A stretch of DNA of 64,000 nucleotides from Candidatus Campbellbacteria bacterium (lineage in GTDB: Bacteria > Patescibacteriota > Minisyncoccia > Phycocordibacterales > EsbW-18), in the NCBI GenBank assembly GCA_024653945.1, contig JANLIT010000003.1, positions 98,936 to 162,935 of the forward strand. Reading direction: 5' to 3'. Every line of letters starts with the position of its first letter. Positions within the stretch are counted from its first letter, which is position 1. The translations under genes and the position numbers were made by a program. Shown here piece after piece: positions 1 through 64,000 of the stretch. Under the pieces are notes generated by a model. That model saw nothing but the letters and a program-made list of their open reading frames with translations. It ran no database searches and had not been told where the DNA came from.

Positions 1-195
1 GTCTGTTTCATTTTCTCCGACGATAACATGCGGCGTTCCCGAAATGATACGCCAAAATTCACTACGTTTTATGTGACGCTGTAAGCTCAACTCTTCCCCC
101 CGACGAACAAACAACAATTTCACGGTGACTGGTTCACCTGTTGTAAATTCACGAAATGAGCCCCACGGACGTTGTGTGTCAAATGGTTTTTGCAT
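1..195 (-). CDS. Partial (C-terminus beyond window start) cupin-type mannose-6-phosphate isomerase-like protein
   Basis: Minus-strand translation MQKPFDTQRPWGSFREFTTGEPVTVKLLFVRRGEELSLQRHIKRSEFWRIISGTPHVIVGENETD..., which matches the cupin motif (LSLQ.H..R.E.W.V.SG) of type II PMI/ManC; ATG at 195-193; ORF runs off the window edge. Confidence 0.55.
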   Translation of the reverse strand, partial: MQKPFDTQRPWGSFREFTTGEPVTVKLLFVRRGEELSLQRHIKRSEFWRIISGTPHVIVGENETD

Positions 196-225
196 ACCAC
201 TAGTATACCCTGTTATTTTAGTATA

Positions 226-990
226 TTACACAAGGTCGGTAAACCAGCCCTTGAGAAGGGCCTTCGTGTCGTCAAGACCTGGAATTGCAACGGAGGCTGT
301 CCGGACACCGAGGGACGTGACCGAGGAATCATTACCGCCAGGAAAAAGAGCGTCGCCGACATATAAGACGTCTTGTAGGGATATGTGGAGGTGTGCTGCT
401 AAACGAGAAAGTCCCATTGCTTTTGTGATTCCTTTACGAGTGACGTCAATTGACGTCGCACCCCCCATACTGATTGAAAAACCCGAGAGAAGTGGAGTTA
501 TAACTGCAACCATTGCTTTTCGTTTTGAAAAATCAGGGTCCCACTTCATTTTGAGTTCAAGGGGGCCGTTGCTTCCAAGGGCTGAAAAAGTTATCTGTGA
601 CCCTCGATCTTCAATAATTGGTCCTCGTGCGTCTGGGTTTTCTTTTTCAAAATGAGTAGCAACAAATGCTTGCTCAAATGCATCGAGAATAGATTTTTTT
701 TCTTCGAGCGTTAGAAGCTCTTCATACACAGCGTGCCATCCGTCTGAGTATGTATAGAGCGCTGCACCATTCGTTGGAATAATAGAAACATTTTGTAACT
801 CTTCTGGTGTACATCCTATTTTATTCACTACTTGTTCAAGACATTGTGACAACGGAGCTCCAGATACAATCGCGATACGTTTTTCTTTCACAAGGCGCAG
901 TAAAAGCCCCGCCATTTCTGTATCAATGGTTGTTTTTGATTCTGTAAGTGTTTGGTCAATATCAAACGCGATGAGTTGTGCTGGGGGCAT
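226..990 (-). CDS. HAD-superfamily hydrolase (Cof/IIB-like)
   Basis: N-terminal FDIDQTLT (DxDxT motif I); 254-aa ORF; adjacent to PMI-like gene. Confidence 0.7.
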   Translation of the reverse strand: MPPAQLIAFDIDQTLTESKTTIDTEMAGLLLRLVKEKRIAIVSGAPLSQCLEQVVNKIGCTPEELQNVSIIPTNGAALYTYSDGWHAVYEELLTLEEKKSILDAFEQAFVATHFEKENPDARGPIIEDRGSQITFSALGSNGPLELKMKWDPDFSKRKAMVAVITPLLSGFSISMGGATSIDVTRKGITKAMGLSRLAAHLHISLQDVLYVGDALFPGGNDSSVTSLGVRTASVAIPGLDDTKALLKGWFTDLV

Positions 991-996
991 GGGTGT

Positions 997-1605
997 TTAT
1001 TCTTTTGGAAAACCAAAATATACCTTAATAGTTTTTTTACCGCTGATGGCCAATGCAATAGATCGCATACATCCATCATCAATATCTCCCTTCAGTCGTC
1101 TTTGTAATCCTTTCCGCCCTTTTGTACCTGTTCCATGTTTAAAAACAATTGGTAGTAAGTATTTTTCTTTTTGTAGAAGATGCGTATTTGTCTTTATCAT
1201 ATTTGGAATACTGTATCGCGACCTCTTTTTCAGAAGTTTTGGGTTATGATTCAGTGCGTACTTTACTTTTCGCGCAGTTTCGGCAAGAGAACCACTTGCC
1301 CACGATAATGGTAAGCCTCCAGCTTTTTTCCATACGCCCATTTCACTTGTTTTCATTTCAGCTAGACACCACGTGCTTGTGTCGTATGCGACAAGTCTTT
1401 TTTTATACTCATTTTTTATAATTCTATCAAGTTGAGCTTTTTTTAGTTTTAACGCTTTCTTTTTGGCATTTTTTAATTTCTCTAGAAAAATACTTTGTGG
1501 AACATGCGTAAGGTGTTTCCTCCTGTCCTTTTTTGCACTAATAAAATCGGAAACAACAAATGCCCGCTTAACCTCAATACCTTTAACGACTTTTTTTATT
1601 TTCAT
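997..1605 (-). CDS. Hypothetical basic protein
   Basis: 202-aa ORF, Lys-rich, no family recognised by eye. Confidence 0.4.
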   Translation of the reverse strand: MKIKKVVKGIEVKRAFVVSDFISAKKDRRKHLTHVPQSIFLEKLKNAKKKALKLKKAQLDRIIKNEYKKRLVAYDTSTWCLAEMKTSEMGVWKKAGGLPLSWASGSLAETARKVKYALNHNPKLLKKRSRYSIPNMIKTNTHLLQKEKYLLPIVFKHGTGTKGRKGLQRRLKGDIDDGCMRSIALAISGKKTIKVYFGFPKE

Positions 1606-1693
1606 ACACTAATTGTATCAAACAACTAAAATCCTACATACTTTTGACTTCGATGTACAAACATCTTGAAATATGTGTCATAATGGTATGACA

Positions 1694-2602
1694 ATGAAAG
1701 TATCAAACAAAGTATGGTTTAGTGCATTGCTCCTTTGTGTTTCTGTGATTGGAAGTAGTGCACATGGAGAAACTCTCTCGCCCGTCCTACCCACAGTAGG
1801 TGTTACCTTTGCACGTGACTTAACTGTCGGAGCATCTGGAACTGACGTATCTGCTCTACAACAATTTTTAATTACTGGAGGTTTTCTAAAAATTTCTACC
1901 CCGACCGATTACTTTGGTCCTCTGACAAGGACCGCCCTTAGTGCGTGGCAAGCATCATTAAACATTTATCCTTCAGTTGGTTATTTTGGTCCCCTCTCAC
2001 GAGAGAGTATGAATATAGCTCTACTACAAAATCTTATTGACAAACTGCGCTCACAAATCGCTCTTGGAACAACGACTAGAACAACGACTGCCCCAACACA
2101 AACACTAAACACACCAGCCAAAACAGCAACCACGAACAGAGAAAGTGGATTGCCGGTACGTCTCACCATTCCAAAACTCAATGTTGATGCTGGTTTTCAA
2201 TACAATGGTCTTACCCCCGATGGAGCAATGGAAATACCAAACAATGTTGTTGATATTGGGTGGTTTACGGGAAGTGTACGTCCTGGGGAAAGTGGTGTTG
2301 CTGTTGTTACTGGACATGTCGCCCAAATACGCGGAGGTGTGATGACAAAACCGGGTGTGTTTTATACGCTGAATGAGTTGCGTGTGGGAGACACGCTGTC
2401 TGTTCTAAACGACAAAGGAAAAACCACCACATTTGTTGTTCGCAAAATCCGCAATTATGATCCATCAGCGGACGCTACCGATGTTTTTACCGCGACCGAT
2501 AACGACGCTCACCTTAACCTCATTACCTGTGACGGCACATGGATTGCGGGCCAATTAAGTTTTAGCCAAAGGTTGGTGGTGTTCACTGATGCTGTGGAGT
2601 AG
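1694..2602 (+). CDS. Secreted sortase-family transpeptidase with two N-terminal peptidoglycan-binding repeats
   Basis: Signal peptide; two YFGPLTR..AL..WQ peptidoglycan-binding (PG_binding_1) repeats; Thr-rich linker; C-terminal HLNLITCDGTW (TLxTC sortase active-site cysteine). Confidence 0.75.
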   Translation: MKVSNKVWFSALLLCVSVIGSSAHGETLSPVLPTVGVTFARDLTVGASGTDVSALQQFLITGGFLKISTPTDYFGPLTRTALSAWQASLNIYPSVGYFGPLSRESMNIALLQNLIDKLRSQIALGTTTRTTTAPTQTLNTPAKTATTNRESGLPVRLTIPKLNVDAGFQYNGLTPDGAMEIPNNVVDIGWFTGSVRPGESGVAVVTGHVAQIRGGVMTKPGVFYTLNELRVGDTLSVLNDKGKTTTFVVRKIRNYDPSADATDVFTATDNDAHLNLITCDGTWIAGQLSFSQRLVVFTDAVE

Positions 2603-2604
2603 TA

Positions 2605-3096
2605 TCAACCGTGATGAGTTGAGTTGTGTGGATTAAACTCCATTTCGATGTGCGTTTCGGTTTCTCCGGTTTCTTTGAAACCCATACGACGATACAGATT
2701 CGCCGCCTTGTTTTTTTTCAAGACCTGAAGTCGGACGGGTTTATGTTTCGCCCTTACCTGTTCAAGAGATTCCTTCAGAATCTCACTCCCTATGCCTTGC
2801 CCCTGAAACTCTGGGAGTAGTACTAGCTCATGAAGTTGAATTGCATCATCGGTTTCGTGCATCGAAAAATATCCACAGGGCTCGCCGTTGCAATAAATGA
2901 GCTCATGAGGAGAACTTTCCCACGCTGACCGAAAGAATTTGTCCTGCTTTTGTTCATCCCAGCTGCCAAACTGCTTTTCTACAACATCGCGATAAGAGGC
3001 ATGGTGGACTTGACGGGCAAATTCATAATCTTGTTCTTCGGCAGGACGTCGTTTTAGCTGTTTTTGTTGTATCTCTTCTGGTGTAGAAAATTGCAT
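2605..3096 (-). CDS. GNAT family N-acetyltransferase
   Basis: QLHELVLLPEFQGQGIGSEIL acetyl-CoA binding motif; start moved to the internal Met so the CDS does not overlap tRNA-Gln. Confidence 0.75.
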   Translation of the reverse strand: MQFSTPEEIQQKQLKRRPAEEQDYEFARQVHHASYRDVVEKQFGSWDEQKQDKFFRSAWESSPHELIYCNGEPCGYFSMHETDDAIQLHELVLLPEFQGQGIGSEILKESLEQVRAKHKPVRLQVLKKNKAANLYRRMGFKETGETETHIEMEFNPHNSTHHG

Positions 3097-3126
3097 AAAA
3101 TTGGGGTCAGGCACCTTTAATATTTG

Positions 3127-3197
3127 TTCCGGGATAGGGACTCGAACCCCAATACTCAGGACCAAAACCTGATGTCCTACCATTAGACGATCCCGGA
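3127..3197 (-). tRNA. tRNA-Gln (anticodon UUG)
   Basis: Cloverleaf read by eye on the minus strand: acceptor UCCGGGA/UCCCGGA, anticodon stem UCAGG/CCUGA with loop UUUUGGU, T-arm GGGGUUCGAGUCCC. Confidence 0.85.
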
Positions 3198-3203
3198 GTT
3201 TTA

Positions 3204-3310
3204 TTCAGTTGTATCCTACTACGACTCGGCCAAAGGCCTCGCTTGCACTGCGATTTCAACAATCTCTCCGAGATTAAGAAATCGGGAGCATTAGCCCGAC
3301 CCAGCAATTG
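3204..3310 (-). other. Conserved structured leader immediately upstream of tRNA-Gln (copy A); homolog at 55371-55477
   Basis: 45-nt block AGTTGTATCCTACTACGACTCGGCCAAAGGCCTCGCTTGCACTGC is identical to the copy at 55371-55417 except for one mismatch; this copy carries hairpin GATTTC..AATCTC GGA GAGATT..GAAATC where the other copy carries a different perfect hairpin; conserved GGGAGC..GACCCAGCAA block follows. Confidence 0.45.
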
Positions 3311-3336
3311 AAGACACTATATCTTTTAAAACCTCT

Positions 3337-4386
3337 TTAGCCAAGTCTCTGTGCGTATGCACAACAACTTCGCTTCACCAATGATGGTCCTTCAAAAATA
3401 AGTCCTGTAATCATCTGGACCAAATCTGCACCAGCATCAAACTTTTCTAATGCCAACTCGGGAGACAAAACTCCTCCGCATCCAATGATGGTGAATCGAT
3501 TACCAAATCGCTCACGTGTTTTTTGAATCAGCTCTGTTGAGAGTTGTTGACACGGCTTCCCACTTAAACCGCCCACATATTTTTCTGGTGCCTCGTCCCT
3601 ATGTGTCAACGAAGTATAGTCTTTATTGACGTTTCCTATAACAACACCCGAAAGTCCAAATTCGTCAATAATAGTAAGGAGCTTTTCAAAAAGATGCCAC
3701 GGAATATTGATGGGCATTTTTATATACATTGGCTTTGAGTGTTGAATTGTTTTCAATTCCGACAGAAGTGCTCCAAGAAGTTCTGATGTGGTGAATGTTT
3801 CTCCACCAGATGCATTCGGACATGAAATATTAATTGTGTAATAATCACCAACGCCTGCGTGAACAAGTTGTTGTAAAGAATACACATAGTCAGCAATGCC
3901 GTCTTCAATACTTGCGGCCTGCTTGTCATTTGTTCGAGCAATACTTATACCAATCACGTACTCTTTTTCGCGTGGACAAGATTGTAGTCGTCTGATAATT
4001 GCATCAACACCATCATTGCGAAGTCCTTTGTTTACCAAAATACTTTGTGAACGAATAAGTCGTGTGAGTCTAGGTTTTGGATTTCCCTCGCATACTCGGG
4101 CAGTAACCGAACCCACCTCTTCCCCACCAAGTCCAATTGAGGGAAGAATGCGCGTGAGACGACCGTTGTAATCAAGGCCCGCAGATAAGAGGAATGGGGT
4201 TCTATATACGATGCCATCTACCGTCTTTGAGATATCCGGGCCCCTGTAGCCGTATATACCACGCACCAAGGCCCGAGATACGTCAAAACGACCAAACCAC
4301 TCACCGAAAGCAACCATGACATCGTGGGCCCTTTCAGGGTCAAGTTGAAAAAGTATTGGTTTTAAAAGTAATTTATAGAACGACAT
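3337..4386 (-). CDS. pyrD: Dihydroorotate dehydrogenase (quinone-type)
   Basis: N-terminus LLKPILFQLDPERAHD and overall DHODH class 2 architecture. Confidence 0.8.
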   Translation of the reverse strand: MSFYKLLLKPILFQLDPERAHDVMVAFGEWFGRFDVSRALVRGIYGYRGPDISKTVDGIVYRTPFLLSAGLDYNGRLTRILPSIGLGGEEVGSVTARVCEGNPKPRLTRLIRSQSILVNKGLRNDGVDAIIRRLQSCPREKEYVIGISIARTNDKQAASIEDGIADYVYSLQQLVHAGVGDYYTINISCPNASGGETFTTSELLGALLSELKTIQHSKPMYIKMPINIPWHLFEKLLTIIDEFGLSGVVIGNVNKDYTSLTHRDEAPEKYVGGLSGKPCQQLSTELIQKTRERFGNRFTIIGCGGVLSPELALEKFDAGADLVQMITGLIFEGPSLVKRSCCAYAQRLG

Positions 4387-4398
4387 ACACCAGCTAAA

Positions 4399-5442
4399 TT
4401 ATTTTTTTGTGGAATCAATAATCGCAAGTTCAAGTGGTAGGTGTGGAAGATACGCGCGGGAGATAGCCGTGTGTACATCAAGAAATCGCAAGAGTGTTGC
4501 TGATGTAATATGCGGAGGTTGTGCATTAGCACATTCTTCCAAAAGAGTGATGTCTTCCGCCAAAAATTCTTCACCAAACTGTTTTTTCATATCTGGGGCA
4601 TACCGCAACAATAAAACTGCACGTAATTTCTCTAGTAGAAGTTTGCTCAATACATTCATATCCACACCTTCATGTGATGCTTTCTGTAATGCATCAAGTC
4701 CTTTTTTGGGATCGCCCGTGTGAAGTGACAACACAATATCATTTACATACTCACCACGAGGAGCTGATGTAATGAGCGATACCTCTTTAACGCTCACTTT
4801 TTTGTCTTTGGAGGCGTACAAAATTTTCTGCAGAATGCCATTCGCGTCACGAAACGATCCTTCAGCAAGAAGTGCAATCAAATCCCCTGCTGCATGTTCA
4901 AGAGTAAAGCCTTCTTTTTTTGCAATGGTAGCAACATGATCTTTCAATATCTGACGCGTTGGTTGTTTGAAGGTGTGTACCTCACATCGAGAAACAATCG
5001 TATCAAGAATTTTATGGAGTTCCGTTGTTGCAAGAATAAAAATAACGTGTGCAGGTGGTTCCTCAAGAGTTTTAAGTAAGGCATTTGATGCTTCCTTCGT
5101 AAGCATGTGTGCTTCATCAATGATGTATACCTTGTAGGGAGAGTTGAATGGGAGTGTGGCAACCGCATCTCGAAGAGCTCGTGCATCATCAACACCGCGA
5201 TTACTTGCTGCATCAATTTCATAAAGATCTGTGTCCTGTGTCCCCACCGCACGAGCAAAAATACGCGCAACGGATGTTTTACCTGTTCCCCGTCCACCTG
5301 TAAAAAGATAGGCGTGTCCAATGTGTTTTTGTTCAAGGGCACCCTGAAGTGCCTTAACCACATGGTCTTGCCCGCGAACCTCCTCAAACTCTTGTGGGCG
5401 ATATTTTCTATACAGGGCTACATTGTTCATATATAGAGACAT
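4399..5442 (-). CDS. dnaX: DNA polymerase III subunit gamma/tau (short form)
   Basis: ALYRKYRPQEFEEVRGQ; Walker A GGRGTGKTS; IIDEAHML; SRC box. Confidence 0.85.
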   Translation of the reverse strand: MSLYMNNVALYRKYRPQEFEEVRGQDHVVKALQGALEQKHIGHAYLFTGGRGTGKTSVARIFARAVGTQDTDLYEIDAASNRGVDDARALRDAVATLPFNSPYKVYIIDEAHMLTKEASNALLKTLEEPPAHVIFILATTELHKILDTIVSRCEVHTFKQPTRQILKDHVATIAKKEGFTLEHAAGDLIALLAEGSFRDANGILQKILYASKDKKVSVKEVSLITSAPRGEYVNDIVLSLHTGDPKKGLDALQKASHEGVDMNVLSKLLLEKLRAVLLLRYAPDMKKQFGEEFLAEDITLLEECANAQPPHITSATLLRFLDVHTAISRAYLPHLPLELAIIDSTKK

Positions 5443-5521
5443 TATACCAGTGTTTTAAAACCGCACACCCCCGTACTTTTGTCGTCTATTTTAAGTACTA
5501 TATAAAAATCTTTTGTTCGAT

Positions 5522-5543
5522 AATTCTATAGATTTATAGAATT
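5522..5543. promoter_or_regulatory. Palindromic candidate operator upstream of the ArsR-family gene
   Basis: AATTCTATA-GATT-TATAGAATT perfect 9-bp inverted repeat ~50 bp upstream of the 5592 start; a related palindrome TTCTATAATT-CAATAG-AATTATAGAA lies at 5853-5878 overlapping the stop codon. Confidence 0.4.
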
Positions 5544-5591
5544 TTAGAATTTCTTTAACTCTGGCATAGTTAAATAGGCATCATCAAAAAT

Positions 5592-5876
5592 ATGATTGAG
5601 TACGAACAAAAAATAAAATATCTGGAGCTATTAACTCGTGGTCTTGCTCACCATCACCGCATTCGTACTCTTTTGCGATTAGATAGCATAACTGACCAGA
5701 CACTTGAAGAAATTGCTGAGTATCTCAATACTGACTACAAAAATGCCAGCCAACATGTGCAAAAAATGCATCGTGCAGGGCTTGTCTCAAAAAAATATCA
5801 AGGACACACTATTATCCACTCCCTTACAAACAAGGGAAGGGAGTTTCTTTTGTTCTATAATTCAATAGAATTATAG
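5592..5876 (+). CDS. ArsR/SmtB-family winged-helix transcriptional regulator
   Basis: 94-aa helix-turn-helix protein (LEEIAEYLNTDYKNASQHVQKMHRAGLV). Confidence 0.55.
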   Translation: MIEYEQKIKYLELLTRGLAHHHRIRTLLRLDSITDQTLEEIAEYLNTDYKNASQHVQKMHRAGLVSKKYQGHTIIHSLTNKGREFLLFYNSIEL

Positions 5877-5897
5877 AACTTGTGTGGGAGGGTGGGC

Positions 5898-6854
5898 TTA
5901 TTTTAAAAACTTTTGTATTACATCAAGTGCCTCACCGGCAGTTCGAGCATCCATGAGTTTGAGAAGAATTTTTTTGTCATATCCGTCACCCTGAAGATAT
6001 GATTTGAAGTGTTTCTTCATCAACGCAAAGGATTTCCTCTTGCCACATAATTCATCAAAAAGTTTTGTATGCTCGGCAAGAACAGTGAGACGCTCAGACA
6101 ACCCTGGCCGAGGTGAGTCAGACCCAAGCCATGGATTTCCAAAAATAGCACGACCAAACATCACTCCGTCAGGGCCGTACGTAATTACTTTTTCTCGCGC
6201 ATCGTTCATATCAACCACATCTCCATTCCCAATAATAAGCGTCTCGTGTTTGCTTTCCTTTTCAAACTCATCTCGAATTGCAACTGCTTGTGCAATAGTG
6301 TCCCACCGTGCTGGTACTTTTGACATTTCCTTTTTTGTGCGGGCATGAATGGTAATTGCATCAATGTGTGTTTCAAGAAGTGTCGGCAACCATGTCTCCA
6401 ATTCATTGGTTGTGTATCCTATGCGTGTTTTTACCGACACAGGAATATCTTTTGCCCCTTGTTTGAGAGCAAGAATAAGTTCTTGGGCAAGTTGTGATTC
6501 CTTCATAAGTGCGGCACCTGCGCCTTGCTTACACACACCATCATCAGGACACCCCATGTTGATATCAACACCATCAAACCCGAGCTCGCGTGCAAGCGCT
6601 CCAGCCTTTTCCATATACTCAGGCGTTGAAGTGAAAAATTGTGCAACGATTGGTCGCTCACCTTCTGAGTACTCAAGATCATGTACCAGCGCATCATATC
6701 CTCCACGGAATAACCCGTCTGCAGAAACAAACTCGGTCCACAAGACATCAAGTTTTCCATACTTCCCAATAATCCGCCGGAACGCGGGGTCAGTTACATC
6801 CGCCATTGGGGCAAGACAAAAGAATGGTTGTGGGAGTTTTTTCCAAAAAGACAT
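5898..6854 (-). CDS. tRNA-dihydrouridine synthase (Dus family)
   Basis: FFCLAPMADVTDPAFRRI; TIM-barrel flavin motifs; start set at internal Met (MSFWKK...); the upstream ORF extension lacks homology. Confidence 0.8.
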   Translation of the reverse strand: MSFWKKLPQPFFCLAPMADVTDPAFRRIIGKYGKLDVLWTEFVSADGLFRGGYDALVHDLEYSEGERPIVAQFFTSTPEYMEKAGALARELGFDGVDINMGCPDDGVCKQGAGAALMKESQLAQELILALKQGAKDIPVSVKTRIGYTTNELETWLPTLLETHIDAITIHARTKKEMSKVPARWDTIAQAVAIRDEFEKESKHETLIIGNGDVVDMNDAREKVITYGPDGVMFGRAIFGNPWLGSDSPRPGLSERLTVLAEHTKLFDELCGKRKSFALMKKHFKSYLQGDGYDKKILLKLMDARTAGEALDVIQKFLK

Positions 6855-6931
6855 ATACAAGAAACCTATCACTTGCGAGCATGTCTCACAAGGAGTAGTA
6901 TTTCCAGCAGATTTATGGAGAGGAGATTCCG

Positions 6932-7141
6932 ATGGATTTATCCGAACTACCCTCTTGGGCAGTTGAGGCCGGTGACAAGCACTGGGCGAAGTATCACTCG
7001 GGCGATGGGCTTGCTCTTGCAATATTCAGAGCAATACCAAAAAGTGAGGCGTCAGGCCTTGATCCGAACATCTGTCAGTCTTACGCGGCCATCTACGCGC
7101 GGATGAAGCCGAAGGGTTGGGCTGAGCAAGAGCTCAAGTAA
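6932..7141 (+). CDS. Small hypothetical protein (69 aa), GC-rich gene with its own RBS and terminator
   Basis: GGAGAGGAGA 5 nt upstream of ATG; GC clearly above neighbours; intrinsic terminator directly downstream. Confidence 0.5.
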   Translation: MDLSELPSWAVEAGDKHWAKYHSGDGLALAIFRAIPKSEASGLDPNICQSYAAIYARMKPKGWAEQELK

Positions 7142-7152
7142 TGAGAGCTCTG

Positions 7153-7183
7153 CCGCCGGCACATACGTGTGCCGGTTTTTGTT
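7153..7183 (+). terminator. Rho-independent terminator
   Basis: CCGGCACA-TACG-TGTGCCGG stem followed by TTTTTGTTT. Confidence 0.7.
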
Positions 7184-7319
7184 TCCCAACCATGGCATTG
7201 CCTACAGATGCCTCAAATGGTACAGTTTTCAATTGCCGTTCTTTTTTGTTTCAAAGACGCTCGTTTGTGTACTACACACCCCAATAACGAGGTGTGAGAA
7301 CACGGGAGACAGTTGATAA

Positions 7320-7478
7320 TGGGTTTCAAAAAATCGGGGAGAGAGAGACGAAAGGAAATTGACGAGGCACGCACCAAGAAGGAGAAGAAGGCCGCAGCGA
7401 AGGCCAAGGCCGCAGAGGCGCTTCGGATAACCCTAGCCAGGTGCCGTCTCCATCAAGGAGTTCTCGGAACACGCTAAC
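7320..7478 (+). CDS. Small Lys/Ala-rich basic protein (52 aa; below the ORF-track cutoff)
   Basis: Manual translation MGFKKSGRERRKEIDEARTKKEKKAAAKAKAAEALRITLARCRLHQGVLGTR; GGGAGA 8 nt upstream of ATG; followed by a terminator hairpin; GC-rich. Confidence 0.35.
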
Positions 7479-7503
7479 CGACCCCACAACGCACACCAAA
7501 CCC

Positions 7504-7531
7504 AGAGGCCCTCGCAAGAGGGCCTTTCTCT
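7504..7531. terminator. Terminator hairpin, possibly bidirectional (also downstream of the ftsQ-like gene on the minus strand)
   Basis: GAGGCCCTC-GCAA-GAGGGCCTT followed by TCTCT. Confidence 0.55.
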
Positions 7532-7534
7532 ATG

Positions 7535-8425
7535 TTAGAGAGATTGCAACTCTGGAGTAACTTCTAACAGAGACGGAGCTTGTTCCTTGTGTTCTTTCTC
7601 TTTGTAAAAAACCTTGTTACCAAAACGAAGATCTATATATTCAACACCCATAATTCCACCTGCTTTTTTAAAATCATCTGATTCAATAATTGTTGTGAGA
7701 TTAGTGAGCACTTCGTCATATGAGTTACTTCTTTTTACCAACAATCGAAGGGTGTCTCGATGTGGCGTCGTAAGTGATACTTCAATATCGTTTCCTTCTA
7801 TACGAAGATGTGTAACACGCATAGATAGTTTTCCAAGAGCTGTAATGAGTGAGCGAAAGAGAGAAAATTCTTCAAGTGTAAGGGCATATGTTCCGAGTGG
7901 CACCGCCATCATGTTCAACTCGTAGGTAATATACGATGTGCCTGAAAAATGAGGGGCTGTGATAAACACAAACGCAGTGTCATCAATAAAATAACATTCT
8001 TCTGTTGTGGGTGTTGGTACATCACCCACTAATTGGCACACAACAGCAACTCCTTTCCGTTCTTCAAGGTGAATAGCGAGTTTGTGCCCATTCTCAACAC
8101 CAATAGACACCTTTTTTAGAATAGGAAACCTGGTAAGTATACTTTTTTGTATTTCTGCGCGTGGATACAAAAAAATATTTCGTTTTGAAAATATGTGTCC
8201 GTATGCGCCAGTCAAGGTATCACTCACCGCACCAAACACATCAGCACGTGCTACTGTTTTTGCTCCTTCAATGGATACATTGTTAATTTGGAGAAAGTTC
8301 GCGTATGACAGTTGCCAAAGAAATAAAAATAATGAAAACACCAGAAGTGTGTATATAACTGAAAACACAACAAAGCGTTTGCGCCGAAGCTTCCGAACAC
8401 GTTCTGATGTAAACCGCCGAAACAT
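7535..8425 (-). CDS. Cell division protein FtsQ/DivIB-like (POTRA domain)
   Basis: N-terminal transmembrane anchor; POTRA-like region (NVSIEGAKTVARADV); size and architecture. Confidence 0.55.
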   Translation of the reverse strand: MFRRFTSERVRKLRRKRFVVFSVIYTLLVFSLFLFLWQLSYANFLQINNVSIEGAKTVARADVFGAVSDTLTGAYGHIFSKRNIFLYPRAEIQKSILTRFPILKKVSIGVENGHKLAIHLEERKGVAVVCQLVGDVPTPTTEECYFIDDTAFVFITAPHFSGTSYITYELNMMAVPLGTYALTLEEFSLFRSLITALGKLSMRVTHLRIEGNDIEVSLTTPHRDTLRLLVKRSNSYDEVLTNLTTIIESDDFKKAGGIMGVEYIDLRFGNKVFYKEKEHKEQAPSLLEVTPELQSL

Positions 8426-8428
8426 ACA

Positions 8429-9700
8429 CTACGCTTTTGAGATTTTTTCCTTCCCGTTCATATACGGACGGAGTACTTCTGGAATAGTGATTGAACCGTC
8501 AGCGTTTTGGTAGTTTTCAACAAGAGGAACAAGAATGCGCGGAGTTGCAAGTGCGGTGTTATTGAGCGAGTGAGCATACTGCAATTTTCCATCAGCATCC
8601 CGATATTTGGTATTCAAACGACGTGTTTGAAAATCGTGGAAGTATGAAGATGAGTGTGTCTCACGATACTTCCCTTCACTTGGAACCCATGTTTCTATAT
8701 CATATTTTTTAACCTGCCCAAGACCGAGGTCACCACTGCAATTAATCACCACATGGTATGGCAATTGTAATGCCTGCAGGAGCTCTTCAGCGTTCGTGGT
8801 GAGTGCCTCGTGGTGTTTTACAGATTCCTCGTGACTTGCCTCGCACAACACCACCTGTTCAAATTTAAAGAACTCATGCACACGAACAATGCCGGTCGTA
8901 TCTTTTCCATAACTTCCCGCTTCTCGTCGAAAACACGGAGAAAAAGCAAAGAACTTAATTGGCAATTCTGATCGTTCAACAACTTCGTCCATGTAGTACG
9001 CCATTGTTGGAACTTCGGCTGTACCTGCCAAATACATTTCATCCTGTGCTTTGTATAAATCTTCTTCACTTTGAGGAAGATACCCCGTTCCTACAAATGG
9101 CTCACGCTTCACAAGAGATGGTGCGATGATTGGAGTAAACCCACCCTTATGCATGAAGTGGTTAAACACGAATTGCCAGAGTGCAAAAGATAATTCTGCT
9201 CCCGCATTTTTCAAAAAATATCCACGGAATCCCGCTGTTTTTGTTCCACGTTCAAAATCAACCATGTCCAGATTTTCCATGAGCTCAATGTGTCCTTTCG
9301 GTTCAAAATCGAATTTTGGTTTGTCACCCCACACACGAACCTCTTGGTTGTCAGCATCAGTATTCCCTTCTGGCACAGACATATCAGGAACATTGGGAAC
9401 TTGTAACATAAGAAGTCGCCACTGTTCAACAACAATTTTTATTTCTTCTTCTTTTTTTTGAAGTGTTTCTTTAAGAGGCTTCATTTGGGCAATGAGTTCT
9501 GCGCGCTCATCGACTGATGCGTTTGGCATTTTTTCACTCACTGCGTTTTGTTGCGCACGCATGTCATCAATCTCTTTGGTTAAGGCACGACGTGAATCAT
9601 CGAGAGCAAGAAGTACCTCAATATCCACCTTCACGTGCTTTTTTTGTGCCCCCGCAATAACGACGTCTTTGTTTTCCCTGATGAAGTTGATATCTAACAT
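8429..9700 (-). CDS. serS: Seryl-tRNA synthetase
   Basis: N-terminal coiled-coil arm; class II motifs (FRREAGS, GSALA-type). Confidence 0.9.
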   Translation of the reverse strand: MLDINFIRENKDVVIAGAQKKHVKVDIEVLLALDDSRRALTKEIDDMRAQQNAVSEKMPNASVDERAELIAQMKPLKETLQKKEEEIKIVVEQWRLLMLQVPNVPDMSVPEGNTDADNQEVRVWGDKPKFDFEPKGHIELMENLDMVDFERGTKTAGFRGYFLKNAGAELSFALWQFVFNHFMHKGGFTPIIAPSLVKREPFVGTGYLPQSEEDLYKAQDEMYLAGTAEVPTMAYYMDEVVERSELPIKFFAFSPCFRREAGSYGKDTTGIVRVHEFFKFEQVVLCEASHEESVKHHEALTTNAEELLQALQLPYHVVINCSGDLGLGQVKKYDIETWVPSEGKYRETHSSSYFHDFQTRRLNTKYRDADGKLQYAHSLNNTALATPRILVPLVENYQNADGSITIPEVLRPYMNGKEKISKA

Positions 9701-9782
9701 ATATAAAGAAAGCTACCTGATTAGTGTTCATATCGTACCACAATTTAGGTTTATTTTATGTCCATACTGTTAGGATTACCTG

Positions 9783-10658
9783 ATGGAAGGGACGGGGCAC
9801 TATCCTGCCATACAACTGAAAAAAAAGGTCTTTCCTGAGCTCTTGCAGGAGATAGCCGATCCGCCTAAGACACTTTTTATTCGTGGAACACTTCCGTCAC
9901 CAGAGTACAAAATGCTCTGTGTTGTCGGCTCGCGAAAATATTGCTCGTATAGCCAGACGGTCTGTCAAAACCTTATATCTTCCCTAGCAGGATATCCAGT
10001 TGTCGTTGTCTCTGGACTAGCCCTTGGTATTGATAGTGTGGCCCACGAAGAAGCACTTTTGGTTGGTCTACCCACAATTGCAGTTCCTGGTTCTGGAATA
10101 GATGATTCTGTTTTATACCCACGAATGCATGTTGGACTCGCTGGGCGTATTCTTAAAGCTGGTGGCGCACTTATATCGGAGCTCGAGCCCACGGAAAATG
10201 CAACCGTCTGGAGTTTTCCAAAACGAAACAGAATTATGGCCGGCATGTGCCACGCCACACTCATTATTGAGGCGCACGAAAAATCAGGAACGCTCATCAC
10301 TGCACGTCTCGCAATGGAATACAACCGTGATGTTCTCGTTGTACCGGGAGCAATTACCTCTCCACACCACATGGGTTCAAATAAACTCCTGCGAGAGGGG
10401 GCTCAAGCAATCACCTGTGCTGAAGATATTCTTCAAGCGCTTGGTATTCCTCTACGAGAAAATACACAAAGCAGAACATGTAATGATTTATTACCCGATG
10501 AACAAATAGTAATAGACTATCTCACCGAACCTCGCACCGTTGATGAAATTGCACAAGAAACACAGAGGCCCATTGCACACATTAACGTCATTATTTCTAC
10601 GCTCGAAATAAAAGGGTATATCACCACACGACTTGGCAAAATCGAACGAACAGTATAG
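9783..10658 (+). CDS. dprA: DNA-processing protein DprA (SMF)
   Basis: VVSGLALGIDSVAHEEAL, GSGID, Rossmann fold plus C-terminal winged helix. Confidence 0.85.
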   Translation: MEGTGHYPAIQLKKKVFPELLQEIADPPKTLFIRGTLPSPEYKMLCVVGSRKYCSYSQTVCQNLISSLAGYPVVVVSGLALGIDSVAHEEALLVGLPTIAVPGSGIDDSVLYPRMHVGLAGRILKAGGALISELEPTENATVWSFPKRNRIMAGMCHATLIIEAHEKSGTLITARLAMEYNRDVLVVPGAITSPHHMGSNKLLREGAQAITCAEDILQALGIPLRENTQSRTCNDLLPDEQIVIDYLTEPRTVDEIAQETQRPIAHINVIISTLEIKGYITTRLGKIERTV

Positions 10659-10727
10659 AGTCATACACATTTGTGCTACACACCATTTGCTTTTATATCA
10701 CATTTGTAGTATTTGTTGCACATATAT

Positions 10728-12974
10728 ATGAAACTCGTCATCGTTGAATCACCAGCAAAAGCAAAAACGATTGAAAAATATCTCGGCACTGGATACACAG
10801 TGAAAGCCAGTGTTGGACACGTGCGTGATTTACCAAAGAGTAACAAGAACGCCATTGATGTTCCCGGCGGTTTTATTCCGCACTATCAGATTGTTCCTGA
10901 AAAAAGGGAAATTATCGCCGACCTTAAAAAAGCGGTCAGCAAGGCAGATGAAGTATTACTTGCAACTGACCCCGACCGCGAAGGTGAAGCCATTGCATGG
11001 CACTTGGCACAAGCGCTCGATTTGGAGGGTACAAAGGCACCCTCCTCTGCTAAAGCTACGGCGGGCAAGAAAAATAAAAAAGTAAAGAGAATTGTATTCC
11101 ACGAAATCACCAAAGACGCTATTCTTGAAGCAGTTGCCCACCCACGAGACATTGATAACCACCTTCGCGAAGCACAGGAAGCACGACGCGTGTTGGACCG
11201 TCTTGTAGGATACGACCTTTCAGGACTTATTTGGAAAAAGGTTCGTTATGGTCTTTCTGCTGGACGCGTTCAGTCCCCTGCCCTTCGTATTGTTATGGAA
11301 CGAGAGCGAGAAATTCGTGCATTCATTCCAGAAAATTATTGGGTGATTACAGCCGACGTACAAACAAACCAGCCTGCCGGCAGGCAAGGAAAGAAAGAAA
11401 AATTAACGCTTACATGTGAAGAAGAACCGCGGGATGAGAAAAAAACCAATACAATTGTAGAAAAAGCACGTGCTGGAACTTGGAGCGTTGCTTCTGTAAA
11501 AGAAACAGAAAATCAACGCCAGCCACGCGCACCGTTTACCACATCAACAATTCAACAATCTGCTAGTACTCGGCTTGGATTTTCTCCTTCCCGAACCATG
11601 CGCGCTGCTCAAAAACTCTACGAAAAAGGTTTTATCACCTACATGAGAACAGACAGCACCAATCTTGCAGCACAAGCTCAAACACAAATTTTAGCGGTCG
11701 TCACAAAAGAATTTGGAAAAGAATTTGCACGACCAATGGTGTACGCAAGCAAAAGTAAAAACGCCCAAGAAGCACACGAGGCCATTCGTCCAACAAATGC
11801 CGAAACTCGTGTCGCAGGAAGTGATGATGACGAGAAAAAGCTCTATGAACTTATATGGGCTCGCGCAATCAGTAGCCAAATGGCACCTGCAAAACTTCTG
11901 CAAACAAAAATAACAACAACCATTGGGGACGAGTCCGTTCCTCCATTCTCAGCAACAGGTTCACGCGTATTGTTTCCTGGATGGCTTCTTGCAGATCCCG
12001 ATTCTCGAGGAGAAGATGTTGAGATGCCAAAAGTAATCGAAGGAGACTCATTAAACCTTCTTGATGTTACAGCGCTTGCAAAACAAACACAGCCACCATC
12101 GCGATATTCTGAGGCTGGACTTATTAAAGAACTTGAAAAACGTGGTATTGGTCGCCCATCAACATATGCCTCTATCATCAGAACGATTGAGGAGCGTGGA
12201 TATGTAACACGAGAAAATAGAACCCTCACACCAACAGACACCGGTGACGTGGTGAGTACTTTTTTGGAAAAACATTTTGCAACATACATTAGCGATTCAT
12301 TTACGTCAGAAATGGAAAATGAGTTGGATGAAATTGCTCTCGGCACGCGCGAGTATGAAAAAACACTCCGTGCCTTCTATATCCCCTTTGCAAAGGATGT
12401 TGCTAAAAAAACAAAGGAGGCTGAAAAAATAACCAACATGGGTGATGCACCAAAAGAGTTTGTATGCCCAAAGTGTGGAAGTGCAATGGTAATGAAACTT
12501 GCACGCAATGGAAAATTTATGAGCTGTGGACGATTTCCTGATTGTGATGGTGCACGCTCTGCTGATGGAAAAGAGGTAACCGACCCAGAAGAAATTGGAT
12601 TTCACCCTGAAACCAAAGAGCCCATCTTTGTTCTTGATGGGCCATATGGACCTTATGTTCAACTTGGACTCAAAACCACAAAGAATAAAAAACCTCGACG
12701 TTCAAGTATCCCAAAAGAAAAAGATCCTGTATCAGTGACCCTTGAAGAAGCAGTTATCTACTTGAGTTTGCCGAGAGTGCTTGGGCTACATCCTGAAACA
12801 AAAAAGGATGTTGTTGCCAATGTGGGTCGTTTTGGTCCATATATTGGACACGACGGAGATTTTCGTTCCCTCAAAACAGATGATGTGTACACAGTAACTC
12901 TTGAGCGTGCCCTTGCAATTCTCCAAGAGCCAAAAAAATTCCGCGGAAAGAGACGTTTTACAAAGAAAAAATAG
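10728..12974 (+). CDS. topA: DNA topoisomerase I
   Basis: TOPRIM start MKLVIVESPAKAKTIEKYLG; catalytic Tyr region; C-terminal Zn ribbon CPKCG...C..C. Confidence 0.9.
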   Translation: MKLVIVESPAKAKTIEKYLGTGYTVKASVGHVRDLPKSNKNAIDVPGGFIPHYQIVPEKREIIADLKKAVSKADEVLLATDPDREGEAIAWHLAQALDLEGTKAPSSAKATAGKKNKKVKRIVFHEITKDAILEAVAHPRDIDNHLREAQEARRVLDRLVGYDLSGLIWKKVRYGLSAGRVQSPALRIVMEREREIRAFIPENYWVITADVQTNQPAGRQGKKEKLTLTCEEEPRDEKKTNTIVEKARAGTWSVASVKETENQRQPRAPFTTSTIQQSASTRLGFSPSRTMRAAQKLYEKGFITYMRTDSTNLAAQAQTQILAVVTKEFGKEFARPMVYASKSKNAQEAHEAIRPTNAETRVAGSDDDEKKLYELIWARAISSQMAPAKLLQTKITTTIGDESVPPFSATGSRVLFPGWLLADPDSRGEDVEMPKVIEGDSLNLLDVTALAKQTQPPSRYSEAGLIKELEKRGIGRPSTYASIIRTIEERGYVTRENRTLTPTDTGDVVSTFLEKHFATYISDSFTSEMENELDEIALGTREYEKTLRAFYIPFAKDVAKKTKEAEKITNMGDAPKEFVCPKCGSAMVMKLARNGKFMSCGRFPDCDGARSADGKEVTDPEEIGFHPETKEPIFVLDGPYGPYVQLGLKTTKNKKPRRSSIPKEKDPVSVTLEEAVIYLSLPRVLGLHPETKKDVVANVGRFGPYIGHDGDFRSLKTDDVYTVTLERALAILQEPKKFRGKRRFTKKK

Positions 12975-12996
12975 TCCTGCCTCTTTCTACTGTACC

Positions 12997-13033
12997 ATAC
13001 TCAGCACTAAACAAAGGTCTTAGTGCTGAGTAT
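12997..13033 (+). terminator. Conserved terminator-like stem-loop after topA (family member 1)
   Basis: ATACTCAGCACTAA-ACAAAGGTC-TTAGTGCTGAGTAT, 14-bp stem with no U-tract; a homologous hairpin lies at 41875-41914. Confidence 0.45.
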
Positions 13034-13036
13034 ACT
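13031..13036 (+). promoter_or_regulatory. Putative -10 box (GTATACT family) for rel
   Basis: TGAGTATACT ~17 nt upstream of the 13053 ATG; the same GTATACT motif sits upstream of several other genes. Confidence 0.3.
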
Positions 13037-13052
13037 ACATACACCAAACCCC

Positions 13053-14549
13053 ATGAAAATACTTACCGCCCAAAACATTATTTCCGCATCGCATAAAAAG
13101 TTCACTGAAAAAGAACAACGAGGTATTGAAACTGCTTTTTCTTTTTCAGAAAATATACACAGAGACCAGAAACGTGAATCGGGAGAACCGTACTTTGTCC
13201 ATGTTGCAGAAACAGCACGCCACCTCGCACGTATCGGGGCAGATGCAACAACTATTATGGCCGGACTACTTCACGATAGTGTTGAAGATGTTGAACACAT
13301 CACCATTCAAGAAATTAGAACGCAATTTGGAGACGAGGTTGCCTTTCTTGTTGATGGTGTAACAAAACTTGGAAAGTTAAAATACCGCGGACTCAAACGC
13401 CATGTCGAAACACTTCGTAAACTGTTTCTTGCAACGGCGCGCGACCCTCGCGTTATTCTTATTAAGCTTGCCGACCGACTTCATAATCTAGAGACAATCT
13501 CCGCACTCCCTCAAGAAAAACAACAACGCATCGCGATGGAAACGCTTGAAATATATGCACCAATAGCACACCGACTTGGTATTGGAAACCTTAAAGGTGA
13601 GCTTGAAGACGTTGCGTTCAAAACTGCGTATCCAAAAGAGTATGCGGAAACGTATGCGCTCCGTGAAGAAAAAAGTAAAGAACATGTTGGACAATTAAAA
13701 AAACTCTCCCATGAAATACGAGCACTGCTCGCCCAATCAGATATCGTAGTACATGCAATGGATTATCGTATAAAACATATTTATAGTCTCAATAAAAAGT
13801 TGCAAGAAAAAGAAATGAATATTGATCGTGTCTACGATATTGAAGCGTTGCGTATTATTGTAGAAACCGTGGAGGAATGCTATCTCGCACTTGGACTCAC
13901 CCACAGTAAATGGAAACCGCTTCCTGGGCGCATTAAAGATTATATTGCAACGCCAAAACGTAACGGCTACCAAAGTCTCCACACAACCATTTTTACCGGC
14001 AATGGTGCAATTGTTGAAATTCAAATTAGAACACAGGCGATGCATGATGTTGCTGAGTACGGAATTGCATCCCATGTGGGGTATAAAGAGAAGACAGGTA
14101 TCACAACGGATTCAAGTGCACTGTTGGTTGAAAAATTATTTGGAAGAAGCACCCTCAACACAAACAATACAAGTCCAATGACACAATGGCTTCATGAACT
14201 GACCGAAACTCAAAATGATGTGGAGCACTCGCTTTCTTTTATTCGAAATCTTCGAAATGATTTCTTTAATGATCGTATTTTTGTATTTACACCAAATGGA
14301 GAGGTTGTTGATTTGCCTGTTGACGCCACACCGATTGATTTTGCATATTCAATTCACACCGACCTTGGAGACCATGCGTCAGGAGCTCGTATAAATGGAA
14401 AATTTGTCGCACTTTCAACAAAATTGAATCACGGCGACGTTGTGCTTATTGAAACACGAGACAACAGTAAACCTTCCCAGAAATGGCTCACATGGGCAAA
14501 AACAGGATTCGCAAAAAAGAAAATCCGAATAGCACTTGAAAAAAACTAA
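13053..14549 (+). CDS. rel: Bifunctional (p)ppGpp synthetase/hydrolase, RelA/SpoT family (HD + synthetase + TGS)
   Basis: HD motif HLARIGADATTIMAGLLHDSVED; synthetase motifs RIKHIYS, GYQSLHT; TGS domain. Confidence 0.85.
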   Translation: MKILTAQNIISASHKKFTEKEQRGIETAFSFSENIHRDQKRESGEPYFVHVAETARHLARIGADATTIMAGLLHDSVEDVEHITIQEIRTQFGDEVAFLVDGVTKLGKLKYRGLKRHVETLRKLFLATARDPRVILIKLADRLHNLETISALPQEKQQRIAMETLEIYAPIAHRLGIGNLKGELEDVAFKTAYPKEYAETYALREEKSKEHVGQLKKLSHEIRALLAQSDIVVHAMDYRIKHIYSLNKKLQEKEMNIDRVYDIEALRIIVETVEECYLALGLTHSKWKPLPGRIKDYIATPKRNGYQSLHTTIFTGNGAIVEIQIRTQAMHDVAEYGIASHVGYKEKTGITTDSSALLVEKLFGRSTLNTNNTSPMTQWLHELTETQNDVEHSLSFIRNLRNDFFNDRIFVFTPNGEVVDLPVDATPIDFAYSIHTDLGDHASGARINGKFVALSTKLNHGDVVLIETRDNSKPSQKWLTWAKTGFAKKKIRIALEKN

Positions 14550-15511
14550 ACGGAGAAATGAGTTACTGAATACAAATCGTCATCTTTTCCCTTTGTTTCA
14601 TTTTCTGTGGTAGCTATTTCTGGCACCACATCAGTTACTTCTTCTGGGGTCGTTGATGTATTTTGAGATAGTTCGTTGAATGATGCGACTTCACTGTTGA
14701 GAACTGCAAGAATTTTTCGTAAATCTTCCTCAGAACCAAAATCAATAAAAATACGCCCACCGACTTCTTTTGGTTCTACACGAACACGCGTCCCAAGTCG
14801 CTCTGATGCACGTGTTTCAAGTTCAATAATATCAGGGTCATATAAACGATCATGTCGTCGTACCTTCTCAACTGCAATACGACGAGAAATTTGTTCCGCA
14901 TCACGAACGGTGAGTTTATTTAAAATAATTTCCTTAAAGAGAACTAGTTGCTCTGCTGGCCTGTCTATAAGCATGAGAAGCGGTCGTGTGTGCCCCTCAC
15001 TAATTTTCCCTTCAGAGAGCGCTTGTTGCATTTCTACAGGCAAAAGGAGGAGGCGGATGGTATTTGAAACATACTCTCGACTTTTTCCAACCTTGTGTGC
15101 TATTTCTCCGTGCTTCAAACCAAAATGTTCGGCTAGTTGTGAGAATGCACGGGCACGTTCTATAGGATTAATATCTTCTCGCTGAAGATTTTCAATAATG
15201 GCGAGCTCAAGCTTCATCTGTTCACTTTCTTCATCATCTCGAATGATAACTGGTACAAGAGACAGACCTGCCATTTTGGATGCGCGCAGACGCCGTTCTC
15301 CAGCAATGAGTTCATACTGAACAGAGATGCCTCCGTCTTCTCGTTGGTGTTCTCGTTGGGTTACTACCAGTGGTTGCAATACGCCATACTGGCGGATTGA
15401 GTCGGAAAGGTCTTTGAGTTTTTGCTCATCAAAAAAACGTCTCGGCTGAAATGGGTTTGGAACAATTTTTTCCACCTCGACCCAAAAAATTGCATTATTG
15501 TGAAAGCTCAT
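14546..15511 (-). CDS. parB: Chromosome partitioning protein ParB/Spo0J
   Basis: GERRLRASKMAGL; IENLQREDINPIERA; helix-turn-helix; acidic C-terminal tail. Confidence 0.85.
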   Translation of the reverse strand: MSFHNNAIFWVEVEKIVPNPFQPRRFFDEQKLKDLSDSIRQYGVLQPLVVTQREHQREDGGISVQYELIAGERRLRASKMAGLSLVPVIIRDDEESEQMKLELAIIENLQREDINPIERARAFSQLAEHFGLKHGEIAHKVGKSREYVSNTIRLLLLPVEMQQALSEGKISEGHTRPLLMLIDRPAEQLVLFKEIILNKLTVRDAEQISRRIAVEKVRRHDRLYDPDIIELETRASERLGTRVRVEPKEVGGRIFIDFGSEEDLRKILAVLNSEVASFNELSQNTSTTPEEVTDVVPEIATTENETKGKDDDLYSVTHFSV

Positions 15512-15602
15512 AGTGAATAGAATATTGAATGTAGTATATGGAACGTAGGAAGACAGATATAGTTTAGCAAAAAAAGCGATACTTTGGTAGAATCACCTCA
15601 TT

Positions 15603-15684
15603 GCCGGGGTGGCGTAATTGGTAGCCGCGCACGACTCAAAATCGTGTGTCGTAAGACATGAGGGTTCGATTCCCTCCCCCGGCA
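15603..15684 (+). tRNA. tRNA-Leu (anticodon CAA), type II with long variable arm
   Basis: Acceptor GCCGGGG/CCCCGGC, anticodon stem CACGA/UCGUG with loop CUCAAAA, T-arm GAGGGUUCGAUUCCCUC. Confidence 0.85.
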
Positions 15685-15795
15685 CAGCGGAAAATGTGGA
15701 CATACTGGGTGTATGTTTATATTTTGCGCCTTTGGGGAATCGAAGGCCGGAGCACGACGGTGCGACCCAGTAGGTCAATGTACTCATTGAGACGG

Positions 15796-15825
15796 GGACA
15801 AAAGCAAACTGCTTTGCTTTTGTCC
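15796..15825. repeat. Perfect 13-bp stem hairpin with 4-nt loop
   Basis: GGACAAAAGCAAA-CTGC-TTTGCTTTTGTCC. Confidence 0.6.
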
Positions 15826-15870
15826 GAACGAAGTGAGGTGGACGCGGAACTTTTCACCAGAAAAGTATTC

Positions 15871-15893
15871 GTGACCGATTCCCTCCCCCGGCA
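15871..15893 (+). repeat. Direct repeat of the tRNA-Leu 3' end (T-arm half plus acceptor), att-like
   Basis: CGATTCCCTCCCCCGGCACA is identical to tRNA-Leu 15665-15686 and lies ~185 bp downstream. Confidence 0.6.
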
Positions 15894-15897
15894 CAAC

Positions 15898-16215
15898 ATG
15901 AAAAAACTACAAAATCTCGGATTAAGTGCTCAGTCGTGGCGATACCTCGTGAATATGTGGACTGTCTTTCTTTTTGTGATTATTATCTGGGATTTTGTGA
16001 CCAACAACGGACTTGGAAATATTATCGGGGCTGTTGCGGCAATTTATACAGGTGCACTTGTCATATACAGTGCAGAAAAAGAATTTGAACGGTGGAGTGA
16101 TAACCACGCAGGGCGCCACCCCGGCGAACTGTATGTCATCGCATGGACCTGTTCTTATGGTACTCATCTTCTCCGCAGAAGTTATTCTGCGAAAACCATA
16201 CACAGTACCACATGA
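15898..16215 (+). CDS. Small membrane protein, possibly frameshifted (C-terminus may continue in the frame of ORF 16013-16315)
   Basis: ATG right after the att-like repeat; two transmembrane helices; the adjacent frame ends with a natural-looking C-terminus (...IAVISILAITKKSKRYYFRKKKITPLE); a homopolymer CCCCGG sits near the frame switch. Confidence 0.3.
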   Translation: MKKLQNLGLSAQSWRYLVNMWTVFLFVIIIWDFVTNNGLGNIIGAVAAIYTGALVIYSAEKEFERWSDNHAGRHPGELYVIAWTCSYGTHLLRRSYSAKTIHSTT

Positions 16216-16366
16216 AATTATTGCAACATACATCGCAGTCATCAGCATTCTTGCTATTACCAAAAAATCGAAGCGGTACTACTTTCGAAAAAAGAAAATA
16301 ACCCCTTTGGAGTAGTTGTGTAATTTTCACAACATGCCAACAAGAATACGTGTCACAAGAACCCTG

Positions 16367-16522
16367 ATGACTAAGAAGTACTCTTTTTTTCCTCTTCAGC
16401 GGCCCTCTCCTCATGTTCTTGTGCGGCAACTCTATGGGCTTCGGCAGCCTCAGCTTCTTTTTCGCGCGCTAACCTGTCTTGTTTCTCCGCTTCTTCGTCT
16501 TTTTGTGTTATATCGTCTGTCA
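16367..16522 (-). CDS. Possible small acidic coiled-coil protein (51 aa), found manually
   Basis: MTDDITQKDEEAEKQDRLAREKEAEAAEAHRVAAQEHEERAAEEEKKSTS immediately downstream of the yggT-like gene; weak RBS. Confidence 0.2.
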
Positions 16523-16534
16523 TATTTTATGTTA

Positions 16535-16891
16535 CTACTCTTGGTTATTTAATTTGACCGCAGCTTCATGTGTGGAAACCGTTTTTCCCATAACAAACAT
16601 TTTGATAATACCTATAGCTATAACCCAGTAGACCAACATCGCAAGAAGGGTTGTCCATTCAAAAATACTTCCCTCAAGAAGATATGAGGCACGGAACACA
16701 CTGATAAACGGCGTTGCAAAGACATAGGTTATCCCGTACACAAAACTACTAAACCCAGCTTCTGGGTTCGCACCAAGTAATTTCAAAGCAAATCGAAACA
16801 ATAACAATATCTCAACAAAACCAAGAATGTACCAAACAATTTGTGTACCTCGGTACAGTGGTTTGGTTGTGGGAGAGTTAGATGAATCCAT
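16535..16891 (-). CDS. YggT-family membrane protein
   Basis: Two transmembrane segments with YggT-like pattern (GTQIVWYILGFVEILLLFRFALKLLGANP). Confidence 0.55.
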   Translation of the reverse strand: MDSSNSPTTKPLYRGTQIVWYILGFVEILLLFRFALKLLGANPEAGFSSFVYGITYVFATPFISVFRASYLLEGSIFEWTTLLAMLVYWVIAIGIIKMFVMGKTVSTHEAAVKLNNQE

Positions 16892-17227
16892 ATATTTTTG
16901 TCTGCAAAATGCAGAGATGTTACGCTTGTAATACAAGTACTAATAAAAATAAACCATAAGGTGTTGTTCGTGTCCAGTATACCACCTGATTTCACAAAAT
17001 CATATCGCGCAACTGTCGACTAGAGCGCGATAATACCTAGATTTTATCTCCAAAATGTATTGTAGGGGTTTCTTTTTGATATTTTGGTATTTGTTATGAA
17101 ACGACCCAACACACTTCTTGTTATTGCACGTAGTGTGGTTATTGTCCGACTTTTATCTTAATGAGTTTCCATAGAAAACCCTTGCTAAGATGGGCTTAGG
17201 TGTGGTTGTATACAGGTACAGCACACC

Positions 17228-18121
17228 ATGAAACCAAAACTCATCGTTATCCTCGGACCGACCGCCACTGGAAAAAGTGATGTGGCCGTTCGTCTTGCAC
17301 AAAAATATGGTGGTGAAGTGGTGTCGGCCGATTCACGGCAGGTATATAAAGGACTTAATCTCGGAACAGGAAAAGTGACCGAGAAAGAAATGCGGGGTAT
17401 TCCCCACCACCTACTTGATGTGGTCTCACCACAACAACAATATACCGTTACCGATTTTGTTCGCGATACAAAAAATGTGTTTGTACCGATATATCGGTAC
17501 AAACACATTCCAATACTTGTTGGTGGTACAGGACAATACATAGATACCCTTGTTTTTGGACTCCAAATTCCAAACGTTCCACCAAATAAAAAATTGCGCA
17601 TGCAACTTGAAAAACTGAGTGCAGAGAAACTTTTTTCTCTCCTGCACAAAAAAGATCTTGCTCGTGCAAAAACCATCGACAGACACAACAAACGACGACT
17701 TATTCGCGCACTTGAAATTGTTGATACTCTTGGAAAAGTGCCGAAAACAAAAAAGAAATCTCTCTATTCCCCGCTCTATATTGGCCTCACCCTTCCAAAA
17801 GAAAAGTTGCATGAAAATATTCACAAACGACTCATCAAACGGCTGAAATTGGGACTCGTTGCAGAAGTACAAGACCTACACAAACATGGACTCTCGTGGA
17901 AGCGAATGGAGGAGTTGGGGCTTGAATATCGTTATATCTCACGTTTTTTGCAAAAGAAAATTACAAAAAAAGAAATGCTCACACAGCTTGAGCTCGAAAT
18001 TCAACACTATGCAAAACGACAAATAACATGGTTTAAACGAAACAAAAATATACTCTGGTTTGACCCAAAGAAAGACGTGCAAAACATCGAAGATACGGTG
18101 AAACGGTTCCTAACCACATAA
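17228..18121 (+). CDS. miaA: tRNA dimethylallyltransferase
   Basis: P-loop GPTATGKS; SADSRQVYKGLNLGTGK. Confidence 0.9.
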   Translation: MKPKLIVILGPTATGKSDVAVRLAQKYGGEVVSADSRQVYKGLNLGTGKVTEKEMRGIPHHLLDVVSPQQQYTVTDFVRDTKNVFVPIYRYKHIPILVGGTGQYIDTLVFGLQIPNVPPNKKLRMQLEKLSAEKLFSLLHKKDLARAKTIDRHNKRRLIRALEIVDTLGKVPKTKKKSLYSPLYIGLTLPKEKLHENIHKRLIKRLKLGLVAEVQDLHKHGLSWKRMEELGLEYRYISRFLQKKITKKEMLTQLELEIQHYAKRQITWFKRNKNILWFDPKKDVQNIEDTVKRFLTT

Positions 18122-18122
18122 T

Positions 18123-18767
18123 ATGAATGCTTTGTTTCATAAAAAAGTGAAAACCCTCTCGGAAATAACCCCCAGTTTTTTCTTTATACAAATCGGCGCG
18201 AAAGGTGGGGGGTGGCCCGACCCTATTCGACGGTATGTTTTAAAATATAACTGGCAGGGGATTTTCGTGGAACCAATTCCCTATTGGTTTAAAAAACTCA
18301 AAAAAACCTATACCAATGCGCTGAATGTTTCTTTTGAAAATGTTGCAATCGCGGAAGAAAATACAAAACGTGTTTTTTACCATGTGCGAGAAAGTAATTG
18401 GTATCTCCGCCTTATTGGCGGATCTTTAAGCTCGTTCTCTAAAGAAAATATTCTGAAGCATGTGCGGTGGTGGCGCCCGCCAGGACTACGTTCAAATATT
18501 ATTGAAAGCACACTCAACTGTTTGTCTTTCAATACTCTCCTACAAAAGTATGGTGTTCAAAAAATAGATCTTCTTGTTATTGATACCGAAGGATATGATT
18601 TTAAAATACTCGCACAGGTACCTTTCAATAGAATTAGACCGTCTATGATTTACTACGAGCACAAACATCTAAGTGCCGAAGAAAAAACGGCTGGTGAAAT
18701 ACTTTTGAAATCAAACGGCTACCAATTTAAAAACGGGGTTCGAAACACGTTCGCTTGGACTAACTAA
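18123..18767 (+). CDS. FkbM-family methyltransferase
   Basis: IDLLVIDTEGYDFKIL (FkbM Methyltransf_21 signature). Confidence 0.65.
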   Translation: MNALFHKKVKTLSEITPSFFFIQIGAKGGGWPDPIRRYVLKYNWQGIFVEPIPYWFKKLKKTYTNALNVSFENVAIAEENTKRVFYHVRESNWYLRLIGGSLSSFSKENILKHVRWWRPPGLRSNIIESTLNCLSFNTLLQKYGVQKIDLLVIDTEGYDFKILAQVPFNRIRPSMIYYEHKHLSAEEKTAGEILLKSNGYQFKNGVRNTFAWTN

Positions 18768-18811
18768 TCACACTCTTTTCTTATCTTGGTGTGTGTTAAA
18801 CTCGTGTTTAC

Positions 18812-18850
18812 GGAGGCGTCGCATGGCGTCTTAGTGTGCAACGATTGTTC
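18812..18850 (+). pseudogene. Degenerate 5' half of a second tRNA-Ser (acceptor through anticodon stem)
   Basis: GGAGGCGTCGCATGGCGTCTTAGTGTGCAACG aligns 26/34 with the 5' half of tRNA-Ser(GGA); its acceptor 5' strand GGAGGCG is exactly complementary to the 3' fragment at 19045-19051. Confidence 0.5.
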
Positions 18851-18905
18851 CCGATTTACACACGAGTAAACCGAGCGTATTGTAAATCACAATCCCAGAT
18901 AAAGC

Positions 18906-18990
18906 GGAGGGTTCGCATAGTGGTCTAGTGCGCACGCTTGGAAAGCGTGTGTGCCGCAAGGCACCATGAGTTCGAATCTCATACCCTCCG
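18906..18990 (+). tRNA. tRNA-Ser (anticodon GGA), type II
   Basis: Acceptor GGAGGGU/ACCCUCC, anticodon stem CACGC/GCGUG with loop UUGGAAA, long variable arm, T-arm AUGAGUUCGAAUCUCAU. Confidence 0.8.
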
Positions 18991-18997
18991 CTTTGTG

Positions 18998-19052
18998 TGG
19001 GAGAAAGCGTGTGTGGGTCACACCACCGAGAGTTCGAATCTCTCCGCCTCCG
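18998..19052 (+). pseudogene. 3' half of a tRNA-Ser paralog (anticodon loop through acceptor); partner of the 5' fragment at 18812
   Basis: GGGAGAAAGCGTG-TGTGGGTCACACCACC-GAGAGTTCGAATCTCTC-CGCCTCC-G parallels the tRNA-Ser 3' half; the core TGTGGGAGAAAGCG recurs at 19133-19148. Confidence 0.5.
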
Positions 19053-19088
19053 CACCTGATGCAAAAATACCCCGCGAGGGGTATTCTT
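19046..19088 (+). other. Stable hairpin with GNRA tetraloop downstream of the tRNA-Ser fragment
   Basis: CCTGATGCAA-AATACCCC-GCGA-GGGGTATT-CTTTGTGTCAGG. Confidence 0.45.
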
Positions 19089-19241
19089 TGTGTCAGGAGG
19101 ACGAGATTCGAAAGGCGGAACATACACCTGCCGAGTGTGGGAGAAAGCGGCACAGTTAATAAACCAAGTGTTCAAACAATCCAAAAAATCGCCAGGTCGT
19201 TAGGCGTTCCAATGGAGGAATTATAAAATAATTTTTATTAT

Positions 19242-19703
19242 ATGTTGGTAAAAATTCACGTAGAGATAATTATTAATAATACGGCAAAAAATATAGCCGA
19301 CTACGCCTCTGATCCAGTTAACTGGACTGCCTCTAATCCAAAAGAGCACTTGGGATTGAAGTTTTATAATGACCAGAATCGTCCGGAGACAGGTGTAGAA
19401 TTTTATCAGAAAGAAATGGTTGCTGGACTCTACAATGATTTGAAGGGCCACATACAGTATGCGGATTTCCCTTCAATAACAGTTTGGCGGGGGCTCGCCA
19501 AATATAAGCTACTCGGTTCTTTTATAACCTTTCACTTAGCAGAGGGCGGCTTAGTAAGAATCGAAGAGAATGGTGGCGTCTCAAAAATGAGCCATGATTA
19601 TTACATTGATTTCCCTGATTCAATAATGGGCAAAATCCTTCACTGGTACTTTAATAAAAAAATGCGAAAGAGAAGCTATTTACCCATGGTGATAATGAAT
19701 TAA
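19242..19703 (+). CDS. SRPBCC-superfamily (polyketide cyclase/AHSA1-like) protein
   Basis: 153 aa; N-terminal pattern MLVKIHVEIIINNTAKNIADYASDPVNWTA is typical of SRPBCC ligand-binding folds; AT-rich codon usage. Confidence 0.4.
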   Translation: MLVKIHVEIIINNTAKNIADYASDPVNWTASNPKEHLGLKFYNDQNRPETGVEFYQKEMVAGLYNDLKGHIQYADFPSITVWRGLAKYKLLGSFITFHLAEGGLVRIEENGGVSKMSHDYYIDFPDSIMGKILHWYFNKKMRKRSYLPMVIMN

Positions 19704-19764
19704 AGTTTTTCAAAAAAGTATTAGACAGAAAATGATAGAATTTTTGAAATAATCTAAATATTTT

Positions 19765-21189
19765 ATGGATAATGCATGGCTTTCAATCTTACCCCCGATA
19801 ATCACCCTTGTTGCTGCGATTTGGTCAAAAAGAATTTTACCTTCGCTTCTGCTGGGCTTGTTGGTTGGCGGCTACCTGTTAAATCCTTCGATCGTAGGAG
19901 GACTGGAAACTGCCTTAGAAAAGGTAGTAGAGATATTATCTGATAAAGATAATTTGCAGGTGATATTGTTTCTATATCTGTTCAGCGGATTGATTGCTCT
20001 TATTAGAAAAGCGGGGGGCATCAATGCATTTTCTATTTGGGTCAGTAAATATGTAAAAAGTGAAACGGGAGTCTTTTACACTTTGTGGGCTTTGATCCCA
20101 GCTACTTTTATTGACTGTGCATTTAGGATTATAGGCACAGGTTCGATTATACGTTCGCTTGCCGAAAAAAATAAAGTCGTCAAAGAACGGTTGGCTTTTA
20201 TGATTAACAATACTGCTAGTCCGGTTATTGAGCTTATTCCAATCGCCACCACTTATGTAGGGTTTAACATAGCCAACATCGGTCAGGGACTAAAAGCTGC
20301 GGGAGTCTTTGAAGAACAATCCGCATACAAAATTTTACTTCAAGCCATACCTTTTGAGTTTTTTAGTATTGTGGTTCTGGTCATAACTTTTCTTACCATA
20401 TATTTTCAGTGGAAAAAGCCTTCTACCGAAAGACAAACAGACCACGCAAAAAAAGAAACCTCTGACGGAATGAATATGAATATGGAAGACGTCATGCCGG
20501 AAATAAAGCCACGGATAATTAACCTTGCAATTCCAATGCTAACAGTAATCTTTTTTAGTTTCTTTTTCTTCTGGTACTTTGGAAAAGCAGGGGGCGGAAC
20601 AGTCTCATCTATCATTGCCACCACGGAACCCAACAAGGCAATGTTAGTGGCTTTGTCTATCTCAGTAATCATTACCGGCATTATTTACTTTTTCCAAAAA
20701 TATTCCGTAAAAAAAATGACAACTGACATAATCTCGGGAGGGAATGAACTTATGAATATATTGGCTATCCTTATTGTGGCATGGTCTTTAGGAATGATTT
20801 CACAGGAATTAGGTTTGAGTAATTTCATTCAAGGGCAACTGGGGGGTTCCCTGCCCGCGTGGAGTATTCCTGTATCGCTCTTTGTTGTGGCCTCTGCCGT
20901 TACATACTTTATCGGCGAGGGCTGGGCTGCAGCTTCTTTAATTATGCCTTTTGCAATTTCTCTTGCCGTAACCGCTGGAGTAGGAATTCCAATTTGCGTA
21001 GCGGCGGTTATCACTGGGGGGACATTTGGAGATGTTACTTCACCTGTTGCTGGAATGACTAATATGTCATCCGATATAACTCGTGCCGATCATATTAAAT
21101 ATTTAAAATATGCCAGCCCGTATAATTTTACATCCGCAGGAATCGCCGCAGTTCTATTTTTAATAGCGGGGTTTTTTATTACCCAATAA
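19765..21189 (+). CDS. Na+/H+ antiporter NhaC-family membrane transporter
   Basis: 474 aa with ~11-12 transmembrane helices; NhaC-like N-terminus MDNAWLSILPPIITLVAAIW. Confidence 0.7.
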   Translation: MDNAWLSILPPIITLVAAIWSKRILPSLLLGLLVGGYLLNPSIVGGLETALEKVVEILSDKDNLQVILFLYLFSGLIALIRKAGGINAFSIWVSKYVKSETGVFYTLWALIPATFIDCAFRIIGTGSIIRSLAEKNKVVKERLAFMINNTASPVIELIPIATTYVGFNIANIGQGLKAAGVFEEQSAYKILLQAIPFEFFSIVVLVITFLTIYFQWKKPSTERQTDHAKKETSDGMNMNMEDVMPEIKPRIINLAIPMLTVIFFSFFFFWYFGKAGGGTVSSIIATTEPNKAMLVALSISVIITGIIYFFQKYSVKKMTTDIISGGNELMNILAILIVAWSLGMISQELGLSNFIQGQLGGSLPAWSIPVSLFVVASAVTYFIGEGWAAASLIMPFAISLAVTAGVGIPICVAAVITGGTFGDVTSPVAGMTNMSSDITRADHIKYLKYASPYNFTSAGIAAVLFLIAGFFITQ

Positions 21190-21296
21190 GTCGGATGTTT
21201 CCTTCTGGCAATAGAGAATAGTGGCTTTTAAAAACATAGTTAGATAAAATTACAAAAGATCGAAATAAATTTATCAAAATTAAAAAAATAAGAAAT

Positions 21297-21497
21297 ATGA
21301 ATTGTTGTGGAAATTTAAATAAATCAAATAGTGTGGAAAATCAGGTAGTCTGTCCGATAATGGGAAGTCCGGTTGATAAAGCAGAGGCGGAAAAAAGAGG
21401 GCTTGTTCGTGAATACAAAGGTGAAAAATACTATTTCTGTTGTAATGGTTGCCCGGAGAAGTTTGAGAAGAATCCAGAAAATTATACTAAAAATTAA
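21297..21497 (+). CDS. YHS/TRASH-domain metal-binding protein
   Basis: CPIMG...YKGEKYYFCCNGCPEKFEKNPENY matches the YHS motif. Confidence 0.75.
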   Translation: MNCCGNLNKSNSVENQVVCPIMGSPVDKAEAEKRGLVREYKGEKYYFCCNGCPEKFEKNPENYTKN

Positions 21498-21529
21498 TTT
21501 ATTAACTTCAAAAGAATGTTAAAATAAAA

Positions 21530-21960
21530 ACCCCAGTCCGAATCCCGCCCGCATTCCTCCTTACAGGAGCAGTACACCTTTTGGATATTTTGTCTCACTT
21601 CGTTCACAAAATCTCTCAAAAGGTCTTGCAAAAGTGTCCCACACTTTCTCACCCCAGACCAAAAGTATTTTTCTACTGAAAAATCTTTCAGTCCTGCCTC
21701 GCCCCGTCGGGCTCCGGCCTTGCGAAGCTACGCTTCTCACCCTCCTGCGGGCGGAAAATCAGCCGAGGCAGGGCGAATCCATTCCCCCAGACAAATTGTT
21801 TCGCCCCGCCGAGTCCGCTTTAATCGTTTGGATTTTGCTCGAAATAGTTTCGAACTTTGTCCAACAAACACCGCACTTGACTTAAAAAGGTGGTGTACTA
21901 ACATTGGGTTATGTCTTGTGGCTCGTTTTCATTTATTAGTATTTTTTAAACCCCTCTACT
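21530..21960 (+). other. GC-rich ORF-free structured region (candidate cis-regulatory RNA or ncRNA) upstream of the lmo0937-family gene
   Basis: About 60% GC against an AT-rich background; nested complementary segments CCUGCCUCG..CGAGGCAGG, GCCC-CGUC-GGGC, GAAGC-UAC-GCUUC, GGGCGAA..UUCGCCC; the ORFs called here have no credible starts. Confidence 0.35.
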
Positions 21961-21962
21961 AT

Positions 21963-22115
21963 ATGCTTACGACAATTGCAATAATTTTAGTGGCCCTATG
22001 GTTACTTGGCTTTCTTGGTTTCCCTGCTCTTGGAGGTTTTATTCACATACTTCTCGTGATAGCAATTATTCTGTTTTTGATTCGTGTTATCCGCGGAGAA
22101 AATCCTCTTAAGTAA
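21963..22115 (+). CDS. lmo0937-family small membrane protein (50 aa)
   Basis: MLTTIAIILVALWLLGFLGFPALGGFIHILLVIAIILFLIRVIRG closely fits the conserved ~47-aa family pattern. Confidence 0.7.
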   Translation: MLTTIAIILVALWLLGFLGFPALGGFIHILLVIAIILFLIRVIRGENPLK

Positions 22116-22167
22116 TCGGTCGATAGTCACTCATTACTATTTACTATACTAATTAAAAAAACAATGT

Positions 22168-22377
22168 ATGGAAAATCAAACTAATTATCCACCTGTGCAA
22201 CAAGAAAACAGCTCTGGAGCAAACACGGTATTGATTGTTGTTGTTATCCTTATTCTCGCAGGTTTTGGTTTCTGGTGGTACAAAAATCAAAATAGCCCAA
22301 CACCTCCTGCTGATCCAGGTGTTACTATTATCGACGTGAATCTTCCCCCTACTACTCCAGATACCACAACACCCTAA
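22168..22377 (+). CDS. Small single-transmembrane protein with Pro/Thr-rich tail
   Basis: 69-aa ORF with one transmembrane helix (VLIVVVILILAGFGFWWY). Confidence 0.35.
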   Translation: MENQTNYPPVQQENSSGANTVLIVVVILILAGFGFWWYKNQNSPTPPADPGVTIIDVNLPPTTPDTTTP

Positions 22378-22457
22378 ACAAAGCAGCACTTTGAGTTTAT
22401 AAAATGCACTATTTAAAGTAGTGCATTTTGTATTTTATGGAGCCGTGTTTCAAAAAT

Positions 22458-22841
22458 CTACAAATCCGCAACTCGTTTTTGGTATGCACGCCAACCTAGA
22501 TAACATCCGAACGTAAGAATAAGTGCACTTATATAAAACGCGATATGTTGTTGTGGTTCTAAAAAGTACCGAGAAAATTGCACTGCACCAAAAAGACCAA
22601 TCAATCCAAGAAGAATATCAAGAATGCGATTTTCATCCATTTCGTGCACACCGTTAAAAATTTCCACAATTTCCCAAATAATCATTCCAGTGAGTGTGAC
22701 AAAAAAGAGAACTGGGGTTGAAAGCCCTAGAAACGAATTGGCAAAACCAATCGTGACACCGGAGAAAAGGTGTACCACCATCCATAAATCCCATACCCTA
22801 CCCTCGCGCCATGTTTTTGAAATAAAAGGAATTCGTGACAT
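22458..22841 (-). CDS. Hypothetical integral membrane protein
   Basis: 127 aa, 4 predicted transmembrane segments; ends 4 nt from the htpX stop. Confidence 0.5.
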   Translation of the reverse strand: MSRIPFISKTWREGRVWDLWMVVHLFSGVTIGFANSFLGLSTPVLFFVTLTGMIIWEIVEIFNGVHEMDENRILDILLGLIGLFGAVQFSRYFLEPQQHIAFYISALILTFGCYLGWRAYQKRVADL

Positions 22842-22844
22842 ATG

Positions 22845-23741
22845 CTAGTTTTTTCCAAGAAGTGCTCCGATTCTTTCGGAAACTGGCGGGTGAGTCAAAA
22901 ACAACTTTCTCCAGAAACCAATTTTTTTCTCGTGTCCTCCACCAAGCGGACTACTAATAAAAAGATGTGCTGTAGCTTTGTGTACTCGCTTCATGGGTTG
23001 TGTATATGAGGATATCTTCGAGAGCGCTCCTGCAAGCCCTTCTGGATAGCGCGTAAGCAATGCCCCCGATGCATCTGCTAGAAACTCACGTTTGCGTGAA
23101 ATAGCGAGCTGTATGCACAGACCTGCAATTGGCGTCAGAATAGCAAGTACAATGCCGGCAATAACAAAAAGTGCGTTTCCTCGATTGTCATCACCCCCTC
23201 GAATATGACGCGACGTACGCAAGAAAAAATCAGAGAGCAGACTTAAAAAACCAACAATAATCACAACAACTGTCGACAAAAGGATGTCCCAATTGCGTAT
23301 GTGTGAGAGTTCGTGGGCAATGACACCCTCAAGCTCTGATCTATCTAACATATGTAGCAACCCTGTTGTTACGGCAATTGTTGCATGCTCTGGATTTCGC
23401 CCAGTCGCAAATGCATTCGGAGCATCATCAGTAATCACGTAGATTTTTGGCATCGGAATACCTGCAGTAATGGAGAGATTTTCTGTAACGGTGTATAAAT
23501 CAAAAAACTCTTCACGTACTGCGGGGCGTGCACCAGACAGAGAAAGTGCCAATTTGTCGGAGTACCAATAGCTTCCTATATTCATCACCAAACTAAAAAT
23601 AACAGCCGCATACACAATTTCTGGTGCGCCATATACTTGTCCGAAAAACCAACCAACAACTACAATAATGCACAAAAAACCAACCATAAGAAGCCATGTT
23701 TTGGTAATATTATTTTCTTTATTGGAGTATAAGGAGCTCAT
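22845..23741 (-). CDS. htpX: Zinc metalloprotease HtpX (M48)
   Basis: HELSHIRNWD (HExxH); transmembrane topology; M48 length. Confidence 0.85.
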   Translation of the reverse strand: MSSLYSNKENNITKTWLLMVGFLCIIVVVGWFFGQVYGAPEIVYAAVIFSLVMNIGSYWYSDKLALSLSGARPAVREEFFDLYTVTENLSITAGIPMPKIYVITDDAPNAFATGRNPEHATIAVTTGLLHMLDRSELEGVIAHELSHIRNWDILLSTVVVIIVGFLSLLSDFFLRTSRHIRGGDDNRGNALFVIAGIVLAILTPIAGLCIQLAISRKREFLADASGALLTRYPEGLAGALSKISSYTQPMKRVHKATAHLFISSPLGGGHEKKIGFWRKLFLTHPPVSERIGALLGKN

Positions 23742-23748
23742 GTAAAGT

Positions 23749-23860
23749 ACGAAATCCGAATATCGAAACCCGAAATAATGTTTAATTCTCTAAATTCAAA
23801 AACTTTAAACATAAGAATTTGTTGATTTTTTCGAATTTCGTATTTCGAGTTTCGGATTTT
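23749..23860. repeat. Inverted-repeat element built from TTTCGR heptads, copy 1 (family with 62348-62469)
   Basis: Left arm GTACGAAATCCGAATATCGAAACCCGAAATAATG, AT-rich spacer, right arm TTTTCGAATTTCGTATTTCGAGTTTCGGATTTT (imperfect reverse complement); the left arm is ~88% identical to the ftsX-upstream copy; it fills the gap 8 nt upstream of the htpX ATG. Confidence 0.6.
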
Positions 23861-23863
23861 ATC

Positions 23864-24049
23864 TTAGCGTGGTTGATTTTCTGCCATGAGGTCACCCATT
23901 TGCGCAACCATTTCTTGATTTCTCATTTCAATTCTTTGTATCAATAAATATGCACGCCATGTCACAATCACCATCAACACAACAACAATAACCACAATAT
24001 ACCAAACCGAACTGACGTTTCGATTAAAATGTGAATAGACTGATTGCAT
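23864..24049 (-). CDS. Small single-transmembrane protein
   Basis: 61-aa ORF downstream of the NUDIX gene; stop codon embedded in the right arm of the repeat. Confidence 0.35.
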   Translation of the reverse strand: MQSVYSHFNRNVSSVWYIVVIVVVLMVIVTWRAYLLIQRIEMRNQEMVAQMGDLMAENQPR

Positions 24050-24057
24050 AGATAAAC

Positions 24058-24540
24058 CTACTTTGTACGCGTTTTTAAGATTGCATCAACCTCTTGTATT
24101 TCTTCAAAAATACCCGCAATAAGGTCAAGCTCACGCGCTTCAGTAAGATTCACCCATTTATACTCTACGGCATCTTCGTCAAGCTCAACATCTCCAGAAA
24201 GATAGGGTGCGTAGTAACTCAAGACCAACACAGGTATCCCATCGGGACGAATAAACGTCATATCAAGTAAATACTCAACTTTACCAACTTCCACACATAC
24301 TTCTTCTTGTAGTTCTCTTCTGAGAGCTTTTTCTACTGCTCCGTACCAACCCGCATTTCCGTGTGTCTGTGGCGTATGTATATAATCGTCTGTTTCCAGA
24401 CCACCCCCAGGAACGGTCCATTTGTTTGGATGCACCTTTTTAGTTGGACTTCGTTTTGTAACAAGATATTTTCTCTCAGTGTTATAGATAATACACGTAA
24501 TCGCAACACGGTGGAGTTCCTTATTGTGTATCTCAACCAT
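24058..24540 (-). CDS. NUDIX hydrolase
   Basis: Nudix box G..x5E..RELQEEVCVEV. Confidence 0.8.
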   Translation of the reverse strand: MVEIHNKELHRVAITCIIYNTERKYLVTKRSPTKKVHPNKWTVPGGGLETDDYIHTPQTHGNAGWYGAVEKALRRELQEEVCVEVGKVEYLLDMTFIRPDGIPVLVLSYYAPYLSGDVELDEDAVEYKWVNLTEARELDLIAGIFEEIQEVDAILKTRTK

Positions 24541-24545
24541 AGCGG

Positions 24546-25097
24546 TTAAAACTGCACTTTTACTGGTTCGCGCTCACTTTCGTCGGCGTCAAAGAATGCA
24601 CGTTTTACAAAGTTAAATGCACGAGCAATAACATTACTTGGAAATGAATCCACTGCGGTATTGAGGTCGCGAACATTTGTGTTGTAGAAGCGTCGTGCTG
24701 CTTGAATTTTGTTTTCAGTGTCGGACAGTTCCCGTTGAAGTTCAAGGAAATTCTGGTTTGCTTTGAGCTCTGGGTATGCTTCTGCGATAGCAAAGAGTGA
24801 TTTCAAAGTTCCTGCTAGAGCATTCTCTGCTTCTGCGTGTTGTTCAACTGTTTGTGCGCCCATAGCAGCGGCACGCGCCTTGGTAACGTTTTCAAACGCC
24901 TCTCGCTCATGAGTTGCATATCCCTTCACCGCCTCAACGAGGTTTGGAATGAGGTCATACCGACGTTTGAGTTGTACATCAATATCTGACCACGCCTCAT
25001 CGGTTCGATTATTAAATCGAATAAAACGGTTGTACATAAAAATCGCCCAAACAACAACGAGTGCAATAACTATAAGAAGCAGTGTAAGTGGTGACAT
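24546..25097 (-). CDS. lemA: LemA family protein
   Basis: N-terminal transmembrane segment then NRF...DEAWSDIDVQLKRRYDLIPNLVE. Confidence 0.85.
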   Translation of the reverse strand: MSPLTLLLIVIALVVVWAIFMYNRFIRFNNRTDEAWSDIDVQLKRRYDLIPNLVEAVKGYATHEREAFENVTKARAAAMGAQTVEQHAEAENALAGTLKSLFAIAEAYPELKANQNFLELQRELSDTENKIQAARRFYNTNVRDLNTAVDSFPSNVIARAFNFVKRAFFDADESEREPVKVQF

Positions 25098-25169
25098 AGA
25101 GAATAAAAATAAAGCTTATATATCAAAAAGTATATCACTTTTTGATGCTAAACACCTCAAAATTCCTTC

Positions 25170-26801
25170 CTAGTACTCCATTCCGCCCCCGTGTTCATGA
25201 GGTACTGGTTTTTCTTCCTTTGGCTCTTCAGCAATCGCCACCTCGGTTGTAATGAGCATAGCAGCCGCAGAAACTGCGTTTTGAAGGGCCGTACGTGTTA
25301 CTTTCACTGGATCAACGATTCCTGCTTCCAACATATCATTCACAAGTGTGTCATCTGTCGCATTATATCCAGAGTTCTTTCCACTTTGTTTTACTTTTTC
25401 AACAATAACGAGTCCGTCTTCTTTTCCAGCGTTAATGGCAATTTGTTGAAGTGGGGCGCTCAGTGCCTTCACCACAATGGCGTATCCGATACTTTCTGCG
25501 TCTGTTCCCTCTTTTCCAGTTGATAGTTTTTTAGCAACTTTGACCAATGCACTACCGCCTCCAGGAACAATTCCCTCCTCGATGGCAGCTTTTGTCGCAT
25601 TTACCGCATCTTCAATTTTGAGTTTCAAGTACTTCATTTCGGTTTCCGTTGCAGCACCTACACGAATCACCGCAACACCGCCCGAGAGTTTTCCAATGCG
25701 TTCTTGAAGTTTTTCTTTATCGTATTTTGAATCTGTGTTTTTGAGCTGTGTCTGAAGTTGGGCAACGCGAGCATCAATATCTGCCTTCTTTCCTTTTCCT
25801 CCAACAATCACTGTTGAATCCTTTGTAGACACAACGCGTCGTGCTTTTCCAAACATTTCTACCGTTGCTTTTTCCAACTTTATTCCCGTTTCTTCTGAAA
25901 TAACTTTTGCACCAACAGTAATGGCAATATCGGCAAGTACTTCTTTCTTCCTATCACCAAATCCTGGAGCCTTAATTGCCAACACATTAAACCCACCACG
26001 CAGTTTGTTAACCACAAACGTCGCGAGTGCTTCCCCATCAATATCATCTGCAATAATCACCAATTCTTTTGTTCCACTCTGAGCAAGCCCTTCAAGAAGT
26101 GGGAGAACCTCTTTGATGACCGAGATTTTTTTGTCCGTTACCATGATAAACACATCACGATACTCTGCTTCCATACGCTCACTGTTGGTAACCATGTACG
26201 GCGAAATATATCCCTTATCAAACGCAAGACCCTCAACCACCTCAGAATCAACACCGAGCGTTTGTGATTCTTCAACAGTTACCACCCCGTCTTTACCAAC
26301 AGTATCAATTGTTTCGGCGATAATTTTTCCTAACTCTTTTGATTCTGAAGAAATCATTGCAACCTGTTGTATCTCTTCTTTATTTTTTATTGGTTTTGCA
26401 AGAGTATGCAGGGCCTTCACCACATCCTCACCTGCGCGCTCCATACCATGACGAATGGCCATAGAATTCACACCAAGTGTTGTGTGTCGCAGTCCCTCAT
26501 TCACAAGTGCCTGTAAAAGAACGATGGCGGTTGTTGTGCCATCTCCGGCAATATCATTGGTTTTTCCAGCAACCTCCTTTACAATTTCCGCGCCCATGTT
26601 TTCAAATCGATCAGAGAGTTCAATCTCTTTTGCAATTGACACGCCGTCATTGGTTATCATCGGTGCACCATATCCTTTTTCCAAAACAGCATTGCGTCCG
26701 CGCGGACCAAGGGTGACGCGCACTGCGTGTGCAACCTTATCAATACCACATTTCAATGCTTCTCGCGCCTCTGTATCAAAAAGAATTTTTTTACTGGTCA
26801 T
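25170..26801 (-). CDS. groL: Chaperonin GroEL
   Basis: MTSKKILFDTEAR...; ATP site motifs; C-terminal GGM tail. Confidence 0.95.
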   Translation of the reverse strand: MTSKKILFDTEAREALKCGIDKVAHAVRVTLGPRGRNAVLEKGYGAPMITNDGVSIAKEIELSDRFENMGAEIVKEVAGKTNDIAGDGTTTAIVLLQALVNEGLRHTTLGVNSMAIRHGMERAGEDVVKALHTLAKPIKNKEEIQQVAMISSESKELGKIIAETIDTVGKDGVVTVEESQTLGVDSEVVEGLAFDKGYISPYMVTNSERMEAEYRDVFIMVTDKKISVIKEVLPLLEGLAQSGTKELVIIADDIDGEALATFVVNKLRGGFNVLAIKAPGFGDRKKEVLADIAITVGAKVISEETGIKLEKATVEMFGKARRVVSTKDSTVIVGGKGKKADIDARVAQLQTQLKNTDSKYDKEKLQERIGKLSGGVAVIRVGAATETEMKYLKLKIEDAVNATKAAIEEGIVPGGGSALVKVAKKLSTGKEGTDAESIGYAIVVKALSAPLQQIAINAGKEDGLVIVEKVKQSGKNSGYNATDDTLVNDMLEAGIVDPVKVTRTALQNAVSAAAMLITTEVAIAEEPKEEKPVPHEHGGGMEY

Positions 26802-26825
26802 GGTATTGGGAAGCTCAAAATTCAA

Positions 26826-26897
26826 AGTCCAAAGCTCAAAAGTTTTTGAAGTTTAAAATTTTAGTTTTTTTTGGATTTTGTGCTTTGAGCTTTGTGT
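26826..26897 (-). other. groES-groEL intergenic inverted repeat (mRNA structure)
   Basis: Minus sense CAAAGCTCAAAG..CTTTTGAGCTTTGG complementary segments. Confidence 0.3.
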
Positions 26898-27236
26898 TTA
26901 TTTTATCACTGCTAATATAGAATCTTCTTTTAAAATAAAGTATTCAACACCGTCTATTTTAATCTCATCATATCCATATTTTGAAAATACAACCGTGTCG
27001 CCAACCTTTACCCGGACAGGTACTAGCTTTCCGTCACCATACCGCCCCGGACCAACGGCAATAATTTTTCCCTGCTCTGGTCGTTCTTTGTCAACGGTTT
27101 CTGGAATGATGATGCCCGAAGCGCGTTTTGTTCCATACTCATCTGTTGAGAGAGGTTTGAGAAGTACGCGGTCACCAAGAGGTATGACGCTTGATTTTTT
27201 TTCAGTTTTTTTACTTTGTTTTTTCTTCATATCCAA
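26898..27236 (-). CDS. groS: Co-chaperonin GroES
   Basis: VIPLGDRVLLKP...GKIIAVGPG; short Lys-rich N-terminal extension. Confidence 0.9.
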   Translation of the reverse strand: MDMKKKQSKKTEKKSSVIPLGDRVLLKPLSTDEYGTKRASGIIIPETVDKERPEQGKIIAVGPGRYGDGKLVPVRVKVGDTVVFSKYGYDEIKIDGVEYFILKEDSILAVIK

Positions 27237-27256
27237 AAACTATTAGGGGCTTATAA

Positions 27257-27263
27257 AGCGCCC
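27257..27263 (-). promoter_or_regulatory. Putative -10 (GTATACT) for the groES-groEL operon
   Basis: Minus sense AAAGCGTATACTACGG ~35 nt upstream of the groES ATG. Confidence 0.3.
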
Positions 27264-27301
27264 GTAGTATACGCTTTAAAAAGGTGTTGACACAAGGGTC
27301 A

Positions 27302-28987
27302 CTACCCTTTCTTGATATGAGTCATTGCGTATCCAAGTGTGCCGGTCGGCTGTCCAGCGCGCGTTGAAGGAACTTTTTTTCCGGGATTAAAAATTCCCTT
27401 TGGATCAAAGATTTTTTTGGTTTTTTCAAATAGTGCGTACATATCATCACCAAATTGTTGTTTAAGAAATGGTGTACGGATAATACCGTCATTATGTTCT
27501 CCTGTAATTGAACCTCCATAGGAAAGTACGAGGTCATACACACGACGAGACAGCTCGGGAATTATTGCACGCGCTTTTTCATTGGTAAGGTCCATAAGTG
27601 GAATGATGTGGAAATTGCCGTTACCAATATGACCAGCTATGTTGTGAATCATGTACTGCTTGTATTCCTCAAGAATGGCATATAGTTTCGGGAAAAAATC
27701 AGTCAGCACATCTGGTGGAACAACAATGTCGTCAATAAACGGCGCCGTTTTCATTCCTTGTACTTTGTGGCGCAATAAGTTAAAGCTCTCTCGGCGAATT
27801 AACCAATATTCGGCCATTTCTTTTGAACTACTCACTACTTCACTGTACCGTGGTGAAAGTGGTGAAATGTCGTGCACTAATTGTTGTGCCTGGGAAAGCA
27901 ATACCGATTCATCATCCCCATCAAAGGTTACTTGTAATACAAGCTTTGGAATACCGTGACAAATCATTGACCACCCCTCACCAAGAGAATTAAACAGCAG
28001 AATAAAAATATTTCGTACACCGAGGCGTTTTATAAACTCCCAGAAAAATCGCAATGCAAGTTTGAGCGTTTTATCGTCATACGACTCAAATGTTGTAGGT
28101 TTATGTGTAAGCGTCGTTGCCACATAGGTCCCAATAGTTTCAAGAGAGTCAAGGAACATAATGACCATGACTGAGTGCTTTGACGGGCGAATCAGCCGAA
28201 ATGTTGTTTCTGTAATAAGTCCTAGTGTTCCTTGAGACCCAACAAAAAGCTTTGAGAGATCAAATGTGTCATGTTCACGGTTGTACACATTCCAAAGGCA
28301 GTATCCTGCGGAGTTTTTTGACACTTTTGGACGCGCTTTTTGAATGATGTCTTGTGAACCAGTGACAAGCGCGTACATTTGTCTATAGATGTCACCTTCA
28401 AAATCTCTCTGAAGTAGTTTTTTTTGGAGTGCGTCATGAGAAAGTGGCGCTAGTGTGTATTCGTGCCCGTCAGAAAGAACAACTTTTACTTGCTCAACAT
28501 AGTTTTCAACTTTTCCATATCGCAATGTTAGTTCTCCCCCTGCGTTGTTCGCCGTCATACCACCAACCATACATAGTTCACGAGATGCTGGATACGACGG
28601 CATGAGAAAATTTCGTTTTAGTGTCTCTTTTTCAAAATCACGATAGAAAACTCCTGGTTGTACAGATACATGTCCCGTTGTTCCATCTGCATCCGCAGTA
28701 ATCGTCCCAATAGTTTTAAAGTATGTCCCAAAATCAACAACAACACCCTCTGAAAGTGCGCCACCATCCATACCAGTCCCCGCAGAACGCCCCGTCAATG
28801 TTGTTCCGTGAGTATCGGCATATGAAACAAGAGTACACACGTCCCGCACTGTGCGTGGCGATACTACTACTTGCGGTTGAACAGTAAAAAGAGACGTATC
28901 GGTACTATACGTCTGCAAGGTTTCATCATCCGTATGCACATCTCCTGAGAGTATACGTGCCAGTTCTCCATATAAACCTTCTGTCAT
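27302..28987 (-). CDS. FAD-linked oxidase (PCMH-type FAD-binding; GlcD/D-lactate dehydrogenase-like)
   Basis: FAD-binding domain motifs (RSAGTGMDGGAL, VVVDF); C-terminal cap domain; 561 aa. Confidence 0.7.
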   Translation of the reverse strand: MTEGLYGELARILSGDVHTDDETLQTYSTDTSLFTVQPQVVVSPRTVRDVCTLVSYADTHGTTLTGRSAGTGMDGGALSEGVVVDFGTYFKTIGTITADADGTTGHVSVQPGVFYRDFEKETLKRNFLMPSYPASRELCMVGGMTANNAGGELTLRYGKVENYVEQVKVVLSDGHEYTLAPLSHDALQKKLLQRDFEGDIYRQMYALVTGSQDIIQKARPKVSKNSAGYCLWNVYNREHDTFDLSKLFVGSQGTLGLITETTFRLIRPSKHSVMVIMFLDSLETIGTYVATTLTHKPTTFESYDDKTLKLALRFFWEFIKRLGVRNIFILLFNSLGEGWSMICHGIPKLVLQVTFDGDDESVLLSQAQQLVHDISPLSPRYSEVVSSSKEMAEYWLIRRESFNLLRHKVQGMKTAPFIDDIVVPPDVLTDFFPKLYAILEEYKQYMIHNIAGHIGNGNFHIIPLMDLTNEKARAIIPELSRRVYDLVLSYGGSITGEHNDGIIRTPFLKQQFGDDMYALFEKTKKIFDPKGIFNPGKKVPSTRAGQPTGTLGYAMTHIKKG

Positions 28988-29096
28988 ATATATAGAGAAC
29001 AGTGTACGTCAAGTATTCATAAAAAAACAGATATCTGTGTACACTTCACCTGCACACAATGATATGCTATAGTGGGTTTTCTAAAATAACGACACC

Positions 29097-29318
29097 ATGG
29101 CGACATTCATTCCCTTCATTCAAATTGGCCTCGCACTACTTTTAATTGTGTTTATACTTATACAGCAATCAGATGCTGGTCTAGGAAGTGCGTTTGGAAG
29201 TGATGACGGAGGCATGCGACGAACACGGCGCGGAGCGGAGAAAATGCTTTTTACAACAACTATTGTGATAACTGTGCTTTTTGTAGTTTCAGCCATCGTA
29301 GCACTGCTTCTTCAATAG
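29097..29318 (+). CDS. secG: Preprotein translocase subunit SecG
   Basis: LLIVFILIQQSDAGLGSAFGSDDGG...RTRRGAEKML. Confidence 0.85.
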   Translation: MATFIPFIQIGLALLLIVFILIQQSDAGLGSAFGSDDGGMRRTRRGAEKMLFTTTIVITVLFVVSAIVALLLQ

Positions 29319-29325
29319 ATATTTT

Positions 29326-31077
29326 TTGTCTCTCATTTCACCATACTTATCTCTATACGACATGGATCGAGAATTCCATATACCCGGAACGGGACACATT
29401 CATAGGGCTATATCGTCGTTTTCGTTTCTCGAAAAGGCGCTTGTTTCAGTTCTGTTTACCATTTTCATAGTAAGTGCGGTATGGATACTTGTGCGTGTCC
29501 ACAACAACATCACCGTTACTATTCCAGCACCAGGGGGAACGCTTTCTGAAGGCATTGTTGGCACACCACGATTCATTAACCCACTCCTCGCTCAAACTGA
29601 AGCGGATAAGGATTTAACAATTCTTGTGTATTCGGGACTTATGCGCGCACAAAGTGGCGGAGAACTTATTAAAGATCTTGCCGAGTCCTACTCTATCTCT
29701 GATGATGGAACGGAATATATATTTAGTATCCGCAAAGACGCACGTTTTCATGACGCGACTCCGCTGACCGCCTATGATGTAGTATTTACCGTCATGAGTG
29801 CTCAAGACCCCCGCATTCAAAGTCCAAAACAAAATATGTGGGAGGGAATTACAGTGGAAGCACTTGATGAGTATACCGTTCGTTTTACTCTCTCTAAGGG
29901 ATACGCTGGATTTCTTGGTAATACAACCCTAGGTATTCTTCCTCAACACATATGGGGGGAAGTTGCTGCTGAAGATTTTCACGGTTCTTCATACAATGTT
30001 CATCCTATTGGATCTGGACCATACGGCGTGGAAACTGTGGACATCAACAATGACGACTCTGTTCAGACATACACTCTTCGCTCTTTTGCGTACAACACTC
30101 TCGGTGCGCCGTACATTTCACGTCTCGTTATGCGCATTTTTGGAAATGAAAAAGATTTACTTGATGCATATGAGCAAGGAAAAATAGAAGCGTTCCATGG
30201 TATAGACGCCTTTGTTACACAGCGCGTTCTCAAAACAAACGACTCTCTCCTTCCGTACCCACTCCCTCGTACATTTGGCGTCTTTCTCAATCATAATAAG
30301 AAAGAAATTTTTACAAATGTTGCTGTACGTAAGGCGCTGTCGCATGCACTCGACAGACAAGAAATACTCAAAACAGTACTCGACGGTTTTGGAACTCCTT
30401 TATACGATCCATTACCACCGTACATTACCAACTCAATAGGTTCTTCAAAGACACACACTGTGGAAGAGGCGCGTGCCTTACTTGAGGCGGATGGATGGAA
30501 ACGAGATGCTGAGTCTGGTGTGTATATGAAAAAAGATACATCTTTGTCGTTTACCATCAAAACCGTCAATAGTCCTGAACTCAAACTTGTTGCTGAATTC
30601 ATACAAAGCCAGTGGAACGCTCTCGGCGCCTCTGTATCAGTTGAGCTGTTCGATCTCGGACAACTCGACCAAATGATTATCCAACCACGAGATTATGATG
30701 CACTTTTGTTCGGTCAAGCGTTGGGCCGAGACGCGGACCCATACCCATTCTGGCACTCTTCACAACGTAATGCTCCGGGACTCAATATTGCCCTCTATAC
30801 AAACGCAGATGTTGATGCTACACTTGATGAACTACGAGGAACCCTTGATGTAAAAGAGCGCTCTGCCTTATACACATCATTTCTTGATGAATGGCGTTCT
30901 GATGTCCCAGCTATCTTCGTCTATATTCCTGATTTTTTGTATGTTCTTCCTGAACACATCCGTGGTGTTACTTCCGGACCAGTACAAGAAGGGGCCGAGA
31001 GATTCTTGGATGTCAACACGTGGTATATAAACTCACAAAACGTATTTTCTTTTCTTATTACAGGAAACACCTATTAG
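29326..31077 (+). CDS. ABC-transporter family-5 substrate-binding protein (Opp/Dpp-like), membrane-anchored
   Basis: N-terminal transmembrane anchor; SBP_bac_5 pattern; no permease or ATPase partner nearby. Confidence 0.7.
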   Translation: MSLISPYLSLYDMDREFHIPGTGHIHRAISSFSFLEKALVSVLFTIFIVSAVWILVRVHNNITVTIPAPGGTLSEGIVGTPRFINPLLAQTEADKDLTILVYSGLMRAQSGGELIKDLAESYSISDDGTEYIFSIRKDARFHDATPLTAYDVVFTVMSAQDPRIQSPKQNMWEGITVEALDEYTVRFTLSKGYAGFLGNTTLGILPQHIWGEVAAEDFHGSSYNVHPIGSGPYGVETVDINNDDSVQTYTLRSFAYNTLGAPYISRLVMRIFGNEKDLLDAYEQGKIEAFHGIDAFVTQRVLKTNDSLLPYPLPRTFGVFLNHNKKEIFTNVAVRKALSHALDRQEILKTVLDGFGTPLYDPLPPYITNSIGSSKTHTVEEARALLEADGWKRDAESGVYMKKDTSLSFTIKTVNSPELKLVAEFIQSQWNALGASVSVELFDLGQLDQMIIQPRDYDALLFGQALGRDADPYPFWHSSQRNAPGLNIALYTNADVDATLDELRGTLDVKERSALYTSFLDEWRSDVPAIFVYIPDFLYVLPEHIRGVTSGPVQEGAERFLDVNTWYINSQNVFSFLITGNTY

Positions 31078-31112
31078 CATTTCATTAATCACAAAACTCA
31101 TAACATATTCGT

Positions 31113-33137
31113 ATGGAACGGCACCAAGGTCACAGACCTAGTCGGTCTCGCATTCGCGTCATGCATTCAACAACAACTGTTGGCGCATCAGCACCCCAGC
31201 AACGCGTGAGCACCGCACAAAAACAAAACCCAGCACAGCCACGACAACGTCGCGTGTACAGCCCGCTCATGAATACCGCACATCCCCAACACCCGCAACG
31301 AAGCGGAGTAGCTTTTACCTCTTCAACACAGAAAAAAAGCCCATCACCACACAAGAGACGTGAGAGCGGTCATGGAGGAGGACACCGTGGCCGAAAACCA
31401 ATGCAGACAAGAATTAACCGTCAGCCCGAGAACACCGAGAAAAAAGGTCCTGTTATTCCACCACCAGCACTTGGTGTATTGCGTGTTATTCCCCTCGGTG
31501 GTACAGAGGAAATTGGAAAGAATATGACTGTTTTAGAGTATGGTGATGAAATAATTGTTGTTGATGCTGGATTTCAATTTAGCGAGGCTGAAACTCCGGG
31601 TATTGATTTTATCCTTCCAGATGTCACCTATCTCAAAGAACGCCAAGAGAAGGTAAAGGCTCTTTTTATCACACATGGTCATTATGATCACATTGGCGCT
31701 ATTCCCTATCTCATTGAAGAGATGGGGAACCCGCCGATTTATTCACGTGAATTCGGCTCGCTCATCATTCAAAAACGGCAGGTTGAATTTCCTGATGTGC
31801 CACCGCTCACCATTCGCACCGTCCGCGGGACCGAGACCATCAAGATCGGCAATAATTTTTCCGTGAGTTTCTTCCCTATTTCACACACCATTCCCGACGC
31901 CATGGGATTACTTATTGATACCCCCGTCGGCACGGTAGCATTTGTTGAAGACGTACGCGTTGACCACGTTGACGGCGTACCAACGGAAAAAGAAAAGGAG
32001 CACTGGAAAGCATTCAAAGACAAAAACATTGTGCTCTTTACATTGGACTCCACAAGCGTTGAGAAACCGGGGTTCTCACTCCCTGAATCACACGCCATTC
32101 AAACAACCGACCAAATTATGAAGGAGGTCGCGGGTCGTCTTATCATTGGAACATTCGCATCAAACGTTGAACGAATCATTCAGTTTATTCAAATCGCGCA
32201 CAAGTACAACAAAATGATTGCCGTTGACGGTCGTTCTATGAAATCAAATGTTGAAATCGTAAAACAATTACAATTAGTAAAATTTGATAATGTCATTCCT
32301 ATAGAAGAGATTGATAACTACCCTGCAAATAAAATTGTTATTCTCGCAACTGGAGCACAGGGTGAGGAGTACTCGGTCTTTGATCGTATTGCGAACAAAA
32401 CGCACAAGTACATCACACTCTCTCGTGCGGATACCGTCGTATTTTCATCATCGGTCATTCCGGGAAATGAAAACTCCATCACAAAACTCAAAGACAATCT
32501 CTATCGCCAGGAAGCGCGTATCATTACGTATCAAGATTCCGCAGTGCACGCATCAGGACACGGCAACCGCGATGAACTCGGCTGGATTCACCAACAAATT
32601 AAGTACAAATTCTTTATACCACTTCACGGACACCACTATATGCTCCGTATTCATGCGGAACTCGCTGAAAGTCTGGGTACACCGAGAGAAAACATTGTCA
32701 TACCGGATAACGGGTCAATTATTGAAATCAGTGAAAATGGAACAAAAATTGACGTCCGAAAAGAGAAAGCGCCGTCTGGTGCAATTATGGTTGATGGATT
32801 TTCTGTCGGAGAACACCAAAAGGTGGTTATTCGTGATAGACAAACACTTGCTGAAGATGGTATTTTTGTCATCGTTGTTTCAGTCAATCCGCGCACAGGA
32901 AAACTTCGTAAATCTCCCGATATTATTTCCCGTGGATTTGTGTACCTCAAAGAACAACAAGAACTTATCTCTGGCGCACGAACCCTTGTAACTAAAACGG
33001 TTGAGAAAACAACGCATGGTATGCAACCCATCAACTTTGATATTGTTAAAACTGTTTTAACCGATGACGTGCGACGATTTCTCTTCCAAAAAACAGGTAA
33101 ATCACCTATAGTTATTCCTGTAGTTATTGGAGTCTAA
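31113..33137 (+). CDS. rnj: Ribonuclease J (metallo-beta-lactamase/beta-CASP) with ~120-aa basic low-complexity N-terminal extension
   Basis: VIPLGGTEEIGKNMTVLEY; HGHYDHIGAIPYL; beta-CASP and C-terminal domain; the N-terminal His/Gln/Pro/Arg-rich extension is GC-rich and could reflect a mis-set start (alternative start near MQTRINRQ). Confidence 0.85.
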   Translation: MERHQGHRPSRSRIRVMHSTTTVGASAPQQRVSTAQKQNPAQPRQRRVYSPLMNTAHPQHPQRSGVAFTSSTQKKSPSPHKRRESGHGGGHRGRKPMQTRINRQPENTEKKGPVIPPPALGVLRVIPLGGTEEIGKNMTVLEYGDEIIVVDAGFQFSEAETPGIDFILPDVTYLKERQEKVKALFITHGHYDHIGAIPYLIEEMGNPPIYSREFGSLIIQKRQVEFPDVPPLTIRTVRGTETIKIGNNFSVSFFPISHTIPDAMGLLIDTPVGTVAFVEDVRVDHVDGVPTEKEKEHWKAFKDKNIVLFTLDSTSVEKPGFSLPESHAIQTTDQIMKEVAGRLIIGTFASNVERIIQFIQIAHKYNKMIAVDGRSMKSNVEIVKQLQLVKFDNVIPIEEIDNYPANKIVILATGAQGEEYSVFDRIANKTHKYITLSRADTVVFSSSVIPGNENSITKLKDNLYRQEARIITYQDSAVHASGHGNRDELGWIHQQIKYKFFIPLHGHHYMLRIHAELAESLGTPRENIVIPDNGSIIEISENGTKIDVRKEKAPSGAIMVDGFSVGEHQKVVIRDRQTLAEDGIFVIVVSVNPRTGKLRKSPDIISRGFVYLKEQQELISGARTLVTKTVEKTTHGMQPINFDIVKTVLTDDVRRFLFQKTGKSPIVIPVVIGV

Positions 33138-33149
33138 TACACACCGTCA

Positions 33150-34307
33150 ATGAAACGCCAGACACTCTTGAAGAACACCTACCTCTTCACTTTTTTTCTT
33201 GGACTCCACGGGTTTCTCTTCTTGTACATCAATTCAAGTATTCTTGAGCAATTTGTTTCTCAAAAACAAGTTGGTTTGTTGTTTGCCTTAGGTTCTCTCC
33301 TCACCATTCCCGTACTCCTTTTCCTTCCGCACGTACTGAAAAAATTTGGAGATGTACGGATTACCCTTGCGACACTCGCTCTTGAAGGTGCGGCTCTTTT
33401 TTATTTTGTCAGTAGCACAAACATTTTTGTGGTTGTGGGTGCTTTTTTTGCACACACCATTCTTTTACGTATTCTACTACTTGACGCTGACGTGTTGATT
33501 GAGAGTGCTTCGCATGATGCAACAACGGGGAGCACCCGGGGGATTTTTTTAACTGTCATTAACACATCACTTGTTCTTTCTCCCCTTCTGGTCGGCTTTC
33601 TTTTACAAGACGGTAACGCATATATGCGCGTTTTTGTTATAGCACTATGTGCTATTATCTTTGCATTTTTTATACTCCTACACTCCTTTAAGCACTTCAC
33701 AGACCCCCACTACACCCACATCACTCTCGCACCAACACTACAAAAAATGTGGAAAACCCTGGCCCTTCGTCGGATATTTATATTAAACATGGTACTTCGT
33801 ATGTTTTATGCGGTTATGGTGGTCTATGTGGGAATATATTTACACACAACACTTTCCCTACCATGGGGTAGCATCGGCATTATTTTTACCATTATGCTTA
33901 TCCCCTTTGTCCTTTTTGAGTTCCCTCTTGGCTACCTTGCAGATAAACATTTTGGTGAAAAGGAAATGCTTATTGTCGGCCTTATTATCACCGGCACTGC
34001 AACAGCGCTACTTCCCTGGATAACAACCATCAGTATTGTCGTCTGGAGTGTGGCTCTTCTTGTGACACGAATAGGGGCAAGTACTGTGGAAATAATGACC
34101 GAAACATACTTTTTCAAGCATATTCAAGGGAAAGACCTTGAAATGATGAGTTTATATCGCATTGTTGAACCAGTTGCGTATGTAGTGGCTCCAATACTTG
34201 CCTCTGTGTTCCTACTCTTTTACGATATTCAATACATATTTCTTATGCTTGGTGTCGTGGTCCTTTGTGGTCTTATTCCAGCATTCTCACTTCAAGATAC
34301 AAAATAG
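33150..34307 (+). CDS. MFS transporter
   Basis: 12 transmembrane helices, MFS topology. Confidence 0.7.
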   Translation: MKRQTLLKNTYLFTFFLGLHGFLFLYINSSILEQFVSQKQVGLLFALGSLLTIPVLLFLPHVLKKFGDVRITLATLALEGAALFYFVSSTNIFVVVGAFFAHTILLRILLLDADVLIESASHDATTGSTRGIFLTVINTSLVLSPLLVGFLLQDGNAYMRVFVIALCAIIFAFFILLHSFKHFTDPHYTHITLAPTLQKMWKTLALRRIFILNMVLRMFYAVMVVYVGIYLHTTLSLPWGSIGIIFTIMLIPFVLFEFPLGYLADKHFGEKEMLIVGLIITGTATALLPWITTISIVVWSVALLVTRIGASTVEIMTETYFFKHIQGKDLEMMSLYRIVEPVAYVVAPILASVFLLFYDIQYIFLMLGVVVLCGLIPAFSLQDTK

Positions 34308-34343
34308 TTAGAGATTTTTGACAAGGTGCGTGGTGTGGTATAC

Positions 34344-34352
34344 TTTTAACCC
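34344..34352 (+). promoter_or_regulatory. Putative extended -10 (TGGTATACT) for the glutaredoxin gene
   Basis: GTGGTATACT ~25 nt upstream of the 34377 ATG. Confidence 0.3.
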
Positions 34353-34376
34353 TACTATTAAAAATCGACTATCCAT

Positions 34377-34655
34377 ATGGAGCAAACAAAAACTGTATCT
34401 ATTTATTCAACTCCAACGTGTCACTTTTGTCACATGGCAAAAGAGTTCTTCGGTGAAAAAGGAATTTTGTTTACAGATTACAATGTTGCCGAAGATGCAC
34501 AGAAACGTAGTGAAATGGTTACTAAAACTGGCCAGCTTGGAGTTCCTGTCATTTCTATTGTCAATCCATCTGTTCCTGAAGGAGAACAAGGTCATGAGGA
34601 ATTGGTTATTGGTTTTGACGAGGGCCATATTCGACAACTTCTCAACATTGCATAA
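34377..34655 (+). CDS. Glutaredoxin/NrdH-like redoxin
   Basis: CHFC active site (CxxC) in a thioredoxin fold. Confidence 0.8.
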   Translation: MEQTKTVSIYSTPTCHFCHMAKEFFGEKGILFTDYNVAEDAQKRSEMVTKTGQLGVPVISIVNPSVPEGEQGHEELVIGFDEGHIRQLLNIA

Positions 34656-34685
34656 TTAAGAGGTCGGACCTCTGTAAACAAAAAA

Positions 34686-34714
34686 TGGCTTAGTTGAGCC
34701 ATTTTTTGTATCTT
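34686..34714. terminator. Bidirectional rho-independent terminator
   Basis: AAAAAATGGCT-TAGTTG-AGCCATTTTTTG; T-tract on both strands; between convergent genes. Confidence 0.7.
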
Positions 34715-34730
34715 TGGTTTTGTTGTCTTT

Positions 34731-35126
34731 TTATTCTCCAACGGTACTGGACGCTGGCCCTTCTTCTGGGTTTTCAAAAACAACCGGTCCCACGTTAATA
34801 ATGACATCTTGTTGCGGATCAAAGAGAATGGCGCGTGAAATACTTGGATAAATAAGCAGCACGTCACCATTTTTTGCTCCTTGATAAAAAGGTTCATTCT
34901 GCAAAAGTGATGCGATGTCTGTCACTACTCCAATATTCGGTTTTTCTTCTGGAATCCGGATGTGTCTGCCTACCATTTGTATAATATTTTCCATATCTTT
35001 GGCAGATAAGGCTACTGCTGGATCATCCGAAGAAAGGTTTGTCGCGCCGTCATTCACTTTAAAAAAGAAAATGGTAATGAGAACAATGACGACAACAACA
35101 AGAAGTATGAATATTTTTTTTCTCAT
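34731..35126 (-). CDS. Hypothetical membrane-anchored protein
   Basis: N-terminal transmembrane anchor; 131 aa. Confidence 0.45.
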   Translation of the reverse strand: MRKKIFILLVVVVIVLITIFFFKVNDGATNLSSDDPAVALSAKDMENIIQMVGRHIRIPEEKPNIGVVTDIASLLQNEPFYQGAKNGDVLLIYPSISRAILFDPQQDVIINVGPVVFENPEEGPASSTVGE

Positions 35127-35135
35127 GTGGAACAG

Positions 35136-35411
35136 TTAACTAACAATTATTTTTTTAGGAAGCTTTCCTGTTTTTTTAATAGTATCAGTGGTGGACACCG
35201 TAACACTTATTACTCCCTCACGAGAATGTACTGTAGAGTTCTCTGTAGATGTAAAAACCTCTGCGTTTTTTGTTGGTATATTTTGAATGTTCCTCTTTGT
35301 ACGAGTACTGTGCCATCCAATTAAGCACCCAATCATCACTGACAGTGAAATGAGAGCAACCTTAACAATAAGGTGAATATCCGCTGTGTACAATAGTTCT
35401 TGTATATACAT
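35136..35411 (-). CDS. Hypothetical small membrane protein
   Basis: 91-aa ORF with a transmembrane segment. Confidence 0.3.
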   Translation of the reverse strand: MYIQELLYTADIHLIVKVALISLSVMIGCLIGWHSTRTKRNIQNIPTKNAEVFTSTENSTVHSREGVISVTVSTTDTIKKTGKLPKKIIVS

Positions 35412-35443
35412 ATGTAGATACAGTATATCAAACTGGTCTCATT

Positions 35444-36406
35444 CTAAAAAGAGGTGGCTGGTAATATTCTTGCAAGAGATTCTATCTTTCCTGAAAATAC
35501 GAGGGTTGGCAGACCTAAAAAACAGTTATGTTTGACATCTATTGCTGCACCACCAGAATTTCCTTTCTCTATCTTTGCAGAAGTCGTATAGTATTCCTCA
35601 TCAAATCCAGAAATAATACCCTCTGTTGCGGTCACAGACTCTTTTGCACCAATAACGGGATACCCAAGAATAAGAACGGTATCACCAATACTTGGTTTTT
35701 CTGCACACTGTTGTAAAGAAAGCATGGCAGGAAAACTTTCTTTGATATACCCATATCCAAAATCAATATCTTCCGAAACCACAACCTCTGAATCATCAAT
35801 AACAATTTCCACATCACCCTCCAGGGTTGAGAGCGTGCACTTTGTAAGACGAGCGGAATCCATCTGCAATACGTGTTTGTTGGTAATAAATCGTATGCCC
35901 GTTGACATTTGTTCAAGTACTGCGGAACCTTTAGAGGTTTGTGTCTCTCTAGTATCTATATTTTTGAAGGAACATGTCATACGGTATACAAACATCCCCC
36001 ACTGTGTCACCAAACCACTCACGTCTGTTGTTTCAACAATCTCCTTGATTTGTGTTCCTTGAACATCAAGATTTCCAGAAAGTGTTCCCAGCTTTTCTTG
36101 AAGAAGTATTTGTTCTTTTGCTCGATCTTCGTCGCCCTGTGCGACATTTGTACGAAGTAATTCAGCATCCCCAGTTAAAAATATAAGTCGCTCTTCGAGG
36201 GTGGCAACTCGTGAGGACACATTTGAAAGTTTTTCAGTGGTGGTGATAAGGGTGGGGCGCATCACATACATACCAACAAGAAACCCAATGCCCAACACAG
36301 TGACCGCAACCGCTGGCAAGATGATTTCTATAATATGTTTTTTTGTAACACGAAATCTCACAACAAGATTATTTAAAGATGACTGGAATTTCAAGCGCCG
36401 CATCAT
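35444..36406 (-). CDS. Membrane-anchored trypsin-like serine protease (coiled-coil plus S1-like domain)
   Basis: GNSGGAA serine motif; transmembrane anchor then coiled-coil; start uncertain (ORF extends to 36505, overlapping the upstream gene). Confidence 0.6.
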   Translation of the reverse strand: MMRRLKFQSSLNNLVVRFRVTKKHIIEIILPAVAVTVLGIGFLVGMYVMRPTLITTTEKLSNVSSRVATLEERLIFLTGDAELLRTNVAQGDEDRAKEQILLQEKLGTLSGNLDVQGTQIKEIVETTDVSGLVTQWGMFVYRMTCSFKNIDTRETQTSKGSAVLEQMSTGIRFITNKHVLQMDSARLTKCTLSTLEGDVEIVIDDSEVVVSEDIDFGYGYIKESFPAMLSLQQCAEKPSIGDTVLILGYPVIGAKESVTATEGIISGFDEEYYTTSAKIEKGNSGGAAIDVKHNCFLGLPTLVFSGKIESLARILPATSF

Positions 36407-36794
36407 TCTCAGAAAGTCCTGATGGATTATCTTTCTGTAAAATAAGCCAGCCGTTTTTTCCATAGACGGGCTTGATAAATTCCAGCGTGCCCGCAAACGG
36501 AACAAACTCCTCCGTCATCCACTCGCTTTGCGCGGTCGCAAAACCCTCGGCAATAATAAGTCCATCCCAATCTACCAACACCAGTGGAAATGACCCCTCA
36601 AAAAACCATGTTCCACGTGCCCGCCCAGAAACAATCAGTGGGGAGAAAACTTCTGTATTAATACGCGGAGATTGAACCTCAATCATATTAGGGATACTTG
36701 CAACAAGTGAACCACCCACACCCCTATCAAAAATAAACCAAGCAGCAAAGAGCGAGAAAAAGAGTATGATGCCAAAAAGAAGTACTTTTTTCAT
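36369..36794 (-). CDS. Gmad2/GerM-like immunoglobulin-like domain protein
   Basis: Signal anchor; conserved W..F..EGSFPL..LD..G pattern. Confidence 0.5.
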   Translation of the reverse strand: MKKVLLFGIILFFSLFAAWFIFDRGVGGSLVASIPNMIEVQSPRINTEVFSPLIVSGRARGTWFFEGSFPLVLVDWDGLIIAEGFATAQSEWMTEEFVPFAGTLEFIKPVYGKNGWLILQKDNPSGLSENDAALEIPVIFK

Positions 36795-36815
36795 ATAGTT
36801 ATATGGATTCTTACG

Positions 36816-37316
36816 TTATACGTTTAAAAACGACCCGACAGCAACACCGATGATAATAGCAAGGCCACCAATAAGTGCTACTGATAAACCTTTTTTAATG
36901 AGTGAAATCTTTGCATAGTGTCCGATAATTGCACCTACACCAAAAAGAAGAATGAGGGCGACGGTGACTGAAACCCAGAATGCTGAAGAAACTGGGAGAA
37001 GTCCGTATGGGGCAATCACAAATGCCCCAGCAACAATATATGAAAGAAACATAATGAATGCCCACGCACGCGACGCTGCGTATGGAAGTTCTTTATGTTC
37101 AGATACTTCAGCGACAGAATTTTCTGAGATAAGAGCGCCGACCCCCATAGAAAACCCTTCTACAAGAATAAGAATAAACCCAGAGACTAAAATTTCACGT
37201 CGTGGTAAACCAGCACTCACAATGCCGGAGATAAATCCAACCGTAGAAACAAGGCTGTCTTCAACTCCGAACACAAAGTTGCGAACGTTTTCTGAACTTT
37301 TAAAAAAATTGAACAT
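36816..37316 (-). CDS. VIT1/CCC1-family iron/manganese transporter
   Basis: FGVEDSLVSTVGFISGIV and C-terminal transmembrane helices; start set at Met10 of the ORF to avoid overlap. Confidence 0.65.
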   Translation of the reverse strand: MFNFFKSSENVRNFVFGVEDSLVSTVGFISGIVSAGLPRREILVSGFILILVEGFSMGVGALISENSVAEVSEHKELPYAASRAWAFIMFLSYIVAGAFVIAPYGLLPVSSAFWVSVTVALILLFGVGAIIGHYAKISLIKKGLSVALIGGLAIIIGVAVGSFLNV

Positions 37317-37326
37317 AAGGTATTGG

Positions 37327-37869
37327 TTAGAAAATAAGAGCAATAACAGCGTATCCAGTAATTGCTATACCGAGGCTATTCATTATAAACAAAATACAAA
37401 AAAGTTGTGTCTTTGAGATGTGATTCACTCCGATAAGTGCCAATCCTAATTCATCGGGTAAGGGCGAGGCGATAATAAGAGCGCCGACAAAAAACGACAA
37501 ACGATGGAAAAGTCTCGTTTCAAAAATTTTTTTAAAACGGCCAAACCGTGGTTGACCAAGAAGGTATTTTGTTTCTGCATCAACACTTTTATGAATAATG
37601 ACTAAAAGTAAAATATCTCCCAGGGCAGCGCCAAATCCTCCTATAAGTGCCACTTGCCACACGGCGGTTTCTCGCATAATTTCTGCAAGAACAGCTACTG
37701 CCGGTGCTGCAGTAAATACTGATGTAAAGAAGAATCCTGCCACAAAGCTTCCAAGTAATTCAAAATTTTGGAGATACAGAAAGAAAACATCCGTGGCATC
37801 TGTTTTGAGAATATACACAGCTACCGCAATACTTATACAAATTCCAATGAACTTTAGAGATGCTCGCAT
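37327..37869 (-). CDS. DedA/YqaA-like (VTT domain) membrane protein
   Basis: GALIIASPLPDELGLALIG pattern. Confidence 0.5.
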   Translation of the reverse strand: MRASLKFIGICISIAVAVYILKTDATDVFFLYLQNFELLGSFVAGFFFTSVFTAAPAVAVLAEIMRETAVWQVALIGGFGAALGDILLLVIIHKSVDAETKYLLGQPRFGRFKKIFETRLFHRLSFFVGALIIASPLPDELGLALIGVNHISKTQLFCILFIMNSLGIAITGYAVIALIF

Positions 37870-37872
37870 ATC

Positions 37873-39297
37873 CTATTTTCTTACAAAGAGATTTTCTGGT
37901 TTTTTGTTTGTCTTTACTGCTTCCTTAATAATACGAGATGTTGTGGGCATCAAGGGGTTGAGCATTCGACCGATACGATAGAGTTTCACTATAAGTTCTG
38001 CAATAAGCGCCCTTCCTTTTTCTGGGTCTATTTTAATTACCTTGAATGGCTGCGTTTCTTGTATAGATAAATCACACTCCGCAATCTCAGCCCATACCAT
38101 ATCGCACGCATCACTAAATTGATATACATCAAGTAGTTTAAAATACGCACCAAAATCTTCCCATTCTGGAACCTGGACAGGTGTGTCAAGGTGGTCTTCG
38201 GCCATCTTCATAACACGCGAGACAAGATTGCCAAGTCCATTAGCAAGACCAGCATTATAACTTTCAACAAAACGTTCTCGAGTAAAATCAGAATCTTCAA
38301 AAGGGTGAACGTGTCGTAGTAAAAAATAACGCACGGCATCTATACCAAATTCCTGCACTAATTCCGCTGGGCTTATCACATTTCCCACTGACTTACTCAT
38401 TTTTTGTCCCCCACTCGTCATGAAACCGTGATACATAACGAGGTCAGTTGGTTTAATGTTTGCAGAAAACAGCATCGCCTGCCACATGAGTGACTGGAAC
38501 CGCACTTGGTCCTTCCCTGCCATTTGTATGGTGGTACTATCAACCCAAAACTTCTTAAATGTTCCCTCTACATCCTCGGGCCAACCGAGTGTAGAAATAT
38601 AGTTTGTAAGGGCATCAAACCACACATACATCACATGCTCATCATCACCAGGAACTGATACACCCCAGGACATGCGGTCCTTCTTTCGAGAAATTGAAAA
38701 ATCTTCCAATCCTTGTTCAATAAACTGTAATGCTTCAATCTTGCGTGTATCTGGAACAATGTGAGTACCTAATGTATACGCATGAAGTTGGTCAGTATAT
38801 TTTGAGAATCTGAAAAAATAGTTTTCTTCTCGCACTGTTTCTGGTTTTAAATTTGGATGAATGGGGCATTTTTCATCAACTAAGTCGCGTTCGACAAGAA
38901 AACGTTCACACCCAACACAATACAATCCTTCAAAATCTTTTTTGTAAATATCACCAGAAGCCTCACACCGTTTCCAGAGTTCCTGTGCCGCAGCCATGTG
39001 GTGCGTGTCAGTTGTACGAATAAAATGCAGCGTGTCCATGAGACCTAGTGTGTCTTTCAGTGTTTTGAAATGCTCTGCCCACTCATCTACATATACCTGT
39101 GGCTCTTTGGCCTCTGCACGTGCCTTTTCAAAAATTTTCTGACCATGTTCATCTGTGCCTGTATTGAAAAACACTTCATCACCCTGAAGTGTTCGAGAGC
39201 GGGCATATGTATCCGCCTGCACAATTTCAAGTGCAAAACCAATGTGTGGTTCAGCATTCACATATGGCAAAGTTGTCGTAATGTACGTATTTCTCAT
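37873..39297 (-). CDS. metG: Methionyl-tRNA synthetase
   Basis: HIGFALEIVQAD (HIGH region); KMSKS. Confidence 0.9.
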   Translation of the reverse strand: MRNTYITTTLPYVNAEPHIGFALEIVQADTYARSRTLQGDEVFFNTGTDEHGQKIFEKARAEAKEPQVYVDEWAEHFKTLKDTLGLMDTLHFIRTTDTHHMAAAQELWKRCEASGDIYKKDFEGLYCVGCERFLVERDLVDEKCPIHPNLKPETVREENYFFRFSKYTDQLHAYTLGTHIVPDTRKIEALQFIEQGLEDFSISRKKDRMSWGVSVPGDDEHVMYVWFDALTNYISTLGWPEDVEGTFKKFWVDSTTIQMAGKDQVRFQSLMWQAMLFSANIKPTDLVMYHGFMTSGGQKMSKSVGNVISPAELVQEFGIDAVRYFLLRHVHPFEDSDFTRERFVESYNAGLANGLGNLVSRVMKMAEDHLDTPVQVPEWEDFGAYFKLLDVYQFSDACDMVWAEIAECDLSIQETQPFKVIKIDPEKGRALIAELIVKLYRIGRMLNPLMPTTSRIIKEAVKTNKKPENLFVRK

Positions 39298-39366
39298 ACC
39301 TCTCCAGTATAGCAAAATAAAGGCCCTTTTGGGGCCGTGGTATCTTACTAAAAAAGAGATTGTGGC

Positions 39367-39771
39367 TTACGCTTCGGTTGTAGTACCGTCAAACTCTGGA
39401 CCATCAGCAACCGCCTCCGTTTTTGTAGCTCGCTCAATACCGTCTTTGTGATGAGTGGGTGCATAAATGGTATACAGCTTAAGAGTGTCTGTTGCAGATG
39501 TGTTGAATACATTGTGTTGTGCTCCTGCGGGAACAATAACCGCATCACCATCACTAACATTGTATTCTGTTTCATTAATCACCACCTTCCCTTCCCCTCT
39601 TTCAAATCGAAAAAACTGATCCCCGTCTTCGTGTACTTCCGAACCAATCTCTTCACCAGGAAGAAGCGACATGAGAACTAATTGGCAGTGTTGTGCGGTA
39701 TAGAGCACTTTTCTAAAAGAGTTATTTTCAACAGTGAGTTTTTCAATATTTTCCTTGTATCCTTTTTTCAT
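39367..39771 (-). CDS. Cupin-domain protein
   Basis: G.E.G.EVH.....F.....G.....N......GDAVIVPAG.QH. Confidence 0.75.
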   Translation of the reverse strand: MKKGYKENIEKLTVENNSFRKVLYTAQHCQLVLMSLLPGEEIGSEVHEDGDQFFRFERGEGKVVINETEYNVSDGDAVIVPAGAQHNVFNTSATDTLKLYTIYAPTHHKDGIERATKTEAVADGPEFDGTTTEA

Positions 39772-39804
39772 GGTTATATATTTAGATATGTAATAGTATC
39801 TTAA

Positions 39805-40560
39805 TTATACCCCCATTAAACGAATAACACCGTACATCACACCAATACCGAGGATGGTTGCAAATGTTGTCCATTTCACAGGATGTGCGTGGTGACTCTC
39901 GGGCAGTAAATCACTTGCACCGATGTACAAGAAAAATCCAGAGAAAAGAGCAAGAAGAAGTGCAAGTGTTGCATCCTGAACCGAAAAGAAGAGGGTTGAA
40001 AGAACACCGAGAACGGGCGCGCATGCATCAACGAGGAGCCATCGCAGTGCTTGTTTTCTATTTCCACCATTTTTGAGAATAAAACCAACGGTGTTGATAC
40101 CGTCTGAAAAATCATGCGTCAAAACCGCAACAGCAACAATCGCACCAACTGCAGGAGAAACTTGAAATGCTAAACCAATTCCAACACCATCAAGAAAACT
40201 GTGCAATGACAAACTTCCTGCACCAACCCTCCCCCTCCCTTCATGTGCACAATGCTCGTCGTGTCCGTGCATCAAAAATAATCTATCGAGCAACAAATAC
40301 AACACAAAACCAACCGCCATTATAGTGGTGATAAAAGATGCAGAGTATGTCATGCCACCCAATGAAATCGCTTCTGGAATTAAATCAAAAAACGCTACAC
40401 CAATAACCGCACCGGCACTAAATCCTAATATCAAATGAAGACGATCTTTGAGGTGTAGTGCAAACAATCCACCTAAAAGTGTTGCTAAAAATGTTGCAAT
40501 AGTAATTATGACAATAATCATGTACCAAAGTATATAACCTATAGGAAAGCAAGGGAACAC
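39805..40560 (-). CDS. ZIP-family metal transporter (ZupT-like)
   Basis: HSFLDGVGIG and LTHDFSDGINTV motifs; 8 transmembrane helices. Confidence 0.8.
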   Translation of the reverse strand: MFPCFPIGYILWYMIIVIITIATFLATLLGGLFALHLKDRLHLILGFSAGAVIGVAFFDLIPEAISLGGMTYSASFITTIMAVGFVLYLLLDRLFLMHGHDEHCAHEGRGRVGAGSLSLHSFLDGVGIGLAFQVSPAVGAIVAVAVLTHDFSDGINTVGFILKNGGNRKQALRWLLVDACAPVLGVLSTLFFSVQDATLALLLALFSGFFLYIGASDLLPESHHAHPVKWTTFATILGIGVMYGVIRLMGV

Positions 40561-40596
40561 TGGGATTCATGGAGTCTACTGAACTTTTCTGCTAGG

Positions 40597-41868
40597 ATGG
40601 CATTAATGGACGCAAAAACCCCATGGGATGTAATTGTAATCGGTGGAGGGCCCTCTGGCATGATGGCAGCGGGTACCGCAGCACAAAATAGTGCTAAGGT
40701 TCTTCTCATTGAAAAGAACGGTAAGCTTGGAGAAAAACTTCTCATTACGGGTGGTGGTCGGTGCAATGTCACCAACTCAGAATTTGATACTAGAAAATTT
40801 CTTGAAAAATTTAAAGAAAATGGCAAGTTTCTTTTTTCTGCGTTTGCACAGTGGGGCGTAAAGGAAACATTGGACTTTTTTCACACCCGAGGTATGCCGA
40901 CGAAGGTAGAAGCAGAATTGCGTACATTTCCTACATCAAATTCCGCACAGTCTGTGTGGGGTGTCCTCGTTAAAAATATACAAAAACACAACGTAGAAAT
41001 ACTCTCCAATTCGCCAGTCACCGATATTGTTCGTGAAGATGGAAATATTGTCGGTGTCCAATTACAAAGTAAAAAAATAGTCCGTGGAAAATCTATCATC
41101 ATTGCAACAGGAGGAACGTCTCGACCAGAAACAGGTTCTACGGGGGACGCATATGCGTGGCTTCAAAAAATTGGGCATACTGTGGTATTGCCTACTCCAT
41201 CGCTCGTCCCTGTGGCGCTTAAAGATGTATGGGTAAAAAAACTTGCTGGAATTACATTGTCTGATATCAAAATAACGGTGTTTCAAAATGAAAAAAAATA
41301 TTTTATAGCAAAAGGTAAAATTTTGTTTACCCATGTAGGTATCAGTGGACCAACGGTACTCAATATGAGTAAAGATATTGGTGAACTTTTGAAATATGGA
41401 GATGGTGAAGTTGTGTGTGCTCTAGATTTGCTCCCTACACACGATTACGGAAAACTAAATACTGCTCTCCAAGAACTCTTCAAAGAACACGATAAGAAAA
41501 AATTTCAAAATGCTCTTTCAAATCTCATCCCCAAAGCACTGGTTCCTATAATTATAGAACTCGGGGGTTTTAATGGAGAAACACACTGCAATAGCATCAC
41601 ACGAGAAGAGCGTCTTAAGCTTGTGAAGACACTTAAACACATTCCACTACACGTGAAGAAGTTACTAGGCACTGAAAAAGCAATTATCACGAGCGGAGGA
41701 GTTGTTCTGGATGAAATAGATTTCAAAACAATGCGCTCTCGTCTCTTTCCAAATCTTTATATTATCGGTGACATGTTGGATGTTGATAGACCTTCTGGTG
41801 GATACAGTTTACAGCTTTGTTGGACGACTGGGTTTGTTGCTGGACTGTCAGCATCAAAACAGGCATAA
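40597..41868 (+). CDS. HI0933-like/BaiN-like NAD(P)/FAD-dependent flavoprotein
   Basis: WDVIVIGGGPSGMMAAGTAA (GxGxxG) and family-wide conservation. Confidence 0.8.
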   Translation: MALMDAKTPWDVIVIGGGPSGMMAAGTAAQNSAKVLLIEKNGKLGEKLLITGGGRCNVTNSEFDTRKFLEKFKENGKFLFSAFAQWGVKETLDFFHTRGMPTKVEAELRTFPTSNSAQSVWGVLVKNIQKHNVEILSNSPVTDIVREDGNIVGVQLQSKKIVRGKSIIIATGGTSRPETGSTGDAYAWLQKIGHTVVLPTPSLVPVALKDVWVKKLAGITLSDIKITVFQNEKKYFIAKGKILFTHVGISGPTVLNMSKDIGELLKYGDGEVVCALDLLPTHDYGKLNTALQELFKEHDKKKFQNALSNLIPKALVPIIIELGGFNGETHCNSITREERLKLVKTLKHIPLHVKKLLGTEKAIITSGGVVLDEIDFKTMRSRLFPNLYIIGDMLDVDRPSGGYSLQLCWTTGFVAGLSASKQA

Positions 41869-41874
41869 AAGTAC

Positions 41875-41914
41875 ACCCAGCACTCAATCTTTGCTTAAAA
41901 GTTGAGTGCTGGGT
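41875..41914 (+). terminator. Conserved terminator-like stem-loop (family member 2)
   Basis: ACCCAGCACTCAA-(14-nt loop)-TTGAGTGCTGGGT; stem homologous to 12997-13033; followed by the GTATACT box. Confidence 0.45.
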
Positions 41915-41919
41915 ATACT
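41914..41919 (+). promoter_or_regulatory. Putative -10 (GTATACT) for the rluB-like gene
   Basis: GCTGGGTATACTG ~40 nt upstream of the 41960 ATG. Confidence 0.3.
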
Positions 41920-41959
41920 GCCTTATTACCTACTCTATATGGAAAAACCTCTATTCCCC

Positions 41960-42646
41960 ATGCGGATTAACAAGTATTTGGCGCTGAAGAAGCACTCTAC
42001 ACGACGTGGTGCCGATGAACTCATCAAAAAGAAGCAGGTTTTTATTAATGGAAAATTGGCTGTTCTTGGCGACAAAGTAAACGAAAAAGATGAGGTGGAT
42101 GTACGCTACCGTGGAAAACAAAAACCATACCTCTATATCGCCTACAATAAACCACGAGGTATCATCACACACTCTGCACAAGAGGGTGAGCAAGAGATTA
42201 AACAAGTTGTGGCTGTCAAAGACGTGTTCCCTGTTGGACGTTTGGATAAAGATTCACATGGTCTTATTATCCTCACGAATGACGGACGTATTACTGAACG
42301 ACTTCTTGGTCCTACCTATGCGCACGAAAAAGAGTACCTCGTCAAAACAAAAAATAAACTACGACCAAATTTCAAAGAAAAAATGGAGGCGGGAGTACAA
42401 ATCGAAAAAGAACACACCGGAAAGTGTAAGGTTCGTATTCTTAACGATCATACATTTAAAGTAATACTCACCGAGGGAAAGAAACATCAGATTCGACGCA
42501 TGTGTGTTGCTCTTTTTCAAGAAGTACAAGACCTCAAGCGTGTACGCATTATGAATGTTGAGCTTGACGACCTCACCGAAGGAGAACACCGCGAACTGAA
42601 AGGTGAAGAACTCCGCACCTTTTTACACACACTGGAGTTGGCGTAG
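41960..42646 (+). CDS. Pseudouridine synthase, RsuA/RluB family (S4 + catalytic domain)
   Basis: MRINKYLAL S4 domain; GRLDKDSHGLIILTNDG catalytic Asp motif. Confidence 0.85.
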   Translation: MRINKYLALKKHSTRRGADELIKKKQVFINGKLAVLGDKVNEKDEVDVRYRGKQKPYLYIAYNKPRGIITHSAQEGEQEIKQVVAVKDVFPVGRLDKDSHGLIILTNDGRITERLLGPTYAHEKEYLVKTKNKLRPNFKEKMEAGVQIEKEHTGKCKVRILNDHTFKVILTEGKKHQIRRMCVALFQEVQDLKRVRIMNVELDDLTEGEHRELKGEELRTFLHTLELA

Positions 42647-42657
42647 TTTTGAGAAAT

Positions 42658-44157
42658 CTATTTTTCCAAATCAAGAATATCGTCAATACGAATTTTCTCC
42701 ACAAATTCGGGTACGTGAGACACTAACACCATCGCTCCTTCATACTTGTTGAGCGCTTCAGCAATAACAGGAATGTGACGGAAGTTGATATGGTTTGTGG
42801 GCTCGTCAAGAATGAGAAGTCCTGGTTTTTGAAGTACGAGTCGTGCAAATGCAACAAGTCCCTTCTGCCCCTCTGAAAGACTACCGATTTTACTTTGAAT
42901 AAGTTCTGCATTAATAAGAAATCCCGCAGCGGTTGCACGCATAGTTTCTTCTACACGTTCCTTCATCACGCTTCCAAGGGACTCATAGACAGTGTCTTCA
43001 AAATTGAGTGTTGAGAAATCCTGTCGATAGTATCCGACGGTTGCACCTTCTAAAATTTTTGAACCGTCCGCTGTCCCCTTGGCAATTGCTTCCAAAAGCG
43101 TGCTTTTACCAATACCATTCGGTCCTTTTAAGAGAAGGTGCCAATTTTTGCGCACGGTGACATTCGCCTTTCGTTCTACAAACTTGTGTGTTTTTGGACT
43201 CATCGTCTTAAACTTGGTAATCGTGAGGATATCTCCAACCAGCCCTTTTTGAAACGGAATAATAAACGGACGAATAGTTTTATCGTCTTTCCGTGTGTCC
43301 ACCTTACTTTCCTCAAGTTCTTCGGCTTCTTCACGCATACGCCTTGCAACTAAACGCATTTTTCCTCCTTTGTGTGCAAAAAAGTTTGCCTTGTCTTTGT
43401 TGTCTTGAATTTTTTTAGCAAGTTGTGCATTTTTTCGATTCTCTCGCTCCACTTGAGCAGCAATCTGCTCAACCACATCAAAATAGTTTCCAACGTACTG
43501 TTGCACTTTTTGAGTATAGATATCCAAGTACAACACAGCATCAGTAAATGCATTTAAAAATTCCGAGTCATGCGAAATAACCATCAGTGTTTTTTTATAC
43601 GCTCTCAAAAAATCAGTGAGGTGTTCAATACCCGCTTTATCCAAATTATTTGTCGGCTCATCAAGAAGAAGTAAATCTGGGTCTTGAATTAATGCAGACG
43701 CAAGAAGGAGCCGTGCCTGCTGACCTCCAGAAAAAGAACGTATGATTCGTTCGTGCATTTTTTCGTGCCCTTTCAAGTTCACCACCTCAAGCACATCATC
43801 AATCTTGGGATCAATGTTGTGAATTTTCCCAATATCTTTTCGCAAACCTGCTTGTACGGAATCTTCAAATGCTTTTACAAAAAAATCTCGCACCGTCAAA
43901 CTAAGTTCATCACGAGGAATAACTTGTCGAGCAATCGCAATTGTAAGTCCATTCACTCGAGACACCTCACCGTCTTCTGGCTCCACTATTCCTGTAATAA
44001 GCTTAAAAATAGTACTTTTTCCACCACCATTTTGTCCCATGATGGTCAATTTTGAATTTCGACGTATAGAGAAAGAAACCTCATCAAGTATGGGTTTTGT
44101 GGGCTCGTACGCAAAACTGAGCTCTTCGAAACGCAGTATTATTTCATCTCGGGACAC
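42658..44157 (-). CDS. ABC-F family ATPase (two ABC domains, no transmembrane domain)
   Basis: Two Walker A (GQNGGGKST, GPNGIGKST) and two signatures (LSGGQQ, LSEGQK) with an inter-domain linker; start uncertain (GTG assumed; the longest ORF reaches 44226). Confidence 0.8.
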   Translation of the reverse strand: MSRDEIILRFEELSFAYEPTKPILDEVSFSIRRNSKLTIMGQNGGGKSTIFKLITGIVEPEDGEVSRVNGLTIAIARQVIPRDELSLTVRDFFVKAFEDSVQAGLRKDIGKIHNIDPKIDDVLEVVNLKGHEKMHERIIRSFSGGQQARLLLASALIQDPDLLLLDEPTNNLDKAGIEHLTDFLRAYKKTLMVISHDSEFLNAFTDAVLYLDIYTQKVQQYVGNYFDVVEQIAAQVERENRKNAQLAKKIQDNKDKANFFAHKGGKMRLVARRMREEAEELEESKVDTRKDDKTIRPFIIPFQKGLVGDILTITKFKTMSPKTHKFVERKANVTVRKNWHLLLKGPNGIGKSTLLEAIAKGTADGSKILEGATVGYYRQDFSTLNFEDTVYESLGSVMKERVEETMRATAAGFLINAELIQSKIGSLSEGQKGLVAFARLVLQKPGLLILDEPTNHINFRHIPVIAEALNKYEGAMVLVSHVPEFVEKIRIDDILDLEK

Positions 44158-44203
44158 GGGACATGCACAATAGCACAAAAAGGCCCTATTCGGATACCTC
44201 GGG

Positions 44204-44851
44204 CTACAGAAGAATGAAATTCCCAATCACCTTATCATCTAAAGATTCAGCAAGTAGAGATGCTATAGAAAAATCATCGTGATGTGTATATTCCGACGGT
44301 ATTGCACAGACCTTACACCCTGCAGAAACACCAGCCTTCACACCATTAAGAGAGTCCTCAAAAACTAAACACTCTTCGGGAGAAACACCGAGTTGTGCAA
44401 TGCATTTCAAATAAATTTCAGGATCTGGCTTACCCCTTTCAACCATATCTCCAGAAACAATAAACTCAAACTCACTTTCAAGATTAAACTTTTTAAGAAG
44501 CACGCCCACCAAAAAACGTCGTGAGGATGTTCCGATACACTTTCGAATACTGTGTTCATTCAAAAAAGTAAGTAGACTATCGAGACCTTTAAGTTTTTCC
44601 ACTGACTCACTATATATTCTCACAAGCTCAGCATCTTGTTCTTTAAAAAGATCTTTAACGTTTTCATTTTTCCCCCAATATATATTGAGCCCCTCTATAA
44701 CCTCGGAAGCACGTTTCCCCATGAAACTATTTTTCAATTCTAGCGTGTACTCTTTTCCACGCTTCTTTGACATAGCACCGTGCACAACAGAATATGCCGA
44801 TTCTGTATCAAACATCAGCCCGTCCATATCAAAGATAGCTACTTTAATCAT
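44204..44851 (-). CDS. HAD-IA hydrolase (beta-phosphoglucomutase-like)
   Basis: VAIFDMDGLMFDTE motif I; C-terminal GD..D. Confidence 0.8.
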   Translation of the reverse strand: MIKVAIFDMDGLMFDTESAYSVVHGAMSKKRGKEYTLELKNSFMGKRASEVIEGLNIYWGKNENVKDLFKEQDAELVRIYSESVEKLKGLDSLLTFLNEHSIRKCIGTSSRRFLVGVLLKKFNLESEFEFIVSGDMVERGKPDPEIYLKCIAQLGVSPEECLVFEDSLNGVKAGVSAGCKVCAIPSEYTHHDDFSIASLLAESLDDKVIGNFILL

Positions 44852-44856
44852 GATAA

Positions 44857-45840
44857 TTACTCATTAGCCAGAATATACGCGCGGGTTTTTGGACCAAAAT
44901 ATCCTGTCGCAGGTGAAATGTTGTGTGCCACTTGGTACTCAATAAGGGAGCGTTGTGTGATAGGGCCAAAGTAGCCCGTTGCTCCCGCAGATGCCAATGC
45001 AACGGCGGATGGTCCGGTATTTTTTGCAATAAGAAATCCTTGAAGTGTAGCAACAGGAGGTCCTTGTGAATCAAGTGTGAGGTCTCCTACTGCCGTTGCT
45101 CCCACAGGAGTAGATGTCGGAATAGCCTTGAGTTCCTTTTCTATATCACTAGGAAGTTCAATACCTGCACCCTTTGCTTGCCACAGCTCACTTTGATAGT
45201 GTTCTACAACAAATGAAATAAATTCGTCTTCATCATCTACATCATTCAAAGCATCTGTAAGGAACTCTATTTTATCTTTGAGTGAAAACTCGCGAGTCAA
45301 GCGTGGAAATGGGTCAGTCGCCTCTCGACCGTCACGAATTTCAAGATGAAGGTGTGCTGCCCCACCAGATGCGTTACCGGTATTGCCAACAAGCCCAACG
45401 AGCTCACCTTCATCAAGCTCGTCGCCGTTTGAAACCGAAATTTCACTCAAGTGCATATACACGAATGTTTCGCCTCCCGGATTCGCGGTAGTGACATATT
45501 TACCTGAGCTTGAACCTGTACCAGTACGGGTAACAACGGCCTCCGTAGGAGATACAACAGGTGCTCCTTTTGGTGCCATAATATCCTCTCCTTCGTGCTC
45601 TCTCGTCCCCTCTCCACGCGGATCGCCGAAGTTGGGCCATAGCATGCCGGGTGTCACACCAAAAAGAACTGGAATAGGAAGATGCTCAACCGCATCGTCG
45701 TCCAATTTATTGATTTTGGTACGATAGGAACTTGACATGCGTCTACTATATTGAGCATCCACAGACAGCGGTATGCATACACTTAAAATAAAAATAAAGA
45801 AACCGAGGAAAAGAGCGATGCGAGGAGGTAATTTATTCAT
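44857..45840 (-). CDS. M23-family peptidase with C-terminal peptidoglycan-binding repeats
   Basis: GEDIMAPKGAPV...HLHLEI (HxH); two GYFGP...R peptidoglycan-binding repeats. Confidence 0.85.
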   Translation of the reverse strand: MNKLPPRIALFLGFFIFILSVCIPLSVDAQYSRRMSSSYRTKINKLDDDAVEHLPIPVLFGVTPGMLWPNFGDPRGEGTREHEGEDIMAPKGAPVVSPTEAVVTRTGTGSSSGKYVTTANPGGETFVYMHLSEISVSNGDELDEGELVGLVGNTGNASGGAAHLHLEIRDGREATDPFPRLTREFSLKDKIEFLTDALNDVDDEDEFISFVVEHYQSELWQAKGAGIELPSDIEKELKAIPTSTPVGATAVGDLTLDSQGPPVATLQGFLIAKNTGPSAVALASAGATGYFGPITQRSLIEYQVAHNISPATGYFGPKTRAYILANE

Positions 45841-45865
45841 ATCTTAGTATAGCAAATAGACATGG

Positions 45866-45907
45866 CACAAAAAACATCCCCGCCGGCGCTAGTGTGCGCG
45901 GGCGGGG
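45866..45907 (-). terminator. Rho-independent terminator of the secreted-protein gene
   Basis: Minus sense CCCCGCCCGCGCACACTAGCGCCGGCGGGG followed by ATGTTTTTTGTG. Confidence 0.65.
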
Positions 45908-45924
45908 TACGGTGTTGCTCCCCT

Positions 45925-46308
45925 TCATGGGGAAAGAAGAACTGTGGCGGGTGGTGGAAAACACTTTTTAGCCTCCCCCATCTGCTCATTTGACATCTGA
46001 AAATTGGCGGATGACACCTCGTTATCGACGGATGCCATCACCACCAACGGGATTGTGGCGGTCGCGTCGACCGTCAGCGTCACGTGCGAGAGCGCAACAA
46101 CCTTCAGAAAGACACGTCCGCCTGCAGAATACCGAAACATGACACTTGGCCCTTGCGGAGTACTCCTTGTAAAGACGAAGAAGTCTCCACAGCGAACTTC
46201 TCCGGTCGATGTCACAACGTCTGCAACCGACACCAGTGGGTACTTTGGCTGTGCTTGTGCTGCACCGGTAATGCATAGCGCAACGAGAAACATCCCTAGC
46301 TTTTTCAT
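45925..46308 (-). CDS. Secreted hypothetical protein (signal peptide), GC-rich gene
   Basis: MKKLGMFLVALCITGAAQA signal; very GC-rich relative to neighbours; own terminator. Confidence 0.5.
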   Translation of the reverse strand: MKKLGMFLVALCITGAAQAQPKYPLVSVADVVTSTGEVRCGDFFVFTRSTPQGPSVMFRYSAGGRVFLKVVALSHVTLTVDATATIPLVVMASVDNEVSSANFQMSNEQMGEAKKCFPPPATVLLSP

Positions 46309-46383
46309 GTTCTACCCCCCTTTTCGTTTGGCCACTCTGACCGTATTGTGCACCTCGTAGTTTTGGAATGCAACTGTGTTGCT

Positions 46384-47244
46384 TTAAGGTGTTCCTGTAG
46401 TTGAAGAAGTGCTACTTGTCGCATCTGCTGGTGGCACTCCAGTAGACGAGGTTGTGGTAGAAGAAGTGGTAACTACGGTAGTGGTCGCACTTCCCGCAGA
46501 AGATGTTGCTACTACTGCCGACGTGGAGGCGACGGGTGTCGTCCCCACCACCGTTGATACTGTTCCCATTCCCCGGGGTGTTCCTGTTGTTACGGTTACC
46601 TCTGTCGTTGTTGTTACTTCTGTTGTTGATGTCGCCGTTGGTTCAATAAGACTCGGTATTCCATTCTGACATACATACGAACCATACCCCGCTCCCGCTA
46701 CACCACCGATAAGAAGTGCTGCAAAAAGCAGGAGTATGTTTTGAATGGATGGGCTCAAAACACCGCTTGTTGTTTTTGAAGATAGTTCCTTTTTTTGTGA
46801 TTCAGATGTATTTTTTTCATCCTCTGCGTCTTTGTCTCCATCATCCGTGTTTATCTCCGGCAACTTTAAAAAGTTAAGCGATGCGGAATTGATAACATAC
46901 CGCATTTCTTTTGTATCGTCATGTATTTTTTCTATTGTGTATCCCAAATGACCACTACACTCTTTGCATGTTACTTCGCTCTTTCCGGCCGTTGTGCCAT
47001 CAGGGATGAGAACTACGTCTTTTATGTTGATTGGACCAGTAAATGTCGGCCATCCATTTTCTGCCTCACATTTTGAAAGCGATGCAAATAAAGCAGTGCC
47101 ACAGAAGGCACATGTGTAGACACCGTGCTCATCATGGTCCCAAAATTTGCCAGAAAAAGGACGCTCGGTGTCCTTCTGTCGCATGACGCGATACTGCTCT
47201 GGATTTAATTTCTTTTTGAAAGCTTCTTCGTCCATATCCACCAT
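46384..47244 (-). CDS. MsrB (SelR)-domain protein with catalytic Cys replaced by Val, fused to a transmembrane segment and Thr/Ser/Val-rich tail
   Basis: RPFSG...CAFCG...GWP(T)F...EVTCKECSGHLGY keeps both Zn CxxC pairs, but the catalytic motif reads RYVINSASL instead of RYCxNSA; followed by acidic linker, transmembrane helix ILLLFAALLIGGVAGAGYG and a ~90-aa T/S/V-rich region. Confidence 0.7.
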   Translation of the reverse strand: MVDMDEEAFKKKLNPEQYRVMRQKDTERPFSGKFWDHDEHGVYTCAFCGTALFASLSKCEAENGWPTFTGPINIKDVVLIPDGTTAGKSEVTCKECSGHLGYTIEKIHDDTKEMRYVINSASLNFLKLPEINTDDGDKDAEDEKNTSESQKKELSSKTTSGVLSPSIQNILLLFAALLIGGVAGAGYGSYVCQNGIPSLIEPTATSTTEVTTTTEVTVTTGTPRGMGTVSTVVGTTPVASTSAVVATSSAGSATTTVVTTSSTTTSSTGVPPADATSSTSSTTGTP

Positions 47245-47254
47245 ATCACTCACA

Positions 47255-48145
47255 CTATTGTACCGCGGGGTACAAAGTAAATAGTGCCTTAATGCCCGCA
47301 AGGTTTCGTTCCCACTCGATTGTCTCGTGTGTTTGAAGTTCCACAGTAACAGCAGGAATGTTGATAGATGCAAGCCATCCTTCGGCGTCACCAGTAATCG
47401 GATATGCGTCAAATATTGTAACAGCGGGATATCCTGAAGCACCAGCATAGGCATTCATCACAGAAAGTGTCTCGGGAAGAATCCCCTTCTCACACTCTGA
47501 TGCATAGACCGCATTTGACTGACTGTGCCAAAAAACAACTGCAGACGGTGTATCTTTCAAGATAAAATCACGGAGAGCGGTGGTTTCTGGTTCAGAAAAT
47601 GCTGATGTTCCTGCAGAAACTATTTGTGAACGCCACGTACTTTCGCTCTTCCATTTACAATCAAAATTACGATTCAAATCAACACCGTGCGCATTGAATC
47701 GCCCCGATGCGGCAACCTCTTGAGACGAGGAAACATCTGCACTGGTAAAACGTCCATCTTTACCAACTACCTTAAAGACACCGTCGGGATTGGCGGATGG
47801 AATAACGGTAATGGTTAGGTTGGTAGGAATAATTGTGGGGTTTGCCGTGAGAAAATCCATGAATTGATATGCAAGAAGTACACTATTCCATTCATATCCG
47901 CCATGTATTCCGCCCACAAATAATAGGTGTATCGCTCCTGTCCCGTATGTGTACGCATCAATAGTACGGCCTTGCACAGACGTACCAATCACCTCATGTG
48001 TACCTACATTCTCTGTCTTCTCATCTGGTATTGGTAGTGGTTCGAGTGTCTTTCCACGCAGACTGAAAAAGACAAATACACCTATACCAAGTACAGCGAG
48101 AATACCAATAACTGTGACGATTCGCCTCAAAGAGAAAGATCGCAT
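47255..48145 (-). CDS. M14-family zinc carboxypeptidase-like protein (paralog 1), membrane-anchored
   Basis: VDLNRNF, FSEPET, HS..N M14 signatures; N-terminal transmembrane segment. Confidence 0.7.
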   Translation of the reverse strand: MRSFSLRRIVTVIGILAVLGIGVFVFFSLRGKTLEPLPIPDEKTENVGTHEVIGTSVQGRTIDAYTYGTGAIHLLFVGGIHGGYEWNSVLLAYQFMDFLTANPTIIPTNLTITVIPSANPDGVFKVVGKDGRFTSADVSSSQEVAASGRFNAHGVDLNRNFDCKWKSESTWRSQIVSAGTSAFSEPETTALRDFILKDTPSAVVFWHSQSNAVYASECEKGILPETLSVMNAYAGASGYPAVTIFDAYPITGDAEGWLASINIPAVTVELQTHETIEWERNLAGIKALFTLYPAVQ

Positions 48146-48164
48146 TACTCCAAATTAGTCAGTT

Positions 48165-49067
48165 TTATTTAGTGTAGGCCTTAAAGAGTGCCTCGATACC
48201 AGCCTTGTTTTTTGCCCACTCAGTGTCGGTGTGGTTAGTGAGAAGAACGCTGATTGCAGGAATGTTGTTCTTGGCCAACCAATTCACCATGTCACCTGTT
48301 GTCTCGTAGAAATCAAAGCTTTCGTATGCAGGATATCCAGAAGCTTTTGCATATGCGTTTGTCACCGCGAGTGTCTCTGGAGGAACGGGGCCATTACAAC
48401 TTGATGCATAGACACCACCAGCGGCGCTGTACCACACAACAACTGCAGTAGGATCAAGTGCGTTTACATAATCACGGACAGCTTTACTTTCTGGTTCAGA
48501 AAATACGCTCGTTCCACCGGAAACCGATTTGTTCTGCCATGTACCTGTTGCTTGCCAGTCACAATCAAAGTTTCGATTGAGGTCAACATTGTTTGCATTG
48601 AAACGACCAGACACAGCAACTGCTTGTGATGGTGAAACATCTGCTGATGTAAAACGTCCATCAGTACCCACAACTTTAGTAAGACCGTCTGGGTTCACTA
48701 CTGGAATAACACTAACCTGTATGTTTGCGGGGATAGCAGAAGGATTTGCTTTCAAATAGTCCATCAATTCATATGCAACCTGAACCGTGTTCCATTCATA
48801 TCCGCCGTGTATACCTCCAACAAAGAGAAGTTTTGTACTACCTTTGCCGTAGTTGTAGGCAAGAATGTCGCGCCCTTGCACAGACGTACCAATAACAACT
48901 TGGGCCTTATCACCCTGGTCTTCACCAGGAGGTACAACCACCGTGGTTGTAGTCGTAGTTGTTGTTGCAACTGGATTAGGCACATCTACTGTCTTTTGTT
49001 TCATCAAAAAATAACCACCAACAATAATGAGAATAATGACGACGAGTGCAATGATTGTTTTTTTCAT
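48165..49067 (-). CDS. M14-family zinc carboxypeptidase-like protein (paralog 2), membrane-anchored
   Basis: Same motifs (VDLNRNF, FSEPES); ~55% identity to the neighbouring paralog by eye; Thr-rich linker. Confidence 0.7.
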   Translation of the reverse strand: MKKTIIALVVIILIIVGGYFLMKQKTVDVPNPVATTTTTTTTVVVPPGEDQGDKAQVVIGTSVQGRDILAYNYGKGSTKLLFVGGIHGGYEWNTVQVAYELMDYLKANPSAIPANIQVSVIPVVNPDGLTKVVGTDGRFTSADVSPSQAVAVSGRFNANNVDLNRNFDCDWQATGTWQNKSVSGGTSVFSEPESKAVRDYVNALDPTAVVVWYSAAGGVYASSCNGPVPPETLAVTNAYAKASGYPAYESFDFYETTGDMVNWLAKNNIPAISVLLTNHTDTEWAKNKAGIEALFKAYTK

Positions 49068-49266
49068 CTTATGAGAGACCTAGCGTCTAATTATATTTTT
49101 TATAAATACCACCTAAATTCTATAGGGCACCGCCCATTTCATCACTTCCCGTCAATCTCTAACGGGATTCATATGCCATATAGTATACGGCAAAAACTAC
49201 CTACTAGCCAACACCCCAAAATCCCCTTATGTTGTAAGGCTTTCTTGGTTCCATTGACCCAACAAT

Positions 49267-49851
49267 TTATACAAAAAAGAAAAAAATGCTGTGACTATAC
49301 TTCAAGAGATATTCTCCAAAGAATACGTATGTAGCGACAATTATGGACTCTCCTATACAAATACCGAGAATAAACTTGTGTACATTAACCCGTAGTGTCC
49401 CACACACGTAACAAATAATATCCGTTGGTAAAAATGGTGACACCGCCCAAAAAATAATAATCGGCAGCTCGTTCTTTTCAAGCGCACTTTTTATTTGCGC
49501 AACCCGTTCATGGTGGTGTTTTTCAAAAAACAAATCAAGGTGCAGGAACTCTGAAAAATAATACACACTCAGAGAGGAAACAATAATACCTGCCATTATA
49601 AGTATGAAGAGTGGAAGTGGCTCAAAAAATAAGAGTCCAGCAATAATGAGATATGTTGATGGGATGAGCGTAAAACCGCGTAGTGATCCTACAACCAAAA
49701 GTATCGCATACCCGAGATAGACTGATACCCCCATCACACGAGCAAGCTGCCCTTGAAAAAAGGTTGGATGAAAAAAATACATATACAGCCCCCCGAGAAG
49801 CAAGGTAAGCCAGAGAAGAACAAAATATGCTTTTGAACGAAGAAAAGACAT
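49267..49851 (-). CDS. TVP38/TMEM64 (DedA-superfamily) membrane protein
   Basis: Transmembrane topology and PFLPTDIICYVCG motif. Confidence 0.55.
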   Translation of the reverse strand: MSFLRSKAYFVLLWLTLLLGGLYMYFFHPTFFQGQLARVMGVSVYLGYAILLVVGSLRGFTLIPSTYLIIAGLLFFEPLPLFILIMAGIIVSSLSVYYFSEFLHLDLFFEKHHHERVAQIKSALEKNELPIIIFWAVSPFLPTDIICYVCGTLRVNVHKFILGICIGESIIVATYVFFGEYLLKYSHSIFFFFV

Positions 49852-49866
49852 TGGTATGTTTAAAAA

Positions 49867-50511
49867 TTATGGGTAGTTTCTACCGTCTCCGGTTATTGGG
49901 ATTTCCTCCCCCAGATATTTTGGCTCTGTATGAAACATGAGATCAAGTACTGCCTTCTCATTGGCAAAAACCTCGCGAATAGTGTTGCGGAAAAGAATAT
50001 TTCCAACATCCGCATTTACCCCATACGCTTGTATTCCGAGTCGGCGTGCAATAAAAACAGAACGAGGTAAATGGAACGACTGTGTGGTAATGAGCACGGA
50101 AGAAACCCCAAAAATGTCACGCGCACGATACATGGTGCTATAGGTATCAAAACCTGCGTGGTCAAGAAAAATATCCTGGTCGGGAACACCCCTATGTATA
50201 AGATAAAGGCGAACTGGATTCACCTCATTGTGACTCACGGTGCTGTTGTCGCCAGAAACAAGAATTTTTGACACCTTTCTTGCTTCATACAATCTAATGG
50301 CCATTTCAACACGGTCTACAAAAATAGGTGAGAGTGTACCATCTCCTAAAACAGCCGCCCCAGGAATAAGTGCCGCCTCGGCATCTGGAGCAGATGTAAC
50401 GTCACTATATATGTATGGTTTAGTCCCTACATAGATAACACTATTGGTGACAAAAATAAAAGCAATTAAAAAACACAAGCTCACCAGAACATACAGTTTG
50501 AAACGCTTCAT
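49867..50511 (-). CDS. SanA/YdcF (DUF218) family protein
   Basis: ILVSGDNSTVSHNEVNPV...LDHAGFDTYSTMYRA...TQSFHLPRSVFIARRLG. Confidence 0.7.
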   Translation of the reverse strand: MKRFKLYVLVSLCFLIAFIFVTNSVIYVGTKPYIYSDVTSAPDAEAALIPGAAVLGDGTLSPIFVDRVEMAIRLYEARKVSKILVSGDNSTVSHNEVNPVRLYLIHRGVPDQDIFLDHAGFDTYSTMYRARDIFGVSSVLITTQSFHLPRSVFIARRLGIQAYGVNADVGNILFRNTIREVFANEKAVLDLMFHTEPKYLGEEIPITGDGRNYP

Positions 50512-50707
50512 TCCCTAAGTATACGCTACTTTGAAATCTTCCTATCAAGACTTTTTTAAACCAGCTAGGAGAAATACGAGACCGATTGCAACCCAGAAGG
50601 AAACCATAGGCCAATTGCGGGTCTGAATTGCTTGGATGACTGCAACTCCAAAAAATAAAATAAATATCGTAATGTTTGTACCTACTGTATTCATGTGTGG
50701 GTGTATT

Positions 50708-51241
50708 TCAGAGTGCCCTTCCCCACGGAGTACCCAGTTTCGGCAAAAGATAACGGTCTATGCCAATGTAGCCAGCAACTTTCCATGCAAGAATCAATCC
50801 GATTGAAAGGGTGAAGAGTACGGGGTTTGAGCTCACCGTGCCTGCGAGCAGATAGTTCAAATTCATAAAGAGACCAAAGAATGCCGCAATGCCCGTGAAA
50901 AGACCAAGAATAAGTGCTATGCCGACCACCAATTCTCCCCACGCAACGAGGTGTGACCAGAAGACCGGGTATGCGAGCACAACATTTTGTAGAAAGTCTG
51001 CATACCATCCCTGTACGTCAGGATGTGCGCCAGCCGTTTTAGTTAGAGCCTTGGTAAGAAAACCGGTAATAGCACCTCCGGCGCCAGACCCAACCCACGC
51101 ATCGCTGGTAACTTTGGCCCAACCAGCTACAAGCCATTCGTATCCGACATAGAGTCGTACAAAAAGCCAGAACCAAGCAACTTTCGTGTTGTTAAATAAA
51201 AAATGAGAAATCGGTGACTCCTCAATGTGGTAATGTTGCAT
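50708..51241 (-). CDS. DoxX-family membrane protein
   Basis: 4 transmembrane segments with a DoxX-like conserved pattern; GC-rich. Confidence 0.6.
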   Translation of the reverse strand: MQHYHIEESPISHFLFNNTKVAWFWLFVRLYVGYEWLVAGWAKVTSDAWVGSGAGGAITGFLTKALTKTAGAHPDVQGWYADFLQNVVLAYPVFWSHLVAWGELVVGIALILGLFTGIAAFFGLFMNLNYLLAGTVSSNPVLFTLSIGLILAWKVAGYIGIDRYLLPKLGTPWGRAL

Positions 51242-51359
51242 AAAAATGAATGTGGCTAGTAATAAGATAATTGTACCTCAAAATATGGTTGCTGGCTGTG
51301 TGCCTCGCCCATAGGCTACGGCCGGGGGGGGACGATGTTGGAACCATAATAACACCGAA

Positions 51360-52610
51360 TTAACCTTGCTCCGCTAGTCCAGCGAGTGCTTTTAATTTAC
51401 TCCTCTCTATCTTATTTAAGAAAAATAGACTTACTACCAGAAGCAGAGCAAGCGAGGCAAGTCCTGTTTGATATCCTCGAACATTCTCTCCGACAACAAC
51501 AAGAACAATGCTCCATATAGCGGGACCAACAAATGTTGCAAACCTCTCTGCAACGACATAATAACTAAAAGAAGAAGCTACGAGGTTTGGTGGAGCAAGT
51601 TCCCCTACAAGGGCTCTGCTTATCCCCCACACTGGACCAAATAATATCCCAGCAAATAGAAAGATTGGGACGAGTATCTTAAAATCTGTGACCAACACCA
51701 TCGCCAGAAAAATGAAACACCACGTTATAAGAATCATTTTCAAAACCTTTAGATTTCCTTTTTTGTCAGCAATTTTACCAAAGAGAACTGCTCCTGCGGC
51801 CGCAAGAACAAGAATGCCTGCGGTAAGAATAGATTTTACAGTGTCAGTTGTCTGATGCACGGTTTCTAAGTAAAGCGGAAAATTATTGGCAAATGTAAGC
51901 ATCACATCACTGAATAAAAAGTAGGCAATCAAAAGAAGCGCCAAGGGTTTATATGCAAAAACTTCTTTGAACAAAGACACGAGGGTTGGTCGAGGTTCAA
52001 TACTATTCTTAATCAAAACTATATTTTGATCCTCTCGATAAAAAAGAAGCATGGGCAATGCAAGTAATCCAAAAAGGATTGTGGCGGGCAACAAAGCCTG
52101 TGCCCTTCCCGGATCACCAAATAACGTAATTCCATTTACAAAAGGAAGAGTAATCAAAACTCCTACCACCTGACCAAGTGAGTTTGCACCTTGCCCTATT
52201 CCTGATTTCCATGAACGATCAGTACCATTCGACAAATCATTTAACATCGGAGTAAAGTACAAGAAACAGGTAAGGTACGTATACGTTGAAAGTGCATATA
52301 CCACTGTAACCAAAGCCTCTGCGCCATCCGAAAGCATCGTGAGTAGAGCCACTACTAAATATCCGATGAAAGTAAGAGCGGTCCAGAAGCGAAGCCCTAT
52401 AATTTTTACTTTTAGGGTATCAATTTTCTTACTTATGATAGGTGCCGTAAAAATAAAAAGAACAGAGGCAACAACGAGCGCAATGTTATACCACCAAGCG
52501 GGCTTCCCCTGATCGATAACAAGCCATTGTGAAAAATAAAATAGAAATCCCATTAAAACTATGGAATTTGCAAAATCGTAGAGGGACCACAAAAACAATT
52601 TTTTATTCAT
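51360..52610 (-). CDS. MFS transporter (UMF1-like)
   Basis: LWSLYDFANSIV N-terminal signature; 12 transmembrane helices. Confidence 0.7.
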   Translation of the reverse strand: MNKKLFLWSLYDFANSIVLMGFLFYFSQWLVIDQGKPAWWYNIALVVASVLFIFTAPIISKKIDTLKVKIIGLRFWTALTFIGYLVVALLTMLSDGAEALVTVVYALSTYTYLTCFLYFTPMLNDLSNGTDRSWKSGIGQGANSLGQVVGVLITLPFVNGITLFGDPGRAQALLPATILFGLLALPMLLFYREDQNIVLIKNSIEPRPTLVSLFKEVFAYKPLALLLIAYFLFSDVMLTFANNFPLYLETVHQTTDTVKSILTAGILVLAAAGAVLFGKIADKKGNLKVLKMILITWCFIFLAMVLVTDFKILVPIFLFAGILFGPVWGISRALVGELAPPNLVASSFSYYVVAERFATFVGPAIWSIVLVVVGENVRGYQTGLASLALLLVVSLFFLNKIERSKLKALAGLAEQG

Positions 52611-52666
52611 TTTCAGTTGTTGACCCTGTGGGATGATGGTGGAACCTTTTTTATAAACTCAGACTG

Positions 52667-53092
52667 CTAATTATTTTCTTGAAAAATTTGCACTAGGGTT
52701 TTGTAAAAAAGAGACAAAACCACTGTTACTACAGTAATCACTATTTTTGTTAAAACACTAAAGTCCGTATAAATAGATACTGATAGGGCAAGGATAAGTC
52801 CCACAAGAACCGCAGAATAGTTTATTTCCTCTCTAAAATACTTAAATATATAAACACTCCAATCAAACCTTATTATATTGTGTTTTCCACATCTATTACA
52901 GATAAGGACTATATTACGAATTTGTTGATGGAAAACATTCGTAGCCAACACCTCATTGCAATTTCCACACTCAAAGTCGTACCCATCTTCATCACCACCT
53001 CTCATTATGACAGAACCTTCTTGCACTTTTAAAATTGCATGACTTTGGGCGTCAACCTCAGAAATAACGGATAGCTTAATGATATTCTTCAT
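52667..53092 (-). CDS. Hypothetical Zn-ribbon (CGNC...CNRC) protein with C-terminal transmembrane segment
   Basis: Two CxxC pairs 20 aa apart; C-terminal hydrophobic helix. Confidence 0.4.
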   Translation of the reverse strand: MKNIIKLSVISEVDAQSHAILKVQEGSVIMRGGDEDGYDFECGNCNEVLATNVFHQQIRNIVLICNRCGKHNIIRFDWSVYIFKYFREEINYSAVLVGLILALSVSIYTDFSVLTKIVITVVTVVLSLFYKTLVQIFQENN

Positions 53093-53214
53093 CTTGATTA
53101 TTTATTCTTTAGTTGCTCCTTTTGCGTACTACTAACTATAAATATCGTGTTGCTGGACTAGAACTCGGTCACGAGTTACTAAGTACCCCCAACCCATCTC
53201 GATCTAGCCTTGTT

Positions 53215-53781
53215 TTATTCCATTCTGTCGAAAGTAAACCATCGCAACTTCCTTACCGGAATCCCATACTTCTCCTCAATAACCCAAGCGGCATTGTTGA
53301 AAATCGCATCTTTCCAGTCATACCCAATTTTTAAAACCACCTTCTTTAAATCACCCTCATTTTCAGCTTCGAGTTCGACATAGGTCGGAATACGGGGCCA
53401 TGTGTCAATGTCGAACGTAACCCCATCCAACTCAAGTGTGTGGCGCTTTTTCTGCTGATGACGGTACGGTACAAGTCCCACCTTCTCAAAGAGTAACTCA
53501 GCCTTTTTATAGTCACTTACATCAAACTCTATTTCATACGCACCATCTACCGCATGAGCATTATGTTCTTTATATGAAAGCTTTACCCTCTCTCCCGTTT
53601 TCCTTATCCGAACAAAACGATTTGCTTCCTTCCACTTAAGAGCTTGATCGTAAATAATTGTTTCTTCGAGCATCACTTCACCTAAATCTTTTGCGCCAAG
53701 ACCAAGCAGGATTTTAACCAACTTATCTTTATCTATCTCCAAAAATCTGCATTCTATTTCTTTGTGTTCCATGTTTTTCAA
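53215..53781 (-). CDS. CYTH-domain protein (CyaB/triphosphate tunnel metalloenzyme family)
   Basis: N-terminal EIECRFL (ExExK-type) signature and size. Confidence 0.7.
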   Translation of the reverse strand: MKNMEHKEIECRFLEIDKDKLVKILLGLGAKDLGEVMLEETIIYDQALKWKEANRFVRIRKTGERVKLSYKEHNAHAVDGAYEIEFDVSDYKKAELLFEKVGLVPYRHQQKKRHTLELDGVTFDIDTWPRIPTYVELEAENEGDLKKVVLKIGYDWKDAIFNNAAWVIEEKYGIPVRKLRWFTFDRME

Positions 53782-53835
53782 TTTTAACTTAAGTATTCAT
53801 TTTTCAATAAGCAAGTACCTTCTTTTGAGGCATTT

Positions 53836-53869
53836 CAATCACCTGACTTAGCATAAGCGTGTTGGCTGA
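53836..53869. repeat. 34-nt conserved upstream element, copy 1 (upstream of the CYTH gene)
   Basis: TCAATCACCTGACTTAGCATAAGCGTGTTGGCTG; 32/34 identical to 54659-54692. Confidence 0.6.
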
Positions 53870-54002
53870 GTCAGTCTGAAACCTTGCCCAACAAGACCGT
53901 TGAGGGGTTTCTGAGACGATTTCAGTATAGCAGAACGAGGCCTCTCAGTCGGGTCTCGATAGATACGATAGACAGTAAAAAGACTGGTGGGGTGTCTATG
54001 TT

Positions 54003-54611
54003 TTAGTCCTGATGAAACATCCCCTTGGACACCCCTTCGTTTCGGATTAGTTCATAAAACATCGTTAAAACTTTTGAAAAAGAGTGTCGAGGAAGCTGGC
54101 GTGCATCAAGTGCAGAGACGGTGGCATGTTCCTCTTCCATTTTTCCTTTCCATCCAATTTCAAATGTCGTTCGGTGAACAACGGAATCAAACCGATCAAT
54201 TGACTTCACAGCTTTTGCTTCTGGTGTTTCTTTTGCTTCACACTCTTCCCACAGTTTTAATACTTCATCTCGAAGATCGTCTGGAAGTTTTGTTGTCATG
54301 CTATGTATCGCCGCTCGTTCTTTTTCCTCTTTATTCACTCTCGAATCGGTATCCCACGTTTTTGTGTCACCGGTCTGTATCTCTGCAAGGTCGTGTATGA
54401 GTGCCATCTTGAGCATCTTTTCACCGTCTAGTTTTGTTTCAAACTCCTTTTCAAGACGAGGTTTCAGGAGCATGCAAGTTACTGCAACAGACCATGAGTG
54501 TTCTGCGTCGTTTTCGTATCCACCGTTCGGTTGGGGTGTGAAACGATAGGTATGATGAAGTTTCCTTATCTCCTTAAGAAAGTCCAGTATCTGTCCTATA
54601 TCTTTTTCCAT
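54003..54611 (-). CDS. HD-domain phosphohydrolase (YfbR-like 5'-deoxynucleotidase)
   Basis: H..HD...E..GD metal-binding pattern (AEHSWSV...LIHDLAEIQTGD). Confidence 0.8.
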   Translation of the reverse strand: MEKDIGQILDFLKEIRKLHHTYRFTPQPNGGYENDAEHSWSVAVTCMLLKPRLEKEFETKLDGEKMLKMALIHDLAEIQTGDTKTWDTDSRVNKEEKERAAIHSMTTKLPDDLRDEVLKLWEECEAKETPEAKAVKSIDRFDSVVHRTTFEIGWKGKMEEEHATVSALDARQLPRHSFSKVLTMFYELIRNEGVSKGMFHQD

Positions 54612-54658
54612 ATTTTTATTCTATCACACGCCATATTCGAGATAGTGAGCTATACCTC

Positions 54659-54692
54659 TCAATCACCTAACGTAGCATAAGCGTGTTGGCTG
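54659..54692. repeat. 34-nt conserved upstream element, copy 2 (upstream of the HD gene)
   Basis: TCAATCACCTAACGTAGCATAAGCGTGTTGGCTG. Confidence 0.6.
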
Positions 54693-54713
54693 TATGGGAC
54701 GATGGTAGAATAC

Positions 54714-55283
54714 TTATTTTGAGGTCAGGATACCAAGATCTTTAAAAATTTGAGGCAATTCCTTAAAGCCATCATCCTCTGTTATGTGACCAGCATTATG
54801 AAGGACAACGACCTCCGTTCCCAATTGTTTGAATCCAGCAACGTTTTCTTTAAAAAATCCATAAGGATCATTGTCCGAGATAAGAAGGGCTGAGCGAGAT
54901 ATTACTCCCTTTATCTTTTCTTTACTAATTGGGGTCTCTATCCATGGTCTCGCAATTTCTTTTACCTCATCGCCTTCTAGGTTTGCTAGATTAAACCAAC
55001 CAGCAACAAACACTGCACCACCAATCGGAGTATTGATTGACTCTAAATAACGGAGAATCGTCTGACACCCAATCGAGTGACCAATGAAATATGTATTTTC
55101 GTCCGGTGTTCCAACTGCAGATGCCAAATGATTTACCCAGCTCTCGATAACGGGGGTATCTGTACTTGGCATTTCAAGAACAAAAACCTCGTAACTCTTG
55201 TTTTCTAATTCTTTTTTAAGCCACGGTCGCCAATCATCACTTGCGCCCCCCGACCATCGATGAACAATAAATGCGCGTTTCAT
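54714..55283 (-). CDS. YdeN/RBBP9-like alpha/beta serine hydrolase
   Basis: GHSIGC (GxSxG) and ~190-aa size; start set at MKRAF, because the longer ORF reads through tRNA-Gln and the leader. Confidence 0.7.
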   Translation of the reverse strand: MKRAFIVHRWSGGASDDWRPWLKKELENKSYEVFVLEMPSTDTPVIESWVNHLASAVGTPDENTYFIGHSIGCQTILRYLESINTPIGGAVFVAGWFNLANLEGDEVKEIARPWIETPISKEKIKGVISRSALLISDNDPYGFFKENVAGFKQLGTEVVVLHNAGHITEDDGFKELPQIFKDLGILTSK

Positions 55284-55295
55284 AAAAGTGTTTGT

Positions 55296-55365
55296 TGCTG
55301 GGCTTGGATTCGAACCAAGGTGACGACTTTCAGAGAGTCGCATCCTACCGCTAGATGACCCAGCA
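55296..55365 (-). tRNA. tRNA-Gln (anticodon CUG)
   Basis: Acceptor GCUGGGU/GCCCAGC, anticodon stem CGACU/AGUCG with loop CUCUGAA, T-arm UUGGUUCGAAUCCAA. Confidence 0.85.
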
Positions 55366-55370
55366 ATACA

Positions 55371-55477
55371 TAGTTGTGTCCTACTACGACTCGGCCAAAG
55401 GCCTCGCTTGCACTGCTGTTTGTATTCAATCGCTTTGCTCTTGAACAAACAGGGAGCGTTAGATGACCCAGCAAAGT
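55371..55477 (-). other. Conserved structured leader upstream of tRNA-Gln (copy B)
   Basis: Same 45-nt block as 3206-3250; this copy's hairpin is CUGUUUGU..ACAAACAG (8 bp perfect) at the position of the other copy's different perfect hairpin; its 5' block TGCTGGGTCATCTAACG mimics the 5' end of tRNA-Gln(CUG). Confidence 0.45.
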
Positions 55478-55552
55478 AGCTACACAATGCCCTATTTTGG
55501 GGCTTTTTTCAATCCCCTTTCGTTAGCACGGCAGTGAGCGTACACTTTATGT

Positions 55553-55867
55553 ATGATAGTACAAAAATACATTGAGTATCTTAAAGATAATCCTGAAAAA
55601 TACTGGTTCAAACGAAAAATATTTGGGTGGGGTTGGACTCCTGCAACGTGGCAGGGTTGGCTGATACTTCTGCTCTTTATCGCTTTGATAGTTGGCAATG
55701 CGTACCGAACAGATACCCAATCACTCTCTGGTGATGTACCCGTCGCATTTCTTGTGCAAACATTCATCCTTGTGATTGTTCTTATTGCAATCTGTTACAA
55801 AACTGGAGAAAAACCACGATGGCAGTGGGGCTTTCCTAAAAAAGACAATGACATCCCACGCACTTAG
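55553..55867 (+). CDS. Hypothetical small membrane protein
   Basis: Two transmembrane helices; Trp-rich N-terminus. Confidence 0.45.
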   Translation: MIVQKYIEYLKDNPEKYWFKRKIFGWGWTPATWQGWLILLLFIALIVGNAYRTDTQSLSGDVPVAFLVQTFILVIVLIAICYKTGEKPRWQWGFPKKDNDIPRT

Positions 55868-56189
55868 GCTTAGACAAACTGATACAGGTATTTTTGAAGA
55901 AGTGCGTAGTGGTCTAAAAAGTATTGAAACGCGCGCGGGTACACCTCGACATCAGAATATCAAAGTTGGAGACGAGTTGATTTTTGTGTGCGGAAAAAAT
56001 CGGTTCTCAAAGAAAGTTACCAAAATATATCATTGGCCGAGCGTTGATGGTATGGTCAAGGAAATTCCTTTCAAGAAAGTGATGCCGAGTATTTCTTCGA
56101 TTGAGGAAATGAAAAAAATCTACAACTCCTATCCGAACTACACCGAAAAAATAAAAGAGTTTGGTCTTCTTGGTTTTGTGCTTGTATAG
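55848..56189 (+). CDS. ASCH-domain protein
   Basis: ASCH-like ...ETR......I..GD.LIFV pattern; start chosen at MTSHALRL. Confidence 0.5.
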   Translation: MTSHALRLRQTDTGIFEEVRSGLKSIETRAGTPRHQNIKVGDELIFVCGKNRFSKKVTKIYHWPSVDGMVKEIPFKKVMPSISSIEEMKKIYNSYPNYTEKIKEFGLLGFVLV

Positions 56190-56636
56190 ATATTAACTTG
56201 CGCGAGTTGTTCGTACCTATATCTAGACTCAACATCGCGGATAAGATGTGTCATAAAAAAAATATTTTTATTTGGTTTTGGTATTGGCGTTTCGGTTATC
56301 AAAGCACTTACACACCATCTAGCAAAAGACTCTCCTCTGCGTGAAATTGTTATTGTGACAGGTTCAAGAGATGAAAATGACGTTCTGTACAAAGAGTTTT
56401 TTGAAGATGTGGCACAAAAGAACACGAACGTCTCATATACATACACCATATCTCGTCCATCTGAACACACACCTTTAAAACACACAGGGCACATTCAAGA
56501 CCATATTAAAAACCTACAATTTGATATCAGTGATGTCTATGTGTGTGGTCAAGAGAAGGCATGCAACGATCTTGTGGAAAAAATCCAAATGACAAAACCA
56601 GAGGACTGTGTCTTTTTCGTGGAGGCCTTCCATTAA
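56190..56636 (+). pseudogene. Remnant of an FNR-like oxidoreductase (NAD(P)-binding domain only; no start, FAD domain missing)
   Basis: The in-frame read from the ASCH stop gives ...FGFGIGVSVIKALTHHL...DVYVCGQEKACNDLV...VFFVEAF, typical of the C-terminal NAD-binding half of FNR-family reductases; no ATG and no FAD-binding RxYS region. Confidence 0.45.
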
Positions 56637-56853
56637 CACCCCTCGGACACCAAATGACGTGTTTTATGTTTTTCTTTTTGTCTCTTTTTTAAAAGAGTGT
56701 CTTTTTTGGTCAATGTAAGAAACCTTTTTTGAAGTACCTTCTGGACCTACCTCCCATTTCGTGTCCGTGCACTTTTTCCACAGTTTTTTATACCCGTTCG
56801 TGGGTAGACACGAGTATAATGCATACACCTTTATAAAGTAATTCTTTTATCCT

Positions 56854-59181
56854 ATGTCCCGAACGAAAAGCGCCCTGCTCACTACCATTCTTAAACGAAA
56901 TGGTTCTCAAAAACCTTTTGATTCTACAAAAATTGCTCTTGCGGTTGAAAAGGCAATGAAAGCAGCTGGAGAATTTCGTGACGGAGCACCGCAAACGATA
57001 GCTGAGGGTGTTACCAAAAGACTTCTTGAGCGAAAAATGCTCAACAAAATATATACACCAACCGTTGAGAACGTGCAGGATGCTGTTGAAACAGAGTTGA
57101 TGTTCCACAAATTTGGCGCAACAGCAAAAGCGTATATTTTATACCGAGCGGAACGTGCTCGTGTACGCGCTGAGCAAGGAGATGTGCCAGAACATGTGCG
57201 CGCACTTGCCTCTGAGAGTAAAAAATATTTCCATAACAACGCACTTGGTGAGTTTGTATACTTGCGCACCTATGCACGATGGATTGAATCAGAAAATAGA
57301 CGCGAGACGTGGGTAGAAACAGTGGACCGCTATGTATCGTTCATGAAAGAAAATCTTGGCGAAAAACTTTCCGCTAAAGAATATGCTGAACTACGAGAAG
57401 CAATACTCAAACAAGAAATTATGCCGTCCATGCGACTCATGCAATTTGCGGGAGAAGCAGCTCGTCGATGTAACACGTGCGCATACAACTGCACATTTAC
57501 CGCACCAACAAAACTGGAGGATTTCGCTGAAATTATGTACCTCTCTATGCAGGGATGTGGGGTTGGGTTTGCAGTTGAAAGTCAAAACATTGAACAACTT
57601 CCCCAGATACAAAAGCAAGGTAGAAAAAAATTGCCATCCCACGTCATTGTTGACTCAAAAGAGGGTTGGTGTGACGCCTTGACGTTGGGATTACAGACAT
57701 GGTACTCCGGTCGCGATATTGAATTTGATTTCTCACAAATCCGTCCAGCCGGTTCGCGTCTTAAGGTTATGGGTGGCAAAGCATCCGGTCCAGAACCACT
57801 TCGTTCTCTTCTTGCATTTGCACGCGAAAGAATATTTAAACGACAAGGTCGTCGCCTGCGACCAATTGATGCACACGATATCATCTGTAAAATCGGTGAA
57901 TGTGTTGTTTCAGGAGGTGTACGCCGAACAGCAATGATTAGCTTATCTGACCTTGATGACTCTGACTTGCGTGATGCTAAAAAGGGGCAGTTTTTCAATA
58001 CAGAGCCGTACCGTTCAGTGGCAAACAACTCCGCTGTGTACGAAACAAAACCGTCCAATACAGAGCTCATGGAGGAGTGGGTGGCACTCATGAAAAGTAA
58101 CTCTGGAGAGCGCGGAATATTTAACCGCGGTGCACTTGCAAATACAATGCCAAAACGACGAGTTGCATATTTTCAGAAGGTTGGTTTTATTAATGACGAT
58201 GGTGTAGTGCAGGGACCGATTGGACCCAATCCATGCGGAGAAATTATTCTCCAATCAAAACAGTTCTGTAACTTGTCGGAAGTAATTGCTCGTGCGGATG
58301 ACACACCCGAAAGCCTAGTTCGCAAGGCACGCTTGGCTTCCATTCTCGGTACGTATCAAGCATCACTCACCAACTTCAAATATATTTCAAAGGACTGGAC
58401 CAAACATTGTAGGGATGAGGCATTGTTGGGCGTTTCTGTAACTGGTCAATGGGACTGTGAGGCATCACGTCAACCGGAAACACTGCGTGCTATGCGAGAC
58501 ACGGCAGTTAAAACAAATGCAGTGTATGCAAAACGCTTTGGTATTAAGCCATCAATGTCAGTTACGGCAGTCAAACCATCAGGAAACGTTTCACAAACAT
58601 TTAACTGCTCATCGGGTATTCATCCTCGCCATTCAAAGTACTACATTCGCCGTGTACGAATTTCCATAGCAGACTCACTCTTCAAAATGCTACGTGACCA
58701 AGGAGTACCTTATTACCCGGAAGTTGGTCAAACACTTGAGAATGCAACAACGTATGTACTTGAGTTTCCTGTTGAATCACCTGAAAGTTCCAAATTCAAA
58801 GACGACTTTACGGCATTGGAACAACTTGAGTATTGGAAAAATGTAAAACTCAATTACACGGAACATAACCCGTCTGCAACCATTTCTGTTGGTGAAGATG
58901 AGTGGATTAGTGTTGTAGATTGGATTCAAAAAAACTGGGAGATTATTGGCGGACTTTCCTTTCTTCCACGATTTGATCATGTGTACCAACTTGCACCATA
59001 TGAAGAAATAAACAAGAAGCGATATGAAGAGCTTGTTGCTGCCTTTCCTGATGTTGATTACTCCAAACTACTTACCTATGAACTCACCGACGGAACGGAG
59101 CAGAAAAAAGAACTTGCGTGCGTCGGTGGTCTCTGTGAAATTGACATGCCAACTGAGACGACAAAATCAGTAAGCGCGTAA
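56854..59181 (+). CDS. nrdJ: Ribonucleotide reductase, class II (adenosylcobalamin-dependent) with N-terminal ATP cone
   Basis: ATP cone (KRNGSQKPFDSTKIALAVEKA); NPCGEI motif characteristic of class II RNRs; C-terminal CVGGLC redox pair. Confidence 0.8.
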   Translation: MSRTKSALLTTILKRNGSQKPFDSTKIALAVEKAMKAAGEFRDGAPQTIAEGVTKRLLERKMLNKIYTPTVENVQDAVETELMFHKFGATAKAYILYRAERARVRAEQGDVPEHVRALASESKKYFHNNALGEFVYLRTYARWIESENRRETWVETVDRYVSFMKENLGEKLSAKEYAELREAILKQEIMPSMRLMQFAGEAARRCNTCAYNCTFTAPTKLEDFAEIMYLSMQGCGVGFAVESQNIEQLPQIQKQGRKKLPSHVIVDSKEGWCDALTLGLQTWYSGRDIEFDFSQIRPAGSRLKVMGGKASGPEPLRSLLAFARERIFKRQGRRLRPIDAHDIICKIGECVVSGGVRRTAMISLSDLDDSDLRDAKKGQFFNTEPYRSVANNSAVYETKPSNTELMEEWVALMKSNSGERGIFNRGALANTMPKRRVAYFQKVGFINDDGVVQGPIGPNPCGEIILQSKQFCNLSEVIARADDTPESLVRKARLASILGTYQASLTNFKYISKDWTKHCRDEALLGVSVTGQWDCEASRQPETLRAMRDTAVKTNAVYAKRFGIKPSMSVTAVKPSGNVSQTFNCSSGIHPRHSKYYIRRVRISIADSLFKMLRDQGVPYYPEVGQTLENATTYVLEFPVESPESSKFKDDFTALEQLEYWKNVKLNYTEHNPSATISVGEDEWISVVDWIQKNWEIIGGLSFLPRFDHVYQLAPYEEINKKRYEELVAAFPDVDYSKLLTYELTDGTEQKKELACVGGLCEIDMPTETTKSVSA

Positions 59182-59191
59182 CACAACTCAG

Positions 59192-59728
59192 TTAATATGA
59201 AGGTGCTTGTTCGTGTGCGCCAGCCCTCCATGCTGCATATCGTGCGAGTGCGTAGAGCACGCTTGAGAGTCGGTTGAGATAGATACTTGTCTCTGAAGAT
59301 ATGAGTTTTTGGTGGTGTGCAGAAATAACGCGTCGCTCTGCTCTGCGTGACACCGCACGAGTAAAATCAAGAAGACCTGAGAGTTCTGTCCCCCCAGCAA
59401 TGAGAAAGGTTTTTGGACTCCCAATAAGTGCCTCAATGTCCCCTGATACACCCTCCAGCCACACCACGTGCTCGTGAGAGATGGTTTTATCTGCCCCAGC
59501 AAGTTCTGCTTGTACGATAAAGAGGTGCTCCTGAATCTGATGGAGTATGGATGCAAGGGAAATTGTGCCAGTGTCTTGTGTGTGTGCTATCGCAAAACAA
59601 ACACCGAGCAATGAGTTAAGTTCATCAACTGTGCCAAGCGCCTCAAAAAGAGGGCTATCTTTAGAGAGACGATCTTTTGTTCCAAATAATCCCGATGTAC
59701 CATCATCACCTTTTCTTGTAAATAACAT
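59192..59728 (-). CDS. PduO-type ATP:cob(I)alamin adenosyltransferase
   Basis: MLFTRKGDDGTSGLFGTKDRLSKDSPLFEALGTVDELNSLLG is the canonical PduO/MMAB N-terminus. Confidence 0.85.
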   Translation of the reverse strand: MLFTRKGDDGTSGLFGTKDRLSKDSPLFEALGTVDELNSLLGVCFAIAHTQDTGTISLASILHQIQEHLFIVQAELAGADKTISHEHVVWLEGVSGDIEALIGSPKTFLIAGGTELSGLLDFTRAVSRRAERRVISAHHQKLISSETSIYLNRLSSVLYALARYAAWRAGAHEQAPSY

Positions 59729-59735
59729 ATGTGTA

Positions 59736-61400
59736 TTAGACGCTCTTAGTTTTTTTCAAGCGTCTTTTTGTTGCAGCTATAATAAAAGCACTGAATAGCG
59801 GGTGTGGGGACGTCGGCCGTGCTTTAAATTCTGGATGAAATTGTGTACCAAGAAAAAAAGGATGGACTGATTTTGGTAGTTCAACAATTTCCATGAGTTT
59901 TCCATCGGGGGAACGTCCAGAAAAAACAAGTCCCGCCCTCTCAAGTTCTGATATGTAGTCTAGGTTTACTTCATAGCGATGACGGTGTCGTTCAGAAATT
60001 TTTAATGTGGTATATGCACGAGCAGCAATACTTCCTTTTTGCAAATTCGCTTGATACGCACCCAATCGCATTGTTGCACCATAGTGCCCTGCTTTCAAAA
60101 GCTCCTTCTGCTCTGGCAAAATATCAATAACGGGATGTGTGGTGTTTTTAGCAATTTCTGTTGTGTGTGCGTCGTTCCATTTGAGAATATGTCTTGCTGA
60201 TTCTACAACAGCCAACTGCATTCCATAACATAAACCAAAAAACGGAATGTGGTGTTCCCGTACATACTTGATAACAGCGATTTTTCCCTCAACACCAGAG
60301 GAACCAAAACCTCCAGGTACGATAACACCGTCAAAAGAGCCCACTTTTCTTAATAATGAAACATCTTGTTCAAAATGTTTTGCATTTAACCACGTGAGCT
60401 TTGGTGTATATCCAAGCGTCCACGCCGATATTTTGATTGCCTCAATAACTGATATGTACGAATCAGCAAGAGTGAAGTCACCTGTATCAAAATACTTTCC
60501 AACAATAGCAATAGAAATTTCTTTTTTTGCGCGATTTTTTTTGTGCACGAACGTCTGCCAATCACGCAAGTCATTTTTCTTGTGGGACAACCCGAGATGT
60601 TTTAAGAGTAGATTGCCAATATGGTCCTTATCAAAATTCAAAGGAACATCATAAATACTTTTAACATCTGGTGCTGAAATAACGTGCGCCGGAGGAATCA
60701 TACATCCCGCAGCAAGCTTCTCTCGTCGCTTGGTGTCCATAACAACATCACTTCGCGCAATAATAAAATCTGCCTGTACACCGTATGAATTTAATGCCTG
60801 TGCAGCGATACGAGTAGGGCGTGTCTTCATTTCACCAATACTTTTTGGCATTGGTACGTAACTAACAAGAACAAAGACGACATCGTTGGGATGCTCAATT
60901 TTCATGACTCGGGCAGCTTCAATAAAAAGTGTATTTTGATAGTCACCGATTGTTCCACCAATCTCAACCACAGTGACATCAGACCGCCCATGCCGCTTTG
61001 CGTGGGTAATTTTGTCTGTTATTTCATTCACGATATCAGGCATTGCTTCAACACACTTCCCCCCATATCCAAGAGCACGTTCACGTGTTAATACGTTGTA
61101 GTACACCATACCACTCGTTACGTAATCCTCCGTGACAGCGTCAACTCCTAAAAAGCGTTCGTAGTTCCCCATGTCTTGGTCCGTTTCAAGTCCAGAATTA
61201 AGTACAAATGTTTCACCGTGTTCTGTTGGATTCATGGTGCCAGCATCAACGTTAAGATACGGGTCAACTTTCATAAGATTAACCCTATACCCTTTTCCTT
61301 GAAGGATTTTACCAATGGAGGCAGTGGTGATTCCTTTACCGATACCCGACATGACACCCCCGATAACAAAAATATATTTGTGTCGGTGACGGAGGGTCAT
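59736..61400 (-). CDS. pyrG: CTP synthase
   Basis: IFVIGGVMSGIGKG N-terminus; C-terminal GATase (GLCYGMQ). Confidence 0.95.
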   Translation of the reverse strand: MTLRHRHKYIFVIGGVMSGIGKGITTASIGKILQGKGYRVNLMKVDPYLNVDAGTMNPTEHGETFVLNSGLETDQDMGNYERFLGVDAVTEDYVTSGMVYYNVLTRERALGYGGKCVEAMPDIVNEITDKITHAKRHGRSDVTVVEIGGTIGDYQNTLFIEAARVMKIEHPNDVVFVLVSYVPMPKSIGEMKTRPTRIAAQALNSYGVQADFIIARSDVVMDTKRREKLAAGCMIPPAHVISAPDVKSIYDVPLNFDKDHIGNLLLKHLGLSHKKNDLRDWQTFVHKKNRAKKEISIAIVGKYFDTGDFTLADSYISVIEAIKISAWTLGYTPKLTWLNAKHFEQDVSLLRKVGSFDGVIVPGGFGSSGVEGKIAVIKYVREHHIPFFGLCYGMQLAVVESARHILKWNDAHTTEIAKNTTHPVIDILPEQKELLKAGHYGATMRLGAYQANLQKGSIAARAYTTLKISERHRHRYEVNLDYISELERAGLVFSGRSPDGKLMEIVELPKSVHPFFLGTQFHPEFKARPTSPHPLFSAFIIAATKRRLKKTKSV

Positions 61401-61406
61401 GGTGTG

Positions 61407-62333
61407 TTATGCACGAAGATACCGACGAACAGCGAGATAACTTGAGATTGCACCAAGAAAAATTCCAGCAGCAAGAATAATGAGAAACATCTCTCCAAAA
61501 TTGCTTACGTAATATTCAAACAAGTTCATTGCACCAAAAAATTCTTTGGTAAATGGCCCAATCCAGTACGTCAGAGGGTAAAAGAGTGCAAGGACAAGTA
61601 TTCCAGACACAATACCATACATAACACCCTCAACAACAAATGGTCCACGCACATACATATTTCCAGCACCGACAAGGCGCATAACTGAAATCTCTTCGCG
61701 TGCAGTGTAAATCGCAAGCCGAATAGTATTGAATGTAATAATGAGGGAGAGAACAATAAGAATCACACTGAGAGCAAGTCCGAGTCGTTCTGCTGAATTA
61801 ATGATATTACTTAATTTTTCTATAACCACCTTATTATCGTTATAGTTTACTTTTTGAATGATAACATTATTACTACTTCCGAGAGATGCTGGACTATCTA
61901 AGAACGCCGCGACAGCCTCATATTGAGATGTCTCCTTTGCGCGAATATTAAATACCGCACCAAGTGGGTTATCATCCAACTCTTGAAGTGCGCCGAGAAT
62001 TGTTTGGTCGTCTTTGTGTCGCTCCTGAAATGCTACAAGAGCTTGTTCGCGTGTAACATACCCAACGGTTGCCACCTCAGGAAGTGCTTCAAGAGCTCCT
62101 TTAAGCTTTAAAATATCGGTCTCTGTGGCGTCCGTCAAAAAGTACACATTCACATCAACTTTTTCTTTCAATTGCAGCAGTGATGCATTCAATATTGCTC
62201 CAGAAAAAATAACTGCTCCGAGAGTAAACAGTGTTACCACCATAATCAGGACAGAGGCGAGCGACACAAAACCGTTGCGCCAAAAATTCACAAATCCCGC
62301 TTTCAGTATTCTTTTTGTGTTAATCCAAAACAT
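61407..62333 (-). CDS. ftsX: Cell division permease FtsX
   Basis: 4-transmembrane FtsX topology with periplasmic loop; downstream of ftsE; start set at ATG 62333. Confidence 0.8.
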   Translation of the reverse strand: MFWINTKRILKAGFVNFWRNGFVSLASVLIMVVTLFTLGAVIFSGAILNASLLQLKEKVDVNVYFLTDATETDILKLKGALEALPEVATVGYVTREQALVAFQERHKDDQTILGALQELDDNPLGAVFNIRAKETSQYEAVAAFLDSPASLGSSNNVIIQKVNYNDNKVVIEKLSNIINSAERLGLALSVILIVLSLIITFNTIRLAIYTAREEISVMRLVGAGNMYVRGPFVVEGVMYGIVSGILVLALFYPLTYWIGPFTKEFFGAMNLFEYYVSNFGEMFLIILAAGIFLGAISSYLAVRRYLRA

Positions 62334-62347
62334 AATAGTTACATTAA

Positions 62348-62469
62348 GCACGAAATCCGAATGTCGAAATCCGAAATAATATCTAATTTTTAAATTTAAA
62401 ATTTTTAAACATTTGGATATTCATACATTTTTATTTGTTTCGATTTTCGTGCTTCGATATTCGAATTTT
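62348..62469. repeat. Inverted-repeat element built from TTTCGR heptads, copy 2 (between ftsE and ftsX)
   Basis: Left arm GCACGAAATCCGAATGTCGAAATCCGAAATAATA, right arm TTTCGATTTTCGTGCTTCGATATTCGAATTTT; the right arm overlaps the ftsE stop; the left arm ends 15 nt before the ftsX ATG. Confidence 0.6.
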
Positions 62470-63157
62470 ATAAGACGTACCTTCCCTCCTTATCATCACG
62501 TACCACACGCCCTTTCTCCATTGTAATAACGCGCTTACCCAAACTATCAATAATGCCTTTGTTGTGTGTCGTCAAAAGAACTGTCGTTCCTAAATCATTA
62601 ATCTTTTTCAAAATCTGAACAACTTCATACGAGTTGAGCGGGTCGAGGTTTCCTGTTGGTTCATCTGCCACAAGCACGTCTGGTTGATTCACAATTGCCC
62701 GTGCAATGGCAAGGCGTTGTTTTTCTCCTCCGGACATTTGATTAGGAAATTTCCATGCTTTATCAAGAAGTCCAACGAGTTCAAGTGCGTACGGCACATC
62801 GCTCTCAATATCTACATCATTACGTCCTGCAGCTTCCATTGCAAATGCAATATTTTCAAATGCTGTTTTGTACGGAAGGAGACGAAAATCCTGAAAAATC
62901 ATTCCTATTTTACGTCGTAGGGCACTAATCTCACGACGAGACAACGAATGAATATCAACGTTTCCGAAGGAAACTGATCCCCCTGTTGGACGTTCTTCGG
63001 CAAGCAAAAGTTTGAGAAGCGTCGTCTTTCCCGCCCCCGAGTGTCCCACAATAGAAACAAATTCGCTTGGCTCTATGGTAAAAGTTACCTCTTGGAGTGC
63101 CTTTGAGTCATCCGAGTATATTTTACTAACATTATCAAATGAAATCATGTGCATCAT
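62468..63157 (-). CDS. ftsE: Cell division ATP-binding protein FtsE
   Basis: Walker A GHSGAGKTT; signature LSGGEKQR; Walker B. Confidence 0.9.
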   Translation of the reverse strand: MMHMISFDNVSKIYSDDSKALQEVTFTIEPSEFVSIVGHSGAGKTTLLKLLLAEERPTGGSVSFGNVDIHSLSRREISALRRKIGMIFQDFRLLPYKTAFENIAFAMEAAGRNDVDIESDVPYALELVGLLDKAWKFPNQMSGGEKQRLAIARAIVNQPDVLVADEPTGNLDPLNSYEVVQILKKINDLGTTVLLTTHNKGIIDSLGKRVITMEKGRVVRDDKEGRYVL

Positions 63158-63169
63158 ATATGGGTGAAA

Positions 63170-64000
63170 TTAAGCAACCTGAGAATTCGTTTGCATCTTT
63201 TTATGAGCATCAATGAACTCATCGATATCTCCGTCTTGAAGCACTTTGTCGGTATTGTTGACTTCAACGCCCGTTCGGTGGTCTTTTACCATTTTGTAAG
63301 GATGCAATACATACGAACGTATTTGATTTCCCCACTCAGCGTCCGTTGTTGCTGAAATTGAAAGTCCGCGCGCGCGCAACAACTTCTCTTCCTGCTCCTT
63401 ATGATACAACTTTCCACGCAAAATTTCTAGTGCATAAGCACGATTTTGCGCTTGACTACGTTGTGTAGCGACATGTACTGCTATTCCTGTTGGCCTGTGA
63501 ACGATACGCACAGCGGTTTCCCGTTTGTTGACATTTTGTCCACCCGGTCCTCCAGCACGTGTAAATTGAATATCAATATCTGTCTCTGGAATTTCCAGTT
63601 CGTGCTCATCTTCAAGCCTCGGCAATACTTCAACCATCACAAATGATGTGTGTCGTTGTTGTTTTGCATTAAAGGGCGAGATACGCACCAAACGGTGCAC
63701 ACCTTCTTCGTGTTTGAGTTCACCATATGCTCCCTTTCCCTGCACTTCAAACGTGATATTTCGGATACCCCCGTGGTCATTTTCATTTTGGTGCATCACG
63801 ACATGGTCCCACCCATTACGCCCCAGATAGGCAAGATACATACCTGTGAGCATTCGGGCAAAATCTTCCGCATCAAGGCCTCCGGCACCAGAAAAAATCG
63901 TTACAATAGCGTTTCCGTTGTCGTGTCTTTCCTTTCCCTCGACTTGAAGTTTTAATTCTTGATACTCCTTGAGCACGGCTTGGGCGCTTTCTTTGTCATT
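63170..64000 (-). CDS. prfB: Peptide chain release factor 2 (5' end and expected programmed-frameshift site beyond the window)
   Basis: SPF tripeptide (RF2-specific), GGQ, and the [13 protein letters not shown]-domain motif; the frame stays open to the window edge. Confidence 0.85.

Follow-up and report, generated by a model that had tools for sequence, protein, structure and literature searches.

The window (the whole 64-kb stretch of DNA analysed, from a Candidatus Campbellbacteria contig) contained four tRNA genes by ARAGORN and Rfam, including tRNA-Gln(UUG) and tRNA-Gln(CUG). An element of about 105 nt lay just 5' of each of these two genes (copies A and B; Table 1), in agreement with the original prediction of two homologous segments 5' of both tRNA-Gln genes. 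Both copies had the same order of parts on the minus strand: a tRNA-like segment, CTCCC, a hairpin (32 and 35 nt), a 45-nt block (GCAGTGCAAGCGAGGCCTTTGGCCGAGTCGTAGTAGGAYACAACT), a spacer and the tRNA. The 45-nt block differed between the copies by a single mismatch, as had been predicted, and contained a GGCC-TTT-GGCC mini-hairpin and a purine-rich tail (GTAGTAGGAY), a tRNA D-arm/T-arm-like sequence. Its 33-nt core occurred exactly twice in the 64-kb window (0 occurrences expected; 100 shuffles). The predicted distal block, TGCTGGGTC..CTAAYGCTCCC, was likewise common to both copies.

Table 1. Positions of the tRNA-Gln genes and of the parts of both copies of the element.
Feature	Position	Strand	Basis or remark
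tRNA-Gln(UUG)	3126/7-3197	-	ARAGORN, Rfam; identical to the gene in relative L005
tRNA-Gln(CUG)	55294/5-55365	-	ARAGORN, Rfam
Copy A, whole ~105-nt element	3306..3207	-	Just 5' of tRNA-Gln(UUG)
Copy A, upstream promoter-like site TTGGCT-17-TATAGT	3316..3344	-	Single promoter-like match in 2900-3600
Copy A, tRNA-like 5' segment TGCTGGGTCGGGCTAATG	3289..3306	-	Sequence comparison
Copy A, CTCCC junction	3284..3288	-	Invariant in 4/4 distinct sequences
Copy A, hairpin (outer stem GAUUUC..GAAAUC, inner stem AAUCUC/GAGAUU)	3252..3283	-	Folding, z = -3.0
Copy A, 45-nt block GCAGTGCAAGCGAGGCCTTTGGCCGAGTCGTAGTAGGATACAACT	3207..3251	-	Repeat search; model R1, 97.8 bits over 3201-3307
Copy A, spacer between element and tRNA, 9 nt, GAATAAAAC	3198..3206	-	
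Copy B, whole ~105-nt element	55473..55372	-	Just 5' of tRNA-Gln(CUG)
Copy B, upstream region	55478..55512	-	Weak promoter-like TTGAAA-17-CATTGT; GCCCC..GGGC hairpin
Copy B, tRNA-like 5' segment TGCTGGGTCATCTAACG	55457..55473	-	16/17 match to the start of the downstream tRNA-Gln(CUG)
Copy B, CTCCC junction	55452..55456	-	Invariant in 4/4 distinct sequences
Copy B, hairpin	55417..55451	-	Homologous to the Hainich hairpins, compensatory differences; z = -2.9
Copy B, 45-nt block	55372..55416	-	Repeat search; model R1, 126.9 bits over 55366-55474

The first 9 nt of the tRNA-like segment of copy A were those of tRNA-Gln(CUG), and its 3' half (CTAATG) was that of tRNA-Gln(UUG). Copy B included a 15-nt exact repeat of the tRNA-Gln(CUG) 5' sequence (at 55352-55366), and its spacer to the tRNA was 6 nt. 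Copy A was flanked by genes for a DHO dehydrogenase (3337-4386, minus strand) and a GNAT protein, and copy B by a small ORF and a serine hydrolase gene. Because these flanking genes are unrelated and the hairpins differ between the copies, segmental duplication was ruled out; the original prediction had also noted that the flanks differ. The neighbouring genes were of housekeeping type (DHO dehydrogenase, GNAT, DnaX, Dus, sortase, serine hydrolase, HD, CYTH, MFS, RNR), and no integrase, transposase or reverse transcriptase gene was found within ~6 kb of either copy.

Relatives and homologues

The contigs with the closest DHO dehydrogenase homologues (L005 and L008; 81% and 79% identity) kept the gene order Dus-DnaX-DHOdh-tRNA-Gln(UUG) and the promoter-like TTGGCT-17-TATAGT, to which the site before copy A is orthologous. 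In both relatives TATAGTGTCTCCGTAACAC directly adjoined an identical tRNA-Gln(UUG), 13 nt after the promoter, and the element was absent between promoter and tRNA at this locus; in the window the ~105-nt element lay between TATAGTGTCT and the tRNA. Because the promoter of the two relatives runs straight into the tRNA, copy A is, on this comparison, an insertion or a lineage-specific retention and no universal leader. Because both relatives do without the element at the UUG locus, it is dispensable for tRNA-Gln(UUG) expression in close relatives. Synteny of the serine hydrolase gene gave distant relatives without tRNA-Gln at that place, and the closest contigs (L013 and L014) ended just upstream of the hydrolase gene.

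Three real loci (L038, L048 and L050) and 21 chance matches in high-GC DNA were obtained by a metagenome scan with GGCCGAGTCGTAGTAGGA. All three came from Hainich groundwater assemblies and lay upstream of tRNA-Gln(CUG), with the same order of parts. The known copies were therewith five, in four distinct sequences and two lineages, and tRNA-Gln adjoined every one. A covariance model built from the four distinct sequences (model R1) scored all five copies at 98-127 bits and found no further copy in ~200 kb of related loci; the two copies linked to tRNA-Gln were the only ones in the 64-kb window. A metagenome scan anchored on TTGCTGGGTC and the tRNA D-arm and T-arm gave no match, and viral scans and BLAST searches of phage and plasmid sequences gave chance matches or none. 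A scan of genome contigs with CAAGCGN{10,16}GAGTCGTAGTAGGA returned just 4 chance matches, which have little bearing on rarity because CAAGCG reads CAGGG in the Hainich copies and the scan was too strict. By these searches the element is limited to a few Paceibacteria-type lineages. A tRNA-ended element at the tRNA-Gln of another related locus (L006) was rejected as a homologue: 10% of shuffles scored as well (56% over the core), and model R1 missed it.

The 5' segment of the Hainich element, TGCCAGATCGTCTAATG, exactly repeated the 17 nt with which the neighbouring tRNA begins (positions 1-18 in standard numbering), and with 3 leader nucleotides the exact repeat was extended to 20 nt (TAT+TGCCAGATCGTCTAATG, positions -3 to +18) in L038, L048 and L050. 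The claim that the distal block mimics the 5' end of tRNA-Gln was thus borne out, at 16 of 17 positions in copy B and exactly in the Hainich segments. Because the segment copies the local tRNA, it tracks the neighbouring tRNA and not one fixed sequence. The break point after G18, followed by CTCCC, was constant, and the boundaries (G18 then CUCCC ... GGAY) held in all copies. An att-type direct repeat of the tRNA end was present in the Hainich copies (20 nt) and copy B (15 nt) and not in copy A. The tRNA-derived repeat of copy B and the Hainich copies could also be read as a target-site duplication.

At the other end, the Hainich tail (GTAGTAGGACTCCTTAGTCCGCAACA) aligned at 21 of 27 positions to the tRNA-Gln T-arm, acceptor 3' strand and ACA (0/1000 shuffles as good). 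The segment TCCTTAGTCCGCA was present in the Hainich copies and missing from the window copies, in which the lost 3' tRNA-like arm looks like decay. Core identity between copy B and the Hainich copies was 85-90%, against only 73-74% for the tRNA-Gln(CUG) genes, and the flanks could not be aligned.

The Hainich element lay ~68 nt upstream of its tRNA, with an extra ~55-nt AT-rich stretch in between that carried a promoter-like TATAGT, and it had its own promoter-like site (TTGAAT-17-TATCGT) farther upstream. Because of the TATAGT between element and tRNA, the term leader fits the window and not the family, and the Hainich element may be its own separate unit. A general leader of tRNA-Gln, as originally proposed, was contradicted both by this arrangement and by the two relatives with a bare UUG locus; conserved sequence upstream of tRNA-Gln, on which that proposal had been staked, was lacking in the latter and retained, as the element itself, in the Hainich homologues. 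Loci L038 and L050 were identical from promoter to T-arm and fully divergent from the tRNA 3' acceptor strand onward, and a methyltransferase gene and an ATPase-like ORF followed the L038 tRNA, which together suggests that tRNA-Gln is an integration hot spot.

Folding and strand

The hairpin of copy A consisted of 6 bp, an internal loop and 7 bp, and that of copy B of 7 bp, a 2-nt bulge, 4 bp, a 2x2 loop and 2 bp; both had z of about -3 against dinucleotide shuffles. They were not the perfect hairpins originally described, nor did the sequences between the two shared blocks differ completely, as GATTG and a U-rich outer stem were common to both. The covariation claimed at first could not be claimed from two copies alone, and was obtained when the Hainich homologues were added. 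The hairpins of copy B, L038 and L048 had an identical architecture with compensatory differences: the outer stem was UGUUUG/CAAACA in copy B and L048, GUUUUG/CAAAAC in L038 and GAUUUC/GAAAUC in copy A, and one inner pair was changed from U-A to C-G in L048. Five pairs were changed on both sides in the four-sequence alignment. Paired cells amounted to 95%, compared with 35-46% when the partners were slid, and the observed values were reached by 0-3 of 500 shuffles, the structure being derived from the same four sequences that were used to test covariation. With just four distinct sequences from two lineages, the statistical support for covariation is weak, and any structure other than the hairpin is provisional. 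On this alignment the pairing of the hairpin is kept by compensatory substitutions.

RNAalifold predicted a long-range helix in which the tRNA-like 5' strand pairs with a UYUGGC..AGGC segment inside the element. Its six pairs are all Watson-Crick in the Hainich version (GCCAGA/UCUGGC), whereas in the window version (GCUGGG/UUUGGC) two are Watson-Crick and four are G-U. The four changes that separate the lineages (C-G to U-G, A-U to G-U twice, and G-C to G-U) were all wobble-compatible on the tRNA strand only; they were one-sided, with zero double compensatory changes in the four sequences. This pattern is suggestive of a real helix. The folding energy of the whole element was not significant (z = -1.4 and -1.7), and end-to-end complementarity between the distal 5' block and the 3' part of the 45-nt block was equalled by 17% and 9% of shuffles. 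In minimum-free-energy folds the tRNA-like 5' strand, a decoy of the true one, paired internally when the element was folded alone, and with the tRNA 3' acceptor strand when the full precursors of copy B and L038 were folded. The decoy strand of copy A is of CUG type, and read by eye 5 of 7 positions could pair with the 3' strand of the UUG tRNA; because of this poor pairing, a cis switch would not work at the UUG locus.

The promoter-like site upstream of copy A stood directly before the element, and in the window there was neither a promoter-like site nor a terminator between element and tRNA. The TTGAAA-17-CATTGT upstream of copy B was read by eye and was not reported by the promoter scan. 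Because of the upstream promoter-like site and the lack of an intervening terminator, the element would be transcribed as a ~110-nt 5' leader of pre-tRNA-Gln; both window tRNA-Gln genes are probably transcribed through it, and RNase P would remove the leader at tRNA +1. The tRNA-sense strand is favoured because of the G-U pairs in the long-range helix, a G-U pair in an additional hairpin upstream of the Hainich element, and the promoter-like sites directly upstream.

Origin and role of the element

The exact copy of the tRNA 5' end and the tail that resembles a T-arm and tRNA 3' end mark the element as derived from tRNA-Gln. Judged by its parts, it is a truncated tRNA-Gln copy whose conserved middle is foreign or has evolved anew, and selection appears to act on the core. 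The candidate roles listed originally (leader, co-transcribed small RNA and att-like scar) all stay in contention, and this descent from a tRNA is added to them. The preferred reading, put at a probability of roughly 0.45 and to that extent tentative, is that of a selected, tRNA-derived non-coding RNA which in this genome would form the 5' leader of the pre-tRNA-Gln transcript until RNase P sets it free. A truncated tandem tRNA-Gln copy would have kept tRNA positions 1-18 at its 5' end; the Hainich versions would also have kept, at the other end, a T-arm and acceptor 3' strand in degenerate form. Between the ends would lie a conserved non-tRNA core of ~70 nt, made up of CUCCC, the 32-35-nt hairpin and GCAGUGCA..GAGGCC-UYU-GGCCGAGUCGUAGUAGGA. 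Once read on the tRNA strand as a leader of ~110 nt and freed by the putative RNase P cut at +1, the core would be maintained by selection on the folded RNA. Alone, the RNA is predicted to fold into a rod capped by the variable hairpin, with the tRNA-like 5' strand paired to the internal UYUGGC..AGGC segment.

The decoy 5' strand has two possible partners, the internal segment and the 3' acceptor strand of the tRNA that follows, and through this choice the leader could influence folding and 5' maturation of pre-tRNA-Gln. Among possible roles, a cis-acting one of this kind, in which the decoy biases precursor folding or RNase P maturation, is the most probable, though still rather unlikely in itself. 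As an alternative role, the released leader may be a stable small RNA that mimics tRNA. It is improbable, though conceivable, that the element is a tRNA-mimic riboregulator in which decoy and true 5' strand compete to pair with the 3' acceptor strand, while the core, by binding a protein or a metabolite connected with the status of glutamine or tRNA-Gln, decides the pairing and so gates how RNase P matures the only tRNA-Gln of the cell. Were that so, cis-regulation of a new class would be acting on the tRNA itself.

The element might instead be a non-functional scar, left by a tandem tRNA-Gln duplication or by imprecise loss of an element at a tRNA-Gln 5' attachment site, with gene conversion alone keeping the similarity of the 5' segment. 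This is a doubtful account, although several observations fit it. The element was absent from the orthologous UUG locus of both relatives, the 3' tRNA-like arm of Hainich was lost in the window copies, and L038 and L050 diverged from the tRNA 3' acceptor strand onward, with the methyltransferase and the ATPase-like ORF downstream in L038. Partial tRNA copies beside intact tRNAs were also common here: a 19-nt 3' repeat at the window tRNA-Leu, a copy of the 3' half at the window tRNA-Ser, the tRNA-ended element at tRNA-Gln in L006, and a 22-nt 5' repeat at the tRNA-Gln of L011, a locus reached through the protein search with a 66-aa ORF. A scar is, however, at odds with a core kept better than the functional tRNA between unalignable flanks, with hairpin pairing held by compensatory changes and with the same boundaries in every copy. 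No integrase was nearby, and the repeat is of the tRNA 5' part, against the usual 3' part: known integrative elements reportedly duplicate the 3' part of the tRNA gene and not the 5' part.

A small non-autonomous mobile or duplicative DNA element, mobilised in trans and landing just upstream of tRNA-Gln, would make the hairpin and the block sites of recombination or protein binding and not RNA. Two copies in one genome, at both tRNA-Gln genes and in unrelated flanks, are what such an element would leave, and the UUG locus could be taken as an insertion polymorphism. The CUG-type 5' segment of copy A stands beside a UUG tRNA as if it came from a donor like copy B. Core similarity was high across diverged hosts and the distribution patchy, with 3 real matches in the metagenome collection, and a DNA hairpin explains the compensation in the hairpin equally well. 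Of the marks of a MITE-like element, however, terminal inverted repeats were no better than chance and a target-site duplication was lacking at copy A, and no transposase or integrase gene was present within ~6 kb. Further copies were lacking in the 64-kb window and related loci, as were matches in viral, phage and plasmid collections, and the wobble-only changes of the long-range helix favour RNA on the tRNA strand. A mobile DNA element was judged unlikely on this balance.

A plus-strand RNA would consist of a scaffold and, at its 3' end, a stretch complementary to the 5' end of tRNA-Gln; it could serve as an antisense or guide RNA directed at tRNA-Gln or the gene for it. The order of a scaffold and then a 3' guide (17-18 nt) is guide-RNA-like; guide RNAs of type V and TnpB systems have a similar order, with the scaffold first and the guide at the 3' end. 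Right after copy B, the GCCCC..GGGC hairpin reads on the plus strand as a terminator with a T-run (55489-55509), but no comparable terminator followed copy A or the Hainich copies. Read on that strand, the G-U pairs of the long-range helix and of the Hainich upstream hairpin turn into A-C mismatches; the strand showed no promoter-like site, and no nuclease gene was among the neighbours examined, which leaves this reading very improbable.

That the element encodes a short protein (QCKRGLWPSRSR...) or extends the serine hydrolase at its N-terminus is scarcely credible, since the open frames that cross it at both loci lie in different registers relative to the start codons of copies A and B, a 1-nt indel between the Hainich and window blocks turns the QCKRGLWPSRSR frame into QCREASGRVVVG, the single protein match of the 66-aa ORF covered the tRNA-encoded part alone with no homologue of the element-encoded peptide, and the database record of the hydrolase starts at the MKRA... 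methionine, with its homologues starting at the aligned M-K-R/K. The QCKRGLWPSRSR frame is real as a single open frame; because the indel shifts it the element is taken as non-coding, and a coding ORF was ruled out. The warning that its translation is an annotation trap was well founded: gene callers mistranslate the element as QCKRGLWPSRSR or as a 68-residue N-terminal extension of the serine hydrolase.

If the core is functional, as the reading of a selected leader RNA has it, a reduced CPR genome would be reusing a truncated tRNA copy as a structured leader or small RNA on the same tRNA species, and the element would be a candidate for cis regulation of tRNA maturation; neither is a described RNA family. 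If the element is a scar only, it would show that in Paceibacteria-type genomes partial duplications arise at tRNA-Gln 5' ends and not at 3' ends alone. The repeat of the tRNA 5' end is also a possible cause of assembly breaks, as two related contigs stopped where the window tRNA lies.

Comparison with known systems

The search of Rfam 15 gave no match over the window copies or the Hainich copy, either at the gathering threshold or at E <= 10, and the element is outside every described RNA family. Ribozymes, riboswitches (including those for glutamine), T-boxes, group I introns and tRNA-like RNAs were rejected as candidates for lack of an Rfam covariance-model match. No cloverleaf was found over the element, and cmscan (E <= 10) and ARAGORN called the downstream tRNAs only.

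Group I introns resemble the element as structured RNA insertions linked to tRNA genes in the same phylum, and are usually far longer. Here, however, the downstream tRNA is intact, the element stands upstream of it and no group I model matched. T-box leaders are likewise structured leader RNAs whose logic is tied to one specific tRNA, but they precede aminoacyl-tRNA synthetase or amino-acid genes and bind the tRNA in trans; the element, without a T-box match in Rfam, stands before the tRNA itself and repeats a part of its sequence.

The likeness to tRNA-derived RNAs (the tRNA-like domain of tmRNA, YrlA and mascRNA) lies in a non-tRNA core enclosed by tRNA parts and in ends that track the tRNA. 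Descent from a tRNA gene was evident in the 5' segments (17/17 nt in L038, L048 and L050, 16/17 in copy B) and the Hainich tail (21/27). Unlike those RNAs, the element has no T-arm or CCA end, the window copies lack a complete acceptor stem, and none of their Rfam models matched at E <= 10.

With the partial tRNA copies of attL/attR sites the element shares a direct repeat of a tRNA end that flanks a short foreign segment and leaves the tRNA intact. It differs in repeating the 5' end (-3 to +18) and not the 3' end, in having ~90-165 nt between the repeats and no integrase, and in the conservation of the intervening sequence, with compensatory changes.

Ordinary pre-tRNA 5' leaders are matched by the position of the element between promoter and tRNA +1, on the tRNA strand and with no terminator, and by the putative RNase P cut. 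The Hainich element is set apart from its tRNA by the second promoter-like site. In the window the element is ~110 nt long, against 13 nt in the two relatives with a bare UUG locus, and differs from such leaders in being conserved across lineages, structured and itself derived from a tRNA.

Repeats at tRNA-Leu(CAA), tRNA-Ser(GGA) and elsewhere in the window

The 3' end of tRNA-Leu(CAA) was repeated perfectly over 19 nt (GATTCCCTCCCCCGGCACA) at 15869-15887, approximately 183 nt downstream of the gene (see table). The DNA between the gene and this repeat was strongly structured (folding energy against shuffled sequence, 15722-15890, z = -3.7), and the interval gave no match in Rfam. A 185-aa ORF was called at 15658-16215, and its true start is probably the ATG at 15899. 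Downstream of tRNA-Ser(GGA) by 11 nt, at 19003-19053, there was a copy of the 3' half of the gene, spanning the anticodon loop through the acceptor end, with 76% identity, and GTGTGGGAGAAAGCG was present twice nearby, at approximately 18994 and 19135. The arrangement looks like a classic attachment-site remnant.

A direct repeat of 34 nt (94% identical; 53835-53868 and 54659-54692) lay on either side of the HD-domain (YfbR-like) gene at 54003-54611. The homologous member of this family was located elsewhere in the contigs of two relatives (L006 and L007), where dnaX and the gene for DHO dehydrogenase flanked it, and the gene bracketed by the repeat may be a relocated cassette. A further direct repeat of 56 nt (AAGYACGAAATCCGAATRTCGAAAYCCGAAATAAT..., 82% identical) was observed at two distant sites, 23745-23800 and 62346-62401.

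Features of the window and of related contigs (coordinates without a contig name are window positions)
Feature	Position	Strand	Remarks
tRNA-Leu(CAA)	15603-15685	+	15603-15887 with repeat
tRNA-Ser(GGA)	18906-18991	+	whole feature 18906-19150
Terminator-like hairpin GCCCTATTTTGGGGC, then TTTTTT	55489-55509	+
tRNA-Gln(UUG) and downstream 140-nt element	L006 13085-13348	+
tRNA-Gln(UUG) locus with 5'-end repeat	L011 731-900	+
Contig-end segments	L013 1-25; L014 1-25
tRNA-Gln region of Hainich contigs	L038 201-272; L050 72-144

The tRNA-Gln(CUG) locus and the Hainich contigs

The terminator-like hairpin was found right after copy B, the copy of the tRNA-Gln-derived element adjoining tRNA-Gln(CUG), and upstream of a plus-strand ORF at 55553, with no upstream plus-strand gene that it could terminate; it overlapped the spacer of a weak promoter-like site on the minus strand. 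In the relatives with the closest homologue of the serine hydrolase (L013 and L014; 70% identity), the contig ended 22-23 nt upstream of the hydrolase gene. The matching position of the window held tRNA-Gln(CUG) and the element, and these assemblies may have been broken by a repeat at the contig ends.

Two of the three Hainich groundwater contigs carrying element homologues, L038 and L050, were identical from the promoter of the element to the T-arm of the tRNA, and diverged completely from the 3' strand of the acceptor onwards. The acceptor of the L050 tRNA had two mismatched positions (3' strand TCCCGCA against 5' strand TGCCAGA), and directly downstream in L038 lay two ORFs, one DNA methyltransferase-like and the other, of 619 aa, ATPase-like, both as judged by eye from translations. 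Together, these observations suggest integration at the 3' end of the tRNA or chimeric assembly.

tRNA-Gln(UUG) in two relatives

In L006, whose DHO dehydrogenase was 80% identical, a terminator-like hairpin came after tRNA-Gln(UUG), and beyond the hairpin lay a 140-nt element that started with nt 1-8 of the tRNA and finished with its last 17 nt. The predicted fold of this element (z = -6.2) had a long closing helix, like a combined acceptor and T stem. The element had no match in Rfam or by R1, the covariance model from four distinct element sequences, and the resemblance that it showed to the element of the window (GCGAGGC.., CGAGTCGaAGgAG) was not significant. Its segment GGGATTCGAACGCCGGAGC was similar to GGGGAATCGAAGGCCGGAGC, within the interval between tRNA-Leu(CAA) and its repeat.

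In L011, the 5' end of tRNA-Gln(UUG) was repeated directly and perfectly over 22 nt (TTGCCGGGTCGTCTAATGGTAG); this repeat lay upstream of the gene at a distance of 73 nt. The insert between repeat and tRNA was unrelated, and carried a terminator-like hairpin, CTTTGTC..GACAAAG, then GTTTT. The junction followed G22 of the tRNA, a different tRNA position from that of the junction of the window element.

Follow-up and report, generated by a model that had tools for sequence, protein, structure and literature searches.

A tRNA-Ser(GGA) gene nested between the two halves of its predecessor in Campbellbacteria and a putative self-compensating tRNA cassette in Patescibacteria

In the window, which is the whole analysed stretch of 64,000 nucleotides (64 kb) from a Candidatus Campbellbacteria genome, a live tRNA-Ser(GGA) gene is located inside an older tRNA-Ser(GGA) gene that is split into two pieces, and successive generations of one gene can be seen there at one site. 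We consider it rather probable that a mobile, self-compensating cassette split the ancestral gene between the anticodon bases G34 and G35 and in the same step supplied a replacement tRNA-Ser(GGA), a reading that is based on comparative evidence throughout. A first-pass annotation of the same DNA had described a tRNA gene nested in a split paralog and had ascribed it to serial integration and excision by a tyrosine recombinase; our analysis supports this interpretation in part and gives no support to the recombinase mechanism. Genes in the neighborhood of the locus include relA/spoT, parB and miaA, the MiaA protein shows 100% identity to that of a Candidatus Campbellbacteria MAG, and all features given below are on the forward strand.

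The live inner gene at 18906-18990 was called by ARAGORN as well as by Rfam (RF00005, 55.8 bits at a gathering score of 29), has a 7-nt anticodon loop and a long variable arm of the serine type, and is the only tRNA call of both programs in the region. The stretches at 18812-18847 and 19003-19052 are the two halves of one ancestral tRNA-Ser(GGA). This had been recognized in the first-pass annotation, which placed the halves at 18812-18850 and 18998-19052 around an insert of about 147 bp; the split in the anticodon loop stands, the boundaries had to be redrawn and the insert measures 155 bp (18848-19002). The 5' relic covers ancestral positions 1-34 and is decayed (6 differences in 36 nt); its end-to-end alignment to these positions contains 31 matches, 3 mismatches and 3 one-base indels and scores 38, compared with best scores of 20-26 among 30 shuffled windows. 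The 3' relic covers positions 35-73, from G35 to the discriminator, and is nearly pristine, as it is identical at 50 of 51 positions to the intact gene of a related locus, L001 (nhmmer E=3e-11), and fully identical to the 3' relic of locus L174. As had been noticed before, the acceptor strand GGAGGCG (18812-18818) of the 5' relic pairs perfectly with the acceptor strand CGCCTCC (19045-19051) of the 3' relic and not with the live gene, which has its own matched stem GGAGGGT/ACCCTCC. The tRNA search with pseudogene reporting that had been recommended gave a divided result: neither the intron mode nor the pseudogene mode of ARAGORN called the split gene in the native sequence, and the halves were called as a tRNA once they had been joined in silico. 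Both junctions (left ..CGATTG|TTCCCGA.., right ..GTGGGA|GAAAGCG..) lack a common core; the break is unambiguous, and no target duplication was detected at 18847/18848 and 19002/19003.

The split gene has intact counterparts. In four related loci (L083, L082, L001 and L208) an uninterrupted tRNA-Ser(GGA) with the same GGAGGCG/CGCCTCC acceptor pair and the same variable arm directly follows miaA, and the MiaA proteins of the first three are 77, 79 and 60% identical to that of the window. A closed Campbellbacteria genome (L081) has the same nested arrangement as the window with an identical inner tRNA. As the arrangement recurs in this closed genome and in many independent assemblies, it is not an assembly artefact. 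L081, with nested and decayed halves, and L083, with the intact gene, share about 95% identity as far as the tRNA promoter, show no relationship within the tRNA locus and have 76% identity on its far side; this locus is hence a recombination breakpoint, and the nested state is polymorphic. It had been proposed that an identical arrangement in relatives without any island would speak for an ancient, fixed structure. The identical arrangement does exist in L081, but equally close relatives keep the intact gene, and therefore the structure is polymorphic and not ancient and fixed. The divergence of the spacer between the window and L081 (about 74%) matches the genome divergence, so the cassette could be vertically inherited in this lineage and later lost from L083 and L082, instead of being a recent gain.

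The inserted DNA has a defined architecture on both sides of the live tRNA. Its leader (18848-18905) consists of TTCCC, a hairpin H of 8 bp (18853-18860 with 18881-18888), the linker ACAA and the 5' strand of a helix E, in which 18893-18905 pairs with 18990-19002 and extends the acceptor stem of the live tRNA by 13 bp, discriminator included. The 3' strand of this helix, GCTTTGTGTGGGA (18990-19002), has the discriminator as its first base and ends at the right junction; the helix corresponds to inverted repeat I1 (20 nt at 90%), with 11 of 12 flanking pairs formed in the window. Because the flanks of the cassette pair with each other, the two junctions are brought together, and in minimum-free-energy folds the inner cloverleaf sits on the extended stem and the outer acceptor stem closes the whole structure. 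Homologous leaders with compensatory changes are present in L081, L142, L174, L117 and L161, every member of the cassette family folds into the same shape of hairpin plus helix, and the helix by which the incoming tRNA gains a longer acceptor stem ranges from 12 to 25 bp. An extension helix with at least 10 of 12 pairs occurs in 6 of 104 distinct contexts (chance 0.002). Taking H and E together, 89.9% of the cells form a standard pair, compared with 73.2±2.1% after shuffling, 14 of 22 pairs are altered on both sides (7.3±1.6 shuffled) and the covariation score is 0.43 (0.16 shuffled, 0.04-0.16 slid), values that are to be read with the bias toward pairing that comes from hand-extracted strands and with helices in L119 and L209 that may not be homologous to the window type. 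At gathering as well as permissive thresholds, Rfam recognized no family other than tRNA, either in the window or in seven related loci. The predicted junction of an excised or circular cassette reads ..GTGTGGGA|TTCCCGATTT... A MITE or another IS-derived miniature element was considered as well and rejected, as there is no target duplication and the terminal repeats TTCC(C)/GGGA of the cassette are short and not conserved in L142 and L174. By inspection, the junction logic of integrons, Xer, serine recombinases and IS200/IS605-type elements does not fit the junctions either.

A structured insert at this position also brings to mind an intron that acts at the RNA level, with the insert removed, the outer halves ligated and two tRNAs released from one transcript, and with the extension helix as splicing or processing signal. 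Group I introns of bacterial tRNAs do occupy position 34/35 as well (10.1101/2020.01.27.920355), the junctions are placed side by side by the helix, both helices covary, and in L117 and the window the outer tRNA can still be recognized once it is joined. Nevertheless, we regard this explanation as very improbable. There is no group I core, and the bases at the splice sites are G (18847) and A (19002) instead of the U-1 and terminal omega-G of such introns; Rfam Intron_gpI gave no match on 18500-19500 even at E<=10, and the insert of 155 nt, 85 of which are tRNA, is too short. A bulge-helix-bulge motif is not evident, since by inspection the junctions lie at a boundary of helix and internal loop and not in staggered 3-nt bulges. 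G.U and A.C mismatches are about equally frequent in the helices, so that an excess of G.U pairs is missing, and both strands fold about equally well. Moreover, the outer halves decay in L081, L142, L174 and L175 and, as far as the 5' half is concerned, in the window, which argues that they are not under selection, and the outer gene is redundant, as its anticodon is already present in the inner gene. The cassette thus shares with group I tRNA introns the insertion position, a structured insert with juxtaposed ends, the recurrence in one gene family and the possibility of an insert within an insert, as in twintrons, but differs from them by the missing ribozyme core, U-1 and terminal G, by the decay of the exons and by the complete tRNA that it carries. 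A similar comparison applies to the split, permuted and intron-containing tRNAs of archaea (PMC4390854, PMC3978253): in both cases the gene is in two pieces and a helix beside the break could hold the pieces together, but here the host is a bacterium, a bulge-helix-bulge is not evident, the relics decay and a full paralog lies between them.

The cassette reading is supported by recurrence. Metagenomes were scanned for this tRNA family and the loci then searched with a profile; at no fewer than 15 of them half-tRNAs flank an intact tRNA-Ser(GGA). The cassette itself is, as judged from sequence comparison, present at at least seven independent Patescibacteria loci, where it lies between G34 and G35 of a resident tRNA-Ser(GGA): the window, L081, L142, L174, L175, L117 and L161, the last of them partly eroded. 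The resident genes are of different kinds. L142 is reciprocal to the window, with an outer gene of the GGAGGGT type and an inner gene of the GGAGGCG type, and the outer gene of L117 is a classical bacterial-type tRNA-Ser that shares only 61-69% identity with the other outer genes and can be called when joined. The inner tRNA of L117 has 94% identity to that of L142. The host GC content of the cassette loci ranges from 33 to 57%. The comparison shows that one cassette family has entered different, non-orthologous resident tRNA-Ser(GGA) genes, and this distribution suggests mobility.

Two other nested types likewise argue for movement of the cassette: the break in L119 and L141 lies at 31|32 and is accompanied by an extension helix of 15 bp, and L209 and L210 have a perfect 12-bp helix of unrelated sequence. 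Relics with a break at 41|42 were found in L122, L139, L146, L151 and L182. Nesting can also be serial: in L209 two 5' and two 3' relics surround the live gene, L174 has two 3' relics, and in L083 two layered 5' relics, one of them of the GGAGGGT type, lie upstream of the intact GGAGGCG gene. The outer genes are at differing stages of decay, and the outer halves of L081, L142 and L174 are no longer callable as tRNA. In the outer 5' relics of these three loci and the window the strand of the anticodon stem is altered beside the junction (..ACGATTG, ..TAATTG and ..AAGATTG on the junction side), and their acceptor ends differ.

These data bear directly on a history without a mobile element, in which tandem duplicates of tRNA-Ser(GGA), generated by unequal recombination or imported DNA, were trimmed by independent deletions, the first copy losing its 3' half and the third its 5' half, and in which the complementarity of the flanks is incidental or was selected later. 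Such a history would agree with the strong deletion bias of these genomes, with the many relic types that have other breakpoints and with L120, where a degenerate full copy is followed by an intact one. On the other hand, it needs identical 34|35 endpoints at seven or more loci whose host tRNAs differ, and it explains neither the homologous leader hairpin and extension helix that abut both junctions nor the reciprocal outer and inner types and the repeated nesting. We therefore hold it to be quite unlikely. In the literature displaced tRNA fragments are described, but we found no description of a whole tRNA gene enclosed by the two halves of the gene it replaced, and a recurrent mode of in-place tRNA gene replacement in Patescibacteria, as these loci suggest it, is apparently undescribed.

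The sequences around the relics indicate how the inner gene may be expressed. A box resembling an extended -10 element, TGTGTTAAAC (18792-18801), was read from the sequence 10 nt upstream of the 5' relic, and similar TGnTAtAAt boxes precede the outermost 5' relic by 6-12 nt in L081, L142, L117 and L209; in most nested loci such a box is kept at this place. We assume that TGTGTTAAAC is probably the putative promoter of the dead outer gene and that it likely drives the live tRNA now. It is also possible that the cassette has its own promoter, because the leader contains a promoter-like match (TTTACA-17-TATTGT, 18855-18883), but this is a single weak consensus match restricted to the window and L081 and is not conserved in other members of the family. 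At the other end, the strong GNRA hairpin that the first-pass annotation had counted among the traces of integration does exist, with a GCGA loop and a T-rich tail at 19063-19088. The same hairpin follows the intact gene of L083 and the outer 3' relic of L209, and since L083 carries it after an intact tRNA, it is the native intrinsic terminator of the ancestral gene and not a footprint.

The terminator is part of a downstream element of tRNA-Ser(GGA) genes that is conserved across loci and present in the window as a truncated copy (19053-19134). A consensus fold was made from the full elements, and a segment of the window copy, GGAGGACGAGATTCGAA (19096-19112), is complementary to the T-arm and the 3' acceptor strand of the tRNA. 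A second copy of the tRNA 3' end belonging to the element is absent in the window and present in L083, L085, L104, L208 and L209. Positions 19003-19122 of the window are 95.8% identical to L083, compared with about 77% for the flanking genes, and behind its intact gene L083 has the terminator and the next ~50 nt just as they stand in window 19053-19122. In the window a decayed 5' half contrasts with a pristine 3' half of 96% identity to L083, and the best explanation of this asymmetry is a later recombination, by which the 3' relic and the terminator were probably refreshed from an L083-like donor.

The repeated core mentioned in the first-pass annotation could be confirmed as a 15-mer, GTGTGGGAGAAAGCG, with exact copies at 18995-19009 and 19135-19149 (140 nt from start to start, 110 nt in between). 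No further copy exists in the 64 kb even if up to 3 mismatches are allowed, so the search for the core further downstream was negative. The first copy spans the right junction of the cassette and the second probably marks a later rearrangement; between them lie the 3' relic, the terminator and the remnant of the downstream element (19010-19134) and not the cargo, which speaks against the role as att site that had been assigned to the core. The repeat thereby brackets the block proposed as refreshed, and both the repeat and the pristine 3' relic are explained only ad hoc. A longer repeat around the second copy, perhaps a decayed 3' end of the inner tRNA, was considered and rejected, as the downstream element of L083 contains the homolog of this stretch. 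Further downstream, a 76-nt conserved non-coding element (19161-19235) precedes the first cargo gene; it is 91% identical to a copy in L177, which is located downstream of a tRNA-Ser and ahead of an unrelated ORF.

Both sides of the tRNA locus have gained genes. A gene for an FkbM-family methyltransferase (18123-18767; Pfam PF05050, E=2.5e-19) lies between miaA and the tRNA locus and is specific to the window, as it is absent from L081, L082, L083 and L001, where miaA leads straight to the tRNA promoter; it has no homolog in any fetched locus, and an exact-protein lookup returned no record. Downstream follows a lineage-specific cargo block (19242-21497) with a 153-aa ORF that matches no Pfam family, an NhaC-type antiporter (19765-21189) and a YHS-domain protein (21297-21497). 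Pfam confirmed the NhaC and YHS assignments of the first-pass annotation, and the SRPBCC domain also named there had no Pfam match. This cargo is absent at the same position in L001, L081 and L083, and homologs were not found in the fetched loci. In L001 the site is nearly empty, and a conserved block with a 127-aa ORF and an M48 peptidase follows ~200 bp after the tRNA, whereas the window, L081 and L083 have unrelated cargo of ~2.8, 5.7 and 1.3 kb at that position. The locus is a cargo hotspot, as had been suggested, because the cargo after the tRNA differs in every relative. The cargo is not an AT-rich islet: its GC content of 0.395-0.402 is that of the flanks (0.39-0.41). In the history we propose, the FkbM gene upstream and the NhaC/YHS cargo downstream would have been inserted after the cassette.

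The first-pass annotation had read the whole locus as the result of integrase-bearing elements that repeatedly entered and left an att site in the anticodon loop of tRNA-Ser and whose integrase was lost later. An event of this kind, catalyzed by a tyrosine integrase, leaves a hybrid intact gene together with one displaced fragment and an identical core at both ends of the element. Tyrosine integrases that enter tRNA genes, with the anticodon loop as one sublocation, were reportedly described by Williams in 2002, and we know of no tRNA-targeting mechanism that works without an integrase rebuilding the gene from a matching half. Several observations would fit. Besides the variable cargo and the nearly empty site of L001, L170 has an intact tRNA, 1.2 kb of cargo and a displaced 3' half that starts at position 34, a direct repeat of the tRNA 3' end occurs ~150-180 nt downstream of the gene in the five loci that have the second copy of this end, the window contains the exact 15-nt repeat, and tRNA genes are the standard target of islands (PMC4383910, PMC9897764). 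But in the window both native halves are displaced and kept, complementary to each other and not to the live gene, which is not the combination of a hybrid intact gene and a single fragment. The insert is 155 bp in length with conserved, covarying helices and junctions without a common core, 5' relics are as common as 3' relics in the related loci, the 15-mer brackets 110 bp that do not include the cargo, and there is no tRNA fragment at the far end of the cargo. No integrase gene was found in the window cargo by Pfam or, in a motif scan of limited sensitivity, near any of the tRNA-Ser loci. Taken together, we consider an island origin unlikely, and serial tyrosine-recombinase integration and excision is not supported, as a junction core is missing, both halves are retained and no integrase was found. 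The likeness to tyrosine-integrase islands at tRNA genes (Islander, PMC4383910) concerns the target, the break in the anticodon loop, the restored tRNA function, the displaced tRNA fragments and the variable cargo beside the gene. The difference is that islands deliver a matching half, while the cassette is a complete tRNA with both old halves kept, has neither att core nor integrase, measures 155 bp, contains covarying helices and forms nested layers instead of a one-sided tandem array.

The search for an enzyme agreed with the first-pass annotation in that Pfam detected no recombinase or integrase among the window ORFs between 13023 and 24540. No integrase was found near ~100 related loci, and a motif scan of limited sensitivity across 1.7 Mb of related loci returned one Xer-like ORF unlinked to tRNA-Ser. 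Neither an enzyme nor an excised or autonomous form of the cassette came out of the searches. A phage origin was tried and rejected, as the tRNA pattern had no match in IMG/VR and BLAST against phage and plasmid collections gave only generic tRNA similarity. The only candidate enzymes are small GIY-YIG nucleases, whose ORFs (PF01541, E=8.6e-17; jackhmmer) are fused upstream of tRNA-Ser(GGA) at 11 other loci and of tRNA-Leu(CAA) at 3. This recalls phage T4 SegB, a free-standing homing endonuclease gene of the GIY-YIG type in a tRNA cluster (PMC2988022, PMC13096335), since in related loci small GIY-YIG genes likewise abut tRNA-Ser(GGA) and tRNA-Leu(CAA), and break and repair at a tRNA gene by analogy to SegB would explain the fixed breakpoint and the co-conversion of the flanks. 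Unlike in the SegB case, there is no GIY-YIG gene in the window, and elsewhere such genes are located outside the outermost relic and not inside the cassette.

For the cassette reading we propose the following course of events. As the comparison shows, a 155-bp and apparently promoterless cassette split the resident GGAGGCG/CGCCTCC gene between G34 and G35; it presumably entered after a site-specific break in the anticodon loop or by recognition of this loop. Most likely, the live tRNA is transcribed from the promoter of the dead gene through the 5' relic and terminated at the terminator of the dead gene, and ordinary end-processing may then free the inner tRNA. As the target is killed and a substitute is supplied, the cassette would compensate for its own insertion. 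The helices may act in RNA or in DNA, and may insulate or process the inner precursor or form part of an insertion intermediate. Among related genomes the cassette may spread by recombination with the conserved tRNA halves as arms, but this alone cannot account for every case, because L117 lacks flanking homology.

More tentatively, and as a possibility that we rather doubt at present, the cassette may be a bacterial mobile element of a new class, a tRNA cassette of 'selfish' nature without its own recombinase that homes into G34|G35 of a homolog, destroys and at the same time replaces this gene, takes over its promoter and terminator and regenerates the target, so that invasions can stack. 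Targeting might then use the 5' end of the cassette, UUCC, which is a serine codon plus one base and could pair with GGAA of the anticodon loop, and the acceptor-extension helix could be an insertion intermediate, either as product of snap-back priming or as substrate of a structure-specific nuclease, and not a processing signal.

What appears to be new is that a whole replacement tRNA is placed into the anticodon of a resident gene, recurrently in the reduced genomes of Patescibacteria and with no recombinase seen. For annotation this is a hazard, as standard tRNA finders miss half-tRNAs and nested genes. The locus is also a source of gene flux with cargo gain on both sides of the tRNA, and a lead to a candidate enzyme comes from the small GIY-YIG nucleases, whose genes are fused to type II tRNA genes and linked to this type of locus. 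The testable question raised is which factor recognizes position 34/35 in the DNA of a tRNA gene or cuts there. Should the cassette be truly mobile, it would be a minimal element that compensates for its own insertion, and it would show how essential single-copy tRNA genes can be swapped horizontally.

The related Patescibacteria locus L170 provides an example of a one-gene "island" at the same anticodon breakpoint and without an integrase (L170:811-2072). Here, the intact tRNA-Ser(GGA) is followed by 1.2 kb of DNA, containing a 337-aa ORF without a family match, and then by a displaced 3' half that begins at position 34. Directly adjoining tRNA-Ser(GGA) on its upstream side and on the same strand, small GIY-YIG nuclease ORFs (PF01541, E = 8.6e-17) were identified in 11 loci, among them L170 (472-741), L137 (2486-2761), L161 (3006-3293) and L119 (1-243) as well as L111, L138, L162, L105, L200 and L139. 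Three more abut tRNA-Leu(CAA) (L030, L049 and L065), and one or the other of these two tRNA genes is the neighbor of 14 of the 19 GIY-YIG ORFs of this small type in the 1.7 Mb of fetched loci. In most of the tRNA-Ser(GGA) cases the reading frame enters the tRNA by 11 nt and ends at the TAG within GCATAG. These ORFs are more common at loci bearing tRNA relics (about 5/17) than at the others (6/87), and the window contains none.

Downstream of tRNA-Ser(GGA) we found a structured element that is conserved and about 145-190 nt long, with full copies in L083 (2837-3000), L208 (4004-4190), L209 (4242-4385), L085 and L104 and a truncated copy in the window (19053-19134). It comprises a terminator hairpin, a strand GGAGGAC-GAGATTCG, which is complementary to the T-arm and the acceptor 3' strand of the tRNA, internal hairpins that show some covariation, and a repeat of the final 17-21 nt of the tRNA. 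A search of Rfam returned no match for this element, which may represent either an uncharacterised RNA or an integrated element of miniature size. In the window, a 76-nt non-coding element (19161-19235) is shared with L177 (5239-5314, reverse complement) at 91% identity in otherwise unrelated contexts. In both cases it is located 3' of tRNA-Ser(GGA) and immediately 5' of a start codon, and the ORFs that follow are unrelated to each other. Its position at the edge of the cargo may be that of a promoter or leader of a portable kind.

A further conserved element, which resembles a tRNA 5' half, precedes the intact tRNA-Ser(GGA) by about 35-60 nt in the AT-rich genomes of L122, L139, L146, L151/L185, L182 and L202. 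It reads GGAGGGTTCGCATAGCGGTCTAGTGC-CGAAGGGA..GA-CTTGGAAAGCG and then continues into a run of T, and its break position is 41|42. The intergenic DNA around it is unrelated among these genomes, and the conservation of the element suggests a function or gene conversion. The loops of dead outer halves hold inserted perfect palindromes (L119/L141 outer halves and L174 outer 5' half): CCTGCCTGCCGGCAGGCAGG occurs twice in L119, once in the D loop and once in the anticodon loop, and the L174 half has a hairpin of about 45 nt within its D loop. In the 5' relic of the window, mutation has made the D loop pair with the acceptor strand of the relic itself (18813-18820 with 18825-18832). Both the palindromes and the D-loop change may serve to silence the relics and so keep them from competing with the live tRNA in folding.

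In most Paceibacteria-like relatives (L003-L080) miaA is followed by tRNA-Trp(CCA) and not by tRNA-Ser, the position of tRNA-Ser(GGA) after miaA is restricted to the Campbellbacteria-like subgroup, and many other lineages have it after an M48 (HtpX) peptidase gene instead; in L206/L207 it is inverted. A 133-aa gene, located between tRNA-Leu(CAA) and miaA in the window (16535-16936, minus strand), has a homolog with 75% DNA identity in the closed relative L081 (13023-13382), where it is part of the variable cargo 3' of tRNA-Ser. Therefore, the two variable regions next to these tRNA genes exchange genes with each other.

Follow-up and report, generated by a model that had tools for sequence, protein, structure and literature searches.

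Intervening sequences (IVSs) in rRNA genes are described, in the sections of PMC4990558 that we draw on, as selfish insertions with inverted repeats at their termini; these repeats pair into a stem that RNase III cleaves, and some IVSs carry an ORF of the PF05635 family. Their origin is unknown and, together with their mobility and the function of the small four-helix-bundle protein, is treated in the same sections as a question open since the early 1990s. Insertion sequences are also the subject of a preprint on the rRNA genes of CPR bacteria (10.1101/2024.02.27.582315). In Xanthomonas and Nostoc, inverted pairs of heptamers lie near the 3′ ends of ORFs; their function is unknown, and the meaning of the over-represented intergenic heptamer repeats of bacteria is left open in the portion of PMC4692102 cited here.

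We have analysed a 64,000-nt stretch of DNA from a Candidatus Campbellbacteria bacterium (the window), in which two inverted-repeat elements built of heptads had been predicted. Both are present, and their heptads match far more often than in shuffled sequence. The arm consensus CGAAATCCGAATRTCGAAAYCCGAAATA is found twice in the window (23750-23777 and 62351-62378), against an expectation of 0 from shuffled sequence, while TTCGNNNTTCGNNNTTCG is found eight times, always within these two copies, against 0.02 expected; a single two-heptad match lies outside them, at 43163. Copy 1 (23745-23860, minus strand) fills the 122-nt gap between the stop codon of a 61-aa ORF (23866-23864) and the ATG of htpX (23741-23739); in it, an AT-rich spacer separates four CGAAANN heptads from four heptads in inverted orientation. 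Its start-proximal arm (23750-23777, plus strand; CGAAATC CGAATAT CGAAACC CGAAATA) scores 36 bits with the nhmmer arm model and reads TATTTCG GGTTTCG ATATTCG GATTTCG on the mRNA strand. The stop-proximal arm (23829-23860, plus strand; TTTCGAA TTTCGTA TTTCGAG TTTCGGA TTTT) scores 29 bits, and between the two lies the AT-rich spacer or loop (23778-23828). Copy 2 (62345-62470, minus strand) follows the same plan in the gap between the ftsE stop codon (62470-62468) and the ftsX ATG (62333-62331), with a start-proximal arm at 62351-62378 (plus strand; CGAAATC CGAATGT CGAAATC CGAAATA) and a stop-proximal arm at 62438-62467 (plus strand; TTTCGAT TTTCGTG CTTCGAT ATTCGAA TT). The start-proximal arms are identical at 26/28 positions, and the start-proximal half of the copy 1 spacer is common to copy 2. 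The inverted arms of copy 1 extend over 25 nt with 84% complementarity at a distance of 58 nt, those of copy 2 over 16-19 nt with 74-88% complementarity. The original prediction had counted only these two members and missed a third, a variant with CAAA/TTTG heptads (26813-26897, minus strand) that fills the gap from the groES stop codon (26900-26898) to the groEL ATG (26801). The window thus holds three copies in 64 kb, 85-126 bp in size, and the longest ORF within them, 24 codons, does not exceed what is expected by chance.

The neighbouring genes were correctly anticipated as co-directional on the minus strand, gene positions and Pfam domains being in accord. Downstream of copy 1 lies an htpX-like M48 peptidase gene (22845-23741; PF01435, E 2e-30) and upstream of it the conserved 61-aa ORF (23864-24049); the related loci L148 and L149 have a 61-aa gene in this position too. 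Copy 2 is followed by ftsX (61407-62333; FtsX_ECD and FtsX domains), whose product shows 100% identity to a protein of Candidatus Campbellbacteria, and preceded by the ABC ATPase gene ftsE (62468-63157; ABC_tran, E 2.4e-36). The arms had been said to overlap the upstream stop codon, which is not what we find: the TAA of the 61-aa ORF (23866-23864) is located 3 nt before copy 1, and that of ftsE (62470-62468) abuts AATTCGAA. The distance of 8-15 nt proposed between arm and start codon holds for htpX (8 nt) but not for ftsX, where it is 17 nt.

These elements are linked to PF05635 genes. Three arm pairs 0.3-6 kb apart were found; two of them (L258 and L221) enclose a PF05635 gene and the third (L036) consists of two separate arms around a ccsA-like gene. 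[quoted passage not shown] All four independent close homologues (4/4; Curtissbacteria, Levybacteria, Scalindua and one JGI contig) have canonical arms. In alignment A1 the window copies match both ends of the PF05635 cassettes, the ORF appearing as one large gap; the start-proximal half of the copy 1 spacer aligns just downstream of the cassette stop codon, and copy 2 retains on its mRNA strand CGAAACAAATAAAAATG, the start-codon context of the cassettes. As judged from this alignment, the window copies are homologous to both cassette ends. PF05635 genes are in general flanked by inverted arrays of period 7. We surveyed the flanks of 16 such genes, 10 of them from plasmids of cultured cyanobacteria, Bacteroidota and Chloroflexota, and 7 is the best period in 29/32 flanks, with heptads that are lineage-specific; pairing between the two flanks beats shuffles in 16/16 cases. 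Heptamer arms are found, for example, on plasmid PF05635 genes of Nostoc, Aulosira, Dolichospermum and Planktothrix. Among 296 sequences (295 loci and the window), PF05635 is the only coding cargo between arms, with no transposase and no mobility enzyme found there, and PF05635 itself is to our knowledge no known transposase. Neither the window nor the Campbellbacteria loci examined contain a PF05635 gene, and a trans-acting partner in the host genome is therefore not evident.

The wider family was collected by a genome scan and a metagenome scan, followed by nhmmer with the arm model. It comprises at least 425 arms and at least 133 full elements with a median length of 145 bp, often at contig ends, in Acidobacteria, Planctomycetes, Verrucomicrobia, Deltaproteobacteria, Omnitrophota, CPR and others. 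Throughout this set the elements prefer gene 3′ ends and stop codons: adjoining genes face them with the 3′ end 115 times versus 54 times with the 5′ end, and convergent pairs surround them 17 times versus 6 for divergent pairs. The distance from the end of the stop codon to the first CGAA is 3-5 nt in 21/115 cases (18%), and a TAA stop often forms the start of the element. The orientation of the arms relative to transcription is unbiased (about 27 versus 28), and the impression from a small first sample that the GCA arm lies upstream vanished in the larger set. A plasmid search with the whole element as query gave no match, and literature searches for its literal sequence yielded only unrelated primers.

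Comparison of orthologous gaps, which had been proposed as a way of recognizing a mobile element, revealed presence/absence polymorphism at three sites in Campbellbacteria, namely htpX, ftsE-ftsX and groES-groEL. The nearest htpX orthologues, in L148 (88% identity) and L149 (86%), are preceded by gaps of 20 and 16 nt, respectively, without the element, and L150 contains a decayed variant of it. In the ftsE-ftsX gap a diverged copy is present in L121 and L122, and none in L123 and L124, where the gap is 26 nt, or in L125. The groES-groEL gap of L150 holds a canonical CGAAA-type element; the corresponding gap is 9 nt long without an element in both L149 (read in the sequence) and L148 (from gene coordinates). 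Empty sites have diverged too far from filled ones for an alignment that could show a target-site duplication.

The rRNA IVSs of Leptospira and Coxiella burnetii are among the known systems closest to the present family. Both consist of insertions with inverted repeats at their ends, which pair into a long stem, both have in some members a ~120-aa ORF for a PF05635 four-helix bundle in the loop, and the sporadic, polymorphic distribution of both suggests horizontal spread. Versions with and without the ORF exist side by side in either case, as far as the cited parts of PMC4990558 and of 10.1101/2024.02.27.582315 document it for the IVSs. However, the window copies are placed in gaps between protein-coding cistrons instead of rRNA helices, and they are devoid of the PF05635 ORF found in their relatives and in ORF-bearing IVSs, having lost it or never possessed it. 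The arms also differ from the Coxiella IVS in being composed of 7-nt repeats with a sequence conserved across phyla, whereas the sections of PMC4990558 used here describe no such repeats in the IVS stem. Since none of the 296 sequences contains an rRNA motif, this subfamily was not encountered among them as a true rRNA IVS.

The heptamers of Xanthomonas (GGGAATC) and the STRR heptamers of cyanobacteria (GGGGAYT), as presented in the portion of PMC4692102 cited above, resemble our elements in that tandem 7-nt units make up two convergent arrays, often as an inverted repeat, close to where the upstream ORF ends; the genes on either side are mostly co-directional and rarely divergent. The heptad considered here, CGAAATC, is in contrast not G-rich and therefore has no G-quadruplex potential, and the present family has in addition conserved non-repeat parts and the link to PF05635, of which the literature searched gave no sign. 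In size (100-170 bp), inverted arms, lack of an ORF and dispersal beside or between genes, the elements are also similar to Correia/NEMIS, ERIC and RUP, with which they share polymorphic insertions and TA at the ends. Those elements are co-transcribed as hairpins, which is predicted for the present ones too. Correia and ERIC elements are processed by RNases. All of these are confined to one genus or family each and derive from IS elements encoding a transposase; the present family, on the other hand, spans phyla, its arms are heptad-periodic and PF05635 is its only coding relative. Lastly, the cargo protein of the cassettes and Avd, the accessory protein of diversity-generating retroelements, are four-helix bundles of the same Pfam family, PF05635. 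However, no reverse transcriptase, template repeat or variable repeat is present beside the cassettes examined, and the window copies encode no protein. Other classes fit less well. REP/BIME sequences are GC-rich palindromes of 20-40 bp that have a GTAG or CGTC head and go together with RAYT transposases; the arms are AT-rich heptads lacking either head, and both ~470-bp arm-flanked segments examined hold PF05635. Integron attC sites were also rejected, the ends reading AAATYCGAA...TTCGRATTT instead of RYYYAAC/GTTRRRY cores and the flanking genes being core genes, as were resemblances to CsrA-type GGA motifs, Spo0A sites and Mu or Tn3 ends, whose defining motifs are absent.

All three window copies are predicted to fold. 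Copy 1 gives a long imperfect hairpin with a ∆G of −30.3 kcal mol−1 (z −3.6), copy 2 reaches −27.2 kcal mol−1 (z −2.7) and the copy in the groES-groEL gap −18.9 kcal mol−1 (z −4.2). Over the family, the pairing energy of an element's own arms is not better than that obtained when arms are exchanged between elements (−36.2 versus −38.0 kcal mol−1), which therefore gives no support to selection for the hairpin in individual copies. Folds of the sense strand are more stable than those of the antisense strand by 2.5 kcal mol−1 (p = 0.002), with strands assigned from crude gene calls, and a transcription-linked C-to-T bias could explain this excess. A consensus scan detected neither a sigma-70-like promoter nor an intrinsic terminator inside copies 1 and 2. 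No RNase III signature was seen in the window, a 64-kb sample that is too small to be informative on this point.

The position before a heat-shock protease gene had led to the proposal of an RNA thermometer or translational hairpin, in which pairing of the arms in the mRNA would conceal the htpX initiation region in the cold, until heat shock melts the structure. It is true that a stable predicted hairpin ends 8 nt before the htpX AUG, that the predicted unpaired probability of the region from AUG to +12, 0.39 at 30 °C, is higher at 45 °C (0.64) and that another, variant copy precedes groEL. However, Shine–Dalgarno sites are almost wholly missing from the window genes, with none upstream of htpX or ftsX, which leaves nothing for the hairpin to sequester, and the two AUGs are located 8 and 17 nt beyond the arms, outside the stem. 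In silico, melting is gradual from 20 to 55 °C and the ftsX start does not change. The closest htpX and groEL orthologues lack the element in their gaps, and the same element precedes ftsX and occurs in unrelated operons of many phyla. Nor is there any match to an Rfam family; tRNAs alone pass the gathering score in the window, and at permissive E-values the best hits on the element (0.2-10) are to unrelated miRNA models. A thermometer therefore appears highly improbable, although the fact that two of the three window copies adjoin heat-shock genes (groEL and htpX) leaves room for a secondary regulatory effect. A further explanation is that of local simple-sequence repeats, with heptamer arrays built in place by polymerase slippage and no insertion from elsewhere. 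Pure (CGAAATC)n arrays and expanded arms do exist (L019, L079 and L054), and slippage has been proposed as the cause of the over-representation of heptameric repeats in bacteria (PMC4692102). This reading, which we consider very improbable, would have to account for non-repeat parts common to copies from different phyla and to the PF05635 cassettes (CGAAACAAAT, the loop ends and the segment after the stop codon), and for the presence or absence of the whole 85-125-bp unit at orthologous sites.

The suggestion of a miniature mobile element was closer to the mark, as the polymorphism at three sites, the many dispersed copies, the inverted arms and the lack of an ORF all agree with it; it falls short in that the full-length relatives carry PF05635 and not a transposase. 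A MITE in the strict sense, driven by a transposase of for example the IS630/Tc1-like type with a TA target and carrying the PF05635 gene only occasionally, as a passenger, is unlikely. Roughly half of the arms do have TA or TAA in front of them, in many elements at both ends, and the filled sites allow a reading as TA[element]TA; small size and the frequent position at contig ends would also fit. However, TA is not universal and, being palindromic, may be part of the inverted repeat, no transposase was seen between arms in the 295 loci or the window, and an occasional passenger is hard to reconcile with arms around all four independent close PF05635 homologues. A literature keyword search for MITEs in CPR yielded nothing specific. 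We give slightly less weight still, as a rather improbable explanation, to the arms being protein-binding arrays, with the 4+4 heptads serving as an operator or assembly site from which a DNA- or RNA-binding protein, either omega-like with a ribbon-helix-helix fold or the PF05635 protein, would act on the flanking genes. Plasmid omega is a ribbon-helix-helix protein that binds contiguous 7-bp repeats. The CGAA core is conserved and the three variable heptad positions are not complementary between arms, which points in this direction, as does the equal pairing of own and swapped arms. Furthermore, each arm has four to five heptads, the only solved PF05635 homologue found, PDB 2RLD, contains five chains, and bAvd, the protein of a diversity-generating retroelement, is a pentamer. 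The tandem-site operator of the original prediction nevertheless becomes unlikely in view of the missing promoter-like site, the insertion polymorphism at orthologous sites, the preference for gene 3′ ends and convergent pairs, and flanking genes that are unrelated from one genome to another.

We favour, with a probability of roughly 0.7, the interpretation of the window element as a gene-less, IVS-like selfish hairpin insertion of a widespread family whose full-length relatives carry a PF05635 gene between the arms. The basic design is a loop enclosed by two inverted arms, each of about 4-5 7-nt repeats (CGAAANN / NNTTTCG in the present case). In full-length relatives the same arms and loop ends are combined with a ~121-aa PF05635/TIGR02436 gene in the loop, and the window copies correspond to such cassettes minus the gene. 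The relation could have arisen in either direction, by loss of the gene from a cassette or by its capture by a hairpin. The element presumably entered operon gaps as a selfish insertion. That it folds upon itself and disrupts neither the stop codon before it nor the start codon after it is the probable reason why it is tolerated. Its transcription as part of the operon is likely, folding predictions suggesting an imperfect stem of ~30-35 bp in the mRNA. By analogy with rRNA IVSs, RNase III may cleave this stem, or the stem may hold up exonucleases; its effect would then at most be to let the cistrons on its two sides differ in stability, without temperature sensing.

A more far-reaching idea, which we put forward tentatively and consider doubtful, is that the 7-nt arms are recognition or assembly sites of an oligomeric, Avd-like PF05635 protein. 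The arm-gene-arm cassettes would then form an unrecognized cross-phylum class of mobile elements, the source of rRNA IVSs, of the STRR-type heptamers of cyanobacteria and of the Xanthomonas heptamer pairs, with gene-less copies mobilized or maintained in trans. Irrespective of this, the finding ties the question of rRNA IVSs and PF05635 to that of the intergenic heptamer repeats, as one arm design surrounds PF05635 in many phyla and is far commoner without the gene than with it. For annotation, it implies that hairpins of this kind should not be taken for gene-specific regulators such as thermometers. The arms, the protein and the polymorphic sites are concrete substrates for studies of binding, RNase III processing and mobility, and insertion into the operon gaps of minimal CPR genomes makes empty and filled sites directly comparable.

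The heptad-armed feature upstream of htpX is real. Two inverted arms of tandem 7-nt units (CGAAANN/NNTTTCG) enclose a loop at 23745-23860 (copy 1), between a conserved 61-aa ORF and the gene for an M48 peptidase (htpX-like), and again at 62345-62470 (copy 2), between the FtsE and FtsX genes; the FtsX and HtpX of the window are 100% identical to Candidatus Campbellbacteria proteins. On the minus strand, which corresponds to the mRNA, copy 1 with its borders reads TAA GAT AAAATC, CGAAACT CGAAATA CGAAATT CGAAAAA, a 51-nt AT-rich spacer, TTTCGGG TTTCGAT ATTCGGA TTTCGTA, CTTTAC and the htpX ATG. Copy 2, on the same strand, reads TAA AATT, CGAATAT CGAAGCA CGAAAAT CGAAACA, spacer, TTTCGGA TTTCGAC ATTCGGA TTTCGTG, CTTAATGTAACTATT and the ftsX ATG. 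The arm consensus matches at the two predicted sites only (0 expected), and a three-heptad pattern gave 8 matches in the window against 0.02 expected, every one within the elements. The count of two family members nevertheless missed a third copy (26813-26897, minus strand) in the groES-groEL gap, between the groES stop (26900-26898) and the groEL ATG (26801). It is a palindrome of CAAA/TTTG heptads in which, relative to the CGAA/TTCG type, a G:C pair has become A:T in both arms. The elements form long imperfect hairpins in either strand (∆G −26 to −33 kcal/mol, z −2.7 to −4.2), the third copy folding with z = −4.2. A 24-codon ORF (MFKVFEFRELNIISGFDIRISYFT, 23812-23738, minus) begins in the copy 1 loop, crosses the start-proximal arm and ends at a TGA overlapping the htpX ATG (ATGA). 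Short ORFs beginning with ATGTTT in the loop are also found in copy 2 and in the groEL element of the htpX/groEL relative L150; these ORFs may be due to chance or serve as a coupling device.

Comparison of the orthologous gaps, as the original prediction had proposed, revealed presence/absence polymorphism at all three sites. Between ftsE and ftsX the element is present in the window and, as a diverged copy in a 114-nt gap, in L121/L122 (CP064977.1, FtsX 86% identical); it is absent from L123/L124 (87%, 26-nt gap) and L125 (80%, 70 unrelated nt). The gap between the 61-aa ORF and htpX, filled in the window, contains a ~70-nt decayed TTTG-type remnant that has lost its folding in L150 (84%) and is empty in L148 (88%, 20-nt gap) and L149 (86%, 16-nt gap). 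The groES-groEL gap is occupied in the window (variant type) and in L150 (canonical CGAAA type), and measures 9 nt in both L148 and L149. The flanking stop and start codons keep their positions whether the element is present or absent, and copies 1 and 2, which have part of the loop in common, are more alike than copy 2 and its positional counterpart in L121. The polymorphic sites, the unmoved codons and the likeness of copies 1 and 2 therefore argue for an insertion-type repeat family and not a conserved regulator. The subtypes are swapped, L150 having the canonical type at groEL and the variant at htpX, and the window the reverse. The neighbourhoods differ as well: a NUDIX gene (24058-24540, minus) lies between LemA and the 61-aa ORF in the window, while in the otherwise syntenic L148, L149 and L150 the 61-aa ORF directly follows LemA. 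Similarly, CTP synthase (59736-61400, minus) separates ftsX from a 178-aa gene which in L121-L124, as a Cob_adeno_trans gene, directly follows ftsX; pyrG thus appears to have been inserted or rearranged in the window.

The original prediction had the arms sequester the initiation region, forming an RNA thermometer at htpX. A Shine-Dalgarno-like motif is present in 3 of the 64 long ORFs of the window and in neither htpX nor ftsX, so that no ribosome-binding site is available for masking, and both AUGs lie outside the stem. The melting check, run in silico from 20 to 55°C, gave a gradual transition: at htpX the predicted unpaired probability of the region from the AUG to +12 was 0.39 at 30°C and reached 0.64 at 45°C, a shift in the direction of a thermometer, but at ftsX the predicted start-region pairing was unchanged across the whole range. 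Given also the empty orthologous sites, we reject this reading. The elements could conceivably have some secondary influence on how htpX or groEL is expressed, though none of the data require it. Neither copy 1 nor copy 2 contains a sigma-70-type promoter or an intrinsic terminator, and no Rfam family matches. In front of many of the 64 long ORFs, a TATAAT-like hexamer lies 7-12 nt 5′ of the ATG; together with the near-absence of Shine-Dalgarno motifs, this suggests that the mRNAs of this genome are leaderless or have very short leaders.

A scan of one genome per species with CGAAANNCGAANNNCGAAANNCGAAA identified at least 120 loci, and the matches listed include Acidobacteriota, Planctomycetota, Verrucomicrobiota, Bacteroidota, Desulfobacterota and other Deltaproteobacteria, Omnitrophota, Patescibacteria and more. 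Many loci share the order CGAA array, spacer, TTCG array, 83-151 nt apart, with the arm consensus (T)AAATY CGAAATY CGAA(TAT/GCA/TAC) CGAAATC CGAAACA AAT TCAAAAT GACCAAAA. One arm variant was also among the matches listed in a metagenome scan, and the motif occurs on 22 IMG/VR contigs; the whole element found no match among PLSDB plasmids. An nhmmer arm model detected, among the matches listed, at least 425 arms and at least 133 full elements (median 145 bp). The partners of 16 further arms would fall past the contig end, as expected because repeats break assemblies. According to crude ORF calls, the elements face 115 gene 3′ ends and 54 5′ ends, lie between co-directional (28), convergent (17) or divergent (6) genes and show no bias of orientation relative to transcription; in 21 of the 115 cases the stop codon finishes 3-5 nt before the first CGAA and is the terminal TAA of the element itself. 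About half of the arms have TA or TAA in front, often at both ends; this would suit duplication of a TA target, but the bases may just as well belong to the inverted repeat. The two arms of one element pair no more strongly than arms swapped between elements, and in many elements TAT in one arm stands opposite GCA in the other. Together with the absence of orientation bias, this indicates that the arms track the family consensus without pairwise co-evolution. Arms can also grow into long pure arrays (L019 3841-3972, L079 3005-3116, L054 3-84), seen as (TTCGGAT)7, a CATCGGA-type octamer run and at least 16 heptads; such growth shows slippage within arms. In a Candidatus Angelobacter MAG (L036), a solo arm (5791-5820) and a full element (6708-6826) fill successive gaps of a hemA/ccsA-like operon, a further operon-junction insertion.

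Coding relatives were sought as arm pairs 0.3-6 kb apart. Two pairs (L258, and L221 with a frameshift) enclose ~470 bp with a ~121-aa ORF belonging to PF05635 (23S rRNA intervening-sequence protein, E 5e-13) and TIGR02436 (four helix bundle protein, E 1e-18), for which PDB 2RLD was the sole solved homologue found; at three further loci a PF05635-type gene adjoins an arm. Homologues of the cargo protein number at least 7,998 at E ≤ 1e-10; the top 120 are 74-84% identical and, where the organism is named, come from CPR lineages and Scalindua, a sign that the gene has spread horizontally. Canonical arms bound all four independent close homologues fetched (Curtissbacteria, Levybacteria, Scalindua and one JGI contig), each sitting between neighbouring genes. 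The cassettes read aaatY(CGAAnnn)4 ... CGAAACAA(A/T)A(C/T)CAA ATG - ORF - TAG TTTTGAAnATTT ... ATTTGTTTCGGATTTCGATATTCGAATTTCGGATTT. When aligned with them, the window copies, the L121 copy and the L150 groEL element match both ends and show one gap where the cassettes have the ORF, copy 2 retaining CGAAACAAATAAAAATG and the post-stop segment AAAATTAGATATT; at the level of sequence, the window copies are thus shown to be homologous to cassette ends. On the simplest reading, the gene-less copies would have arisen by loss of the PF05635 gene, like MITEs from IS elements, although the hairpin may instead have captured the gene. The mobile element, originally put forward as an alternative to a thermometer, is upheld in a more specific form by the insertion polymorphism, the cross-phylum family and the cassette-end homology: the window copies are shown to be insertions of a cross-phylum family of heptad-armed hairpins.

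Heptad arms accompany PF05635 genes in general. The best period is 7 in 29 of the 32 flanks of 16 such genes, and all 16 have flanks that pair better than shuffles. By tblastn, 'four helix bundle protein' genes were found on 21 plasmids of cultured bacteria; nine of the ten examined have a repeat unit of ~7 nt, in most cases lineage-specific and with visibly inverted flanks: (TTCAAAA)n/(TTTTGAA)n in Nostoc and Aulosira, (CAATTCG)n/(TTGCGAA)n in Nostoc punctiforme, (TAATTCG)n/(TTACGAA)n in Dolichospermum, ATCGTAA/CGATTTA types in Planktothrix, (ATGAAGG)n/(TTCATnn)n in Chlorohelix and ACAGT-type units in Chondrinema. In the tenth, from Pseudanabaena, the repeats are more complex. The hosts of armed plasmid genes within defence or transporter operons are cultured cyanobacteria, Chloroflexota and Bacteroidota. 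Two of these genes (L272, L276) lie near or between cas1 and cas2, echoing an earlier note of the family inside cas operons (PMC3936711); three (L274, L277, L279) come after a helicase gene and are followed by an N-6 DNA methylase gene in L274 and an unannotated one in L277 and L279, and that of L280 is located between an RND adaptor and a permease.

According to PMC4990558, rRNA intervening sequences (IVSs) are selfish elements: RNase III cuts the stem that their terminal inverted repeats make, some contain a PF05635 ORF, and where they come from, how they move and what they do are unsettled. This ORF is present in CPR rRNA insertions too (10.1101/2024.02.27.582315). The heptad-armed family has this cargo in common with IVSs but not their defining location in rRNA, no rRNA motif occurring in the 295 loci or the window, and it differs from MITEs in having no transposase-bearing parent among these sequences. 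Its genomic distribution is that of the Xanthomonas heptamer pairs. PMC4692102 describes ~70 convergent pairs of GGGAATC arrays, on average 28 nt from the upstream ORF, mostly between co-directional and rarely divergent genes and of no known function, with similar heptamers in Nostoc. In the open-access passages searched, we found no statement linking PF05635 to heptamer arms; curated family descriptions may mention one. The element is probably tolerated in tight operon junctions because it lands at or after the stop codon, folds on itself and does not cover the start of the following gene, and it is likely co-transcribed with the flanking genes. More tentatively, its stem might be cut by RNase III or block exonucleases, by analogy with IVSs, Correia and ERIC elements, and the heptads could be putative contact sites of an oligomeric PF05635 protein. 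The heptad-armed family joins two old unexplained phenomena, the IVS-like and the heptamer-pair elements, and gives testable substrates.
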